From Candidatus Dormibacter sp. (lineage in GTDB: Bacteria > Chloroflexota > Dormibacteria > CF-121): DNA of 64,000 nt. Below are positions 1-64,000 of this stretch, piece after piece; within the stretch, counting starts at the first letter, position 1; each line of letters opens with the position of its first letter. The stretch is taken from NCBI GenBank assembly GCA_039922495.1, contig JBDTEO010000015.1:844-64843 (forward strand), in the 5' to 3' direction. The notes beneath the pieces are model-generated. The model saw only the letters and a list, made by a program, of their open reading frames with translations, had not been told where the DNA came from and ran no database searches. The position numbers and the translations under genes are program-made.

Positions 1-57
1 GCCTGGCGGGCGGCAGCCGCCGGGGCAGGCCGCGAATCGAGAGACATGTTTCCAGGC

Positions 58-591
58 TCAAGCATGGGCTTGGTCGAGAGCAGACTGAACCGACTGCGCG
101 TAGCCGTAACTGGTGTAGGTTGCGCCGGAAAGGGAGTCGATCTGGGCGCTCTGGGCCTGCAGGACCTCGTCGTGCAGTTGCGGCGCCGCGTACTGACTAA
201 TCTCTGCCGACCTCTGCCGGTCCACGGGAAGCTGAATTGCTTGAACGTTCGTGATGCGCCCGGCGGCGATAATTACCTTCACTTGGACGTCGCCGAATTG
301 ATTCGGGAAGTCCTGTCCGGTGTATTGCCCGTCCTTCAGCCCCGGGGCAGTGGGCGAGGGGGTCGGCGACGACGATGCCGCGGTCGGGGGGCTCGTATCC
401 GGCGCTGACGGGACCGTTGGCGCCGGCGTACTCAGGACCGATGCCCAGCCACTCGTCCGCAGGTTGTTTGATGGCGGGGTCTTGAAGCTGAAAAGCAGGA
501 TTAGGGCTGTGACGGTGGCGACGATCGCGACAGCGGCTCTCGTGGGCATCGAATCAAGGCCTCCAGTTCCAGCAGCGCGAGACGCTCCCAT
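58..591 (-). CDS. FMN-binding domain lipoprotein (signal peptide plus Pro/Ser/Thr linker plus FMN_bind-like C-terminus)
   Basis: 177-aa ORF. N-terminal hydrophobic segment, PST-rich linker, and a C-terminal SGATYTSYGYAQSVQSAL motif typical of FMN_bind domains. Confidence 0.6.
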   Translation of the reverse strand: MGASRAAGTGGLDSMPTRAAVAIVATVTALILLFSFKTPPSNNLRTSGWASVLSTPAPTVPSAPDTSPPTAASSSPTPSPTAPGLKDGQYTGQDFPNQFGDVQVKVIIAAGRITNVQAIQLPVDRQRSAEISQYAAPQLHDEVLQAQSAQIDSLSGATYTSYGYAQSVQSALDQAHA

Positions 592-724
592 CGGCGTTGC
601 CGGTCAAGATCCGTGATGGCGGCCTTGACCAGCTCGGTGGCCGGGTTGCGAAGCTTGTGGCCTCGGCTGCGGCATTAATCAATTCGTCAGGATAGGAAGC
701 GAAGATTACGTTTCCATTAACGAA

Positions 725-1408
725 ATGCGTGTCCTGATAGCGGAAGACGACGCTGCCCTGCGCTCCGTCTTGGAGCGTGGGCTGGTTGAGGAAGGCTACA
801 CCGTCGATGTGATCGGGCGGGGCGACGACGCCCTCGAGATGCTCCGCAGGCACGAATATGCAGTCGCGGTGCTGGATTGGCGAATGCCAGGAATCTCGGG
901 AATTGACACGATCGCGGCTGCCCGGCGTTCGGGCATTGCGGTGCCGATCCTGATGCTAACGGCTCTGGACACCCCTGCTGACCGCGTCCGTGGTCTCGAC
1001 AGCGGCGCTGACGATTACCTGGTGAAACCCTTCGACTTTGACGAATTTCTCGCTCGACTGCGCGCCCTGCAACGGCGTCCGCCGGCCACGGCGGGGATCA
1101 CGCTTGGCTTTGGCAACATCTCCGTCGATCCCAGCAAGCACGAAGTCGTCGCTGGTGGACAGCCGCTCACCCTGACCCCGCGGGAGTTTGCCGTCCTGGA
1201 AGTCCTCATCCGCCGGGCACCACACACCGTCGCCCGAGCTGCCATCGCGAACCACGCCTGGCCCGAGCAGGGCACCGAAGTCGCCTCCAACACCATGGAC
1301 GTGCATATCGCGAGGCTGCGGATCAAGCTTGGGACGGGCGGGGTCACGATCCAAGCCACTCGCGGCATCGGCTACCGCCTGGTCGAGGTCCCTGGGTTGC
1401 GCCCGTGA
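725..1408 (+). CDS. OmpR-family response regulator (receiver plus winged-helix)
   Basis: MRVLIAEDD...D...LMLTA receiver signature and a C-terminal trans_reg_C-like GYRL motif. ATGA overlap with the downstream kinase. Confidence 0.85.
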   Translation: MRVLIAEDDAALRSVLERGLVEEGYTVDVIGRGDDALEMLRRHEYAVAVLDWRMPGISGIDTIAAARRSGIAVPILMLTALDTPADRVRGLDSGADDYLVKPFDFDEFLARLRALQRRPPATAGITLGFGNISVDPSKHEVVAGGQPLTLTPREFAVLEVLIRRAPHTVARAAIANHAWPEQGTEVASNTMDVHIARLRIKLGTGGVTIQATRGIGYRLVEVPGLRP

Positions 1409-2670
1409 GAAGCCTCGCACGTCGGGCCATACCGGTCGCGGCTCTTGCCGCCGCCGTTGTCGCCGTGATGTTCGTACTCGCCTCGACTGCCATCAACCTG
1501 TTTGTGGCCAGCCGCCTGACGTCCGACCTCGATCAGCGTATTAGCGAGCGTCTCGAAGGTCTGCGCACTGCGGCAGCCGTGGCCCCACTACCGCGCTCCA
1601 TCCAGGACCAGGACCATAGCTTCGAGGCGCCCTTGTTGTTCTGGCAACTGGACTCGACCGGCCGGGTCGTTCAGTCGAGTCCGAACAGTCCGGCGTACCC
1701 ACCCGGTCTCCAGGTTTCCACGCCGTCCACCACTCGAATCGCTGGCACAGATTTCCGGCTGGCCTCGGCTGGCCTCCCGAGCGGCAGGCTGGTCGTTGGC
1801 GAGAGCACGGCCTCGATCAGCAACAGCGTTCGCCTCTTGGTGACCGCCGAGTTGGTGGTGGGACCGAGTCTCGCGATCCTTGTCTTTTTGGGGGGCGTGC
1901 TGATCGGCTGGCGGGTAGCGGGACCGATCGAGCGGGCTCGGCAAGAGCAACTGGCATTCACGGCTGATGCCTCGCATGAACTGCGGACTCCCGTAAGCGT
2001 GATCGAGGCGGAGACGTCGCTCGCCCTCCGTCGGGAGCGCGACGCCCCAGCGTACCGTGCCGTGCTGGAACGCGTTGCGGGCGAGGCTGACCGGCTCAGG
2101 CGCATCATTGAAGACCTCCTAATCCTGGCCCGCGCCGATGCCCTCCCCTCGCTGCCAACAACGGACGCAGCCGATCTGGGCCAGATGGCTCAGGCTGCCG
2201 CGGAACGCTTCGGTGCTATTGCCTCGGCGCGGTCCCTCAACCTTTCCCTCGACGTCCCACGGGTGCCAACATTGGTGGCTGCGCCGGCTGAGTGGGTGGA
2301 GCGCCTGCTTGGCATTCTTCTCGATAACGCCTGTCGGTACGCACCGGATGGCGGTCAGGTGAAGGTGTCGGTTCGGGCGCACCGGGGCCGGTGGCGTCTT
2401 GGGGTAGAGGACAACGGTCCCGGAATCCCGGCGGAGGAGCAGAAGCGTGTGTTCCGCCGGTTCCATCGAGCCTCTGCCGTTCCTGGCGGCGCCGGTCTTG
2501 GTCTCGCAATTGCCGATGCTCTGGTCCGGGCGTCCCAGGGGCACTGGGAAACTGAGCCCTCCCTTTTGGGCGGCGCGCGAATGGTGGTGTCGTGGCCTCG
2601 CGCCTCGACAAAGGCTCCCGCGGACCCCTCGCGGTCCGCGACGTTAAACAGTGGGCGAGTTTCTGGGTAG
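1405..2670 (+). CDS. sensor histidine kinase (2 TM, HisKA plus HATPase_c)
   Basis: H-box SHELRTP; N/G-boxes DNGPGIP and GGAGLGLAI. Start overlaps the response regulator stop by 4 nt. Confidence 0.85.
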   Translation: MRSLARRAIPVAALAAAVVAVMFVLASTAINLFVASRLTSDLDQRISERLEGLRTAAAVAPLPRSIQDQDHSFEAPLLFWQLDSTGRVVQSSPNSPAYPPGLQVSTPSTTRIAGTDFRLASAGLPSGRLVVGESTASISNSVRLLVTAELVVGPSLAILVFLGGVLIGWRVAGPIERARQEQLAFTADASHELRTPVSVIEAETSLALRRERDAPAYRAVLERVAGEADRLRRIIEDLLILARADALPSLPTTDAADLGQMAQAAAERFGAIASARSLNLSLDVPRVPTLVAAPAEWVERLLGILLDNACRYAPDGGQVKVSVRAHRGRWRLGVEDNGPGIPAEEQKRVFRRFHRASAVPGGAGLGLAIADALVRASQGHWETEPSLLGGARMVVSWPRASTKAPADPSRSATLNSGRVSG

Positions 2671-3079
2671 TCAAGCCTGTCGGACCGGAGCAGTTTGGCT
2701 AAGCTGGAGGCAAGTCGCCGTCGGCGAAACATTAGGCGTTGGTCCGAGGTTAGCTTTATTCGAGCGATGAAGGACGACTTGCCGCTCGACGGATTCGACG
2801 AGCTTTGGATTCTAGCGCAAGTCCCGGTACCCAAAGTGCCTGACACTGCCAACATCGTCTGTCCATCCAGACTCGATGGTGGGCTCCCAGAACCAGTTGT
2901 CAAATGGATGTGGCTGGATCTTTCTCGCGCTTTGGTGGCTACTTCGATCGTGACCGGCCTGCATCGCTGGTCTTGACGGCAACCGTGACGGCAACGCCGG
3001 TGAAGTCTGGCGAACCAGGATGGGCTCTAGCGAACTATCGATGATGAAATTGAGTACGGAATGACCGTCCGCGAACTCT

Positions 3080-3143
3080 GGTGAGCTACCCGCAGAGGCC
3101 TGCAAAACCTCCATCGCGGGTTCGAATCCCGCACTCGCCTCCA
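3080..3143 (+). pseudogene. tRNA-Cys(GCA)-like relic lacking the D-arm (anticodon arm, T-arm, acceptor 3-prime strand, discriminator U and CCA are present)
   Basis: T-arm GCGGG-TTCGAAT-CCCGC at 3116-3132. Acceptor 3-prime strand ACTCGCC plus U plus CCA at 3133-3143. Anticodon loop CTGCAAA at 3100-3106. The 5-prime strand GGTGAGC (3080-3086) pairs 6/7. Only 8 nt lie between the acceptor and anticodon stem, so no D-arm is possible. Confidence 0.4.
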
Positions 3144-3394
3144 GTTTTCGAGGCCCGGAGTAACCTGACCAGTAATCCCCTTTATTGGCAATAGCTTGAC
3201 GGTGGCGGCGACACGATGATTCTTGGACGCGTGGCGTTTGCCATGCTCGTCATCTCGCCTTTGTTAGTGGGTCTACCAGCGCGCAGGCAACCGGGACCTG
3301 GACGGCTGCGCAGCATCTGCCCGGAGTGGTGGACGTTGTCGGACCCCGCACCGATGGGCGGGTTGTGGTTTCGGCCGGCCGCCAACTCTACCTC

Positions 3395-3720
3395 CTCAAT
3401 CGCCTGAGCGGGGAACTCCAGCCGTTTGCGAATGGGACGGGCGGGTAGTATCTCGCGATCTCTTCCGGCCGAAGCGTCACGGCAGCCGGCTGCCGCTTTA
3501 GTCCGGACGATCTCTTTGTGATCGATCAGTCGTCTCATCAGGTGTGGCGTGTGAACGCCAGCGGCCAGGCCAGCGTATTCGCCAAGGTGGAGGGCGTCGA
3601 CTCCTTGAGCGGGATCACGTTCGACAACACGGGTAGCTTCGGTAACCGCCTGCTCGTCATTGGCCCCTCACATGGACATTCCGTCCGGTTTGCTTGTCCT
3701 CGGCATCGTCCTGCGGCGTA
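3395..3720 (+). pseudogene. possible remnant of an SMP-30/gluconolactonase/NHL-like beta-propeller gene (truncated, no plausible start)
   Basis: In-frame translation reads ...RFSPDDLFVIDQSSHQVWRVNASGQASVFAKVEGVDSLSGITFDNTGSFGNRLLVIG..., with no upstream start and no N-terminal part. Confidence 0.25.
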
Positions 3721-3764
3721 ACCGCCGACGGGCAGCGTAGCGGCAGCCCGCTTACTATCACTCA

Positions 3765-4142
3765 ATGGCCGAATCCGCCAAGGATCTGTTTTGGAAGATC
3801 GCCGAAAGCGATGAGATCGAGATTCAAACGCGACGCGACGAGACGTCGCCGGCGCATCGCACCATCATCTGGATCGTGCCGACGGAAGACGGCGTGTACG
3901 TCCGGTCATACAAGGGCAAACGTGGTCGCTGGTACCAGGAGGGGCTCGCCAATCCCCTGGTTACCGTCCACGTTGGGCGGCGCAAGGTCAGGGCAAAGGT
4001 CGAGCTCGAGAAGAACGATGCCAGTATTCGAAAGGTGAGCGCAGCCTTTCGGGAGAAGTATGGCGAGCGCTGGCCGGACGAGACCCGGGAGATGCTGCGG
4101 CGGTCGGTTTTGCAAACGACCCTTCGCCTCAGTCCGGTGTAG
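3765..4142 (+). CDS. hypothetical protein (DUF2255-like small cytosolic protein)
   Basis: 125-aa ORF with protein-like composition. Family assignment is from memory only. Confidence 0.45.
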   Translation: MAESAKDLFWKIAESDEIEIQTRRDETSPAHRTIIWIVPTEDGVYVRSYKGKRGRWYQEGLANPLVTVHVGRRKVRAKVELEKNDASIRKVSAAFREKYGERWPDETREMLRRSVLQTTLRLSPV

Positions 4143-4160
4143 ACGCTCGCAAGGTCCGGC

Positions 4161-4652
4161 TCAGAATGGCTTCATGAGCATCAGCCAGAGCAGCAGAACG
4201 AGTGCGGCGATTCCGATCCCGGCGACGATCTCGGGGCGCCGCGAGTCAAGCAGGGGGAGGATCTCCGCGTCAGGGGAGCGCTGGATCGGCCCCGACCTGC
4301 CGCGCCCACGTCCCCGCAGGCCGAGGGCTTCGCGCAACTTCCGGTAATAGGGCGAAGCCACGCCGAACATCGCAAACGTGGCCAGGGCGAGGATCACGAT
4401 CGCGGCCCAGATCCAACCCTGCCCGAACCAGTGACCACCAAAGCCGGCAAAGACACCGAAGATCACCAGGATCCAGAAAAACGGATACATCAACGTATTG
4501 GTCGCTTCAGCCAGCTGAATCAGGGCCGCCACCGTCTCGATGTTGCGCTCACGGCGCACTCGAAACGAGATGACTGCCGCGCCCCCATGCGCGAAGACAA
4601 AACCGAGGACCGCCGCCACGTGGATAAAGACCAACCAGGGATAGATCTGCAC
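4161..4652 (-). CDS. integral membrane protein (4 TM, hypothetical)
   Basis: 163-aa ORF with four hydrophobic helices; GRGRGRS loop. Confidence 0.5.
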   Translation of the reverse strand: MQIYPWLVFIHVAAVLGFVFAHGGAAVISFRVRRERNIETVAALIQLAEATNTLMYPFFWILVIFGVFAGFGGHWFGQGWIWAAIVILALATFAMFGVASPYYRKLREALGLRGRGRGRSGPIQRSPDAEILPLLDSRRPEIVAGIGIAALVLLLWLMLMKPF

Positions 4653-4885
4653 CGTGCCTACACCTCCTCCACCGATGTTAATCGAGCACCAAACCCAGTC
4701 CGGTTATCAACGAGGCGGCTTCCGGCAGGGAGAATCGAGCCGACTTGAGGACGTTCGCCCGGACATCGACGGCGTCGTTGCGGGCGGTTCTGAAATCGGC
4801 CGCGCTCAGATCAGTCTGGCTGAACCGGGTTCCGGACAGGTCGGACGGCGGTAACGCCGCCCACCATCAAGTAAGGATCCAGCTT

Positions 4886-5788
4886 CTAGAGGCTTCCGTG
4901 GAACGTGTCGCAGTCCTTCCGGGTGCCTTTGGTGTAACCGTTCGTAAACCACTTCTGGCGCTCGGCGGCCGAGCCGTGGGTCCACGTCTCGGGATTTACC
5001 TGGCCCTGGGTTTTCTGCTGGATACGGTCGTCGCCAACCGCGGCTGCCGCATCCAGTGCTTGCGCGATCTGGTCCGGGGTCAACGGTTCAAGGAACCCGG
5101 TTGCCGCCGCGTGGTTGGCCCACACGCCGGCGAAACAATCCGCCTGCAGCTCGGTACGCACCGAGGTCCCGGTTGCTCCCTGTTGGCCGGCCGCCGATGA
5201 CAGCTGCCCCGTCAGATCCTGGATGTGGTGACCGTACTCATGCGCCACCACATAGCCTTCGGCCAGCGATCCACCGCGGGCGCCAAACTTCGTTTGCAGA
5301 TCCTGGAAGAAGCCGAGGTCGATGTAGACGTACTTATCCTGCGGGCAATAGAAGGGGCCGACCTGCGACGTGGCATCCCCGCAACCGGTCGAGACCTGGT
5401 CGGTATAGAGGACCGTCTTGGCCGGCTGGTACTGCTGCCCGGCGGCGGCAAACTCACCGGTCCAGAACTTCTGGATGCTGTTGACATAGCCGACGATCCG
5501 GCAGTCCTCACGCTTGTTGGCGTCGGCTCCGGTGGTGCACTCTTGAAGGGAGCTGGCGGCGGGCTGCGGGCCGGCGTTGGGATCCTGGCTGGCGCCGAGG
5601 TTACCGAGATTGCCTCCCACAAGGAGGTAGATGATGAGGACGACAGTGCCGAGGCCACCGCCGCCAATCGCGAGGCCTCGGCCCCCAAAGCCGCCGAAGC
5701 CGCCTCCGCTGCCACGGACGTCTTCGACCTGGCTCGGATCGAGCGGAGCTCTCGGATCGAACGACACTGCTACGCCCCCGTGGCCCAC
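4886..5788 (-). CDS. neutral zinc metallopeptidase, YpfJ/Zn_peptidase_2 family
   Basis: HEYGHHIQ zinc motif in a YpfJ-like context ([18 protein letters not shown]). N-terminal TM and Gly-rich linker. Confidence 0.75.
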
Positions 5789-5821
5789 GGCGTGCTAGCT
5801 GTCACAAACCTGATAGTACAA

Positions 5822-8746
5822 CTATAATGATCGCGGCGGAAGGCTGACCACTTCGCGCCGTTGCGGCGACAGGGCTGGGTCCTCCCGCAGGGCGAGGCCC
5901 ACGGTCTCCTCGATCGTCATCGTCACGCTGGCTCGCCATTGTTCCTCGAAGGCGGCCTCGCCAAGCGCGGCCTGGACGGCCCGAACCAGGCGGTCGTGGT
6001 CCGCCATCTCATAGGGCCGCAGGGGGGAACCGATGCGATCCCGCAGGGTGGCCGCGCTGGCGTAGAGGGTGGCTGCCCGCGGCCATTGGCCCATCTTCGC
6101 GGCAATCGCGGCCAGGTTCTCGAGGCAGCGGGAGATGCCGAACTGCTCGGTAGTGTCGAATTTCGACAGGGCACTCCGGAGAAGGGTGCTGGCCTCGTCG
6201 GCGTTCTCCTGCAGCCCCGCGATGATGCCGAGCTCGCACAGGCTCTCGGCTTCGAACTCGGTGATATTCACCTCGCGCGACAGTTCGAGACTTTCCTGCA
6301 GGAGCGCGGTGGCGCGTTCCCAGTCACCCTGGCAGCGGGCGACGATGCCGAGCAGGCGGAGCGTGCTGGCGACGTCGACCTTGTCTTTGGCTTCGCGCAC
6401 GAGGAGGAGACTTTCTTCGAGGAGTGAGGAGGCCGGGGCATAGTGCTCCTGGGCCAGCTCGACTTCTCCCATCAACTGGAGCGCGATCCCGATCTCACGG
6501 GTATCCTGCGCCTCGCGCGCGAGGGCGAGCGCCTCCTCGAGGAGGGACATCGCCCGGGGATAGTCACCGCGGGCCAGCGCCCCGAAGCCCAGGTGAGTCA
6601 GGGCGAAGCCGATCCAGGGCTTGTCCCCGGTCTTTCGGAAGAGGGCGAGGCTTTCCCCGTGCAATCGTTCGGCGCGTTCGTAGTCGTCCTGGGCGTGGAG
6701 AGCGGCCGCAAGGTTCTGCAGCGCAAAGGCCCGGCCCCAGTCGTCGCCGAGCTCTTCGTAGATGGCCAGGCTCTCCCGCTGGCGCAGGATCCCCTCGGCG
6801 TACGCACCCTGGTAGCTGGTCAACAGCCCATGCCAGGCGAGCGCCCGCGCGCGCAAGGCCGTACGCGCTTTGCCGCCGGCCCGCAGCGCGCGGTCAAGCC
6901 AGTCGCGGCCCTCGTTAAAGCGTCCACGGGCCCGCCAGAAAAGGCCGAGCGATGCCGCGAATTCCAGCGCCTGTTCCGCCTCGCCGGCGGCGAGGCAGCA
7001 TTCGAAGGCCGCCCGGAGGTTCTCGAGCTCAGTCTCCAGCCGTTCGAACCACGCGAGCTGGTTCGGACCGTGGAGTTCCTGTTCGCCGTGGCGGGCGACC
7101 TCGAGAAACCACTCGCGATGCCGGGTTTGCAGCGGCCGGTCCTCACTGGCTGCCGTGACCCGTTCGGCGACATACTGCCGGATGGTTTCGAGCAGGCGGT
7201 ATCGGGGCACATCCCGCTCCTCGTCCACGACGAGCAGCGACTTGGCCGCCAGGGCGTCGAGCAGGTCGAGGATTTCGTCGGCGGTCAAGGGGTCCCAGGC
7301 GCAAACCTCCTCGGCCGCCTCGAGCCGGAACCCGCCGGCAAAAATCGAGAGCCGGCGCAGGAGGGCCCGCTCGGATTCTCCGAGCAGCCCGAAGCTCCAG
7401 TCGATGGCCGCCCGCAGGGTCTGCTGGCGGGGGAGCGTGCGGCTCCCGCCGGTCAGCACGCGGAAGCGGTCCTTCAGGCGGACGGCGAGTTGGTCGACGG
7501 TCAGCATCTTGAGCCGGGCCGCCGCCAGCTCGATGGCGAGCGGGATGCCATCGAGGTCGTGGCAGACCTGGCTGACCAGCGGCATCGTCTTCTCGGTCAA
7601 GGCGAACGACGGGTTGACCGCACGGGCCCGGTCGGTAAAGAGCGTGATGGCGGCGGACTCGGCTACGATCTCCAGGGGCAGCATCCGCTTGGGGTCCGGC
7701 ACGGTAAGCGAAGGGACCTTCCAGACGGTCTCGCCCGTGACGCCCAGACCCTGGCGGCTGGTCGCGACGATGCGGAGCTGCGGGCATTCCTGCAACAGCG
7801 CCTCGGCCAGCTCCGCGCTGGGTTCGATGAGATGCTCGCAGTTATCAAGGATCAAAAGCACCTCGCGGGTGTGCAGGTACTCGATCAGGGTTGCGGTCGG
7901 GGAGCGCCCCGGTTGTTCTCGCAGACCGAAGACCGTCAGGACTGTGGGCGCCACCAGGCCCGGATCGGAGATGGCGGCCAGCTCGGTGAGCCAGACACCC
8001 TGTGAGTACGACTCGATCACCTCGGCGCCAAGCTGGATGGCCAGGCTCGTCTTGCCCATGCCGCCGGGCCCGGCTAGAGTAACGAGCCGCTCGTGCGCCA
8101 GCAAGGCATGCAGCTCGGCCAGCTCGTCGCGTCGGCCGACGAAGCTGGTCAGCCGGAGCGGCAGGTTGTTGCGACGAAGATTCAGGCTCTTCAGCGGCGG
8201 AAACTCTGAGGGCAGGCCGCCAATATCGAGCTGGAAGATGCGCTCCGGTCGGGGCAGGTCCTTCAGGCGATGCTCCCCAAGGTCGCGAAGGCTGATATCC
8301 GAGGCCAGCGCCTTCTCGATCAGGGCATGGGTCGGCTCGGAGAGGACGACCTGACCGCCGTGGCCGGTCGCCGCGATTCGCGCTGCCCGGTGCACTTCCA
8401 GCCCGATGTAGTCGCTGCCAACCACGCGGGCGTCGCCGGTATGGAGGCCCATGCGGACCCGCACGGGAAAGCCCTCCGGCCAGGTCTCGGCCGCGAGCTC
8501 GCGCTGGGCGGTAACCACGGCGTCGACCGCCTTCACGGCACTGGCGAAGACGACAAAGAAGGAGTCGCCTTCAGTCCCCATCTCGTAGCCGTCGTTGGCG
8601 GTGATCGCCCGGCGCATTACGCGTCGTTGCGCCGCGAGCACGTCGATCCAGCGTTCACCGAGCTCCTGGACCATCAGGGTGGAGCCCTCGATATCGGTGA
8701 ACAAGAACGTCACGGTGCCGGTCGGTAGTGTCCGCTCGGCGTTCAT
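5822..8746 (-). CDS. STAND-type class III adenylate/guanylate cyclase (CHD plus NB-ARC/AAA plus TPR array)
   Basis: N-terminal FLFTDIEGST...GLHTGDA cyclase homology domain; P-loop LAGPGGMGKTSLA; long C-terminal TPR-like repeats. Confidence 0.85.
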   Translation of the reverse strand: MNAERTLPTGTVTFLFTDIEGSTLMVQELGERWIDVLAAQRRVMRRAITANDGYEMGTEGDSFFVVFASAVKAVDAVVTAQRELAAETWPEGFPVRVRMGLHTGDARVVGSDYIGLEVHRAARIAATGHGGQVVLSEPTHALIEKALASDISLRDLGEHRLKDLPRPERIFQLDIGGLPSEFPPLKSLNLRRNNLPLRLTSFVGRRDELAELHALLAHERLVTLAGPGGMGKTSLAIQLGAEVIESYSQGVWLTELAAISDPGLVAPTVLTVFGLREQPGRSPTATLIEYLHTREVLLILDNCEHLIEPSAELAEALLQECPQLRIVATSRQGLGVTGETVWKVPSLTVPDPKRMLPLEIVAESAAITLFTDRARAVNPSFALTEKTMPLVSQVCHDLDGIPLAIELAAARLKMLTVDQLAVRLKDRFRVLTGGSRTLPRQQTLRAAIDWSFGLLGESERALLRRLSIFAGGFRLEAAEEVCAWDPLTADEILDLLDALAAKSLLVVDEERDVPRYRLLETIRQYVAERVTAASEDRPLQTRHREWFLEVARHGEQELHGPNQLAWFERLETELENLRAAFECCLAAGEAEQALEFAASLGLFWRARGRFNEGRDWLDRALRAGGKARTALRARALAWHGLLTSYQGAYAEGILRQRESLAIYEELGDDWGRAFALQNLAAALHAQDDYERAERLHGESLALFRKTGDKPWIGFALTHLGFGALARGDYPRAMSLLEEALALAREAQDTREIGIALQLMGEVELAQEHYAPASSLLEESLLLVREAKDKVDVASTLRLLGIVARCQGDWERATALLQESLELSREVNITEFEAESLCELGIIAGLQENADEASTLLRSALSKFDTTEQFGISRCLENLAAIAAKMGQWPRAATLYASAATLRDRIGSPLRPYEMADHDRLVRAVQAALGEAAFEEQWRASVTMTIEETVGLALREDPALSPQRREVVSLPPRSL

Positions 8747-8827
8747 GGGTTTTGTGCTGCGCAGCTTACGCGGTCGAGGCTGTCATCGGGCCGGCCCGGG
8801 CAGTGATCCCAGGCCGGCCGCGGTCGT

Positions 8828-9982
8828 TCAGGCAGTAGACAGATGAGCCGGCCGCGTACTCGGGTTCAGCTGCGCCGTCTCGAGTGCCTGCCGCGCGTTC
8901 GAGAGGCTTATCCCGCAGTCCGGGCAAGGCGGCGGGCAATTGGGTAGCGTCTGGACTACGTCCCCCTCGCCCCCCACCGTGACGGTTGGGCAAGGCACGC
9001 AAGCGCCACTGATGCATTCCTGCCCGGTTGCACACATGGGACTCGAGCACGTATTCGTGATCTTCGCTCCGTTCTGGTTGATCGTCTCCCGCACCTTGCA
9101 GTTTCCTGCGGTCGCCGGCGTCACGACACAGTGCGCCGTGTTGTCGGCGAACTGGGCGGCGCCCATCATGGCTTTCTGCGAAACGTCCTGGTGCAAATCA
9201 ACGTTGACCTGGCTCCCATCGAAGAAGTTGCAACAATGCGGGTCGGCAATCTGCGACTGGTTGTCTTTGTTGGGGCCGTCCTGATTCTGATCAACGTCCT
9301 GGTGGATGGTGGCGTGAGTCGCGCCCGCGGTGTGCTGGTCGAGGTGGCTTGACTGTCCAACCGTCTGGCTTTGCAGGGCCGTGCTATCGCCGGTCTTTTC
9401 TTTCTGCTTACCTGCCTGGTTCAGGTGGATCATGTTCGCACCGTCGGCGTTGGTCTGGAGGATCGTCACACCGGGCTCGCCCGTACCTGGACGGAACCCC
9501 TGATCACTCGTCTGCGTCTGGTTGCCGGCGGCGTCGGTCGACTGGCTCAGCGTCTGGTCGGTGCCGGCGTCGTTCAACCCCGAGGCATTGGTCTGGGTGA
9601 TCGTCACCCGCTGCTGGCCAGTCTGCTCGGCGCCATTCTTCTGGCGGATCTCCTGAACCACGACCGCGTGGTTGTTGCCGGTGGTATTGGTCTGCTCGAT
9701 CATGCAGGTCTCAACCATCGCCGGGGCCGAGCTCTGCTCGATGCAGCGGGCCTCGTTGTTGCCAGGCCCGGCCTGGGTGATCATGCAGGAGATCGCGATC
9801 GGCGCCCCAGTCCCCTCGTCGTACGTGATTTTACCAAAACCTGGATCGCAAATGACGCTTGCCGCCGCCACGTCGCTGGCCCCATCGCCGGGTGCGGCCA
9901 GGGCTGTCGCGCCGCTGGAAAGAGCAAAAAATAGCACGCTCCCGATGGTCGCCGCGGATGCGACGAAACGCCTGGTCCCCAT
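8828..9982 (-). CDS. secreted Q/N/T-rich repeat protein with curlin-like (CsgA-type) repeats and a Cys-rich C-terminal domain
   Basis: Signal peptide (MGTRRFVASAATIGSVLFFALSSGATALA). Five or more 20-24-aa repeats of the form I-x-Q-T-N-x-x-G-x-N-x-A-x3-Q, e.g. ITQTNASGLNDAGTDQ and ILQTNADGANMIHLNQ. C-terminus has more than 14 Cys (CVPCPTV...CPPPCPDC). Confidence 0.55.
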   Translation of the reverse strand: MGTRRFVASAATIGSVLFFALSSGATALAAPGDGASDVAAASVICDPGFGKITYDEGTGAPIAISCMITQAGPGNNEARCIEQSSAPAMVETCMIEQTNTTGNNHAVVVQEIRQKNGAEQTGQQRVTITQTNASGLNDAGTDQTLSQSTDAAGNQTQTSDQGFRPGTGEPGVTILQTNADGANMIHLNQAGKQKEKTGDSTALQSQTVGQSSHLDQHTAGATHATIHQDVDQNQDGPNKDNQSQIADPHCCNFFDGSQVNVDLHQDVSQKAMMGAAQFADNTAHCVVTPATAGNCKVRETINQNGAKITNTCSSPMCATGQECISGACVPCPTVTVGGEGDVVQTLPNCPPPCPDCGISLSNARQALETAQLNPSTRPAHLSTA

Positions 9983-17552: not shown

Positions 17553-19124
17553 TCAGTTTTTTCGAGGTTCGAGAGCGTAGGTAGCGCCGCCGGGAAGACC
17601 GCCGAGCAGGCGCCGGATCTGGTCCTCGTTGGCGCCGTCGATCGCGACGGTGAACCGGCTGGCGGGAGCGGCGGGTTCGGAAGCAGGAGCCGGGCGGGCG
17701 GCCGAATCGGCCCGCAGCAGGCGCCAGTGATACAGGCCGAGGGCGACCGCCACCAGGATGACCGACGCTGACCGACCGGCGTCGACGACCGCCGCCCCGG
17801 AGGTCGTATCGCTGGTGGACAGGATCAACCCCAGCACCCGGTAGAGCAGGATCGCGCCGCTGATCAAGAGGGCGAGCACGCTGCCAAGCAGCGCGGCGTA
17901 AAGATACAGTCGCCGGCTCAGGGTGAAACGTTCCCGCACCTCGGGGGACGCCTTCCAGTGGGTGAGCCACATTGGCGTGCCCACGACGGCGAGAGTGAGG
18001 AACAGGCTGGCCCGATCGCGCCATTCGCCGACGTTCCGACCGAGCAGGGAATTCAACACCTGGTCCGAGAGAGTCCAGAGCAGGCCGGCCGCCCCGACCG
18101 CGAGCGTGGCGAGGGCGAGCAGCGCGACAAGGTGCGTGTAGAGGCGCCGAACACCCGCCTGCCGGGCTGCCTCGGTTGCACCGGCATCGGCGGCGAGCCC
18201 GCGCCGGGTCCAAACCCAGGCCAGGCCGAAGACCACGACGGTCGATCCGGGGCCGGCGAGCGCCGCGAGCAGATTGTCACTCACGCCGCCCGGGTGCTGG
18301 ATGCCCAGCGCGCGAGCCAGCATGTAGTAGAGGAGCTGGCTGGCTCCGACCAGGGTGAGGGCGACGCTGCCGGCCAGCACCAGGAACCCTTCCGCCGCAC
18401 GCAGCGTCGAGCCACGATCGTCGGACCGGAGTGGCTCACGGGATGTCCATCGAAAGTGAAAGCCCCAGAGTCCCAGGCCGGTGAGCATGGTGGCAAGGCT
18501 CGCCGGGATGAGGCCGCCGAACACAATCGTCTGGCGGCCGTCGACAAGCAGGACCAGGACCTGCTGGAGGACACTACGGGCGCCAAAGAGGAGGAAGGCG
18601 AGTCCGAGGAACAGCAGGCCGTAGGCGTACCAGCGGCGCAGGGTTGCCGAGGTGCCGACCTGGCCCACTGCCGCCCGGTCTGCCTCGGCAACGCGCAGGT
18701 GGTAGAACCAGAACGCGAGCAGCAGCAGGCTGACCCAGGCGGTGCGTGCGAGGGCCGCGCCGTCGGTAAAGGAACCGAGCAGAAGGCCCAGGCCATCCTC
18801 CAGGAGACCGCGGAGAACGATGGCGGCCGCGACCGCCGTGGCAGCCAGCACGAGATAGAGGTAGAGCCGGCGAAGGGCCGAGGCGCGTTCGTCCGGATGC
18901 CGTCCCGCCAGCCGCTGGGCGATCGTCCAATGGAGCAGCCACACCGGCAGGCCGACCAGCGTGACGGCACCAAAGCCGGCGATCGCATCTTTGACGACGG
19001 TGCCGGTGCTCGGCGCCCGCAGCACGGCGTTCAAGGTCGTGGTGCCCAGGTTGCCCAGGCCGACGAGCAACATGCCCAGGCTCACGGCGGCGACGATGTA
19101 CAGGTAGAGGCGGCGCTGGATCAT
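17553..19124 (-). CDS. polytopic membrane protein built from five tandem internal repeats (about 100-130 aa each, each starting RRLY-L/T-Y and containing a W-L/F-x-H-W motif)
   Basis: Repeats begin at IQRRLYLY, LRRLYLY, LRRWYAY, VRRLYTH and SRRLYLY. Motifs PVWLLHW, LAFWFYHL, TPMWLTHW and LGLYHW. Start ATG at 19124. Confidence 0.6.
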   Translation of the reverse strand: MIQRRLYLYIVAAVSLGMLLVGLGNLGTTTLNAVLRAPSTGTVVKDAIAGFGAVTLVGLPVWLLHWTIAQRLAGRHPDERASALRRLYLYLVLAATAVAAAIVLRGLLEDGLGLLLGSFTDGAALARTAWVSLLLLAFWFYHLRVAEADRAAVGQVGTSATLRRWYAYGLLFLGLAFLLFGARSVLQQVLVLLVDGRQTIVFGGLIPASLATMLTGLGLWGFHFRWTSREPLRSDDRGSTLRAAEGFLVLAGSVALTLVGASQLLYYMLARALGIQHPGGVSDNLLAALAGPGSTVVVFGLAWVWTRRGLAADAGATEAARQAGVRRLYTHLVALLALATLAVGAAGLLWTLSDQVLNSLLGRNVGEWRDRASLFLTLAVVGTPMWLTHWKASPEVRERFTLSRRLYLYAALLGSVLALLISGAILLYRVLGLILSTSDTTSGAAVVDAGRSASVILVAVALGLYHWRLLRADSAARPAPASEPAAPASRFTVAIDGANEDQIRRLLGGLPGGATYALEPRKN

Positions 19125-19125
19125 C

Positions 19126-19611
19126 TCATTGGAACTGGTAGGGATAGGGATTCGAGGTGATGCGCCAGCCCGCGGCCTCGCGCTTGAGCGTGATCGCAAT
19201 CGTCTGGGCACTCGCCTCGCTGAACAGGTCTCCGGAGGCGTTGGTGACCTCCACGTGCACGGTGGCCGAATCACCGGATTGGCTCGCGCTGAGGATTCGA
19301 ACGCGACTGGCGGTCGGGCGGCGATTGCCCTCCACCTGCTGCTTGAAGTCGTCCTTGGTGAACAGCGGTCCCACCCTACCCGGCCCCGACTGGACCGCAT
19401 CCTGGCTCAGCAGGGCCCAGGCCTGATCGGCTTTCCCGGCCTGAACCGCCTGGATATAGCCCGTTACAACGCCACTCGGTGTGGAAAGATCGGGCCTCGG
19501 CTGGGTCGAGCGGACCAGCAGCATGCTTGCCAGCGCGGCGACGGCGAGGACCGCAACCCCGACGACGACCAGCCAGGTTGGGTCTGTCCCTCGAAGCCGG
19601 CCAATTCGCAT
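19126..19611 (-). CDS. membrane-anchored hypothetical protein (N-terminal TM plus periplasmic/extracytoplasmic domain)
   Basis: MRIGRLRGTDPTWLVVVGVAVLAVAALASML TM anchor, then a soluble domain. Its stop lies 1 nt from the downstream start. Confidence 0.5.
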   Translation of the reverse strand: MRIGRLRGTDPTWLVVVGVAVLAVAALASMLLVRSTQPRPDLSTPSGVVTGYIQAVQAGKADQAWALLSQDAVQSGPGRVGPLFTKDDFKQQVEGNRRPTASRVRILSASQSGDSATVHVEVTNASGDLFSEASAQTIAITLKREAAGWRITSNPYPYQFQ

Positions 19612-20511
19612 GCCCCCATAACGCGCTTCGACAGGAATAGGTTGCACGCGAGGAGAGTCGATTGGTCGCGGCGAGTCGTCAGCGCCACCACCTGGTGCGG
19701 GCGGCCTCTACTGCGGTGGCGACCGGTTGCTCGAGGTCATCTTCCAGGCGGGCAAGGTTCTCGACCCATTCGCTGGCCATGACGACTGCCATCGCCCCAC
19801 GGCCGGCGCGTTCGTCGTGTCGCCAGCGAGCGAGACAGTCAACAGCGGCGTGACGCGGCGGTTCCAGCGCGACCGGGCTGGCATCGCGCCCCGAGTCGCT
19901 GAGAGCAAGCCGATCGGCGTCGTGAAGGAGCCGCTCATCGAGCCGGTCCACCTGGGCGCGCACCTCACGCGCGCCGTCAGGACAACTGCCGGCCTGGTAG
20001 CCGCCGCGGCTCGAAATCACGTCGAGTAGATCTGCCGCGAGCCTGGCATGCGACCCTGCCGAGAGCAGGAAGCCGGCCGTCTGCGGGTCCAGCAGGCGAT
20101 GGCGGAGGCGGGCGAAGGGATCGAGACAGCGATGACGTAGGAGAGGAGCATGCCGGTCTGCGCAGCGGCGACGTACCCACCGAAGGCGCGGCTGAAGGCG
20201 ATCACAAAGGCGACCCGTTGCGTGGCCAAGGCGGCGATCACCGTGGTGGACGACACGAGGGTGCCGAGGGTAACCAGCACGGCACCGACGAGGGTGGCGG
20301 TCACGTAGGCGAGGGCGCGTGCCGGTCGCTGGCCACCGAAGTCGGACATAACAAGGAGGGCGAAGTATTCAAAAGGCGACAAAGATCACGTTCTGCGGAT
20401 CGTGCAGCACGAGTGTGGCAAATCCGAAGGTGGCCGGAAGGACGATGGCTGCCCGGGCCCGCCGCAAGGCGGCGTAGCCCGGATCACGTGGCGTCGCTGT
20501 CTCGCTGGGAC

Positions 20512-21660
20512 TCAGGAGGGCTTCAGGTGGTAGACGGACTCGGCATTGCCGGCGAGGACCCGGCGCCCCGCGGCCAGCGCAGCATCGCGGCCGAGGATCC
20601 GGCGCTCGACCAGTTCCCCGAAGGCCTCGGCGAGCGCCTCGCGGTGAACCTGGGCGGCGACGAAATAGACCTCGGGGAGCCGGGTGGCATCGCTGGCGTA
20701 GAGGAGCTTGCTCCAGGGGCAGAGCCCGAGGGCCTCACGTACGGCGCGGTTGCCCTCCAGCCCTGCCATTGGGATGGTCAGCGAGAGGTCCATGTAGACA
20801 TCGGGAAAGACCGAACACAGATATGCCGATTCCCGGTGGAATGGGTAACAGTGGAGCAGGATGACCCGCAGGCCGGCATACGCCGGGTCATTAAAGAGCG
20901 CCCGCAATCCGAGGGGTGAGGCCTCCGCGAGATCCTCGTCGGGGTCGCCGAAGCCGCAATGGACCTGGAGCGGCACGTCGAGGCTCTGGCACTCCTTCGC
21001 CGCCTCGAAGAGGAGGGCGTGGCAGAGCGTATCGCCGCTGATGCGGGGCCGGTCCGCCTCCAGGGCCAGTCCGTGCAGGCGGGTGAACGCGATCGCCAGG
21101 TTTTCTGGATTAACCGGTCGCAGCCAGAGGCTCGCCCGGTAGGCGCAGATCGACTTGATCCCGACCGCCCCATGCCGGACGGCGTCGCGCAAGGCCTCGC
21201 GCACGCGCGCCAGCCATTCGCCCGGGTCGGCCGCCTGGCGTACCATCGTCTCGGCGAGCGTTTCCAGCCTGACGATCGCTTGGCCGGGAACCCCGGTAGC
21301 GGCGAGGTGCTCCTCCACCGTGAAGGCCTGGCCGCCGCCGAAGCCGGCGTCGAGCAGCAGGAGGCCGGTCCGGCTTCGCTCGAGAAGCTGTCGCCCAAGC
21401 TCCGCCGGGTCGGCGGCGTTTCGGGCCGACAGGATGGCCTCCTCCTCCGCCGCGCAGCCGAGCTCGCCCGCCAGCCGCCGCAGCGCGTCCCGGTAAGCGG
21501 CCGTCTGGGGAACGTGCTCCCGTGGAATTCGCGGGTCGATCGCCTCGGTGAAGACCGACCGGAGGTCGATCGCCGTCAGTGAGTACGGCCAGCGGCGGAG
21601 CGGATGGCAGTGATGGTCAATGGCGAGGACGTCCTGCCAATCGTCGAGGAGGCCCGCCGC
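20512..21660 (-). CDS. amidohydrolase-2 family (TIM-barrel metal-dependent hydrolase). The first canonical start (GTG 21318) would delete the HxH metal-binding N-terminus.
   Basis: Frame is open from 21318 up to 21798 with no ATG/GTG/TTG. Upstream in-frame peptide ...LLDDWQDVLAIDHHCHPL... carries the amidohydrolase HxH motif. The frame then continues into ...GVPGQAIVRLE...HCGFGDPD... Confidence 0.65.
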   Translation of the reverse strand, partial: AAGLLDDWQDVLAIDHHCHPLRRWPYSLTAIDLRSVFTEAIDPRIPREHVPQTAAYRDALRRLAGELGCAAEEEAILSARNAADPAELGRQLLERSRTGLLLLDAGFGGGQAFTVEEHLAATGVPGQAIVRLETLAETMVRQAADPGEWLARVREALRDAVRHGAVGIKSICAYRASLWLRPVNPENLAIAFTRLHGLALEADRPRISGDTLCHALLFEAAKECQSLDVPLQVHCGFGDPDEDLAEASPLGLRALFNDPAYAGLRVILLHCYPFHRESAYLCSVFPDVYMDLSLTIPMAGLEGNRAVREALGLCPWSKLLYASDATRLPEVYFVAAQVHREALAEAFGELVERRILGRDAALAAGRRVLAGNAESVYHLKPS

Positions 21661-21661
21661 G

Positions 21662-23056
21662 TCAGTATTTATAGATGTGCTGCCGGAACTCGAACGCCTC
21701 GTCCTGCTGCGCGAACGCCTCGATATCGAGTTCTTTGACCGCGATGTAGGAGGTCGACAGCCGCCCGCCGAGCGCCTCCATGAGCACCCGGTCCCGCTTC
21801 AGGTTTCCGACGGCCTCGCGCAGGCTCTGCGGCAGGCGGTCGGCGCCGATCGCCTTTCGTTGCCCGTCGTCGAGCGTATGCGGATCCACCGTCACCGGCT
21901 CCGGTAGGGCCAGCCGGCGCTCGATGCCGTCCAGTCCCGCCGCGATTAACCCGCCGAGGGCGATGTAGGGGTTGGAACTCGCATCGCACGATTTGAGCTC
22001 GACGTTGGTGGATTCCGATTCATGCCCGGCGAACGGCGAAGCGAGCCGGAGCGCGCCCTCGCGATTGTCCGGGCCCCAGACCCGGTAGGCGGAGGCCCAC
22101 ATCTGCGGCTGCAAACGACGGTAGGAGTTCACCGAGGCGCAGGTCAGCGCCACCAGCCCGGACAGGTGATCGAGGACGCCGGCCATGAACTGCCTGCCGA
22201 GCTCGGAAAGCCCGTAGCGCGCGCCGCGCTCGTAGAAGCGGTTGACGGTGCCGTCCTGATCCCAGCCGGAGAAGTGGAGGTGGCAGCCATTCCCGGCCTG
22301 GTTGCCCCACGGCTTGGGCGCAAAGGAGGCGTAGAGGCCGTGTTTGAGGGCAACCCCACGAACGGTCTCGCGGTAGATCACCTGGTTGTCCGCCGCCCGA
22401 AGCGCCGGGGCGTGCCGGATCGACAGCTCCTGCTGACCCCAGCCCAGCTCGGCGTAATACTGCTCGACCGTCAGCCCCTGCGATTCCAGGGCGGCGACGA
22501 TCTCGTCGATGACCTCGGCCGACATGTTCATGCCGGTGGTGGTGAAGCAGCCGCTGTCGTCAAGGGGCGTGAAGTTTTCCCCATCGCGCCGGGCCAACGA
22601 CCATTCCGGCTCGAAGGCCGCAACGATCGAGAGATCCCGGCCCGCGGCTCGATCAACCATGCGCTTGAGAAAGGCGCGCCCGTCCGCCTCATAGGGCTTG
22701 CCGTCGAGGGTGACCATGTCGACAAGGGCAACGCCGGTATGGGGGACGTACGGGGCGACCACGAAAGTCTCCGGGTCCGGCACCAGGCGGATCTCGCCAA
22801 CCGGGCCCATGCCGTCGACCGAAGCCAGGTGATCGAGCATGGTGAAGGCCTGCATGGCCAGGGTGAGGCCGATGCCGGTTTCCAGCCGGTCCTTGAGCGT
22901 GGTCACGCTGCTGCTCTTCCCGCGGATGATCCCATCGTTGTCGCAATAGAGGAAGCGGACCAATCGGAGGCCGGCCGTTTCGGCGTGTGTCACGATCTCG
23001 GCGCGGCGAACCTCCGGGTCCGCCGCCCGAGCCGTCTCGCGAATCGTGGTGGCCAT
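21662..23056 (-). CDS. glutamine synthetase family protein (type I-like catalytic domain; gamma-glutamyl-amine ligase-like)
   Basis: 464 aa ending ...FRQHIYKY. GS catalytic-domain motifs (GPDPETFVVAPYVPHTG, NGCHLHFS) in ORF 21662..23056. Confidence 0.8.
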   Translation of the reverse strand: MATTIRETARAADPEVRRAEIVTHAETAGLRLVRFLYCDNDGIIRGKSSSVTTLKDRLETGIGLTLAMQAFTMLDHLASVDGMGPVGEIRLVPDPETFVVAPYVPHTGVALVDMVTLDGKPYEADGRAFLKRMVDRAAGRDLSIVAAFEPEWSLARRDGENFTPLDDSGCFTTTGMNMSAEVIDEIVAALESQGLTVEQYYAELGWGQQELSIRHAPALRAADNQVIYRETVRGVALKHGLYASFAPKPWGNQAGNGCHLHFSGWDQDGTVNRFYERGARYGLSELGRQFMAGVLDHLSGLVALTCASVNSYRRLQPQMWASAYRVWGPDNREGALRLASPFAGHESESTNVELKSCDASSNPYIALGGLIAAGLDGIERRLALPEPVTVDPHTLDDGQRKAIGADRLPQSLREAVGNLKRDRVLMEALGGRLSTSYIAVKELDIEAFAQQDEAFEFRQHIYKY

Positions 23057-24507
23057 CAGGCCGTCGACGCGGCGGCGCGCCGCGCCTGGTTGAGACCGAG
23101 GAGGTAGACGACCACGGCGACGACCAGCGAGGCGACCGCCACACCGCCCACGATCAGCAACCAGGGGCCGTTGGCGATCAGCGCGCTATTCCAGGACCCG
23201 GTCAGGGTGACCCAGATTCCGACAAAGCTGGCGATCGCGCCCGCGACCGAGGCGGTGACGAAGACCCCGACGGGGACGAGTTGCTCCCGCTTGAATTCCT
23301 CCGGGTACTTGGAGCGGATGATCAGCACGTCCACGAACAGGATGATCATGGAAACGCACCAGATCACGGTCACCGCCGCCTGCAGGACGATGTAGACGGA
23401 GGTCGAAAGATTGGCGCTGCCATTGAAAACGAGGAAGGTGATGGCGGTGATGATCGAGGTGATGACGGCCTGGGTCAGGACGGCGATGTGCGGCACCTTG
23501 TTGCGGTTCACCCGCCCCAGCGCGGCCGGCAACCGGCGGTCAAGGCCGGAGACGAAGAGCAATCGGGCAAACGAATAGTTGTAGACCGTGGTGTTGAAGA
23601 GGAAGAAGGCGATCAGGATCAGGGTGATAACCGTGCTGACGCCGGAACCGAAGACGGTTTGGACCGCCTGCAGGATGGCCGTGGTCGAATTGGCATCCTT
23701 CTGCGGCACGACGACCATCGCCCCGAAGGTCAGCAAGAGGTAGGCGGCCATGACCACGATGGAACCCCAAAAGAGGTACTTGGTGATCGCCTTGCGGTCG
23801 CGGATCTCGACCCCCATGTTGAGTGGGACCTCGATGCCTAGCAGGGCCAGGATCACCAGCCCGTAGAAGGTGAAGTTGCCGCTGTTCAGACCGAACGACG
23901 AGGGGGCGAAGCTGTTCGCGGCCGGATGGCCACCCAGCAACCAGGCCAGCCCGGCCAGCCCGATCGCCCCGATGGCCGCGCCGTAGATGACGAAGACGGT
24001 GTTGACCATGTTCTGCGTGACCCGGAAGCGCAGAATGGCGAGGGCGCTGGAGATCCAGATGACAGCCAGGATGACCACGCCCTGCTGCCATGGCTGCTGG
24101 AGCAGGTTGGAATTGAGGAACTGGATCATGGTCACGATCAGGTCCGCCGTGGCGACCATGACCAGGATGCCGGGCCACCAGGCGCAGAAGCCGGCGAAAA
24201 ACCCCCAGAAGTTGCCCAGCGCCTTGTGGGTCCATACGTAGATGGAGCCCTCGCCCGGGAACATGAGGCCGAGCTGCCCGGTGACGATGGCGCCCGGGAT
24301 CAGGAAGGTGAGAAAGCCGAGGATCCAGTAGACGAAGCCAGCCGCCCCGGCGGCCTGAATGACGGACCCCTGGTTGGCGAATAGGACGATGGCAACGAAG
24401 ATGGCGACCATGTCGAAGGTTCCGAGAACCTTCGGTAGAATGCCTCCCGCAACTCGCTCGGAAAGTAGCTCGTCAGACCGGCCGGGTGCGCTGGTTCTGG
24501 TGACCAT
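23056..24507 (-). CDS. APC-family amino acid/amine permease
   Basis: 12-TM profile; APC-like GSVIQAAGAAGFVYWILG...IPGAIVTGQLG. Stop overlaps the GS-like start. Confidence 0.8.
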   Translation of the reverse strand: MVTRTSAPGRSDELLSERVAGGILPKVLGTFDMVAIFVAIVLFANQGSVIQAAGAAGFVYWILGFLTFLIPGAIVTGQLGLMFPGEGSIYVWTHKALGNFWGFFAGFCAWWPGILVMVATADLIVTMIQFLNSNLLQQPWQQGVVILAVIWISSALAILRFRVTQNMVNTVFVIYGAAIGAIGLAGLAWLLGGHPAANSFAPSSFGLNSGNFTFYGLVILALLGIEVPLNMGVEIRDRKAITKYLFWGSIVVMAAYLLLTFGAMVVVPQKDANSTTAILQAVQTVFGSGVSTVITLILIAFFLFNTTVYNYSFARLLFVSGLDRRLPAALGRVNRNKVPHIAVLTQAVITSIITAITFLVFNGSANLSTSVYIVLQAAVTVIWCVSMIILFVDVLIIRSKYPEEFKREQLVPVGVFVTASVAGAIASFVGIWVTLTGSWNSALIANGPWLLIVGGVAVASLVVAVVVYLLGLNQARRAAASTA

Positions 24508-24633
24508 GTTCCCCTCCTTAGGACCACGGATTATGTGAGCACATAAGTACCGTGTTAGCCACCGTCTGTCAAGCTACCGCTGGAATGTCACGCCGCCCTA
24601 TCAATCGGGCGGAGCCCGTTCAGCGGCAGCTCG

Positions 24634-25083
24634 TCAGGCGTTGGTCCGGTCGCCGCCTTCGGTCAACGCGCGGCGGATGTCGTCCGGCCACGGCTCGGTG
24701 TGGTTGGCATCCCGCGGCAGGTAGGCGGTGACCAGCTCGCCGGTGACGGCGACCGCCTGGTCCCGCCGGACCTCGAAGCGGTACCGAAGTGAGGTGCGGC
24801 CGACGTGAGTGACGGCGAGATCGATGTCGATGTCGTCGAGGAAGTAGAGGCGCTCACGGAAGTCGACCTCTAACCGAAGCCGCGGTGTGAGGCCAAAGGT
24901 TCGATGCGCGATCCCGAGCCGCTGGTGCAGCACCGCCTCGGCGGCCTCGCTCCACCGGATAACGGCGCCGTTGTGATAGTGGCCGGACGAGTCGGTGTCG
25001 GAATACTCGACGAGGCGTCGAATCGTGATCCGTGCGGGATTCGGTCCGGGGGTCAGCTCGGTCGCGCCGGAGCTGGGAGTCAG
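24634..25083 (-). CDS. hotdog-fold acyl-CoA thioesterase (YbgC/4HBT-like). The N-terminus requires initiation upstream of the only canonical start.
   Basis: A GTG at 24933 would give a 99-aa protein lacking the catalytic N-terminus. In-frame upstream peptide ...ITIRRLVEYSDTDSSGHYHNGAVIRWSEAAE carries the YSDTD...GHV motif. The frame is open to a CTG at 25083..25081 that overlaps the upstream TGA stop (CTGA). Confidence 0.6.
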   Translation of the reverse strand: MTPSSGATELTPGPNPARITIRRLVEYSDTDSSGHYHNGAVIRWSEAAEAVLHQRLGIAHRTFGLTPRLRLEVDFRERLYFLDDIDIDLAVTHVGRTSLRYRFEVRRDQAVAVTGELVTAYLPRDANHTEPWPDDIRRALTEGGDRTNA

Positions 25084-25472
25084 GGAAGCGGCACCAGGTC
25101 GGGCTCGAGCCAGGCCTCGCGGGCGGCGGCTCTCATCATCGCCTCATGGGTCCAGTGGCGGAAGGGGAGGGCCTTGTCCAGCGCGAGTGGAAAGGCCGCC
25201 AGGAAGTCCTCGAACGAGGTGACCCGCGGACGTGCCAGCCGGGCGTGATCGACCAGCCAGATCCAGAACTGCGTCATGGTCTCGTGGTATCTGGAGGCCT
25301 GGCCGTGGGCGGAAGCGAACTGACGGATCCCGTCCGTGATCATCCGGCCACCGCGCTCCCGACCGTACTGCCGCAACACCAGCCAGGTCAGCCGAAGATG
25401 GTCTCGGTGGTGGAACTGCTTATTGGGCAGCCGGCCTGCGAAGAACGCCTCGACGAACTCCGGGTCGGTCAT
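25080..25472 (-). CDS. hypothetical protein (130 aa, conserved-looking, no recognised domain)
   Basis: Protein-like composition (…YHETMTQFWIWLVDHARL…); tightly packed between the AAA_33 kinase and the thioesterase. Confidence 0.45.
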   Translation of the reverse strand: MTDPEFVEAFFAGRLPNKQFHHRDHLRLTWLVLRQYGRERGGRMITDGIRQFASAHGQASRYHETMTQFWIWLVDHARLARPRVTSFEDFLAAFPLALDKALPFRHWTHEAMMRAAAREAWLEPDLVPLP

Positions 25473-25492
25473 GCGTTCTTCACCCTCCGAGT

Positions 25493-26014
25493 CTACGCGG
25501 GCAGCGTGATGCGAACGCGGTCCAGGTCGGAAGCGGATCGAATCAGGTAAATCGCGGCATATCCCTCGGTCTCGAGGTCGCTGTCCACATGCCGAAGGTC
25601 CGCCATCTGCTGACGGACAACGCGCGGCGGGATGGGCCGTGGACGCTGGGCGTTCTGGGCGAAGCAGGTCTCCGGGGGGAGGACGAGCGCGATGGCGACC
25701 AGGGGCCGGTGGTGTTGATGCGCGTGCCAGCCGAGTTCGGCACGGGCCGGCCCGCGTGTGTTGGTCGCGTCGACGACGGTGAGGAGCCCCGCGGCCGTGC
25801 GCTCCTCGACCAACTGATGGAGGCGCGCGAAGACGTCGTCGTTTCGCGCCTGGCTCGACTCGTCACCGCTCAGAAGGCCACGGAGCCGATCGGGCGAGAT
25901 GATGTTGTCGGCAGGGAAATGGCGGGCGGTGAACGTGGACTTCCCCGAGCCGGCAGCGCCGATCAAGAGCACGAGGGCGCCGGCCGGGATGCGGATAGTC
26001 AAGTCAGGCTGCAT
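25493..26014 (-). CDS. AAA_33-type P-loop ATPase / predicted kinase (PNK-like/zeta-toxin-like fold)
   Basis: Walker A LLIGAAGSGKSTF; Walker B-like LLTVVDATN. Confidence 0.6.
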   Translation of the reverse strand: MQPDLTIRIPAGALVLLIGAAGSGKSTFTARHFPADNIISPDRLRGLLSGDESSQARNDDVFARLHQLVEERTAAGLLTVVDATNTRGPARAELGWHAHQHHRPLVAIALVLPPETCFAQNAQRPRPIPPRVVRQQMADLRHVDSDLETEGYAAIYLIRSASDLDRVRITLPA

Positions 26015-26039
26015 CCGAACACGGTACCCTCAGACGCGG

Positions 26040-27218
26040 ATGGCGAACGTCAAGCTATCGCGCGAAGACCGGGTGATGATGGCGCTTCTCGTTTTTGTTC
26101 CGGCGAGCATCGTGGCGTCAAGGATCGGTGCGCCTGGAGCCCTGCAGTTTTTCCTCTCGGTGGCGGCCGTGATCCCGGCTGCGGCCCTCATCGCCTCCGC
26201 AACGGAGCAGCTGGCGCGGCGGCTCGGCGGACGCACCGGCGGCCTCCTGAACGCGACCTTCGGCAACCTGCCGGACCTGATGATCGGGATCTTCGGCGTG
26301 CAGAAGGGCCTGATCCCGCTTGTGAAGGCCACGCTGGTCGGCGCGCTGATCAGCAATTCCGCCCTGATCATGGGGCTGTGTTTTGTCGCGGCCGGCCTGG
26401 TGCACGGTCGTCCGCGCTTCAACCGGCTCGAGGCGAGTCGCCACAGCATCTTGATGATGCTCGCGGTTGCGGCGATCCTGTTCCCGACCGTCAGTGCGTT
26501 TACGCTGTGTGCGCGAAGCTGCAACGGAGCGCAGATGGCGCAGACGATCCAGAACGTCAGCGTTGGGATCGCGGTTGTCTTACTGGTTGCCTACATCGCC
26601 TACGTGGCGTACGGGATCTTTGGTCTCGAGTCGCTGGGCGGCCGGGCGACCGAGGGCCGCGACACCCGCATCTTCATGGACGCGGCCCGCCAACATCGCC
26701 TGCCGGCGTGGCCCGTCGCCTTCAGCCTGGGCCTCCTGATTCTGATGGCTGTCGCGTTGATCCCCGTGAGCGACATCCTGACCAACGGGGTTGCTGCGGT
26801 CACGAAAGTCTTCGGATGGAGCGAGGTATTCGTCGGGATGATCATCGTCGCGAACGCTGGGAATGTTGCTGAGGGCTATGCGGCGATCAAATTCGCCATC
26901 CGAAAGCCGGCCACCTCGGAGGGGGCCGGCGGTGGCGACTCGGGGCTGGATCTTGCACTCGGGATCGCCTCGGCGTCGTCGATCCAGATCGCGACCTTCA
27001 TCCTGCCGTTGGTGGTGCTCTTTAGCCTGTTCGTGCACCCGATGAACCTCGTCTTCACTTTCGTCGAGGTCTCGATTCTTGCTTTGCTGGTCGTCATCTT
27101 CACCCATACCGCCCAGGATGGGGAAAGCAACTGGCTCGAGGGTGCCCAACTCCTTGTCCTCTATGCAATGGCGGCGGTGGTCTTCTTCGTCCTTCCGACG
27201 TCGGCCTTCGGCGGCTAG
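26040..27218 (+). CDS. Ca2+/cation:proton antiporter (CaCA family, ChaA/CAX-like)
   Basis: GNLPDLMIGIFGVQKG and GNVAEGYAAIKFA alpha-repeat signatures. Start ATG 26040 follows the upstream minus-strand gene end. Confidence 0.8.
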   Translation: MANVKLSREDRVMMALLVFVPASIVASRIGAPGALQFFLSVAAVIPAAALIASATEQLARRLGGRTGGLLNATFGNLPDLMIGIFGVQKGLIPLVKATLVGALISNSALIMGLCFVAAGLVHGRPRFNRLEASRHSILMMLAVAAILFPTVSAFTLCARSCNGAQMAQTIQNVSVGIAVVLLVAYIAYVAYGIFGLESLGGRATEGRDTRIFMDAARQHRLPAWPVAFSLGLLILMAVALIPVSDILTNGVAAVTKVFGWSEVFVGMIIVANAGNVAEGYAAIKFAIRKPATSEGAGGGDSGLDLALGIASASSIQIATFILPLVVLFSLFVHPMNLVFTFVEVSILALLVVIFTHTAQDGESNWLEGAQLLVLYAMAAVVFFVLPTSAFGG

Positions 27219-27291
27219 GAACTTACTGGGCTCGTATCACCCTGGCAAGGACCAGTAAAGCCCCACCAATCGAGGGTACGCGAGGGTGCGT

Positions 27292-29364
27292 TCAGGCGGT
27301 GGGGGCGACGTCGAGATCGGGGATGTCCGCGAGGATCTCTTCGCCGGTATAGGCGGATGCCTGCAGGCGGAACAGGCGAGCGTATCGCCCGTTGAGGCGC
27401 ATCAGCTCCTCGTGGGTGCCTTCCTCGACGAGCTGCCCATGTTCGAGGAAGAGGATCCGGTCGGCGCGGCGAACGGTGGAGAAGCGGTGCGAGATGTAGA
27501 CGGCGGTCCGGCCTGCCGTCAGTGAGCGAAGCCGTTCGAAGAGTTCGTACTCCGCCTGCGCGTCAAGCGCCGAGGTCGGTTCGTCGAGCAGGAGGATCCG
27601 CGCATCACGCATAAAGGCGCGGGCCAGGGCCACCTTCTGCCACTCGCCTCCGGAAAGATTGACCCCGGCATCGAACCACTTGCCCAGCGCCGTGTCGTAT
27701 CCGTGGGGCAAGGTCGCGATCAACTCGTCGGACCCTGCCTGGCGGCTGGCGCGCTCGATCGCCTGGCGGTCGGCGATGTCGCCGAGGTTGCCCAACCCGA
27801 TGTTCTCGGCCGCGGTGGCCTGGTAGGTGACGTAGTCCTGGAACATGCCGCCGATCTGCCCTCGTAGTTCGCCTGGATCGTAGTCGCGGATGTCCACGCC
27901 ATCGACCTGGATCCGGCCTCCGACCGGATCGTAGAGCCGGCAGATCAGCTTGAAGAGGGTCGTCTTCCCCGCGCCGTTCCGCCCGACAATCGCCACCGTT
28001 TCGCCCGGCGCGACGGTGAAGCTCAGGTTCGTGAGAGCCGGGCTCGCGGCGCCCGGGTAGGCAAAGGTCACGTTCTCGAAGCGGATCTCGCCATGCAGCG
28101 GTTTCGGCACCGGCACCGGCTTATCAGGCGCCGGCATCACGGTCTCGATCGCCATCAACTCGAAGAGATTGTTGAGGTACAGGTTGTGCTCGTACATTCC
28201 GGTAAACCCGCCGAGGATGCCCTGGATCGAGCTCTGGACGGACTGCGCCGCGGTGGTGTACAGCGTGAGGTCGCCGAGGGTGAGCCGGCCCGCGATCGCT
28301 TGCAGCGCAACGAAAAGATAGGTCAGTGAGGTCGCGATCGTGCTCAAGTTCCCCCACGCGAAGCCGGTCAAGTAGCGGCGCACAACCTGACTCCGCTGGC
28401 TGCCGTAGTAGGCGTCGGCGATCAGCTTGTACCGCCGGATGAAGTAGCGGCCGAGTCCGAACAACTTCACCTCTTTCGCATAGCTATCCGTCGTGACCAG
28501 GGTCACGAGGTAGTTCATTCGGCGCAGGAGCCGGGATCCCCAGCGCGCGATGTTGTAACCTCGCCAGCCGTAGCGAGTGTCGGCAATGAAGGCGGGGATC
28601 GGTGAGACCAGGGCGATCAGGGCCAGCAGCGGACTGACCAGGACCAGCAGGGCGATCATGGTGGCGAAGGTGAGGGCGGTCTGGACCAGACCAAAGGCGG
28701 TCGAGATCATCAGGACTGGCCGGTTGATAGAGTCGGTCTGCGCTCGCCGGAGCAGATCGTATGAGGCGGCGTCCTCGTAAAAGGCCAGGTCGAGCGTGGC
28801 CGCCTTCTCCATCACCATCAACTGGATCCGCATCGAGACGGAGTTCTGAAGGAGTTGCTGCGTGATGTTGCGCATCGTCCCCAGAAACGCGGTCAGCGCG
28901 AAGATCAGCAATTGCAGGACGGCCAGGAAGATGATGCCGTTGATGGTGGTGAAGACGGGGGTGTGCAGGGGTCCGAAGTCGAACTGGGCGCGATCCGCCA
29001 GGTGAAAGCGACTGACCGCAATCCCCTGGACGACGGCGTTGATCAGCAGCTTGGCGGTGTAGGCGGAGATCGCCGGGATGACCCCGGCGATGACCGTGGT
29101 GGCGAAAAGGATGGTCGTTACGCCGCGGTCCGCCTCCCAGACTAAGCGGATGACGCGGGGCAGGGCCGCGGCGGTCCCGCGGACCGACTGCTGGAGGTTG
29201 CGCCAGCGGCTCCGCAGATCCTTCGCGCCCTCCTGCTCCGGTGGGCCCTCGATGATCGGGTCGCCGGTGAGGCCGCTGTTCGCCGGGCCGTCATCCGCGC
29301 GCTGGGCGCGCGAGCGGGCCCACCAGCCGAACATAGATGGGCCGCCATGGCCCGGGGGCATCAT
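27292..29364 (-). CDS. ABC exporter, fused permease-ATPase (type I exporter, MsbA/multidrug-like)
   Basis: 6-TM domain; Walker A GRNGAGKTTL; signature LSGGEWQKVALARA; Walker B ILLLDEPTSALD. Confidence 0.85.
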   Translation of the reverse strand: MMPPGHGGPSMFGWWARSRAQRADDGPANSGLTGDPIIEGPPEQEGAKDLRSRWRNLQQSVRGTAAALPRVIRLVWEADRGVTTILFATTVIAGVIPAISAYTAKLLINAVVQGIAVSRFHLADRAQFDFGPLHTPVFTTINGIIFLAVLQLLIFALTAFLGTMRNITQQLLQNSVSMRIQLMVMEKAATLDLAFYEDAASYDLLRRAQTDSINRPVLMISTAFGLVQTALTFATMIALLVLVSPLLALIALVSPIPAFIADTRYGWRGYNIARWGSRLLRRMNYLVTLVTTDSYAKEVKLFGLGRYFIRRYKLIADAYYGSQRSQVVRRYLTGFAWGNLSTIATSLTYLFVALQAIAGRLTLGDLTLYTTAAQSVQSSIQGILGGFTGMYEHNLYLNNLFELMAIETVMPAPDKPVPVPKPLHGEIRFENVTFAYPGAASPALTNLSFTVAPGETVAIVGRNGAGKTTLFKLICRLYDPVGGRIQVDGVDIRDYDPGELRGQIGGMFQDYVTYQATAAENIGLGNLGDIADRQAIERASRQAGSDELIATLPHGYDTALGKWFDAGVNLSGGEWQKVALARAFMRDARILLLDEPTSALDAQAEYELFERLRSLTAGRTAVYISHRFSTVRRADRILFLEHGQLVEEGTHEELMRLNGRYARLFRLQASAYTGEEILADIPDLDVAPTA

Positions 29365-29445
29365 GCGGAACGCTCTACCCAGATTGGCCGAAAGGCAAGC
29401 GGACGAGATTCCATCAGCGAAGCTTAGCCGGGTAACCGGCGGAGG

Positions 29446-30408
29446 TCAGCGACCGGCGAGACGCTCGACGACCGGGGCAAACTCCCTGAACTCGTTGCCG
29501 ACAAAGATGTAGGAGATGCCGTGGCGTTCGCGGATCTGCTCGCATTTCTCGACCAGGCCGTCGATCGAGCCGATGAAGACATGCGGCGACTCGAGGATCT
29601 CATCCTCGGTGAGGCCGGCATCGTATCGCTGGTTCAGCCGGTCGGCAACTTGGCGCGCTACCGGACGCGGCTTGTCGGTGATGGTGACCGGATGAAACGT
29701 CGGGTACGTATTGATCTCGAGGGAGGCGAAGCGGTTGCCGGCCGCTGCCCGGACCCAGTCGATCTTCTTGTGGGTGCCCTCGGTCATGCAGCCGCGGACG
29801 TCCGAGACACCCGGACGGATGGCGCGGGGCGCCAGCCCGATGATGTCAGCTTCACGCGCCGCGAAGGAGAGGGTCTTTACGCCGCCACCGCCGATCATCA
29901 GTGGCGGATGCGGTCGCTGGAGCGGACGGGGCAGGTCGGCGAAGCCGTTGATTCTGTAGTGACGGCCGCTAAAGGCCACCGGTCCGTCGGCAAACAGGCT
30001 TTTCAGCACGCTGACCGATTCGCTCATCCGCTCGATCCGGGTGCCCGAGCTGTCAAAGGCAATGCCGGCCCGATCGTACTCGGGCCGGTTCCAGCCCGCG
30101 CCGATGCCAATTTCGAGGCGGCCGTCGCTCAATTGATCGAGGGTCGCGAGCTCCTGAGCGAGGACCACCGGGTGCCGAAGGTCGTTGTTCAGGACGAACA
30201 TGCCGACGCGGAGCCTGCTGGTCACGCCCGCGGCGACGCCGAGGGCCGAAAACGGCGCGAACTGATCGACCAGGTGATCGGAAAGCAGCAGGCTGGAATA
30301 GCCGAGGGCTTCGATCTCCTTTGCGCTGTCGATAAAGGCCTGGCGCGGCAGGAGATCAGGCATGCCCGCGCCAAATCGAAAGGGCTTTTTGGCGATCGAC
30401 GCCGTCAC
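29446..30408 (-). CDS. LLM-class flavin (probably F420)-dependent oxidoreductase (PFRFGV-type family)
   Basis: KPFRFGAGM N-terminus characteristic of the F420-dependent TIGR03621-like LLM family. Start assumed at the V codon near 30408. Confidence 0.7.
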   Translation of the reverse strand: MTASIAKKPFRFGAGMPDLLPRQAFIDSAKEIEALGYSSLLLSDHLVDQFAPFSALGVAAGVTSRLRVGMFVLNNDLRHPVVLAQELATLDQLSDGRLEIGIGAGWNRPEYDRAGIAFDSSGTRIERMSESVSVLKSLFADGPVAFSGRHYRINGFADLPRPLQRPHPPLMIGGGGVKTLSFAAREADIIGLAPRAIRPGVSDVRGCMTEGTHKKIDWVRAAAGNRFASLEINTYPTFHPVTITDKPRPVARQVADRLNQRYDAGLTEDEILESPHVFIGSIDGLVEKCEQIRERHGISYIFVGNEFREFAPVVERLAGR

Positions 30409-30421
30409 GCCTGGAGCGGGA

Positions 30422-30796
30422 TCAGGCAGCCGGTGCGGGCGGCGTCGTCGGCGTCGTCGCCGTTGGGGGAGTGGCCGGCGGGTGCGCCGCATTCGGATTG
30501 GCCGGCCGCGCATATGGCGAGCGGCTCGGGCTTTCCTTGCTCGTCAACCGAGCGACGTCGACCTCATCGCCAGCGTACTTCGTGATGCGGTCGAGGTTCT
30601 CGAGCGGAACAAAGACGCGGTCACCACTGGCGTAATCAAGTTGCAAGTACTGGCCGTTGGCGTCGCCCATCGCGCGCATGCCGGAAAAACGGCCCAGGCC
30701 ATGGGTCGCATGGACGACGAGATCACCGGGCTTGAAGGGAACCTGATTCGCTTTGGTCACGGCATCTTTTTCCAGTTGGTTTGCTCCTTTATGCAT
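30422..30796 (-). CDS. standalone CarD_CdnL_TRCF (RNAP-interacting) domain protein with a Pro/Thr-rich tail
   Basis: KPGDLVVHATHGLGRFSGM...QYLQLDYASGDRVFVPLENLDRITKY matches the TRCF/CarD N-terminal domain. Confidence 0.55.
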   Translation of the reverse strand: MHKGANQLEKDAVTKANQVPFKPGDLVVHATHGLGRFSGMRAMGDANGQYLQLDYASGDRVFVPLENLDRITKYAGDEVDVARLTSKESPSRSPYARPANPNAAHPPATPPTATTPTTPPAPAA

Positions 30797-31014
30797 CGAC
30801 TCGCGTTGCCCAACCGCGTACGGCCGGGCCGAGGCCCAGGTGACTCTATCTCTATAACGTTCGCCGAGTCCAAATGGTTCGGCCGGGTCGAGAGGTGAGT
30901 GAGCGACCGGTTCGCTCAGCTGGGCTCGATCATCCTACTGGTTTGCTCGCCCGGCACGCCGAATCCGATCTGCAACGCTGCCACGAGCCTTGCTGCGCGC
31001 GCAACTTGTCAGGC

Positions 31015-31043
31015 TTGCTTTTCCGGGCTGCCGTCAATATAAT
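31015..31043 (+). promoter_or_regulatory. near-consensus sigma70/SigA-type promoter (TTGCTT-17-TATAAT) for glsB-like gene
   Basis: TTGCTT at 31015-31020, 17-nt spacer, TATAAT at 31038-31043, GGAGG RBS at 31069-31073, ATG at 31080. Confidence 0.45.
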
Positions 31044-31079
31044 GTGATAGTCGCGTTACCAAATTAGTGGAGGTCTAAT

Positions 31080-31370
31080 ATGTCGCTTACGCATCTCTTG
31101 GTTCTTTTAATTGTCGGCGCGCTGGCGGGCCTGATCGGGGAGCGACTGGTCGGCAGCGGAATGCCCGCCGGCTTGATCGGGGCGATCGTTGCCGGACTGG
31201 TCGGTGCCTGGCTCATGGTCGACGTGCTTCACGTGGTCATCGCCCCGGAGCTGTCGCTGGCCGGGATTCCGATCATCTCGGCAATCCTCGGCGCCGCAAT
31301 CGTCGTCCTGATTGTCAGCTTCGCTATGGGTGGCGGCCGCTTCGGCAGCCGGGGCGCTCGCCGCTACTAG
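31080..31370 (+). CDS. GlsB/YeaQ/YmgE-family transglycosylase-associated stress membrane protein
   Basis: 96 aa, three Gly-zipper TM helices (GALAGLIGERLVG, GLIGAIVAGLVGAWL). Confidence 0.75.
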   Translation: MSLTHLLVLLIVGALAGLIGERLVGSGMPAGLIGAIVAGLVGAWLMVDVLHVVIAPELSLAGIPIISAILGAAIVVLIVSFAMGGGRFGSRGARRY

Positions 31371-31382
31371 GCCGACCTCTCT

Positions 31383-31425
31383 GACGGACCCGGCTCCCGC
31401 GGACGGGGGCCGGGTCGTTTCATGT
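31383..31425 (+). terminator. hairpin downstream of glsB-like gene (8-bp stem GACCCGGC/GCCGGGTC) followed by a T-rich stretch
   Basis: Read directly from the sequence. Confidence 0.3.
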
Positions 31426-31458
31426 TGGTTAGTTGGCACCGATTGGTCGAGGTCGTAT

Positions 31459-31698
31459 ATGAACCTCCTGCTCGAACGGGCGATGCACCCCTACGAAATG
31501 AAGATCACGATGAAGCAGCGAAGGCCACAACGAGGTGATCAAGCTCAAGGGGGCCTCCGTCTATGACACCGTCGAGCGGCTCGAGCACGGCGGCTTCATC
31601 CAGCCCCAGGAGACAAGTCGCGAGGGGCGCCGGCCGGAGCGCACCGTCTATGCCCTGACGGTGGCAGAAACCGTTCACAACCGACGGGAACATGAGTA
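31459..31698 (+). pseudogene. PadR-family transcriptional regulator interrupted by a frameshift
   Basis: N-terminal frame reads MNLLLERAMHPYEMKITMKQ... and stops 15 codons later. The +1 frame continues ...EGHNEVIKLKGASVYDTVERLEHGGFIQPQETSREGRRPERTVYALTVAETV (classic PadR wing and helix). Confidence 0.6.
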
Positions 31699-32074
31699 GG
31701 AGGGATTCGACATCATGGTGACGATGGGTTCAGCCAAGCTGCGAGCAGCGGACTCGAAGTCGGACGCGGACAGACCGGCGGAAGCGCGTGCACCTGCCGC
31801 CTGGCGTTCCGGCGCAAGTCGCACAACAGGTCCGGCAGATCGCCGAGGCCGTCTTCACGCACGCCTTCGTCAATGCAATGAAACCGACGCTGGTCCCCCC
31901 ATCGTGATCGTCATCGCCGCGGCTATCGCGTGTTTCGCCGTGAAGACCCGGGGCGGCGTCGGCGCGCAGACCGGTACGCCCGCACAGGAACAGCCGGCAT
32001 CCGTTGCATAGAGACCTGTAACCGCGGGGCGAAGGAACTGACAACAGTTCTTACGCGCGCCCCAAGGAGGTCTC

Positions 32075-32695
32075 ATGAAACGATTGATCGTGACGTCGCT
32101 GGCTGCCTTTGCACTTGCGGCCTGCGGGCAGGCGACGAGTGCCAGTGTCCCGTCCGCGTCACCACGTCTGGCGAATGCGGTCATCAACGTTGCCACCAAT
32201 CCATCACTCGGGTCGGTGCTCGCGACTGACGGCGGTCGCACGCTCTACTATTTCACGCCAGAGCGCGGTGGCACGATCGCCTGCACGGGAAGCTGCGCCC
32301 AGGCCTGGGTGCCATTCCTTTCGCCATCAGGATTGCTCACGACCCGCAGCGCGTTGCCGGGGACGCTGGCGACGATCCACAGGCCCGAGGGCGTGCAGGT
32401 CACCTACAGCGAGTGGCCGCTCTACACCTTCGCCGGTGACCAGGCCCCCGGTGACGCGCATGGGCAGGGCGTGCTCGGCCAGTGGTTCGTAGCCACGACT
32501 ACTCTGACCGACGCGCCAATTAGCACACCGACGCCCAGTCCCGTACCACCGGCTCCGACGCGTGCACCCGTGGCCGTCCCGCCGGCGCCATCACGGCCGG
32601 CACCGGCACCAACCAGCTGCATCCCGGGAATGAACGGCGGCGACCACGATGGCGACAACAACGGTGGACCGAGCGACCTTGACGGGTGTAAGTAG
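32075..32695 (+). CDS. secreted lipoprotein with tandem Y-x-F-x-x-D 'secreted repeat' (COG4315-like)
   Basis: Lipobox LAAC; repeats TLYYFTPERGG...CTGSCAQAWVPF and PLYTFAGDQAPGDAHGQG; Pro-rich C-terminal tail. Confidence 0.65.
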   Translation: MKRLIVTSLAAFALAACGQATSASVPSASPRLANAVINVATNPSLGSVLATDGGRTLYYFTPERGGTIACTGSCAQAWVPFLSPSGLLTTRSALPGTLATIHRPEGVQVTYSEWPLYTFAGDQAPGDAHGQGVLGQWFVATTTLTDAPISTPTPSPVPPAPTRAPVAVPPAPSRPAPAPTSCIPGMNGGDHDGDNNGGPSDLDGCK

Positions 32696-32704
32696 GGCGA
32701 ACTC

Positions 32705-33910
32705 CTAGCCTCGGCAGGCGGCTGGCGGTTGCATCGCCGCAACCCCGGTTGGATCGCCGAGATAGGCTCCGTTCGAATCCACGACGAAGGCTTCTGGCTG
32801 CGTCTCCGGGGATGTGGCGCGGGTCGCACCGGTTCCCGGATCCGCGCAGGTGAGCTGCTGCGCCATGCCGTCGATCAGCCAGAGCGCACCAACGCCGACG
32901 ATGGCGTGAATCGTGTTGGAGGTGCGGAGTGAATTTCCCGTTGCCGTGAGGTTGACGGCGCTCCGATGCTCGACGGCACCCATCGTGCCGGTCGCGTAGC
33001 TAACCCAGACTCCGTCAGGGGCACCCGCCACGTGGGGGCCGCCGAGTCCCCGCCCACCGGTTTCTGCGGATGCGAGAGTCGCGCCGGTTGAGGCGTCGAG
33101 CGCCAGGATCCGATCCTGCCCATTTGCGTTGGACGGAACCTCGATGCCCACGTACAGTCGCTGGCCCGTGGGGTCAAGCGAGATGCTGACGGCTGTGCCC
33201 GGAAGGGCCTGGTTGAGCAGCGGATTGCCGGTGTTCGGGTCGAGACGATAGACGTGATTGCCATACCCCAGCCACAACAGGCTGGCGTTGGCATCGAGTT
33301 GGGGACCGGCGTTGGCGTCGGAGCCGGGTTGGCCGGGAAGCGGCGCCTGCCGTTTGACCTGCAACGTGCCGGCGTCGAAGAGGGTCAGTGAGGTCGAGTT
33401 GGCCGGCGCCGGGGCGGTGCCAGGCCCGGCAGCAACCCAGATTCCCGCACTCGTCTCAGCGATCCCGCTCGCGTTCGCCGGGGCGGTGGCACTGGTCACG
33501 GCACCCGACGAGCGATCGATGCGGCTCAGCTTCGCCTGCCCGAGGGCAAAGACCCTCGAGGCGTCCAGTGCCATCTCGTTGACCGCGCCGACCGCGAACC
33601 GCTGGGTCACCCAATTGGGCCCCGCGGATGGAGGCGGCGTAGGCGTCGCGCTCGGCGTGGGTGACGCCGAGGCGCTCGCCGTCGGGGAGGTGGCAACGAC
33701 CGGGTGGTTGCGGTTGTCTCGCGCGATCCGGATGCCGACCGTGACGGACAGCACCACCACCGCAAGGGCCGCGCTGGCCAGAACCGGCTGGATCCAGCGG
33801 CCACGTTGCGGGCCCGGCACCACCCAGGGCGGCGGGGTCGCGGAAATTTCGCGCTTGGCCGACTCATAGAAGCGAGTCAGGCGCTGCACCAGTTGTTCCT
33901 CGTGGTTCAT
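32705..33910 (-). CDS. anti-sigma factor-like membrane protein (cytoplasmic N-domain, 1 TM, extracytoplasmic beta-propeller-like domain)
   Basis: ATGA overlap with the upstream ECF sigma gene. N-terminal domain then TM (VLASAALAVVVLSVTV), then a PT-rich linker and repeat-containing ectodomain. Confidence 0.6.
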   Translation of the reverse strand: MNHEEQLVQRLTRFYESAKREISATPPPWVVPGPQRGRWIQPVLASAALAVVVLSVTVGIRIARDNRNHPVVATSPTASASASPTPSATPTPPPSAGPNWVTQRFAVGAVNEMALDASRVFALGQAKLSRIDRSSGAVTSATAPANASGIAETSAGIWVAAGPGTAPAPANSTSLTLFDAGTLQVKRQAPLPGQPGSDANAGPQLDANASLLWLGYGNHVYRLDPNTGNPLLNQALPGTAVSISLDPTGQRLYVGIEVPSNANGQDRILALDASTGATLASAETGGRGLGGPHVAGAPDGVWVSYATGTMGAVEHRSAVNLTATGNSLRTSNTIHAIVGVGALWLIDGMAQQLTCADPGTGATRATSPETQPEAFVVDSNGAYLGDPTGVAAMQPPAACRG

Positions 33911-34431
33911 GACGACTTCTCCATTGCCGGAGCTGGCCGGCTGCCGATTTCACGCTGCAGACGGGCGAGAGCGCGATGGACCCAGGTCTTCACGGTCGGC
34001 TCCGGCCGGCCGACGATGTGGCCGATCTCGGGGAAGCTCAGGCCCTGCTCAAACCGGAGGGCGAGCACCGCGCGGTCACGGCGGGACAGTCGTTGGAGGG
34101 CGCGCCGCATCGCCTCACGCTCGAGGTGATCAATCGCCGCCGTCGCCGGGTCCGGCATCGGAGCCTCGGGCTGCCGGTGGCGGAGCGCCGTCAGCAACGA
34201 GCGGCGATGGTCGAGGGCGAGATTGATGGCGACGCGCATCAACCACGCCTTCTCGTTGGCGTGCTCGCCGAGTCGATCTCGATGCTGCCAGAGGCGAAGA
34301 AAGGCTTCATGGGTGATCTCCTGCGCGATATCTCGATCCAGGATCACGAGATAGACCGTTCGGACGACAAGCGGAAACAACCCGGTGTAGAGCGCCTCGA
34401 ACGCTCGGCTGTCGCCGCCGTCTTCTGTCAC
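33907..34431 (-). CDS. ECF (sigma-70 family) RNA polymerase sigma factor
   Basis: Region 2 (EITHEAFLRLW) and region 4 (LSFPEIGHIVGRPEPTVKTWVHRAL) motifs. Confidence 0.85.
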   Translation of the reverse strand: MTEDGGDSRAFEALYTGLFPLVVRTVYLVILDRDIAQEITHEAFLRLWQHRDRLGEHANEKAWLMRVAINLALDHRRSLLTALRHRQPEAPMPDPATAAIDHLEREAMRRALQRLSRRDRAVLALRFEQGLSFPEIGHIVGRPEPTVKTWVHRALARLQREIGSRPAPAMEKSS

Positions 34432-34645
34432 GACATCTCCAAATCCCGAGATTCAGCTACACAACGGCCACGGTAGGCGATCGTTTCACGTCGGATTGGC
34501 GGGTGCCTTACTGCAGGTTGTCGCGGCGCCGGGTCAGGATGCACAACGGCCACGAGGGCCAGGGCGTACGCGCCGATCACCACGAGGGCGTGCGTTCCGT
34601 CCACGGGGACCAACGGGCGCCTGACCGGTCAGCAGCCCGAGGAGC

Positions 34646-35683
34646 TTATGGCGAGGGGGATGGCCGCGGAGGGACGCCCAGGACCGCGAAGCCGTAATCG
34701 AGCACCATGGACATTTCGTGATAGACCGAAGGCGAGCCGAAGACGACCGCCAGGATGCGGTGGCCGCCACGGCTCGCGGTGGTGATCAGGCAGCCGCCGG
34801 CCAGCTCGGTCCACCCGGTCTTCAGGCCGTACACGCCCGGGTAGAGCTGCATCATTTTGTCGATGTTGACCATGGCGAAGGTCCTATGCGTCGCCGTCGC
34901 GGGGATGGTCATCGCCGGGATCGCCGCGATCGCCGTCAGCGCGGGGTAGTGATATTCGAGATAGGTCGCCGCGACCGACAAATCGTGGGCGGTGGTCGTG
35001 TAACCGGCGGCGTCAAGGCCAGTGGGGTTGGCGAAATGTGTGTTGCGCAGGCCGAGCCGAGCTGCCTTCGCGTTCATAACAGCAATGAAGGCGTCACGCG
35101 ACGTGACCGCGGAGGCCAGCGTCTCGGCGGCATCGTTGCCAGATCGCAGGAAGACGCCGTCGAGCAGTTCGCGCACGCTGAGCCGTTCGCCGGGCGTCAG
35201 CCCCATCACCGTCGAGTCCCAGGGCAGTTGCTTGATCGAGGCCGGGACGGTGACCTGGGTATCGAGCCGCATCAGGTCCAGCGCCACCATCGCGGTAAAG
35301 ATCTTCGCCAGGCTGGCGGGCGCCCAGGGCTGGGTCGCGCCGGATTGCCAGAGGTAGCGGCCGGTGTCGAGGTTGAGCACGGCCACCTCGTGGGCACTGA
35401 TCACCGGAAGGGGGACCACGGGCGCGGGCGGATGGTGCACCGCGCTTGCCGCCGGGCGGGCCGTCGGGGCCGCGGTCGCGGCCGGCGTGGGTGTCGGGGT
35501 GGTTGGTTCGACCGGCAAGCGCTCGGGTTTCCACTCGACGTCGTTGGCATTGACATTGCCGGCCAGGATCGTGCCGGCGCTGACGCGTGGTGCTGAACGC
35601 TGGCTGAGAACGAGGCCAAAGGCGCCGGCCAGGATGGCCATGGCAAGCAGCAAGGGACCGATGCGTCGAATCCGACGTCTCAT
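34646..35683 (-). CDS. D-alanyl-D-alanine carboxypeptidase (serine peptidase S11, PBP5/6-like)
   Basis: SLAKIFT (SxxK), SGN and KTG motifs; signal peptide or N-terminal anchor. Confidence 0.8.
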   Translation of the reverse strand: MRRRIRRIGPLLLAMAILAGAFGLVLSQRSAPRVSAGTILAGNVNANDVEWKPERLPVEPTTPTPTPAATAAPTARPAASAVHHPPAPVVPLPVISAHEVAVLNLDTGRYLWQSGATQPWAPASLAKIFTAMVALDLMRLDTQVTVPASIKQLPWDSTVMGLTPGERLSVRELLDGVFLRSGNDAAETLASAVTSRDAFIAVMNAKAARLGLRNTHFANPTGLDAAGYTTTAHDLSVAATYLEYHYPALTAIAAIPAMTIPATATHRTFAMVNIDKMMQLYPGVYGLKTGWTELAGGCLITTASRGGHRILAVVFGSPSVYHEMSMVLDYGFAVLGVPPRPSPSP

Positions 35684-35797
35684 GCGAGTTCAGACGATAG
35701 CAACGATCGTGGGTGGTGTTCTGGACCGAGGGTGGGGCTTATCGGGGCTCCCAGGACTCGCATTTGTTGACAACGTGTGGCTTTGATCACGATTCAG

Positions 35798-37225
35798 CTA
35801 TACAACGGCCCCGGCGTCCAGGCGTTTCGCCAGATCGAGGGTCGCAAGGCCCCGGACGCTGACGGTCGTTCGACGGCGCAGGATGTCATCAGGTGTCAGG
35901 GCCCATTCCTCCGCTCTTGCGTAGTCGGCCTGAGCCCAGATGTCCGGTCCATCGGGATGAATGCGCTCGAAGGCCTCCGGCCGCGATGCTGCCAGGGCCA
36001 GGTCGCGGTTGAGTTCACTGCCGTAAAGGTGCGCCAGATGCCAAAAGGTTTCGGGATCGATTCTCGCCGGTTTTGGAGGCAGCGCCTCGGATCCGGGGAG
36101 CCCCGTGTCATCTTGCCACCGGCGACGGAGACCATTCCGCCCGGGCCGACGGTGATGACATGCTCGCGCGGGGTGCTGGCGACATCGCTCGTCCCGAGTG
36201 GCAGGGCGCGGAGGCCGGCGAACGCGAACGCACCTTTTCACGACGGAGCACGGCGGCGGGTAGCGCGATCGATGCCTCGCGAAGGACCGAGGCAATATCC
36301 TCGTCAGTCGGGGCGGCGTCCGCGGGGTCGCCGTTGTAGGGGGTGTCCGTCGTGCCGAGAAGGAGCATGCCCTCCCAGGGAATCGCAAAGGTGACGCGCG
36401 TGTGGTCGAGCGGCACCGTCAGGGCCGCTTGCCAGGTGCCCTCAAGCGGCAGCGTGACGTGAATGCCCTTGCTCAACCGGATAGTCGGGCGCGCGGCCGG
36501 ATCCTCGAGCAGCCGGACGTGGTCGGTCCAGGGGCCGGAGGCGTTGATCACGGCGCGACAGCGCAGGTCGATGGTGCGGCCGTCATCGACTGCCGTGAGC
36601 GACGCGCCCACGATCTGCCCATTTGACCGACGGAGCTCGGTGACCCGCGCGTAATTGGCGACGACAGCGCCGACCCGCGCCGCGGCGGTCACGGTGGCGA
36701 TGCAGAGGCGGCTGTCGTTCGTCTGCGCGTCGAGGTAGAGGCCGCAGCCGCGAAGGCCCTCGGTTCGAAGCGACGAGACGAGCGCCTGGGCACGGGCCGG
36801 CGGGACGACGCGCGCCGTGCTCTCCCGAAATCCAGACATGGCAGAGTACAGCAGCAGTCCGGCGGCGAGCCGGGGGAGGCCGTAGAGAGGGGCACGAGGA
36901 AGGGGAGCCGGTTGACCAGGTGCGGGGCGACGTGGTGGAGGAGTGCCCGCCGTTCGAGATGCGCTTCGTGCACCAGGCCGAAGTCGTACATCGGCAGGTA
37001 GCGCAGGCCGCCGTGGATCATCTGGGACGAGGCACTGCTGGTAGCCCCGCCGAAGTCGCCGGCGTCGACGAGGGCGACCTGGAGTCCGGTTCGGGCCGCT
37101 TCAAAGGCGACGCGACTGCCGATGATGCCGCCCCCGATGACGAGCAGGTCGAAGGTGGTTGCGGCGAGCTGCTCGAGGGCCTGGGTGCGGCGGGCCTGTC
37201 CGGTGCGGCTCATCTCCGGCGTCAC
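35798..37225 (-). pseudogene. glpD: glycerol-3-phosphate dehydrogenase (GlpD/GlpA-like, FAD-dependent) broken by at least two frameshifts
   Basis: Three consecutive minus-strand ORFs (36689..37225, 36108..36839, 35798..36388) encode the N-terminal, middle and C-terminal GlpD segments. Each runs into Arg/Ser-rich nonsense. The first break lies at a CTCTCT dinucleotide run near 36890. Confidence 0.7.
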
Positions 37226-37261
37226 TCTACTGAACCGGAAATCGCTCTAGAATGGTCGCGC

Positions 37262-37348
37262 GCCGGGGTGACGGAATCGGTAGACGTTGGCGACTTAAAA
37301 TCGCCTGCCCGTAAGGGCGTCAGGGTTCGAGTCCCTGTCCCGGCACCA
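37262..37348 (+). tRNA. tRNA-Leu (anticodon TAA), 87 nt with long variable arm and encoded CCA
   Basis: Acceptor GCCGGGG/TCCCGGC; anticodon loop CTTAAAA; T-arm CAGGG-TTCGAGT-CCCTG; discriminator A then CCA. Confidence 0.9.
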
Positions 37349-37382
37349 GCCGCTACGCGACGGTGGGTACAGTAGGGACGCC

Positions 37383-38465
37383 ATGCTGGAGATCGTCGAG
37401 TACCTGGCCGGCGTCGGTGTGGTGCTCTTCAGCCTCAATGAGGTCTTTCAGACCGTCGTCGTCCCGCGGCCAACGCCGTCCCGCTTCCGGCTCGCCCGCT
37501 GGATCGTGGTTCCCGGCTGGCGTCTCTGGCGCAGGCTGGGCCTTCGCAAGCTGGAGTCGGGTAGCCGGGAGCGGATGCTCGGGACCTTCGCGCCTGCGAT
37601 CGTCGTCGTGCTGCTGGTCACCTGGATCGTTCTTTTGATCGGCGGGTTTGGCCTCCAGTTCTGGGCTTTCCGCCAACAGATCCACCCCCTGCTCAACAAC
37701 ATCGGTGATGCGATGTACTTCGCGGGGACGTCGGTCCTGACGATCGGCTTTGGCGACATCGTCGGCACCTCGGGGCTCGCCCGGCTGGTTGCGCTGGCGG
37801 CCGGTGCGTCCGGCCTGGGGACCATCGCGCTCGCGATCAGCTTTGTCTTTTCCTTGTATGCGTCGTTCCAGCGCCGAGAGGTGCTGGTGGTGATGCTGGA
37901 CGCCCGCGCCGGTGCTCCACCATCCGGCGTCAGCCTGCTGGAGGCCTATTCGAAGCTCGGGATTCGGGAAGATTTGCCGGCTTTCTTCGCCGAGTGGGAA
38001 CGGTGGTCGGCCGAAGTGCTCGACAGTCACCAGGCGTACCCGCTGCTGGCGTACTTTCGGTCGAGTCACGACAACGAGTCGTGGGTGAGCGCGCTCGGGG
38101 CTGTGCTCGACGCGGCCACACTGGCGCTGACCACCGTCGTCGACGCCCCGCGCGGGCCGGCGCAATTGATGTTCAGCATCGGCCGGCACGCGGTCGAAGA
38201 CCTGAGCCGGATCTTCCGGATCGACGGAGGACGGGAGGTCGGCGTCGAGCGCTACGAGTTCGACGAGGCGCGCGAGCGACTGGCCGCCGCCGGGTACATC
38301 TTGCTCGGACCGGAGGAATCCTGGATCGCCTTCTCGAAAATCCGCTCGCAATACGCCGGCAAGCTCAACGACATGGCGCGATGGTGGGCGGCGCCACCGA
38401 CCCAGTGGATCGGCGATCGCTCCTACGTCAAATTTGCGCGCGAGCGACACCAGGGCGCTGCGTAG
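37383..38465 (+). CDS. two-TM potassium channel family protein with cytoplasmic C-terminal domain
   Basis: Selectivity filter TIGFGD flanked by two TM helices. Confidence 0.75.
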   Translation: MLEIVEYLAGVGVVLFSLNEVFQTVVVPRPTPSRFRLARWIVVPGWRLWRRLGLRKLESGSRERMLGTFAPAIVVVLLVTWIVLLIGGFGLQFWAFRQQIHPLLNNIGDAMYFAGTSVLTIGFGDIVGTSGLARLVALAAGASGLGTIALAISFVFSLYASFQRREVLVVMLDARAGAPPSGVSLLEAYSKLGIREDLPAFFAEWERWSAEVLDSHQAYPLLAYFRSSHDNESWVSALGAVLDAATLALTTVVDAPRGPAQLMFSIGRHAVEDLSRIFRIDGGREVGVERYEFDEARERLAAAGYILLGPEESWIAFSKIRSQYAGKLNDMARWWAAPPTQWIGDRSYVKFARERHQGAA

Positions 38466-38478
38466 CCCGTTTTGCTAG

Positions 38479-39267
38479 TCAGGCCGCGAAGGCCGTCGGC
38501 GGGTCGCCGTGGAGGCGAAGGTAGAACGCGGTCGAAAGCGTGAACGGGACGAGCACGTTCAGGTCCAGATCGGCCGGACGCTTCGCAATGCCGGCGAACA
38601 GCTCCGGAAGCAGGCGGCGCTGCATCGGCTCGGCGATGCGCTGGATGGTGAAGGCATCCGAGGCGCGGACGCTAGCCGCCGCCCCATTCCAGACCGTCTT
38701 GCCATCTTCCAGCTGGCGCCACTCGGCCAGCAGGACCCCCTGCGCGGCGCACAACGCGAGCGCCTGGTTGAGACGATTCACCCCTTCGGGTAGCAGCTCG
38801 GCCCCCCGCGCGGCGAGCAACGCCAGCGCGCCGTTGACCGCCGTCTCGACGTTTGGCCAGGACTCAGCGTCGGCGGCCGCGTGACTCAGGAGGTCAGGCG
38901 CGTCGAGAATTCGCTTGGCGCGGCCCAGGGCGAGGCCGTCCAGCTGGCCACGCAGGCCTCCGTCGAGGGCCAGGTGGCCAAGCGGCGGCGCATGCCCGAG
39001 GAATTGCTCCACCTGGGGCTGGGCCCAGGCGATCACCGGGTCCTCGCTCGGACGCGGCAGCTCGGTGTGCTGGACAGAAGGCCGCCATCCGGTGCTGGTT
39101 CGCGCCCTGGTGGCGGATTTGCGGGCTCGGCGAGGCAAGACCACCGCGGCCACGACACCCAGCGCCAGGACCAGGATGGTCGGGAGGACGCCGAGGCGGG
39201 CCAGCGCCAGGAAGCCGGCCAGGACGGTGGCGGCGAGGATCGCCGGACGGGTGGTCAGCCTGGACAC
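38479..39267 (-). CDS. hypothetical membrane-anchored protein (2 N-terminal TM plus soluble domain)
   Basis: 262-aa ORF with coding-like composition; no recognised motif. Confidence 0.45.
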   Translation of the reverse strand: MSRLTTRPAILAATVLAGFLALARLGVLPTILVLALGVVAAVVLPRRARKSATRARTSTGWRPSVQHTELPRPSEDPVIAWAQPQVEQFLGHAPPLGHLALDGGLRGQLDGLALGRAKRILDAPDLLSHAAADAESWPNVETAVNGALALLAARGAELLPEGVNRLNQALALCAAQGVLLAEWRQLEDGKTVWNGAAASVRASDAFTIQRIAEPMQRRLLPELFAGIAKRPADLDLNVLVPFTLSTAFYLRLHGDPPTAFAA

Positions 39268-39330
39268 GCCCCTATAACGGCAGCGGGCTGGATCTCTCGC
39301 ATACCCGAAGTGGGCGGGTCGCCCTGGCTG

Positions 39331-40524
39331 TTAGTTAAGGTTGCGATACAGGGTCGCGATGCCCTGGCCGCCGCCGATGCACATCGTTACGATGCCCCAT
39401 TCTTTCTGCTGGCGCTTGAGCTCATAGGCGAGCTTGACGGTCAGGATGGCGCCGGTGGCGCCGACCGGGTGGCCGAGCGCGATCGCGCCGCCGTTGGGAT
39501 TGACCTTCTCCGGATCGATCTCTAGCTCGCGGATCACCGCGACCGCCTGGGCGGCGAAGGCCTCGTTGAGCTCCATCAGGTCGATGTCGTTGATGGTCAG
39601 GCCGACCTTCTTCAAGAGATTCTGGACGGCAAAGATGGGGGCGACGCCCATGATCTCGGGGCTGATCGCCGCGACGGCATCGGCGACCCACTCCAGCTGG
39701 GCCTGGACACCAAGCTCATCCGCCTTGGATTTCTTCATGACGACGACGGCCGCGCCGGCGTCGTTGATGCCCGAGGAGTTGCCGGCGGTGACAGTGCCGC
39801 CCTCACGAAACGCCGGCTTGAGACGGCCAAGTGACTCTTTCGTCGTGCCGGCGCGCGGATGCTCATCCAGCGTGGCCACGACCGGTTCGCCTTTCTTTAC
39901 AGGGATCTCGACGGGCGTGATCTGCTCCTTGAAGCGGCCCTCGCTGATCGCCACCGCAGCGCGTCGCTGGCTTTCCGCCGCGAACGCATCCTGCGATTCC
40001 CGCGAAACGCCGTAGCGGTCGGCGACCTTCTCCGCGGTGCAACCCATCGGGTAGCGGCCAAAGGGATCGGTGACGAGCGACAGGGTACCGTCGATCAGCG
40101 CCGCCTCGCCCAGGCGCCAGCCGACCTGCGCACGCGGGAGGAGGTAGGGCTGGATCGACATGTTCTCGTTGCCGCCGGCGACCACCACCTGGACCTCGCC
40201 CTGACGGATCTCGTGGACCGCGCTGTTGATCGCCTGCAGGCCGGAGCCGCAGAGCCGGTTGACGTTGTAGGCCGTCGTGCTCTCGGGGAGCCCGGCCTTG
40301 AGCGTGGCGAGTCTCGCGTTGAAGGCGTCCTCGCCGACCTGGCCGACGCAACCGAGGATGACCTCATCCACGGCGGCCGGCTGGATCCCGGCTCGCGTGA
40401 CCGCCGACCGGACGGCGGCGGCGCCGAGATCCGAGGTCGGCAAATCCTTGAATGAGCCAGCGAACTTCCCAATCGCGGTCCGTGTGGCGCCGGCGACGAC
40501 GACGGGATCCGCGTTCACGCTCAC
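39331..40524 (-). CDS. acetyl-CoA C-acetyltransferase (thiolase II)
   Basis: NRLCGSGLQA active-site Cys region; C-terminal GHPVGATG and CIGGGQG motifs. Confidence 0.9.
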   Translation of the reverse strand: MSVNADPVVVAGATRTAIGKFAGSFKDLPTSDLGAAAVRSAVTRAGIQPAAVDEVILGCVGQVGEDAFNARLATLKAGLPESTTAYNVNRLCGSGLQAINSAVHEIRQGEVQVVVAGGNENMSIQPYLLPRAQVGWRLGEAALIDGTLSLVTDPFGRYPMGCTAEKVADRYGVSRESQDAFAAESQRRAAVAISEGRFKEQITPVEIPVKKGEPVVATLDEHPRAGTTKESLGRLKPAFREGGTVTAGNSSGINDAGAAVVVMKKSKADELGVQAQLEWVADAVAAISPEIMGVAPIFAVQNLLKKVGLTINDIDLMELNEAFAAQAVAVIRELEIDPEKVNPNGGAIALGHPVGATGAILTVKLAYELKRQQKEWGIVTMCIGGGQGIATLYRNLN

Positions 40525-40565
40525 GACCTTATTTTATGCGTCGCCGTGGCGCGGACCGGAGGCCG

Positions 40566-40880
40566 TTAGACGCCCGGGCCGGGGACGCTGCCGCCGACGC
40601 TCGCCGGACCGGTGTAGGACGTGCTCGAACTGTTGCCCGTTCCGCGGTTCGTGATCTTTTGCGCCTGCTGCTGGGCCTTCGAAATACCGCGCTCCACCTG
40701 CGGTCGCGCGGACTCGACGACGCCCTGCGCCTGATCGATGACCGGCTGCATCTGTCCCCGCATCTGGTCGAGCTTGTCGGTCAAGTCCGAGCGCATCTCG
40801 CGACCCGGCTTAGGGGCGTACATCAGGGCAACCGCGCCACCGATGACCAACCCGTGCATCACACCTCTGAGATATCCCAT
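40566..40880 (-). CDS. YtxH-domain general stress protein
   Basis: N-terminal GxxxGxxxG amphipathic helix then APKPGREMR; Gln-rich coiled region. Confidence 0.55.
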   Translation of the reverse strand: MGYLRGVMHGLVIGGAVALMYAPKPGREMRSDLTDKLDQMRGQMQPVIDQAQGVVESARPQVERGISKAQQQAQKITNRGTGNSSSTSYTGPASVGGSVPGPGV

Positions 40881-41652
40881 GGCTTCCTCCTGAACGTGGC
40901 GGGCAACGGCCGCCGATGACCTACCGACCGTAGCTTAACATGGCCAGTGGGGTTTTTGTGATATTGCCGTTATCAGTTCTCGGGCCGCGAGGGCGTCGAG
41001 TGATGCGTCAGGCGCTGGCCGGCTCGAGGGCAGCCGGCACCGCGACGGCAGGTGCCGGGGCGGTCCTGGGCGCGGCGCGGACCAGCCGGCGGACGCCGCG
41101 GACCGACAGGTCGAGTCCTGCGTGGAGCACCACGGCGCTGAGACAGCAGGTGCTGTAGAGGAAGACCTCAGGGATCCTGGCTCGTAGGAAGGGGACGCCG
41201 GCGGCGAGCCCGGCCATCAGCACCCCGACGGCGACGAGAGCGGCCAATAGCTCGATTGCTCTGGTCTCGGTCCATTCACGTGCGCCCATGCTTGCTGGAA
41301 TGGATATAGGGCAAGTGTCAAGAAAAGTCAACACAAAGGCAAATTTCGTCAACCGTGCTGGCCGATGCCGCGCTCCGTGGCCCGGTCGACGAGCGGGCGG
41401 CCGTCGGTGCCGTCGAAGAGGTGGACCTAGAACGGCGCCCCGGCCGACATCCTCGCCAGCGTCACGCCGGTGGCGACCCGGCGTCGCGGTTGGTTCTGCG
41501 CCCGGCCCGCGGCCCCATTCCCGGAAGGCATCGTCGAGTGCTTCGAGTGCTTCGAGCGCGTCGCCGCCGTCGACCAGCTGCCGCACACCCGCTTCGCGCA
41601 GCAGCAGGGGCATCTAGAGGATTATGTCGGCATCGACCCGATCGACGCCGCC

Positions 41653-42102
41653 GTGCGACGCAAGATTACCCGCGCCCGGCTCGGGCACTTTGCGACCTCC
41701 GACGGATCGAGCCCGTCGGTGGTACCGGTCTGCTTTGTCTTGATCGGGTCGGCGGCCTATCACGCCATCGACCACAAGCCAAAGCGGCACGGACCCGCCG
41801 CCCTGCGCCGGGTTCGGAATGTGCAGGCGAACCCGAACGCCGTGCTGCTCATCGATCACTACGACGAACGCTGGCAACGACTCTGGTGGGTGACGCTGCG
41901 CGGAGCATCGAGGCTGCTCCAGGAGGGTGCCGAACATCGCCAGGCGTTGGTGGCGCTCCGGCGGAAATATCCGCAGTACCGGGAGGAGTGGCCGCTCGAT
42001 CCCGGCGCGCTGGTTATCGCGCTAGATGTACGGCGGCTACGGTACTGGCAGTCCAGCTCACCCGTCCGCCGCCGCGCGCGCCGCCCGGGTCCTGGGGCAT
42101 GA
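41653..42102 (+). CDS. PPOX-class (pyridoxamine 5-phosphate oxidase-like) probable F420-dependent enzyme
   Basis: KITRARLGHFATSDGSSPSVVPVCFVL...WQRLWWVTLRG matches PPOX-class F420-binding split-barrel proteins. GTG 13 codons upstream of the conserved core. Confidence 0.6.
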   Translation: MRRKITRARLGHFATSDGSSPSVVPVCFVLIGSAAYHAIDHKPKRHGPAALRRVRNVQANPNAVLLIDHYDERWQRLWWVTLRGASRLLQEGAEHRQALVALRRKYPQYREEWPLDPGALVIALDVRRLRYWQSSSPVRRRARRPGPGA

Positions 42103-42706
42103 AGGTGCGGATCGAGAGAATGCCAGTCGACGGGTCGCCGTAGCGTTCGTTGAAGCGGACGCTGTCGTTGAACCACGGATCGTTGGCGGTCAACCCTCCT
42201 TCCGTCGAGTAGCCGGTGAGCAGGATGAAGTGCTGGTTGCCACCGAGGCTGACCTCGGCGACGACCGGACGGCCCGCATCCAACTCGGTGTGAATCACAT
42301 CCAGGTCGGGGCCGAGCCAGCCGGAGAAGGCGACCCTACCGCGCGAGTAGCCATCGATCGAGCTCCAGAGGAGCTGATCATCGTTGAGGTACCCGCCGTT
42401 GCCGTTGAGCCAGCTGTTGAAGGCGCCGGGATCGGTGTTTATGCCGTAGTAGCGAAGCATCATGGTGACCGAGGTAATGGCGCAGCCGGCCGAGGCGATT
42501 GTGTCGGTGGGGGAAAACCCAAGCGGAGCGCCGCCCCAAGCACCATCCTGCTGGCCCATCACCGGAACACTCATGCTGCTGTCGGCCGCGACCGCCTGCT
42601 GGCCAGCAACCATGATCGTCGCCGCGAGGCCCAGCGAGAGCCCGATCAGGCGGAGTCGACCCACGATCAATTTCACTCTGTGATAACTGATTTGGACGGC
42701 ATGCAC
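42014..42706 (-). CDS. secreted papain-like cysteine peptidase (C39-like / Peptidase_C39_2 domain)
   Basis: Signal peptide then SAGCAITSVTMMLRYYG (catalytic Cys) ... GNQHFILLTGY (His). Confidence 0.6.
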   Translation of the reverse strand: MHAVQISYHRVKLIVGRLRLIGLSLGLAATIMVAGQQAVAADSSMSVPVMGQQDGAWGGAPLGFSPTDTIASAGCAITSVTMMLRYYGINTDPGAFNSWLNGNGGYLNDDQLLWSSIDGYSRGRVAFSGWLGPDLDVIHTELDAGRPVVAEVSLGGNQHFILLTGYSTEGGLTANDPWFNDSVRFNERYGDPSTGILSIRTFMPQDPGGARGGGRVSWTASTVAAVHLAR

Positions 42707-43304
42707 AGGACGGCATCTTGGATCGACTTCGCCTGGTAAACAATCGAACCGGCTGGCCTAACCTCCGCGATCGGAGCGGGGGTACAAGCGACCTCTTCCG
42801 GTGGGGCGTAAACGCGGCCGGTTTACGGCATTGCCCACGTCCCTGTAACAGTTTCTGGACGCAGCGTGGAACTCGAGGTCGGCGGCTGTGAACATCTGGG
42901 ATACAGGTTCGCGAAAAGGGCACAGCGGCCCTGGGTGCTTTCTGCTGACGGTGCCCGCACCCATGCGTCAGGCTGGAGGCATCAGGCGAAAGGAGGCCGG
43001 TGGGCGGAAAGGAGACGTCACCGAGTTGTTACTCGGCCGGCGAGGGTGCGATCAGGCCGCTTGCTTGCGTGGGGCAGAGGCCCGGGCGCGGGCACGCTCG
43101 ATGCGCTTCTCTTTGGCGACGCGGCCGCGGCGAACGTGGGGCTTCATCAACGGGTACAACTGCAAAGCGTGACCTGGCTTGCGTGGCTGGGCACGCGCCG
43201 ACGGGACAGGGACGGTACAGCCAGCGCCCGATTGCTCCAGGCAGTCCAATTGGAGTTCAATGCCCTTAGGCATTGTTAACATGGCAACGCATGAGTGACC
43301 CGGC

Positions 43305-44288
43305 ATGAGTGCCACCATGACGAGCACGGACTTCATCCAGCCGATCCGTGAGGAACTGGCCGACTTCGAGACGCGCCTTCATGCGACGGTCCAGGCGGAC
43401 CTGGGGCCGCTGGCGGAGGCCATGGAACAGGTACTGGACGCGGGCGGAAAGCGGCTGCGTCCGGCGCTCGTCTTCTTGAGCGCCAGCCTGGGCAAGCCGC
43501 GATCGGTCGATGACGTCCACCGCGCCGCCATGGCGCTGGAGTTCATTCACAACGCCACGTTGGTCCACGATGACCTGATCGATCGGGCGCCAACCCGTCG
43601 GGGATTGCGGACCATCCACGAGACGCTGGGGCCGAACCCGGCGATCATCATCGGCGACTACTACTTCGCCAAGGGTGCCAACCTGATGTCCCAGATCGGC
43701 ATCCCGAGTATCGATGCCCTGCTCTCGCAGACGGTGATGACGATCTGCTTTGGCGAGATGCTCCAGCTGACCAGCCAGCGTCGCTACGATCAGTCGGTCG
43801 ACGAGTACTACGAGAAGATCGAGCGGAAGACGGCGGCGCTGCTAGCGGCATCGACGTTCTGTGGGGCGACGCTCGGCGGCCTGCGACCCGCCCAGGTCGA
43901 AGCGCTGCGGCATTTCGGACGTTTCCTTGGGATGTCGTTCCAGATCGCGGATGACGTCCTCGACTACCTCGCGACCGAGGAAGAGGTGGGCAAGCCCGTC
44001 GGCAACGACCTGAAACAAGGCACGGTGACGCTGCCGCTGATGCTGGCGCTCGAGGACGCGGGCGTTGGCCCGGAGCTCAAGGCGATCCTGGCCCGCCCGG
44101 TGCTGACGGACGCCGATTACGCCGAGGTGGTCAGCGTGGTCCGCCGATCGACCGGCATCGAGCAGTCGTATGAGCACGCGCTGCGCTTCGGGGAGCAGGC
44201 GCGGGCCGAACTGTCGGCGGTACCACCCTCGGCCTGCCGCGATGCGCTCGAGGTCCTGACCTCGTACGTCGTCAGCCGTCGGAGCTGA
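43305..44288 (+). CDS. polyprenyl diphosphate synthase (trans-IPPS, HepT/IspB/GGPPS-like)
   Basis: First DDxxD (LVHDDLIDRAPTRRG) and second DDxxD (FQIADDVLDY) motifs. Confidence 0.85.
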   Translation: MSATMTSTDFIQPIREELADFETRLHATVQADLGPLAEAMEQVLDAGGKRLRPALVFLSASLGKPRSVDDVHRAAMALEFIHNATLVHDDLIDRAPTRRGLRTIHETLGPNPAIIIGDYYFAKGANLMSQIGIPSIDALLSQTVMTICFGEMLQLTSQRRYDQSVDEYYEKIERKTAALLAASTFCGATLGGLRPAQVEALRHFGRFLGMSFQIADDVLDYLATEEEVGKPVGNDLKQGTVTLPLMLALEDAGVGPELKAILARPVLTDADYAEVVSVVRRSTGIEQSYEHALRFGEQARAELSAVPPSACRDALEVLTSYVVSRRS

Positions 44289-44303
44289 GCGGGGGGCGGC
44301 CCG

Positions 44304-45971
44304 ATGAGGTTCCGGGTTGCGACCCGTGGCAGCAAGCTCGCCATAGCCCAGTCGCGGCTCGCGGTGGAGGCGCTCACCCGGCGCTATCCGCAGCATGATT
44401 TCCGGCTGCAGCCAATCGAGACGCAGGGCGATCGACGCCAGTCCTTGGCCCTGACCAGCGCCCCGCAGGAGGGCGTCTTCGTCAAGGAGCTCGAGGCGGC
44501 GCTCCTGCAGGGTCGGGCCGAGCTGGCGGTGCACTCGCTGAAGGACCTGCCAACCCAGGAGAGGGCGGGCTTGACGCTCGCCGCCTATCTACCGCGCGCG
44601 GATGCCCGTGATGTCCTGGTCAGCCGCGATGGCTCGCGCTTGATGACGCTGGCCGCCGGCTCGCGGGTGGGAACCGGCAGCCCGCGGCGAGTGGCGCAGC
44701 TGCGCGCGGTGCGTGCCGATCTTCTTCCAGTGCCGATCCGCGGGAATGTCGACACCCGGCTCGGGAAGGTGGCCGATGGGGCGGTCGACGCCGTGGTCCT
44801 CGCCGCCGCCGGGGTGGAGCGGTTGGGGCGCGGTGGCGAGGTGCACGAGCTGTTGCCCTTCGAGGTGATGCTCCCCGCGCCCGGCCAGGGTGCGCTGGTT
44901 CTCCAAACAGTCGAGGACAGTGAGGTCGCACGGCTGGTGGAGGCCGTCGACGATCGTGCCACCCGGCGGGCGGTCGAGGCGGAGCGCGCGGTTCTTCGCG
45001 GTCTCGGTGGGGGATGCCTCTCCGCCATCGGCGCCTACGCGGTTGTCGAGGGGGGCGAGCTTCGCCTGCAGGCGGCGGTCCTGACCGAAGACGGCGGACG
45101 CGTCGCACGGGCGACCGCCGGCGGCACGGACGATGCGCGGGTGATCGCCGATGTGATAGCCGGCCTCCGCGGTCAGGGGGCGCTCGGTCTGCTCGGTCTC
45201 GATGATGGGTCGCTTGGCGACAGCCTTCGCGGGCTGCGGGTGCTGGTCACGCGGCCGGAGGCGCAGGCCGGGGAGCTGAGCCGGCTGCTGATGGATCGCG
45301 GGGCCGAGGTCATCCCCTGCCCGGTGATCGTCATCGAGCCGCTGCCCGTTGATCTCACCCGACTGCGGCTGCTCGACGACTACGACTGGGTCGTGTTCAC
45401 AAGTGCGAACGGCGTCGAGCGGTTCTTGACGCTGCTGGCCGAGGCTGGGATGGCTGTGCCGGCCTCGGTCCGGATTGCCGCGATCGGTCCGGAGACCGCG
45501 GCGCGCCTGGAGCAGCGCGGCCTGACGGTGGCGATCGTTCCGGAGCAGTACCTGGCCGAAGGCCTGGCCGAGGCGATGCCGGCGACCCTGATGAGCGGGG
45601 CGCGGGTCTTGCTCCCACGCGCGGCCGGCGCTCGCGATGTGCTGCCTGATCGCCTTCGGGCCCAGGGCGCCACGGTAACGGTCATCGAGACCTATCGGGC
45701 GGTCCCCCCGCCGGGGCTGGCGCAGCGGTTAGCGGCGCTCCTACCCGGCGTCGACATGGTGACGCTGACGAGCTCGTCGACCGTCCGGAATTTCGCGGCA
45801 GCGGTTTCCGAGGGATCGATGCCCGCGGAGTTCCGCGTGGCGTGCATCGGGCCGATCACCGCCGCGACCGCCCGCGAGCTCGGGTTGCCGGTTGATATCA
45901 TCGCGGTGGAGTACACGGCGCGCGGGCTGGTCGACGCCCTGGTGCGCCACCGGATGTCCATTCGAGCATGA
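44304..45971 (+). CDS. hemCD: bifunctional hydroxymethylbilane synthase / uroporphyrinogen-III synthase (HemC-HemD fusion)
   Basis: N-terminal HemC motifs (RGSKLAIAQS..., cofactor Cys GGCLSAIGAYA); C-terminal about 250 aa HemD-like (LRVLVTRPEAQA...VACIGPITA). Confidence 0.85.
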   Translation: MRFRVATRGSKLAIAQSRLAVEALTRRYPQHDFRLQPIETQGDRRQSLALTSAPQEGVFVKELEAALLQGRAELAVHSLKDLPTQERAGLTLAAYLPRADARDVLVSRDGSRLMTLAAGSRVGTGSPRRVAQLRAVRADLLPVPIRGNVDTRLGKVADGAVDAVVLAAAGVERLGRGGEVHELLPFEVMLPAPGQGALVLQTVEDSEVARLVEAVDDRATRRAVEAERAVLRGLGGGCLSAIGAYAVVEGGELRLQAAVLTEDGGRVARATAGGTDDARVIADVIAGLRGQGALGLLGLDDGSLGDSLRGLRVLVTRPEAQAGELSRLLMDRGAEVIPCPVIVIEPLPVDLTRLRLLDDYDWVVFTSANGVERFLTLLAEAGMAVPASVRIAAIGPETAARLEQRGLTVAIVPEQYLAEGLAEAMPATLMSGARVLLPRAAGARDVLPDRLRAQGATVTVIETYRAVPPPGLAQRLAALLPGVDMVTLTSSSTVRNFAAAVSEGSMPAEFRVACIGPITAATARELGLPVDIIAVEYTARGLVDALVRHRMSIRA

Positions 45972-46960
45972 GTTTTCCCACAGAACGGCCCCGGCGACTG
46001 CGATCGCGATCGGCGCTGCGGCGGCTCACGCGGGAAACGCGGATCGCGCCCGACAACCTGGTCTACCCGCTCTTCGTCCGTGAGGGCCTTGCGGAGCCGG
46101 CCGGGTTGGACGCCATGCCCGGCCAGTTTCAGCACACGCTCGATTCGCTGACCCGCGAGGTTGAGGCGGCGCTGATGGTCGGCGTGCGGAGCGTGATCTT
46201 GTTCGGCATCCCGGCGCAGAAGGATGCCGAGGGATCGTCCGCCTGGGATGATGACGGCATTGTCCAGCAGGCGCTCCGCGCGTTGCGCGCGGCATTTGGC
46301 CCGGAGCTCCTGCTGATTGCCGACCTCTGTCTCTGCGAGTACACCGATCACGGCCATTGCGGCGTCCTCGAGGGGGAGTCGGTGGCCAACGATCCCACGC
46401 TCCGGCTCTACGAGCGGATCGCCCTCTCCCAGGCGGCCGCCGGTGCCGACGTCCTGGCGCCCTCGGGCATGATGGACGGCCAGGTGCAGGCGATCCGCGC
46501 AGCGCTGGACCGCGAGGGATTCGAGGACCGCGCGATCCTGGCCTATGCGGCGAAGTACGCCTCGGCCTTTTATGGCCCGTTTCGCGAGGCGGCCGGGTCG
46601 GCCCCACGCCGCGGCGACCGCCGCGGCTACCAGATGGATCCCGGAAACACCCGCGAGGCGGTGCGTGAAGCGCGGCTCGACGTGGCGGAGGGCGCGGACG
46701 TCGTCATGGTCAAACCGGCGCTCGCCTGCCTCGATGTGATTCGGGCGGTGGCGGAGTCGACCGATGTGCCGGTCGCGGCGTACAACGTCAGTGGCGAGTT
46801 CGCGATGGTCAAGGCGGCGGCGGCAAATGGATGGCTCGACGAGCGGCGGGTGATCCGCGAGGTGCTGCTGGGGATCCGGCGCGCCGGGGCGCAAATGATC
46901 CTGACCTACCACGCCCGCGAGGCCGCCACCGAGATGCCCTGCTGGGAGGACCTCGCGTGA
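45968..46960 (+). CDS. hemB: porphobilinogen synthase (delta-aminolevulinate dehydratase)
   Basis: ERPRRLR...LVYPLFV; active-site Lys context VMVKPA; ATGA overlap with hemCD. Confidence 0.9.
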   Translation: MSFPTERPRRLRSRSALRRLTRETRIAPDNLVYPLFVREGLAEPAGLDAMPGQFQHTLDSLTREVEAALMVGVRSVILFGIPAQKDAEGSSAWDDDGIVQQALRALRAAFGPELLLIADLCLCEYTDHGHCGVLEGESVANDPTLRLYERIALSQAAAGADVLAPSGMMDGQVQAIRAALDREGFEDRAILAYAAKYASAFYGPFREAAGSAPRRGDRRGYQMDPGNTREAVREARLDVAEGADVVMVKPALACLDVIRAVAESTDVPVAAYNVSGEFAMVKAAAANGWLDERRVIREVLLGIRRAGAQMILTYHAREAATEMPCWEDLA

Positions 46961-47685
46961 GCCAGCGTCCGACGCGACCCGTGCCGGTGATGCTGGCCAC
47001 GCTTGCGGTGGTCCTGGTGGCTATACTCGGGTTCGCCATTTATGTGGGACGAAACGTCGGTGGATCAACCAGCACCGCGGGCGGAAGCCCGTCAGCGTCG
47101 CCCAGCGCGAGCGGGAGCGCCAGCGTGAGCGCGACGGGCTCGGGGCCCGCCTGCAGCGGCTTGCAGTTTGGGCCGCAGCTGCAGGAGACACCCGGCAATG
47201 CCGGCAAACGCAGCTTCGGCGCGCCACCGGCGATGGCGATCAATCCGGCGCACCACTTCCTGGTGACGGTGAGGACGACCAAGGGAGACATCATCCTCTG
47301 CCTCGACCCGCAACTGGCCCCCAACACGGTCAACAACTTTGTCTTTTTGACCCGAAACGGCTTTTACAACGGGCTGACGTTCCACCGGGTGGTCGCCGAC
47401 TTCGTGATCCAGGGTGGAGACCCACAGGGAACCGGCTCGGGTGGGCCCGGCTACAAGTTCAACGATGAGCCCGTCAAGGGTGCCTACACCGCCGGCGCGG
47501 TGGCGATGGCGAACTCGGGTCCGAATACGAACGGGAGCCAGTTCTTCATCTGCACCGTGGACGACACCGCCAAGCTCCAGAAGCTGTACAACCTGTTCGG
47601 GTACGTGCAGAGCGGGATGCCGGTCGTGCTTCAAATCAAGCAGGGCGACATCATGATCTCGGTTACCGTCCAGGAACAGGCCTAG
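46957..47685 (+). CDS. membrane-anchored cyclophilin-type peptidyl-prolyl cis-trans isomerase
   Basis: GTG overlapping the hemB TGA (GTGA); TM anchor; Ser-rich linker; cyclophilin core FHRVVADFVIQGGDP...GSQFFI. Confidence 0.8.
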   Translation: MSQRPTRPVPVMLATLAVVLVAILGFAIYVGRNVGGSTSTAGGSPSASPSASGSASVSATGSGPACSGLQFGPQLQETPGNAGKRSFGAPPAMAINPAHHFLVTVRTTKGDIILCLDPQLAPNTVNNFVFLTRNGFYNGLTFHRVVADFVIQGGDPQGTGSGGPGYKFNDEPVKGAYTAGAVAMANSGPNTNGSQFFICTVDDTAKLQKLYNLFGYVQSGMPVVLQIKQGDIMISVTVQEQA

Positions 47686-47765
47686 GTCCTCGGACTCCCT
47701 CTCAGGGTGGTCTCAGGATTGGGGACGGAACCGCAGTATAATCGAGCTGCCGGCAGCGGCATCCC

Positions 47766-48062
47766 ATGATTCCTGGTCACTGGTACGTCCTCCTCCTGAT
47801 CCTGGTCATCGTGCTGATCTTCTGGGGCCCGGGCAAGCTTCCCGAGATCGGCAGCGCTGTGGGCAAGGCGATGCACGAATTTCGGAAACAGTCGACGGAC
47901 TTCCAGGAGGAGATCCGGCGCAGCGCGGCGTCGAATCCCGAACCCCAGACCTACCACCCGACCGACGGGGCCCCGCTCTCGCCCAGCCCCGCGCCCGACA
48001 GCAAGCCGGCGACCCCCACCGCCGACGGCAACCCGGCAGCGACGCCCGACGTCAAGTCCTGA
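47766..48062 (+). CDS. tatA: twin-arginine translocase subunit TatA/E
   Basis: TM helix plus FGPxKLPxxG-type motif (FWGPGKLPEIGSAVGKAM); Pro-rich tail. Confidence 0.8.
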   Translation: MIPGHWYVLLLILVIVLIFWGPGKLPEIGSAVGKAMHEFRKQSTDFQEEIRRSAASNPEPQTYHPTDGAPLSPSPAPDSKPATPTADGNPAATPDVKS

Positions 48063-48095
48063 CCCTTCCGTTCGCACGGGCGTGTAAGGAGAGCA

Positions 48096-48836
48096 ATGGC
48101 CAAGCCTAAGCTGGTCCACCCGGGCGACGAGCGGCAAATGACCGTGATCGAGCATCTGGAGGAGCTCCGCCGGGTGCTGATCGTTTCGATGATCGCCTGG
48201 ATGGCCGGCACGGTCGTCGGGTTCATCATCTCGGGCTTTGTCCTGCAGTTGATCCTCGGGCCGATCAAATCCGTGATGGGCGCCGCGAAGCCGCTGTATT
48301 TCACCGGGCCGATCGATAAGTTTTTCCTGTACTTCAAGGTCGGGATCGCTACCGGCTTCATCGTCGCGAGTCCGGTGATTCTGTGGCAGGTCTGGACCTT
48401 TGTCGCCCCGGGCCTGCGCCGGAACGAGCGCCGGTTCGCGGTCGGCTTCGTCGGCTCCGCCGTGGTGTTGTTTGCAATGGGCATCGGGTTCGCCTTCTTC
48501 GCCATGCCGATCGCGCTGCGATTCCTGGTCAATTTCGGAACGAGCAACATCCAGTACTTCCCCCTGGCGGATCGCTACATCAATTTCGTGCTGCTCCTGG
48601 TGGTCATCTTCGGCATCACCTTCGAGCTGCCGCTGGCCATGACCATGCTAGGCCTGGCGGGGATCGTCAGCGCCCGCTACCTGTCCCGGAATCGATTCAA
48701 ATTCTGGCTCGGGATCTTCGCCGGCGCGAACATGGTGACGCCGGGGGTCGACCCCTTTACGCCCGCCTTGCTGACGGCGCCCTTGATCATCCTGTTCGAA
48801 ATCGGCATCCTGGTCATCCGCGCTCTGCGAAGATAG
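48096..48836 (+). CDS. tatC: twin-arginine translocase subunit TatC
   Basis: MTVIEHLEELRRVL N-terminus; 6 TM. Confidence 0.85.
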   Translation: MAKPKLVHPGDERQMTVIEHLEELRRVLIVSMIAWMAGTVVGFIISGFVLQLILGPIKSVMGAAKPLYFTGPIDKFFLYFKVGIATGFIVASPVILWQVWTFVAPGLRRNERRFAVGFVGSAVVLFAMGIGFAFFAMPIALRFLVNFGTSNIQYFPLADRYINFVLLLVVIFGITFELPLAMTMLGLAGIVSARYLSRNRFKFWLGIFAGANMVTPGVDPFTPALLTAPLIILFEIGILVIRALRR

Positions 48837-48842
48837 ACGGCG

Positions 48843-49571
48843 TTGGCTCAAACACGACCCGACGGCCGGGCGACCGACCAGCTCCGGCCGGTGACGATCG
48901 AAACCGGTGTCAACCTCTATGCCGAGGGCTCGGCACTGATCAACATGGGCGACACGCGTGTGTTGTGCACCGCCAGTTGGGACGACAAGCCGCCTCCGCA
49001 TAAGAAGGGCACCGGCGAGGGCTGGGTCACGGCGGAGTACTCGATGCTCCCCCGGGCGACGCAGCAGCGCACGATGCGCGAGTCACGGACCGGCCGCGTC
49101 GACGGCCGAACGCAAGAGATCCAGCGACTCATAGGACGGGCGCTCCGCGCGGCGATCGACATGCCGCTGATGGGGGAGAAGACGATCATGGTGGATTGCG
49201 ACGTCCTGCAGGCCGATGGCGGCACGCGGACGGCGTCGATCACCGGCGGCTTCGTCGCGCTCTATCTTGCGCTGCAGAAGGCGATGGAGCGCAAGCAACT
49301 GCGGGTGTTGCCGATCCGGCATTTTGTCTCGGCGATCAGCGTGGGGATCGTCCAGGGGCAACCGCGACTCGATTTGAATTACCTCGAAGACTTCGCCGCC
49401 CAGACCGACATGAACTGCGTGGTGGCCGAGGACGGCCGGTTCATCGAGATCCAGGGCACGGCCGAGCAGGAACCCTTCGCGCGCGAGGAGATGGACCAGC
49501 TCTTGAAACTGGCGATCAAGGGGACCCATGAGCTGGTCGAAGCGCAGAAGAAGGCCTTGAAACTGCGCTGA
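48843..49571 (+). CDS. rph: ribonuclease PH
   Basis: [41 protein letters not shown] is a near-canonical RNase PH N-terminus. Confidence 0.9.
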   Translation: [242 protein letters not shown]

Positions 49572-50176
49572 GACAACTGCTGCTCGCGACCAACAATGCA
49601 GGGAAGCTGGCGGAGTTGCGCGCGCTCCTGGCGGATCTACAGATGGAGCTTGTCAGCCCCGCCGAGGCCGGGATCACGTTGGACGTCGACGAGGACGGCG
49701 CGACCTACGCCGCCAACGCCCGAAAGAAAGCGGAAATGGGCGTCCGTTTGAGCAAGCTGCCAGCCGTCGGCGACGATTCCGGCATGGAGGTGGCGGCGCT
49801 CGATGGGAGGCCCGGCGTCCACTCGGCGCGCTTTGCCGGGGCGGAAAAGAAGGGGCAGAGCGACGCCCTGATCCGTGCCGTACTGGACGCGCTCGGCGAT
49901 GCTGCGCGCGCGGCGCCGGCGGCGGTGTATCGATGTGTGGCGGTGATCGCCCTCCCCGACGGGCGAACCTTTGAGGGCGAGGGGATCCTGGCGGGCACGA
50001 TCGCGGCGGAGCCGCGTGGGCGCGGGGGCTTCGGCTACGACCCGATCTTTCAACTGGCGGACGGCCGCCGGATGGCGGAGCTGACCATCGAGGAGAAAAA
50101 CCTGCTCAGTCACCGCGCGCGTGCGCTCAATGCGCTCGAGGTCCATGGCGCGTTCGACGCGGCGATGACGTGCTGA
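49568..50176 (+). CDS. rdgB: dITP/XTP pyrophosphatase (RdgB/Ham1). The conserved N-terminus lies upstream of the first canonical start.
   Basis: TTG at 49616 would start at RALLADLQ, removing the LLLATNNAGKLAEL N-terminus. The frame is open to a CTG at 49568 that overlaps the rph stop (CTGA). Confidence 0.7.
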   Translation: MRQLLLATNNAGKLAELRALLADLQMELVSPAEAGITLDVDEDGATYAANARKKAEMGVRLSKLPAVGDDSGMEVAALDGRPGVHSARFAGAEKKGQSDALIRAVLDALGDAARAAPAAVYRCVAVIALPDGRTFEGEGILAGTIAAEPRGRGGFGYDPIFQLADGRRMAELTIEEKNLLSHRARALNALEVHGAFDAAMTC

Positions 50177-51093
50177 GGGCGTCCTTCCTGTATCTCTCGC
50201 ATCGACGGGGGCTGCAGCGGTTTGTCACCGGGCAGCGGTTGACGGCATCGCTCGCCTATCGGTTTGTCGCGGGTGACCACCTCGAGGACGCGGTGCGGGT
50301 AGTTCAAACGATCAATGGTCGAGGTTCCAGCGCCAGTCTCGACCACCTCGGGGAGAACGTCAGCCAGGAACGGGAGGCGCGCGCGGCCACGGACGACTAC
50401 CTGGCGGCCTTCGAGCGGATCGCGGCCGAGCGGTTGGACGCCAATGTCTCGGTCAAGCTGACGCAGCTGGGCCTGGATATTTCGCCCGCGCTCTGCCGGG
50501 AGTTGCTCGAGCGGGTGCTGGCGCGGGCGAGGGAGCTGAACAATTTTGTCCGGATCGACATGGAGGGGTCCGCTTACACACAGCGGACGCTGGATCTGGT
50601 GCTCGAGATGCACGAGCGGTACGCCAACTGTGGGGTGGTGTTACAGAGTTACCTCTATCGCACCCTTGGGGATGTCAAGCGCGCCAACGTGGCGCGGGTG
50701 CGGGTTCGGCTCGTGAAGGGGGCCTACGACGAGCCGGAGACCGTGGCCTATCCAAGGAAGGTCGATGTCGACGCCCACTATGCGGAAGCGATGCGGGAGC
50801 TGTTACGCGAGGGTGTGTACCCGGCGATCGCCACCCACGACGACCGGCTGATCGACGCGACGATCCAGGTGGCGCGCCAGCAAGGCCTGGCGGCCGACCG
50901 ATTTGAGTTTCAGCTCCTGTACGGGATCCGGCGTGATTTGCAGGAGCGGCTGTTGCGTGAGGGGTACCGCGTCAGGATCTATGTGCCGTACGGGACGGAG
51001 TGGTATCCGTACCTGATGCGCAGGCTCGCGGAGCGGCCGGCCAACCTACTGTTTATCGTCCGGAGTGTTCTGCGGGAGCGCCGGGCCGCCTGA
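50170..51093 (+). CDS. proline dehydrogenase (PutA catalytic-domain-like, monofunctional)
   Basis: GTG overlapping the rdgB stop; PRODH (beta/alpha)8 signatures (VKLTQLGLDI, VRLVKGAY, YGTEWYPYLMRRLAERPANL). Confidence 0.8.
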   Translation: MLRASFLYLSHRRGLQRFVTGQRLTASLAYRFVAGDHLEDAVRVVQTINGRGSSASLDHLGENVSQEREARAATDDYLAAFERIAAERLDANVSVKLTQLGLDISPALCRELLERVLARARELNNFVRIDMEGSAYTQRTLDLVLEMHERYANCGVVLQSYLYRTLGDVKRANVARVRVRLVKGAYDEPETVAYPRKVDVDAHYAEAMRELLREGVYPAIATHDDRLIDATIQVARQQGLAADRFEFQLLYGIRRDLQERLLREGYRVRIYVPYGTEWYPYLMRRLAERPANLLFIVRSVLRERRAA

Positions 51094-51315
51094 GTCTTCG
51101 TCGATCGACCGGCCGGAGGCAAACTCGACCTTGGCCTGCGGCGGGGGCGGCACCCGGTGGCCAAAGATCCCGCCGAACCACATCAGCATGCCGAAGGCGG
51201 TGCCGCGGAATTCGCTCTTGCGCCAGGCTTCGGTGTATCGATACTGGTGAAACCAGCGAAACGCGGCGATGGCAGCGATCACAATCAGGATACTGAGGGC
51301 GATAACGATCGGCAC
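51046..51315 (-). CDS. small hypothetical membrane protein
   Basis: 89 aa; N-terminal TM (IVIALSILIVIAAIAAF); convergent with the proline dehydrogenase gene. Confidence 0.35.
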   Translation of the reverse strand: MPIVIALSILIVIAAIAAFRWFHQYRYTEAWRKSEFRGTAFGMLMWFGGIFGHRVPPPPQAKVEFASGRSIDEDSGGPALPQNTPDDKQ

Positions 51316-51346
51316 GGGTTAATGGTCGCACGTACAATGCACGCTG

Positions 51347-51422
51347 CGGGGCGTAGCGTAGCCTGGCTTAACGCGCACGCTTTGGGAGCGTGAGAACTCG
51401 GGTTCGAATCCCGACGCCCCGA
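51347..51422 (+). tRNA. tRNA-Pro (anticodon TGG), 76 nt, CCA not encoded
   Basis: Acceptor CGGGGCG/CGCCCCG; anticodon stem-loop CACGC-TTTGGGA-GCGTG; T-arm TCGGG-TTCGAAT-CCCGA; discriminator A. Confidence 0.9.
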
Positions 51423-51893
51423 TTCCCCCGCGGTCTTAGCCTCCGGCTCGCCCCATTCGGTTCGGAATCTCCGCCCATCCGCTCGGCGACTCCACACCGC
51501 GAATCCAGCCCGTCCCCTTGCATCCCGCAGCGAGCCCCGGATAGGCCGCCGGCGCGATCCTCGTACCCTGCCGGGTGATGATGTCCGCCGCCCTGGTGTG
51601 GGCGATCCAGATATGCCGGCACGGCGCATCGCAGGTGTAAACGCCCGGATCCCCGACCGCCTCGCCCGGGAGAAATTCCTTCGCCACGGTCGCAAGCATA
51701 AACGTTCGAACAAAACGGCCCAGTTTCAGGTTGGCCCAATGCGAGCTTCCGTCTGCCGGATCTCGTGTCTGTCATCGTCGAGTACGACCCGGATGGCACC
51801 TTGAAGGTCGTTTACGTATCCGAAGGCACGACTCTCAAAGACTCGCGCGGATATCCCGACATCCGCGATATCTAAACCCGAGCCATCGGGCTT

Positions 51894-53366
51894 TCAACCG
51901 CTGGGTACTGGCGTGACCTGGGTAGCTGAAGAGAGCGCCTTGAACGTATGCGCCAGCTGCGCATACCGCGCGGCGAATTCCGGGTTAGGCTCGATTACCT
52001 CAGCTAGGCGCAGCGCGCGATGGCTCGCGTCGTCGACATCGCGATAGACGCCGGCGGCCACCCCGGCCAGGAGCGCCGCCCCCAGCGCAGGGCCTTCATC
52101 AACCGCCAGCGATTCGACCGGTAGATTGAACATGTCGGCCTGCATCTGGCGCCACGCCTGGCTTCGCGCGCCGCCGCCCGTGGCGCGCACCCGCTCGAGC
52201 GAGACCCCGAGACCCCGCATCATCTCCAGTCCGTCGCGAAGGCTGAAGATCACGCCTTCCATCAGGGCCCTGGTCAAATGCGCTCGCGTGTGATGGGCTC
52301 GGAGTCCCACAAACGCACCGCGTGCCTGGGGATTTCGGTGTGGTGTTCGCTCGCCGCTGAGATAGGGAAGGAAGAACAGGCCGTCGGCGCCAATGGGGGC
52401 GGTCCCGGCCAATGCTGCCAACTGGTCATAGTCGACGCCGGCATCGAGCAGGTCACGCCACCAGCGCAGCACAGCGCCGGCCGCTAGCGTCACCGCCATC
52501 AGGTGGTAGCAGCCGGGCACCGCGGAGCAGAAGGTATGCACCCGTCCCGATGGATCCGGCGCCGGACCGTCGCGATGCGCAAAGAGCACGCCGCTGGTCC
52601 CGATCGATGAACTGATGACCCCGCTCCGCACGATCCCGGTCGCGATCGCTGCCGCGGCGCGGTCCCCCGCGCCGGCGGCGACCGGTAAGCCGGTCGGCAG
52701 CCCCAGGTCGGCGGCGACCGAGGGCCGTAGTCCGCCGGTGATGGTCGCGCTCTCGCTGACGGTCGGCAACCAGTCGATCGGAATCTCCAGCGCATCGAGG
52801 ATCTCCTGCGACCACCGCCGCCCTTTCAAGTCCAGCAACAGGGTGCCCGATGCGTCGGCGACATCCGTGGCCAGCTCTCCGGTCAGCCGGAGCCGCACAT
52901 AGTCCTTTGGGAGCAACACTCGCCGCACATGCCGGTACTGGACCGGCTCGACGTCCCGCAGCCAGAGGACCTTCGGCGCCTGGAAGGCGGTGAGCGCGGG
53001 GTTGCCGGTGACCGCGATCAAGCGCTCTTTGCCCACCCGAGCGGTGATCTCCTCGCATTGCGCGCCGGTCCGCTGGTCGTTCCAGAGCAAGGCCGGGCGG
53101 ACCACGGCGCCACCCTGGTTGAGAAACACCGAGCCATGCATCTGCCCGGTCAGCCCGAGCGCGGTGACCTCGCCTTGAACCTCGCCGGCGACCTGACGCA
53201 GCACCGCCTGCGCAGCGGCCCACCAGTCCTCGGGGTCTTGCTCGGTCCATCCCGGTCGCGGCGTCAGCGTTCGATAGCTGGCGGCCGCCGAGGCGACCAC
53301 CGACCCTGACTCGTCGATGGCGAGGGCCCAGGCGCCGGTGGTACCGACCTCGAGCCCGAGCAGCAC
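51894..53366 (-). CDS. FGGY-family carbohydrate kinase (xylulokinase-like)
   Basis: MLLGLEVGTTGAWA N-terminus; xylulokinase-like core; stop overlaps the downstream start. Confidence 0.85.
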   Translation of the reverse strand: MLLGLEVGTTGAWALAIDESGSVVASAAASYRTLTPRPGWTEQDPEDWWAAAQAVLRQVAGEVQGEVTALGLTGQMHGSVFLNQGGAVVRPALLWNDQRTGAQCEEITARVGKERLIAVTGNPALTAFQAPKVLWLRDVEPVQYRHVRRVLLPKDYVRLRLTGELATDVADASGTLLLDLKGRRWSQEILDALEIPIDWLPTVSESATITGGLRPSVAADLGLPTGLPVAAGAGDRAAAAIATGIVRSGVISSSIGTSGVLFAHRDGPAPDPSGRVHTFCSAVPGCYHLMAVTLAAGAVLRWWRDLLDAGVDYDQLAALAGTAPIGADGLFFLPYLSGERTPHRNPQARGAFVGLRAHHTRAHLTRALMEGVIFSLRDGLEMMRGLGVSLERVRATGGGARSQAWRQMQADMFNLPVESLAVDEGPALGAALLAGVAAGVYRDVDDASHRALRLAEVIEPNPEFAARYAQLAHTFKALSSATQVTPVPSG

Positions 53367-54631
53367 TAGCCGGCGGAGGAGGCGGCCACAGCCAGTTGCT
53401 GCGTCCAGTGGTAGCCACCGTCGGTGGTCGCGTCGATCACCGTGTCGCCATTGGCGTTGCGCGTGAGGACCCAGCCGCTGCTGACGCTGACGAAGGCGGC
53501 CCCATAGGTCTCGGAGGCATTATCGATGCGCCCGGTCCGGCGTAGGGTGGCACCGCCGCCATTGGCAACGATGCAGGCGGCGATGTTGGTGGCCGGTCCG
53601 TCGCCGATGAAGACGGCATCCAGCGGATCCACGACGCTAAAGCTACCTGGGTGCGTATCCGGTCCGGCGGGGACGCCCGGGAGCTGGTTCCCGATCGTGA
53701 AGGGCTCGGTCATCACGGTGCGCCAGCTGTTGCCGTCCTGGGTCGCATACACGACGTAGGGCAGATGGCCGGCAGCGCCGTTCTCCACCGTTTCCAGCAC
53801 CCACGCGGCGGACGGACCCGCACACTCGATCCGGGTCCGCTTCCCCACGGAATCAACACTGGGACTGGCGGCGTACATGCTCAAACTCTGGGACCAGCCC
53901 TGACCGCCATCGTTACTCGTGTAGACATAGCCGTTCCGTGTGGCCAGCCAGCCGTGCTTGGGGTCACTGAAGCAGACGCTTTGCGCGTCGGCGGGGCTCG
54001 CGAGAGCGGTCCATGACCGTCCACCATCCGTCGTCGTCACGAGCGTGCCGCCGGCGTCAGGCGAGAGGGTGCCGTGGTCGGGCTGGGCAAACGACCCGCC
54101 CGCGATCCCCCATCCCTGGAGCGCATTGACGAAATGCACGCCGCGCAGCGAGCCGCTCGCCTCGCCGAGCGCGTGCCAGCTGCGTCCGCCGTCCGTTGTT
54201 CCGAGCAGTTCATGGAGGCCGACGACCCAGCCGGTCGTGGTGCTGACGAAGTCCACGCTGACGTAATCGTTGGTCGAGGCATACTGCCGGCTCCAGTGGC
54301 TCCCGTCGGTCGTGGCATAGATCGCGTGCGACCCAGCAACCCAACCAACCGTCGGCGTGACCATCTGGATCGCCGCCAGTGCCGGGACAAAGGTGGGGTC
54401 GGTGTCGGCCGGGGTGGGCGTGGCGGAGGGCGGCGGGCTGGCGTCAGGCGTCGCGGAGGCGGAGGCGGAGGCCGTCGCGGACGGCTGCGCGCTCGCACTG
54501 GCCGTCGAGGTTGCCGATGACGATGGGGTAACAACGCTGGTCGGGGACGCCGTGCAGGCGGCCGCGCTCACGGCGAGGGTGCTGCAGGCGGCGAGGCCGA
54601 TCAGCCGTCGATGAAGAGACCGGCCTGGCAT
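53366..54631 (-). CDS. secreted lipoprotein with BNR/Asp-box beta-propeller repeats (Ycf48-like)
   Basis: Lipobox LAAC; STAP-rich linker; repeated TDGGxSW / SxDGGxxW Asp-box motifs. Confidence 0.7.
   Translation of the reverse strand: MPGRSLHRRLIGLAACSTLAVSAAACTASPTSVVTPSSSATSTASASAQPSATASASASATPDASPPPSATPTPADTDPTFVPALAAIQMVTPTVGWVAGSHAIYATTDGSHWSRQYASTNDYVSVDFVSTTTGWVVGLHELLGTTDGGRSWHALGEASGSLRGVHFVNALQGWGIAGGSFAQPDHGTLSPDAGGTLVTTTDGGRSWTALASPADAQSVCFSDPKHGWLATRNGYVYTSNDGGQGWSQSLSMYAASPSVDSVGKRTRIECAGPSAAWVLETVENGAAGHLPYVVYATQDGNSWRTVMTEPFTIGNQLPGVPAGPDTHPGSFSVVDPLDAVFIGDGPATNIAACIVANGGGATLRRTGRIDNASETYGAAFVSVSSGWVLTRNANGDTVIDATTDGGYHWTQQLAVAASSAG

Positions 54632-64000: not shown

What the first reader, a model, noticed from the sequence alone, without database searches (positions are those of the whole stretch)
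8828..9982. Curlin-like Q/N-ladder repeat protein in a high-GC organism, without csgEFG-type partners
The secreted 384-aa protein contains at least five imperfect 20-24-residue repeats of the form I-x-Q-(T/A)-(N/G)-x-x-G-x-N-x-A-x3-Q, for example ITQTNASGLNDAGTDQ and ILQTNADGANMIHLNQ. This mirrors the S-x5-Q-x-G-x-G-N-x-A-x3-Q unit of CsgA/CsgB functional amyloids.

It ends in a domain with more than 14 cysteines. It lies directly upstream, same strand, of the STAND adenylate cyclase.

No curli secretion genes are nearby. This suggests either a monoderm-style amyloid or adhesin, or a new repeat family.
Basis: partly seen in the sequence, partly recalled or inferred. Interest (0 to 1): 0.6.

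Follow-up and report, generated by a model that had tools for sequence, protein, structure and literature searches.

The report
Exported solenoid protein paired with cyclase
This gene encodes an exported, cysteine-rich stacked-beta-strand protein that resembles curli amyloid subunits only in a short motif. It belongs to an undescribed family of soil bacteria whose genes almost always sit next to one particular cAMP-making sensor enzyme.

Summary
The ORF at 8828-9982 (-) is real: 384 aa, a strong Shine-Dalgarno site and a signal peptide. The motif I-x-Q-x4-G-x-N-x-A-x3-Q is real and non-random. It occurs 3 times strictly, once nearly, and about twice in degenerate form.

It is not a curlin. There is no Curlin_rpt hit at E<=10, while the E. 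coli CsgA control scores 1.4e-27. hhalign probability against CsgA/CsgB is 0.6%. Foldseek finds no match to the solved curli structures. The window has no csg genes.

It shares the inward-facing heptad N-x-A-x-V-x-Q with curlins, but the arc is 6 residues rather than 4. Motif starts are 27-46 residues apart, and both ends are cysteine-rich (16 Cys in total, 12 in residues 250-356).

It belongs to a family with no Pfam match (144 clusters at 50% identity). The window is from Candidatus Dormibacter. Other members are in Chloroflexota MAGs and probably Gaiellaceae. AlphaFold2 predicts an all-beta layered fold (pLDDT 84) with no PDB match.

The main new result is gene pairing. In 27 of 29 informative loci, a cyclase-STAND-TPR gene abuts the 3' end of the family gene. 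Four of four cyclase orthologues carry the family gene; none of three paralogues do.

Function is unknown. The protein is most likely a capped extracellular solenoid tied to a cAMP module.

The parts
8828..9982 (-). Gene for the 384-aa exported Q/N-ladder, cysteine-rich beta-solenoid protein (NCBI MEO6796300.1, annotated as hypothetical protein, Candidatus Dormibacter sp.)
   Evidence: ORF. GGAGG at 9991-9995. Family of 144 clusters at 50% identity. Identical-cluster member named by NCBI.
9896..9982 (-). Signal peptide, residues 1-29 (MGTRRFVASAATIGSVLFFALSSGATALA, predicted cleavage before A30). The T-R-R-F-V stretch partly resembles a Tat motif.
   Evidence: Read from the sequence. Strongest hydrophobic window starts at residue 6. 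pLDDT <50 for residues 1-36. In the close subgroup the signal peptide is the most conserved 27-residue stretch, 60% versus 40% identity. SignalP/TatP were not available.
8942..9859 (-). Predicted all-beta layered core, residues 42-347, about 9-10 strand-arc-strand layers
   Evidence: AlphaFold2 pLDDT 84.2, pTM 0.80, with long unbroken DSSP strand segments such as 119-149 and 172-196. Conservation alternates with period 2 along the strands. A member at about 28% identity gives the same architecture.
9734..9781 (-). Motif layer 0, residues 68-83 ITQAGPGNNEARCIEQ (arc one residue shorter)
   Evidence: Loose regex match. I68, Q70, A78 and C80 are invariant in A1.
9653..9700 (-). Motif layer 1, residues 95-110 IEQTNTTGNNHAVVVQ
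   Evidence: Strict regex match. I95, Q97, G102, N104, A106, V108 and Q110 are invariant in A1.
9554..9601 (-). Motif layer 2, residues 128-143 ITQTNASGLNDAGTDQ
   Evidence: Strict regex match. Q130, G135, N137, A139 and Q143 are invariant in A1.
9416..9463 (-). Motif layer 3, residues 174-189 ILQTNADGANMIHLNQ
   Evidence: Strict regex match. I174, Q176, G181, N183, L187 and Q189 are invariant in A1.
8915..9235 (-). Cysteine-rich C-terminal part, residues 250-356, with 12 Cys including the vicinal pair C250-C251 in D-P-H-C-C. It continues the beta layers and ends in short strands, so it probably caps the solenoid.
   Evidence: Cys positions. C250, C251, C285, C295, C317, C323, C331 and C349 are invariant in A1. 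Strands at 242-347 are predicted with high pLDDT. The capping role is an inference.
8831..8914 (-). Low-confidence C-terminal tail, residues 357-384, ending ...STRPAHLSTA. The closest relatives end R-P-x-x-L-x-T-A and the related subgroup ends ...ARSAPSxALLT.
   Evidence: pLDDT <50 at residues 359-366 and 372-384. Alignment consensus. C-termini listed.
10046..10074 (-). Promoter-like site TTTACA-17-TACGAT, about 64 nt upstream of the ATG
   Evidence: Consensus scan: 2 sites found against 0.3 expected. This is a consensus match only.
5822..8746 (-). Partner gene: class III adenylate/guanylate cyclase domain + STAND NTPase + TPR, 974 aa (NCBI MEO6796299.1). It lies 81 nt downstream on the same strand, with no terminator-like site between the genes.
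   Evidence: Pfam Guanylate_cyc 3e-13, AAA_22/AAA_16/NB-ARC, TPR_12 2.5e-37. No terminator-like site in the gap. Orthologues follow the family gene in L004, L005, L006 and L129-L132.
10133..12319 (+). Divergent neighbour: membrane protein with a weak M50-peptidase-like region and two cNMP-binding domains, 728 aa (NCBI MEO6796301.1)
   Evidence: Pfam cNMP_binding 9e-46 (two stretches); Peptidase_M50 2.4e-5, below the curated cut-off. The same gene is divergent from the family gene in L007.
13080..13784 (-). Crp-type regulator (cNMP_binding + HTH_Crp_2)
   Evidence: Pfam. Orthologues lie just upstream of the family genes in L004, L006, L007 and L130.

Best explanation
The ORF encodes a member of an unannotated family of exported, disulfide-rich beta-solenoid proteins. 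The window is from Candidatus Dormibacter; relatives occur in Chloroflexota MAGs and, very likely, Gaiellaceae.

Architecture. Each layer is strand-arc-strand. The conserved inward face is built from x-V-x-I-x-Q and N-x-A-x-V-x-Q heptads, the same kind of Q/N-plus-small-hydrophobic ladder that holds curlin together. The arcs are longer, the layers are irregular, and both ends are cysteine-rich.

Likely behaviour. I take the protein to be a capped, monomeric extracellular or cell-surface solenoid (structural, adhesive or recognition surface) rather than a self-propagating curli-type fibre.

Genetic context. Its gene is the constant partner of one orthologous group of cytoplasmic cyclase-STAND-TPR proteins. 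In Dormibacter-type loci the pair sits among cNMP readers: a Crp regulator and cNMP-binding membrane proteins. The most likely logic is a cAMP module. The TPR sensor switches on the STAND oligomer, which activates the cyclase; cAMP is then read by the neighbouring Crp and cNMP-binding proteins. The solenoid is either the controlled surface output or the thing being monitored.

Shown: the gene, the motif, the family, the failed curlin tests, the predicted fold and the gene pairing.
Inferred: export, disulfides, capping, monomeric state, and any regulatory link or its direction.
For: Gene and motif:
- ORF, ribosome-binding site and cysteine positions.
- Motif statistics and internal duplication at E 1.7e-8.

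Family:
- 6 close homologues and 144 representative clusters.
- 0 of 50 members hit any Pfam model. No NCBIfam hit.

Fold:
- AlphaFold2 pLDDT 84.2 / pTM 0.80 for the window protein and 84.5 / 0.82 for a member at about 28% identity.
- Conservation alternates with period 2, and Q, N, G and C positions are invariant.
- No PDB or viral structural match.

Extracellular location:
- Signal peptide, an even number of conserved cysteines, and fusions to DUF11 surface domains in three members.

Pairing with the cyclase:
- Forward test: 22 loci carry a convergent cyclase gene whose stop lies -4 to about 80 nt from the family gene's stop. One further locus, held without DNA, shows the same arrangement. 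Four loci carry a co-directional cyclase. Only L014 and L023 lack it.
- Divergence: across 14 convergent pairs, median identity is 33% for the solenoid and 54% for the cyclase.
- Reverse test: 4 of 4 cyclase orthologues have the family gene immediately upstream, against 0 of 3 paralogues.
- Taxa: Dormibacter, Chloroflexota MAGs, Gaiellaceae.
- cNMP-reader genes lie next to the pair in the window, L004, L006, L007 and L129-L131.
Against: - No experiment bears on location, oligomeric state or regulation.
- No Crp-box enrichment upstream of family genes: best scores 6-8 of 10, as expected by chance.
- In the convergent loci the two genes cannot share a promoter, and no cNMP readers are adjacent.
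- Model coordinates could not be inspected, so the two-sheet geometry, the disulfide pairing and the capping are inferred from DSSP strings and conservation only.
- All loci come from a few soil lineages, so shared ancestry contributes to the synteny.
Confidence: 0.55

Rival explanations
1. It is a true functional amyloid: a curli analogue for bacteria without an outer membrane. Subunits are exported through Sec or Tat and polymerise head to tail outside the cell without CsgB/E/F/G.
For: - It has the curlin-type kernel N-x-A-x-V-x-Q and an I-x-Q ladder with Gly-containing arcs.
- It is exported and rich in Q and N: Q 9.1%, N 6.5%.
- Curlin monomers are also confidently predicted solenoids (PMC10192328).
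Against: - No sequence, profile or fold similarity to curlins.
- The layers are heterogeneous: motif starts are 27-46 residues apart, with only 3-4 good motif copies.
- Both ends carry conserved cysteine-rich short-strand regions, which would block end-to-end stacking.
- No nucleator or chaperone gene is conserved nearby.
- Some members carry extra globular C-terminal domains.
Confidence: 0.12
2. The exported protein supplies the ligand for the cyclase's TPR sensor, in an RRNPP-like or pheromone-like circuit with cAMP as output. A released fragment would reach the cytoplasm and activate the STAND cyclase. Candidates are the unusually conserved signal peptide, perhaps cut by the neighbouring M50-type protease, or the C-terminal tail.
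For: - The conserved partner is the TPR-bearing receptor itself, in either orientation and in two phyla.
- The signal peptide is the most conserved 27-residue window in the close subgroup: 60% versus 40% identity, higher in 97% of pairs.
- An M50-like, cNMP-binding membrane protein is the divergent neighbour in the window and in L007.
Against: - A conserved folded domain of about 300 residues with 16 Cys is unnecessary for a peptide precursor.
- Oligopeptide-importer ATPases are near only 2-3 loci.
- The M50-like gene is present in only two loci, and its M50 match is below Pfam's cut-off.
- C-terminal tails differ widely across the family.
- No motif is shared between the two proteins.
Confidence: 0.1
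3. The adjacency is inherited synteny with no functional meaning. The protein is simply a fast-evolving surface protein that sits beside one of the many STAND cyclases of these genomes.
For: - Cyclase-STAND-TPR genes are extremely abundant: at least 7,999 homologues at E<=1e-50.
- All loci come from a few related soil lineages.
- Convergent pairs cannot be co-transcribed.
- No Crp box was found.
Against: - Adjacency persists at 25-33% identity of the solenoid, through an inversion (co-directional versus convergent), with two very distant cyclase subfamilies (BLASTP E 3e-4), and in two phyla.
- Other neighbours are not conserved.
- The reverse test gave 4 of 4 orthologues against 0 of 3 paralogues.
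Confidence: 0.15
4. The locus is an anti-phage or conflict system of the Pycsar/Avs type. A STAND sensor detects an invader, the cyclase makes a nucleotide signal, and cNMP-binding membrane effectors act on it. The solenoid would be an accessory or decoy.
For: - PADLOC gives PycC hits for both cyclases (3e-5 and 1.1e-11) and Pycsar-effector hits for the cNMP-binding domains (4e-20).
- The architecture is STAND plus TPR, and the partner evolves fast.
Against: - The hits cover only the generic cyclase and cNMP-binding domains.
- The solenoid has no PADLOC hit.
- A Crp transcription factor and transporters with cNMP domains point to ordinary signalling.
- An exported, disulfide-rich partner is not a feature of known STAND defence systems (my knowledge of those families).
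Confidence: 0.06

Closest known systems
Curlin subunits CsgA/CsgB (Pfam PF07012 Curlin_rpt; structures 8ENQ, 8ENR, 8C50)
   Same: Both are exported proteins. Both appear to be built from stacked strand-arc-strand layers. The inward face uses a Q/N ladder plus small hydrophobic residues. The heptad N-x-A-x-V-x-Q equals the curlin kernel N-$-Psi-$-Psi-$-Q. The arcs contain Gly.
   Different: - The arc after the first strand has 6 residues, not 4.
- Motif starts are 27-46 residues apart, not 19-23.
- Only 3-4 good motif copies are present.
- There are 16 conserved Cys and cysteine-rich ends.
- No csgB/C/E/F/G genes are present.
- The hosts belong to Terrabacteria lineages thought to lack an outer membrane.
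- No HMM, hhalign or Foldseek similarity was found.
- The family is paired with a STAND cyclase instead of a Csg operon.
Beta-helix / beta-solenoid proteins such as UreD/UreH, SufD, autotransporter passengers (Ag43, pertactin) and pectate-lyase-like enzymes
   Same: All have an all-beta, layered, elongated architecture. These proteins are the top, though non-significant, Foldseek hits.
   Different: Best E-values are 0.36-0.37, with TM-scores of 0.25 or less. There is no Pfam match. No catalytic or autotransporter features are present.
Actinobacterial cyclase-ATPase-TPR proteins (architecture of M. tuberculosis Rv0386/Rv1358/Rv2488c; MalT-type STAND regulators), for the partner gene
   Same: The partner has the class III cyclase + AAA/NB-ARC NTPase + TPR_MalT architecture. 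Ligand-gated oligomerisation is expected from what is known of STAND proteins.
   Different: The window protein has no LuxR-type HTH. It forms a distinct orthologous group defined by adjacency to the solenoid gene. The convergent-type partner has an N-terminal zinc ribbon.
Gene pairs of a TPR/STAND receptor with a small partner: RRNPP quorum-sensing pairs and NLR-associated bacterial amyloid signalling motifs (BASS; bioRxiv 10.1101/2020.01.06.895854)
   Same: A cytoplasmic TPR or STAND receptor gene lies next to a partner gene. The partner is Q/N-rich with an amyloid-like motif.
   Different: No short motif is shared between the partner and the receptor N-terminus. The receptor N-terminus is a cyclase domain. 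The partner is a large exported, folded protein, not a 40-60-aa propeptide or a cytoplasmic effector.

Membership tests
Curlin (CsgA/CsgB, PF07012) | Significant match to the Curlin_rpt profile | tested here: not met
   No Pfam hit at E<=10. 0 of 50 family members have any hit. The E. coli CsgA control scores 1.4e-27 with 5 stretches. My own curlin-unit HMM, run without filters, gives 3.3 bits, E 0.96.
Curlin (CsgA/CsgB, PF07012) | Tandem 19-23-residue repeats of the kernel N-$-Psi-$-Psi-$-Q-X-G-X-X, twice per repeat (PMC10192328) | tested here: not met
   The heptad kernel is present, but the arc has 6 residues instead of 4. Motif starts are 27, 33 and 46 residues apart. Only 3 strict and 1 near copy exist.
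Curlin (CsgA/CsgB, PF07012) | Profile-profile or structural similarity to CsgA | tested here: not met
   hhalign probability 0.56%. Foldseek of two models against PDB returns no curli chain, although 8enq, 8enr and 8c50 are in the PDB copy.
Curlin (CsgA/CsgB, PF07012) | Genomic association with the nucleator CsgB and the secretion/assembly genes CsgE/F/G | tested here: not met
   tblastn with E. coli CsgA-G against the 64-kb window finds nothing better than E 0.15. The only conserved neighbour across loci is the cyclase.
Curlin (CsgA/CsgB, PF07012) | Forms ThT- or Congo-red-positive, detergent-resistant fibres | not testable with these tools
   This needs expression and biophysics.
   No Pfam or NCBIfam hit. 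PDB profile search found nothing relevant. Best Foldseek E-values are 0.36-0.37.
NLR-associated amyloid signalling pairs (BASS / HET-s type) | A short motif shared between the C-terminus of the partner and the N-terminus of the adjacent STAND protein, with both proteins cytoplasmic | tested here: not met
   No local similarity between the two proteins: best BLASTP E 1.2, and no hit with the family HMM run without filters. The cyclase domain starts at residue 9. The partner has a signal peptide.
Pycsar / STAND anti-phage systems | Match to defence-system protein models beyond generic domains, in a defence-system gene arrangement | tested here: inconclusive
   PADLOC gives only cyclase-domain (PycC, 3e-5 and 1.1e-11) and cNMP-binding-domain hits. 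The solenoid has no hit.
Tat-exported proteins | Twin-arginine motif Z-R-R-x-Phi-Phi in the n-region with a mildly hydrophobic h-region | tested here: inconclusive
   The window protein has T-R-R-F-V-A and the close subgroup has R-R-R-L-L. The second arginine is not conserved in A1 or in many convergent-type members. No Tat predictor was available.

The most novel reading that the evidence does not exclude
The exported solenoid and the STAND adenylate cyclase form a previously unrecognised two-gene signalling unit conserved in two Terrabacteria phyla. A product or state of the exported protein would be what the cytoplasmic TPR sensor reads, with cAMP as the output. Candidates are the unusually conserved signal peptide released in the membrane, or a processed tail. 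This would be an RRNPP-like or surface-monitoring circuit built on an NLR-type cyclase.
Probability: 0.1. Interest if true: 0.85.

Novelty: new variant of a known kind. Interest (0 to 1): 0.55.

Why it matters
Dormibacterota and Gaiellales are abundant soil lineages with few or no cultured representatives, and their cell-surface biology is essentially unknown.

This work defines a sizeable protein family that no database covers. The family has a confident predicted fold with no solved-structure match, and it reuses the curlin stacking kernel in a different, cysteine-stapled solenoid.

It also ties that family to one specific orthologous group among the thousands of unexplained cyclase-STAND-TPR proteins. 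That gives the group its first conserved genetic partner. The pairing provides a concrete starting point for asking what ligand such cyclases sense, and whether Q/N-ladder solenoids outside Proteobacteria and Bacteroidota are amyloids or capped monomers.

Tried and rejected
Curlin homology: rejected. See for sequence and profile tests, and for structure.

Known-family assignment found nothing:
- Pfam
- NCBIfam
- PADLOC, for the solenoid
- PDB sequence profile
- Foldseek against PDB and the viral library

The search for related loci with broad alignments failed for lack of a conserved stretch. I replaced it with a hand-made DNA pattern for Q-x-Q-x-G-P-x-x-C-C-x-x-Q. These were filtered out with the family HMM.

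Other leads that led nowhere:
- Crp-box search (TGTGA-N6-TCACA) upstream of about 30 family genes: no enrichment.
- BASS-like motif shared between the solenoid and the cyclase: none.
- Oligopeptide importer as a conserved neighbour: only in L004, L001 and the syntenic P0153 locus.
- Ice-binding idea, from outward T-x-T in 'TITQT': dropped, because the T-x-T pattern is conserved in only one layer of the family consensus.
- Literature searches for Dormibacter plus adenylate cyclase, curli in Chloroflexi, and STAND cyclases found no description of this family or pair.
Full report
**Observation**

The minus-strand ORF 8828..9982 encodes 384 aa. GGAGG lies 8 nt before the ATG, and a promoter-like TTTACA-17-TACGAT lies at 10074..10046.

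The N-terminus (MGTRRFVASAATIGSVLFFALSSGATALA|A) reads as a signal peptide. AlphaFold2 leaves residues 1-36 disordered. The composition is Q 9.1%, N 6.5% and C 4.2%. Cysteines are at 45, 66, 80 and 93, with twelve more between 250 and 356.

The strict motif [ILV]-x-Q-x4-G-x-N-x-[AI]-x3-Q occurs at residues 95, 128 and 174. A copy with a one-residue-shorter arc occurs at 68. None of 20,000 shuffles gave 2 or more matches. Two further copies, around residues 203-216 and 226-244, are degenerate (my reading of the sequence).

Profile self-alignment shows an internal duplication: residues 173-284 align with 94-213, probability 95%, E 1.7e-8. The real period is therefore a super-repeat of about 79 residues that holds motif layers 33 and 46 residues apart. 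It is not a 20-24-residue unit.

**Is it a curlin?**

No test of membership succeeded:
- Pfam and NCBIfam give nothing, even at E<=10. E. coli CsgA, fetched from MG1655, scores 1.4e-27 on Curlin_rpt in the same tool.
- An HMM built from the 11 CsgA/CsgB repeat units and run without filters gives the window protein 3.3 bits, E 0.96 among 181 sequences.
- hhalign of the 50-sequence family profile against CsgA/CsgB gives probability 0.56%. The only aligned stretch is I-x-Q..N-x-A, and it needs a 2-residue gap.
- The PDB copy holds curli structures 8enq, 8enr and 8c50. Foldseek with two confident models returns none of them. The best hits are UreD/UreH at E 0.36-0.37.
- tblastn with CsgA-G finds nothing in the window.

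What is shared is the stacking kernel. Sleutel et al. define the curlin repeat as N-$-Psi-$-Psi-$-Q-X-G-X-X, twice per repeat (PMC10192328). Here N104-H-A-V-V-V-Q110, N137-D-A-G-T-D-Q143 and N183-M-I-H-L-N-Q189 fit the heptad. However, six residues rather than four separate the preceding Q from the N. The second strand is often extended (Q110-E-I-R-Q114), and the return arcs are long and variable.

**The family**

The close search found 6 proteins. The exhaustive search found 144 representative clusters at E<=1e-3, 43 of them at E<=1e-10. None of 50 aligned members has any Pfam hit.

Invariant or nearly invariant positions are almost all Q, N, G, A, I or C. Conservation alternates with period 2 along the strands. 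That pattern is expected for beta strands with one buried face.

AlphaFold2 gives pLDDT 84.2 / pTM 0.80 for the window protein, with an all-beta core at residues 42-347. DSSP strand segments run unbroken through the arcs (119-149, 172-196), as expected for stacked layers rather than hairpins. A member at about 28% identity gives pLDDT 84.5 / pTM 0.82 and the same layered pattern.

The cysteine-rich region continues the layers and ends in short strands. I read this, together with the four N-terminal Cys, as caps.

Three longer members carry DUF11 surface domains, which supports an extracellular location.

**Organism**

A 90%-identity cluster-mate of the same length is NCBI MEO6796300.1, 'hypothetical protein [Candidatus Dormibacter sp.]'. 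The two flanking proteins are MEO6796299.1 and MEO6796301.1 from the same MAG.

The only two hits in the species-representative genomes are Chloroflexota MAGs. The convergent-type locus L002 carries an ammonium transporter whose 90%-identity cluster is named Gaiellaceae. That subgroup is therefore very likely actinobacterial.

Dormibacterota are placed next to Chloroflexota among Terrabacteria, a group that includes the monoderms (PMC10608941).

**Context: the main result**

In the window the gene lies 81 nt upstream of a 974-aa cyclase-STAND-TPR gene, on the same strand, with no terminator-like site between them.

The same arrangement holds in L004, where the cyclase is 57% identical while the solenoid is only 32% identical. 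It also holds in L005 and L006. Those three loci carry a tandem pair of family genes.

A DNA-pattern scan of metagenomes, filtered with the family HMM, gave about 26 further loci:
- In 22 loci with DNA, a 1,070-1,120-aa zinc-ribbon-cyclase-AAA_16-TPR_MalT gene lies convergent to the family gene. The stop codons are -4 to about 80 nt apart, mostly 10 nt or less.
- The P0153 locus, for which no DNA was held, shows the same arrangement.
- Two loci lack a cyclase: L014 (DUF11/BNR neighbour) and L023 (formyltransferase neighbour).
- Four loci end too early to tell.

That makes 27 of 29 informative loci.

Across 14 convergent pairs, the solenoids are 25-100% identical (median 33%) and the cyclases 42-100% (median 54%). 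The two cyclase types are barely alignable to each other (BLASTP E 3e-4). No other neighbour is conserved.

Reverse test. The window cyclase has at least 7,999 homologues. All four orthologues examined (53-56% identity; L129-L132) have a family gene immediately upstream on the same strand, with HMM E-values from 5e-67 to 1.6e-87. None of three paralogues at 46-48% identity does.

In Dormibacter-type loci the pair is surrounded by cNMP readers:
- a Crp regulator
- small cNMP-binding proteins
- cNMP-binding domains fused to MFS, M50-like, PLP-decarboxylase or Na/sulfate-symporter proteins

**Mechanism**

I commit to the following. The protein is an exported, disulfide-stapled, capped beta-solenoid, most likely a monomeric surface or matrix element with a rapidly diverging outer face. 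It belongs functionally with a ligand-gated STAND adenylate cyclase and the cAMP readers nearby.

The direction of the link is not resolved. The solenoid could be the output of cAMP control or the input to the TPR sensor.
- Against simple Crp control: no Crp-box enrichment was found.
- Against a peptide-import circuit: Opp ATPases are not conserved nearby.
- Against amyloid signalling of the BASS type: no motif is shared with the cyclase.
- PADLOC hits are domain-generic only.

One unexplained feature keeps the 'input' idea alive. In the close subgroup the signal peptide is the most conserved 27-residue window of the protein: 60% versus 40% pairwise identity, higher in 97% of pairs. An M50-like, cNMP-binding membrane protein is the divergent neighbour in the window and in L007.

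**Verdict**

- The curlin interpretation holds only as an analogy of the stacking kernel.
- The protein founds or joins an undescribed family.
- Its tight pairing with a specific cyclase-STAND-TPR orthologue group, seen across Dormibacter, Chloroflexota MAGs and probably Gaiellaceae, is new as far as the libraries and literature searched show.
- Function remains to be tested.

Noticed in passing
window 12645-13019 (+); L007 892-1233 (-): A 124-aa ORF lies between the M50-like/cNMP gene and the Crp gene. Its N-terminus resembles a RiPP leader, with a weak hit to PF14407 Frankia_peptide (E 4.3e-4, below the cut-off). Its C-terminus is a run of about 6 N-E-V-A-S pentapeptides, encoded by a 15-nt tandem repeat at 12906-12997. 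A homologue with T-E-A-A-S-H repeats sits at the same place in L007 (phmmer E 2.5e-37).
   Followed up: partly
window 10133-12319 (+): This 728-aa multi-pass membrane protein has a weak M50 (site-2 protease) match and two C-terminal cNMP-binding domains. That would make it a possible cyclic-nucleotide-gated intramembrane protease. It is conserved and divergent from the family gene in L007.
   Followed up: partly
window 9896-9982 (-); alignment A5: The signal peptide (consensus M-x-R-R-R-L-L-S-I-V-G-A-L-G-L-V-x-G-L-x-S-S-G-V-A-A-Q-A) is the best-conserved 27-residue window of the protein in the close subgroup: 60% versus 40% identity. This is unusual for signal peptides and unexplained.
   Followed up: partly
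L002 6858-6872; also L010, L013, L026, L042, L051, L064, L097, L098, L111: In the convergent (Gaiellaceae-type) loci, the stop codons of the family gene and the cyclase gene are only -4 to about 14 nt apart. There is no room for terminators, so the two transcripts must overlap as antisense.
   Followed up: no
L004 1333-3761; L005 102-2436; L006 3306-5784: Tandem paralogue pairs of the family gene lie upstream of the cyclase. Each has its own TTGACT-type promoter-like sequence, with a hairpin between the two genes. The window has a single copy.
   Followed up: partly
L129 1-3360; L130 36-2849; L131 1582-2358; L006 350-3159: Next to the pair, cNMP-binding domains are fused to very different proteins: an MFS transporter, a PLP-dependent decarboxylase, a Na/sulfate symporter, and small stand-alone proteins. 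Together they form a dense island of cAMP readers.
   Followed up: no
window 8831-8914 (-); C-termini listed: The disordered C-terminal tails fall into classes. The window's close relatives end R-P-x-x-L-x-T-A. The R-R-R subgroup ends ARSAPSxALLT. Many convergent-type members end in a polybasic K-K-G-R-R-R. This may be a sorting, anchoring or processing signal.
   Followed up: no
window 4886-5788 (-): A PF04228 putative neutral zinc metallopeptidase gene (E 2.3e-77) lies 33 nt downstream of the cyclase on the same strand. It is possibly in the same transcription unit and is not conserved in L004.
   Followed up: no
L001 11081-14844 (-); L113: The cyclase next to the family gene is broken into several frames in these two loci. 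This reflects either pseudogenes or assembly errors.
   Followed up: no
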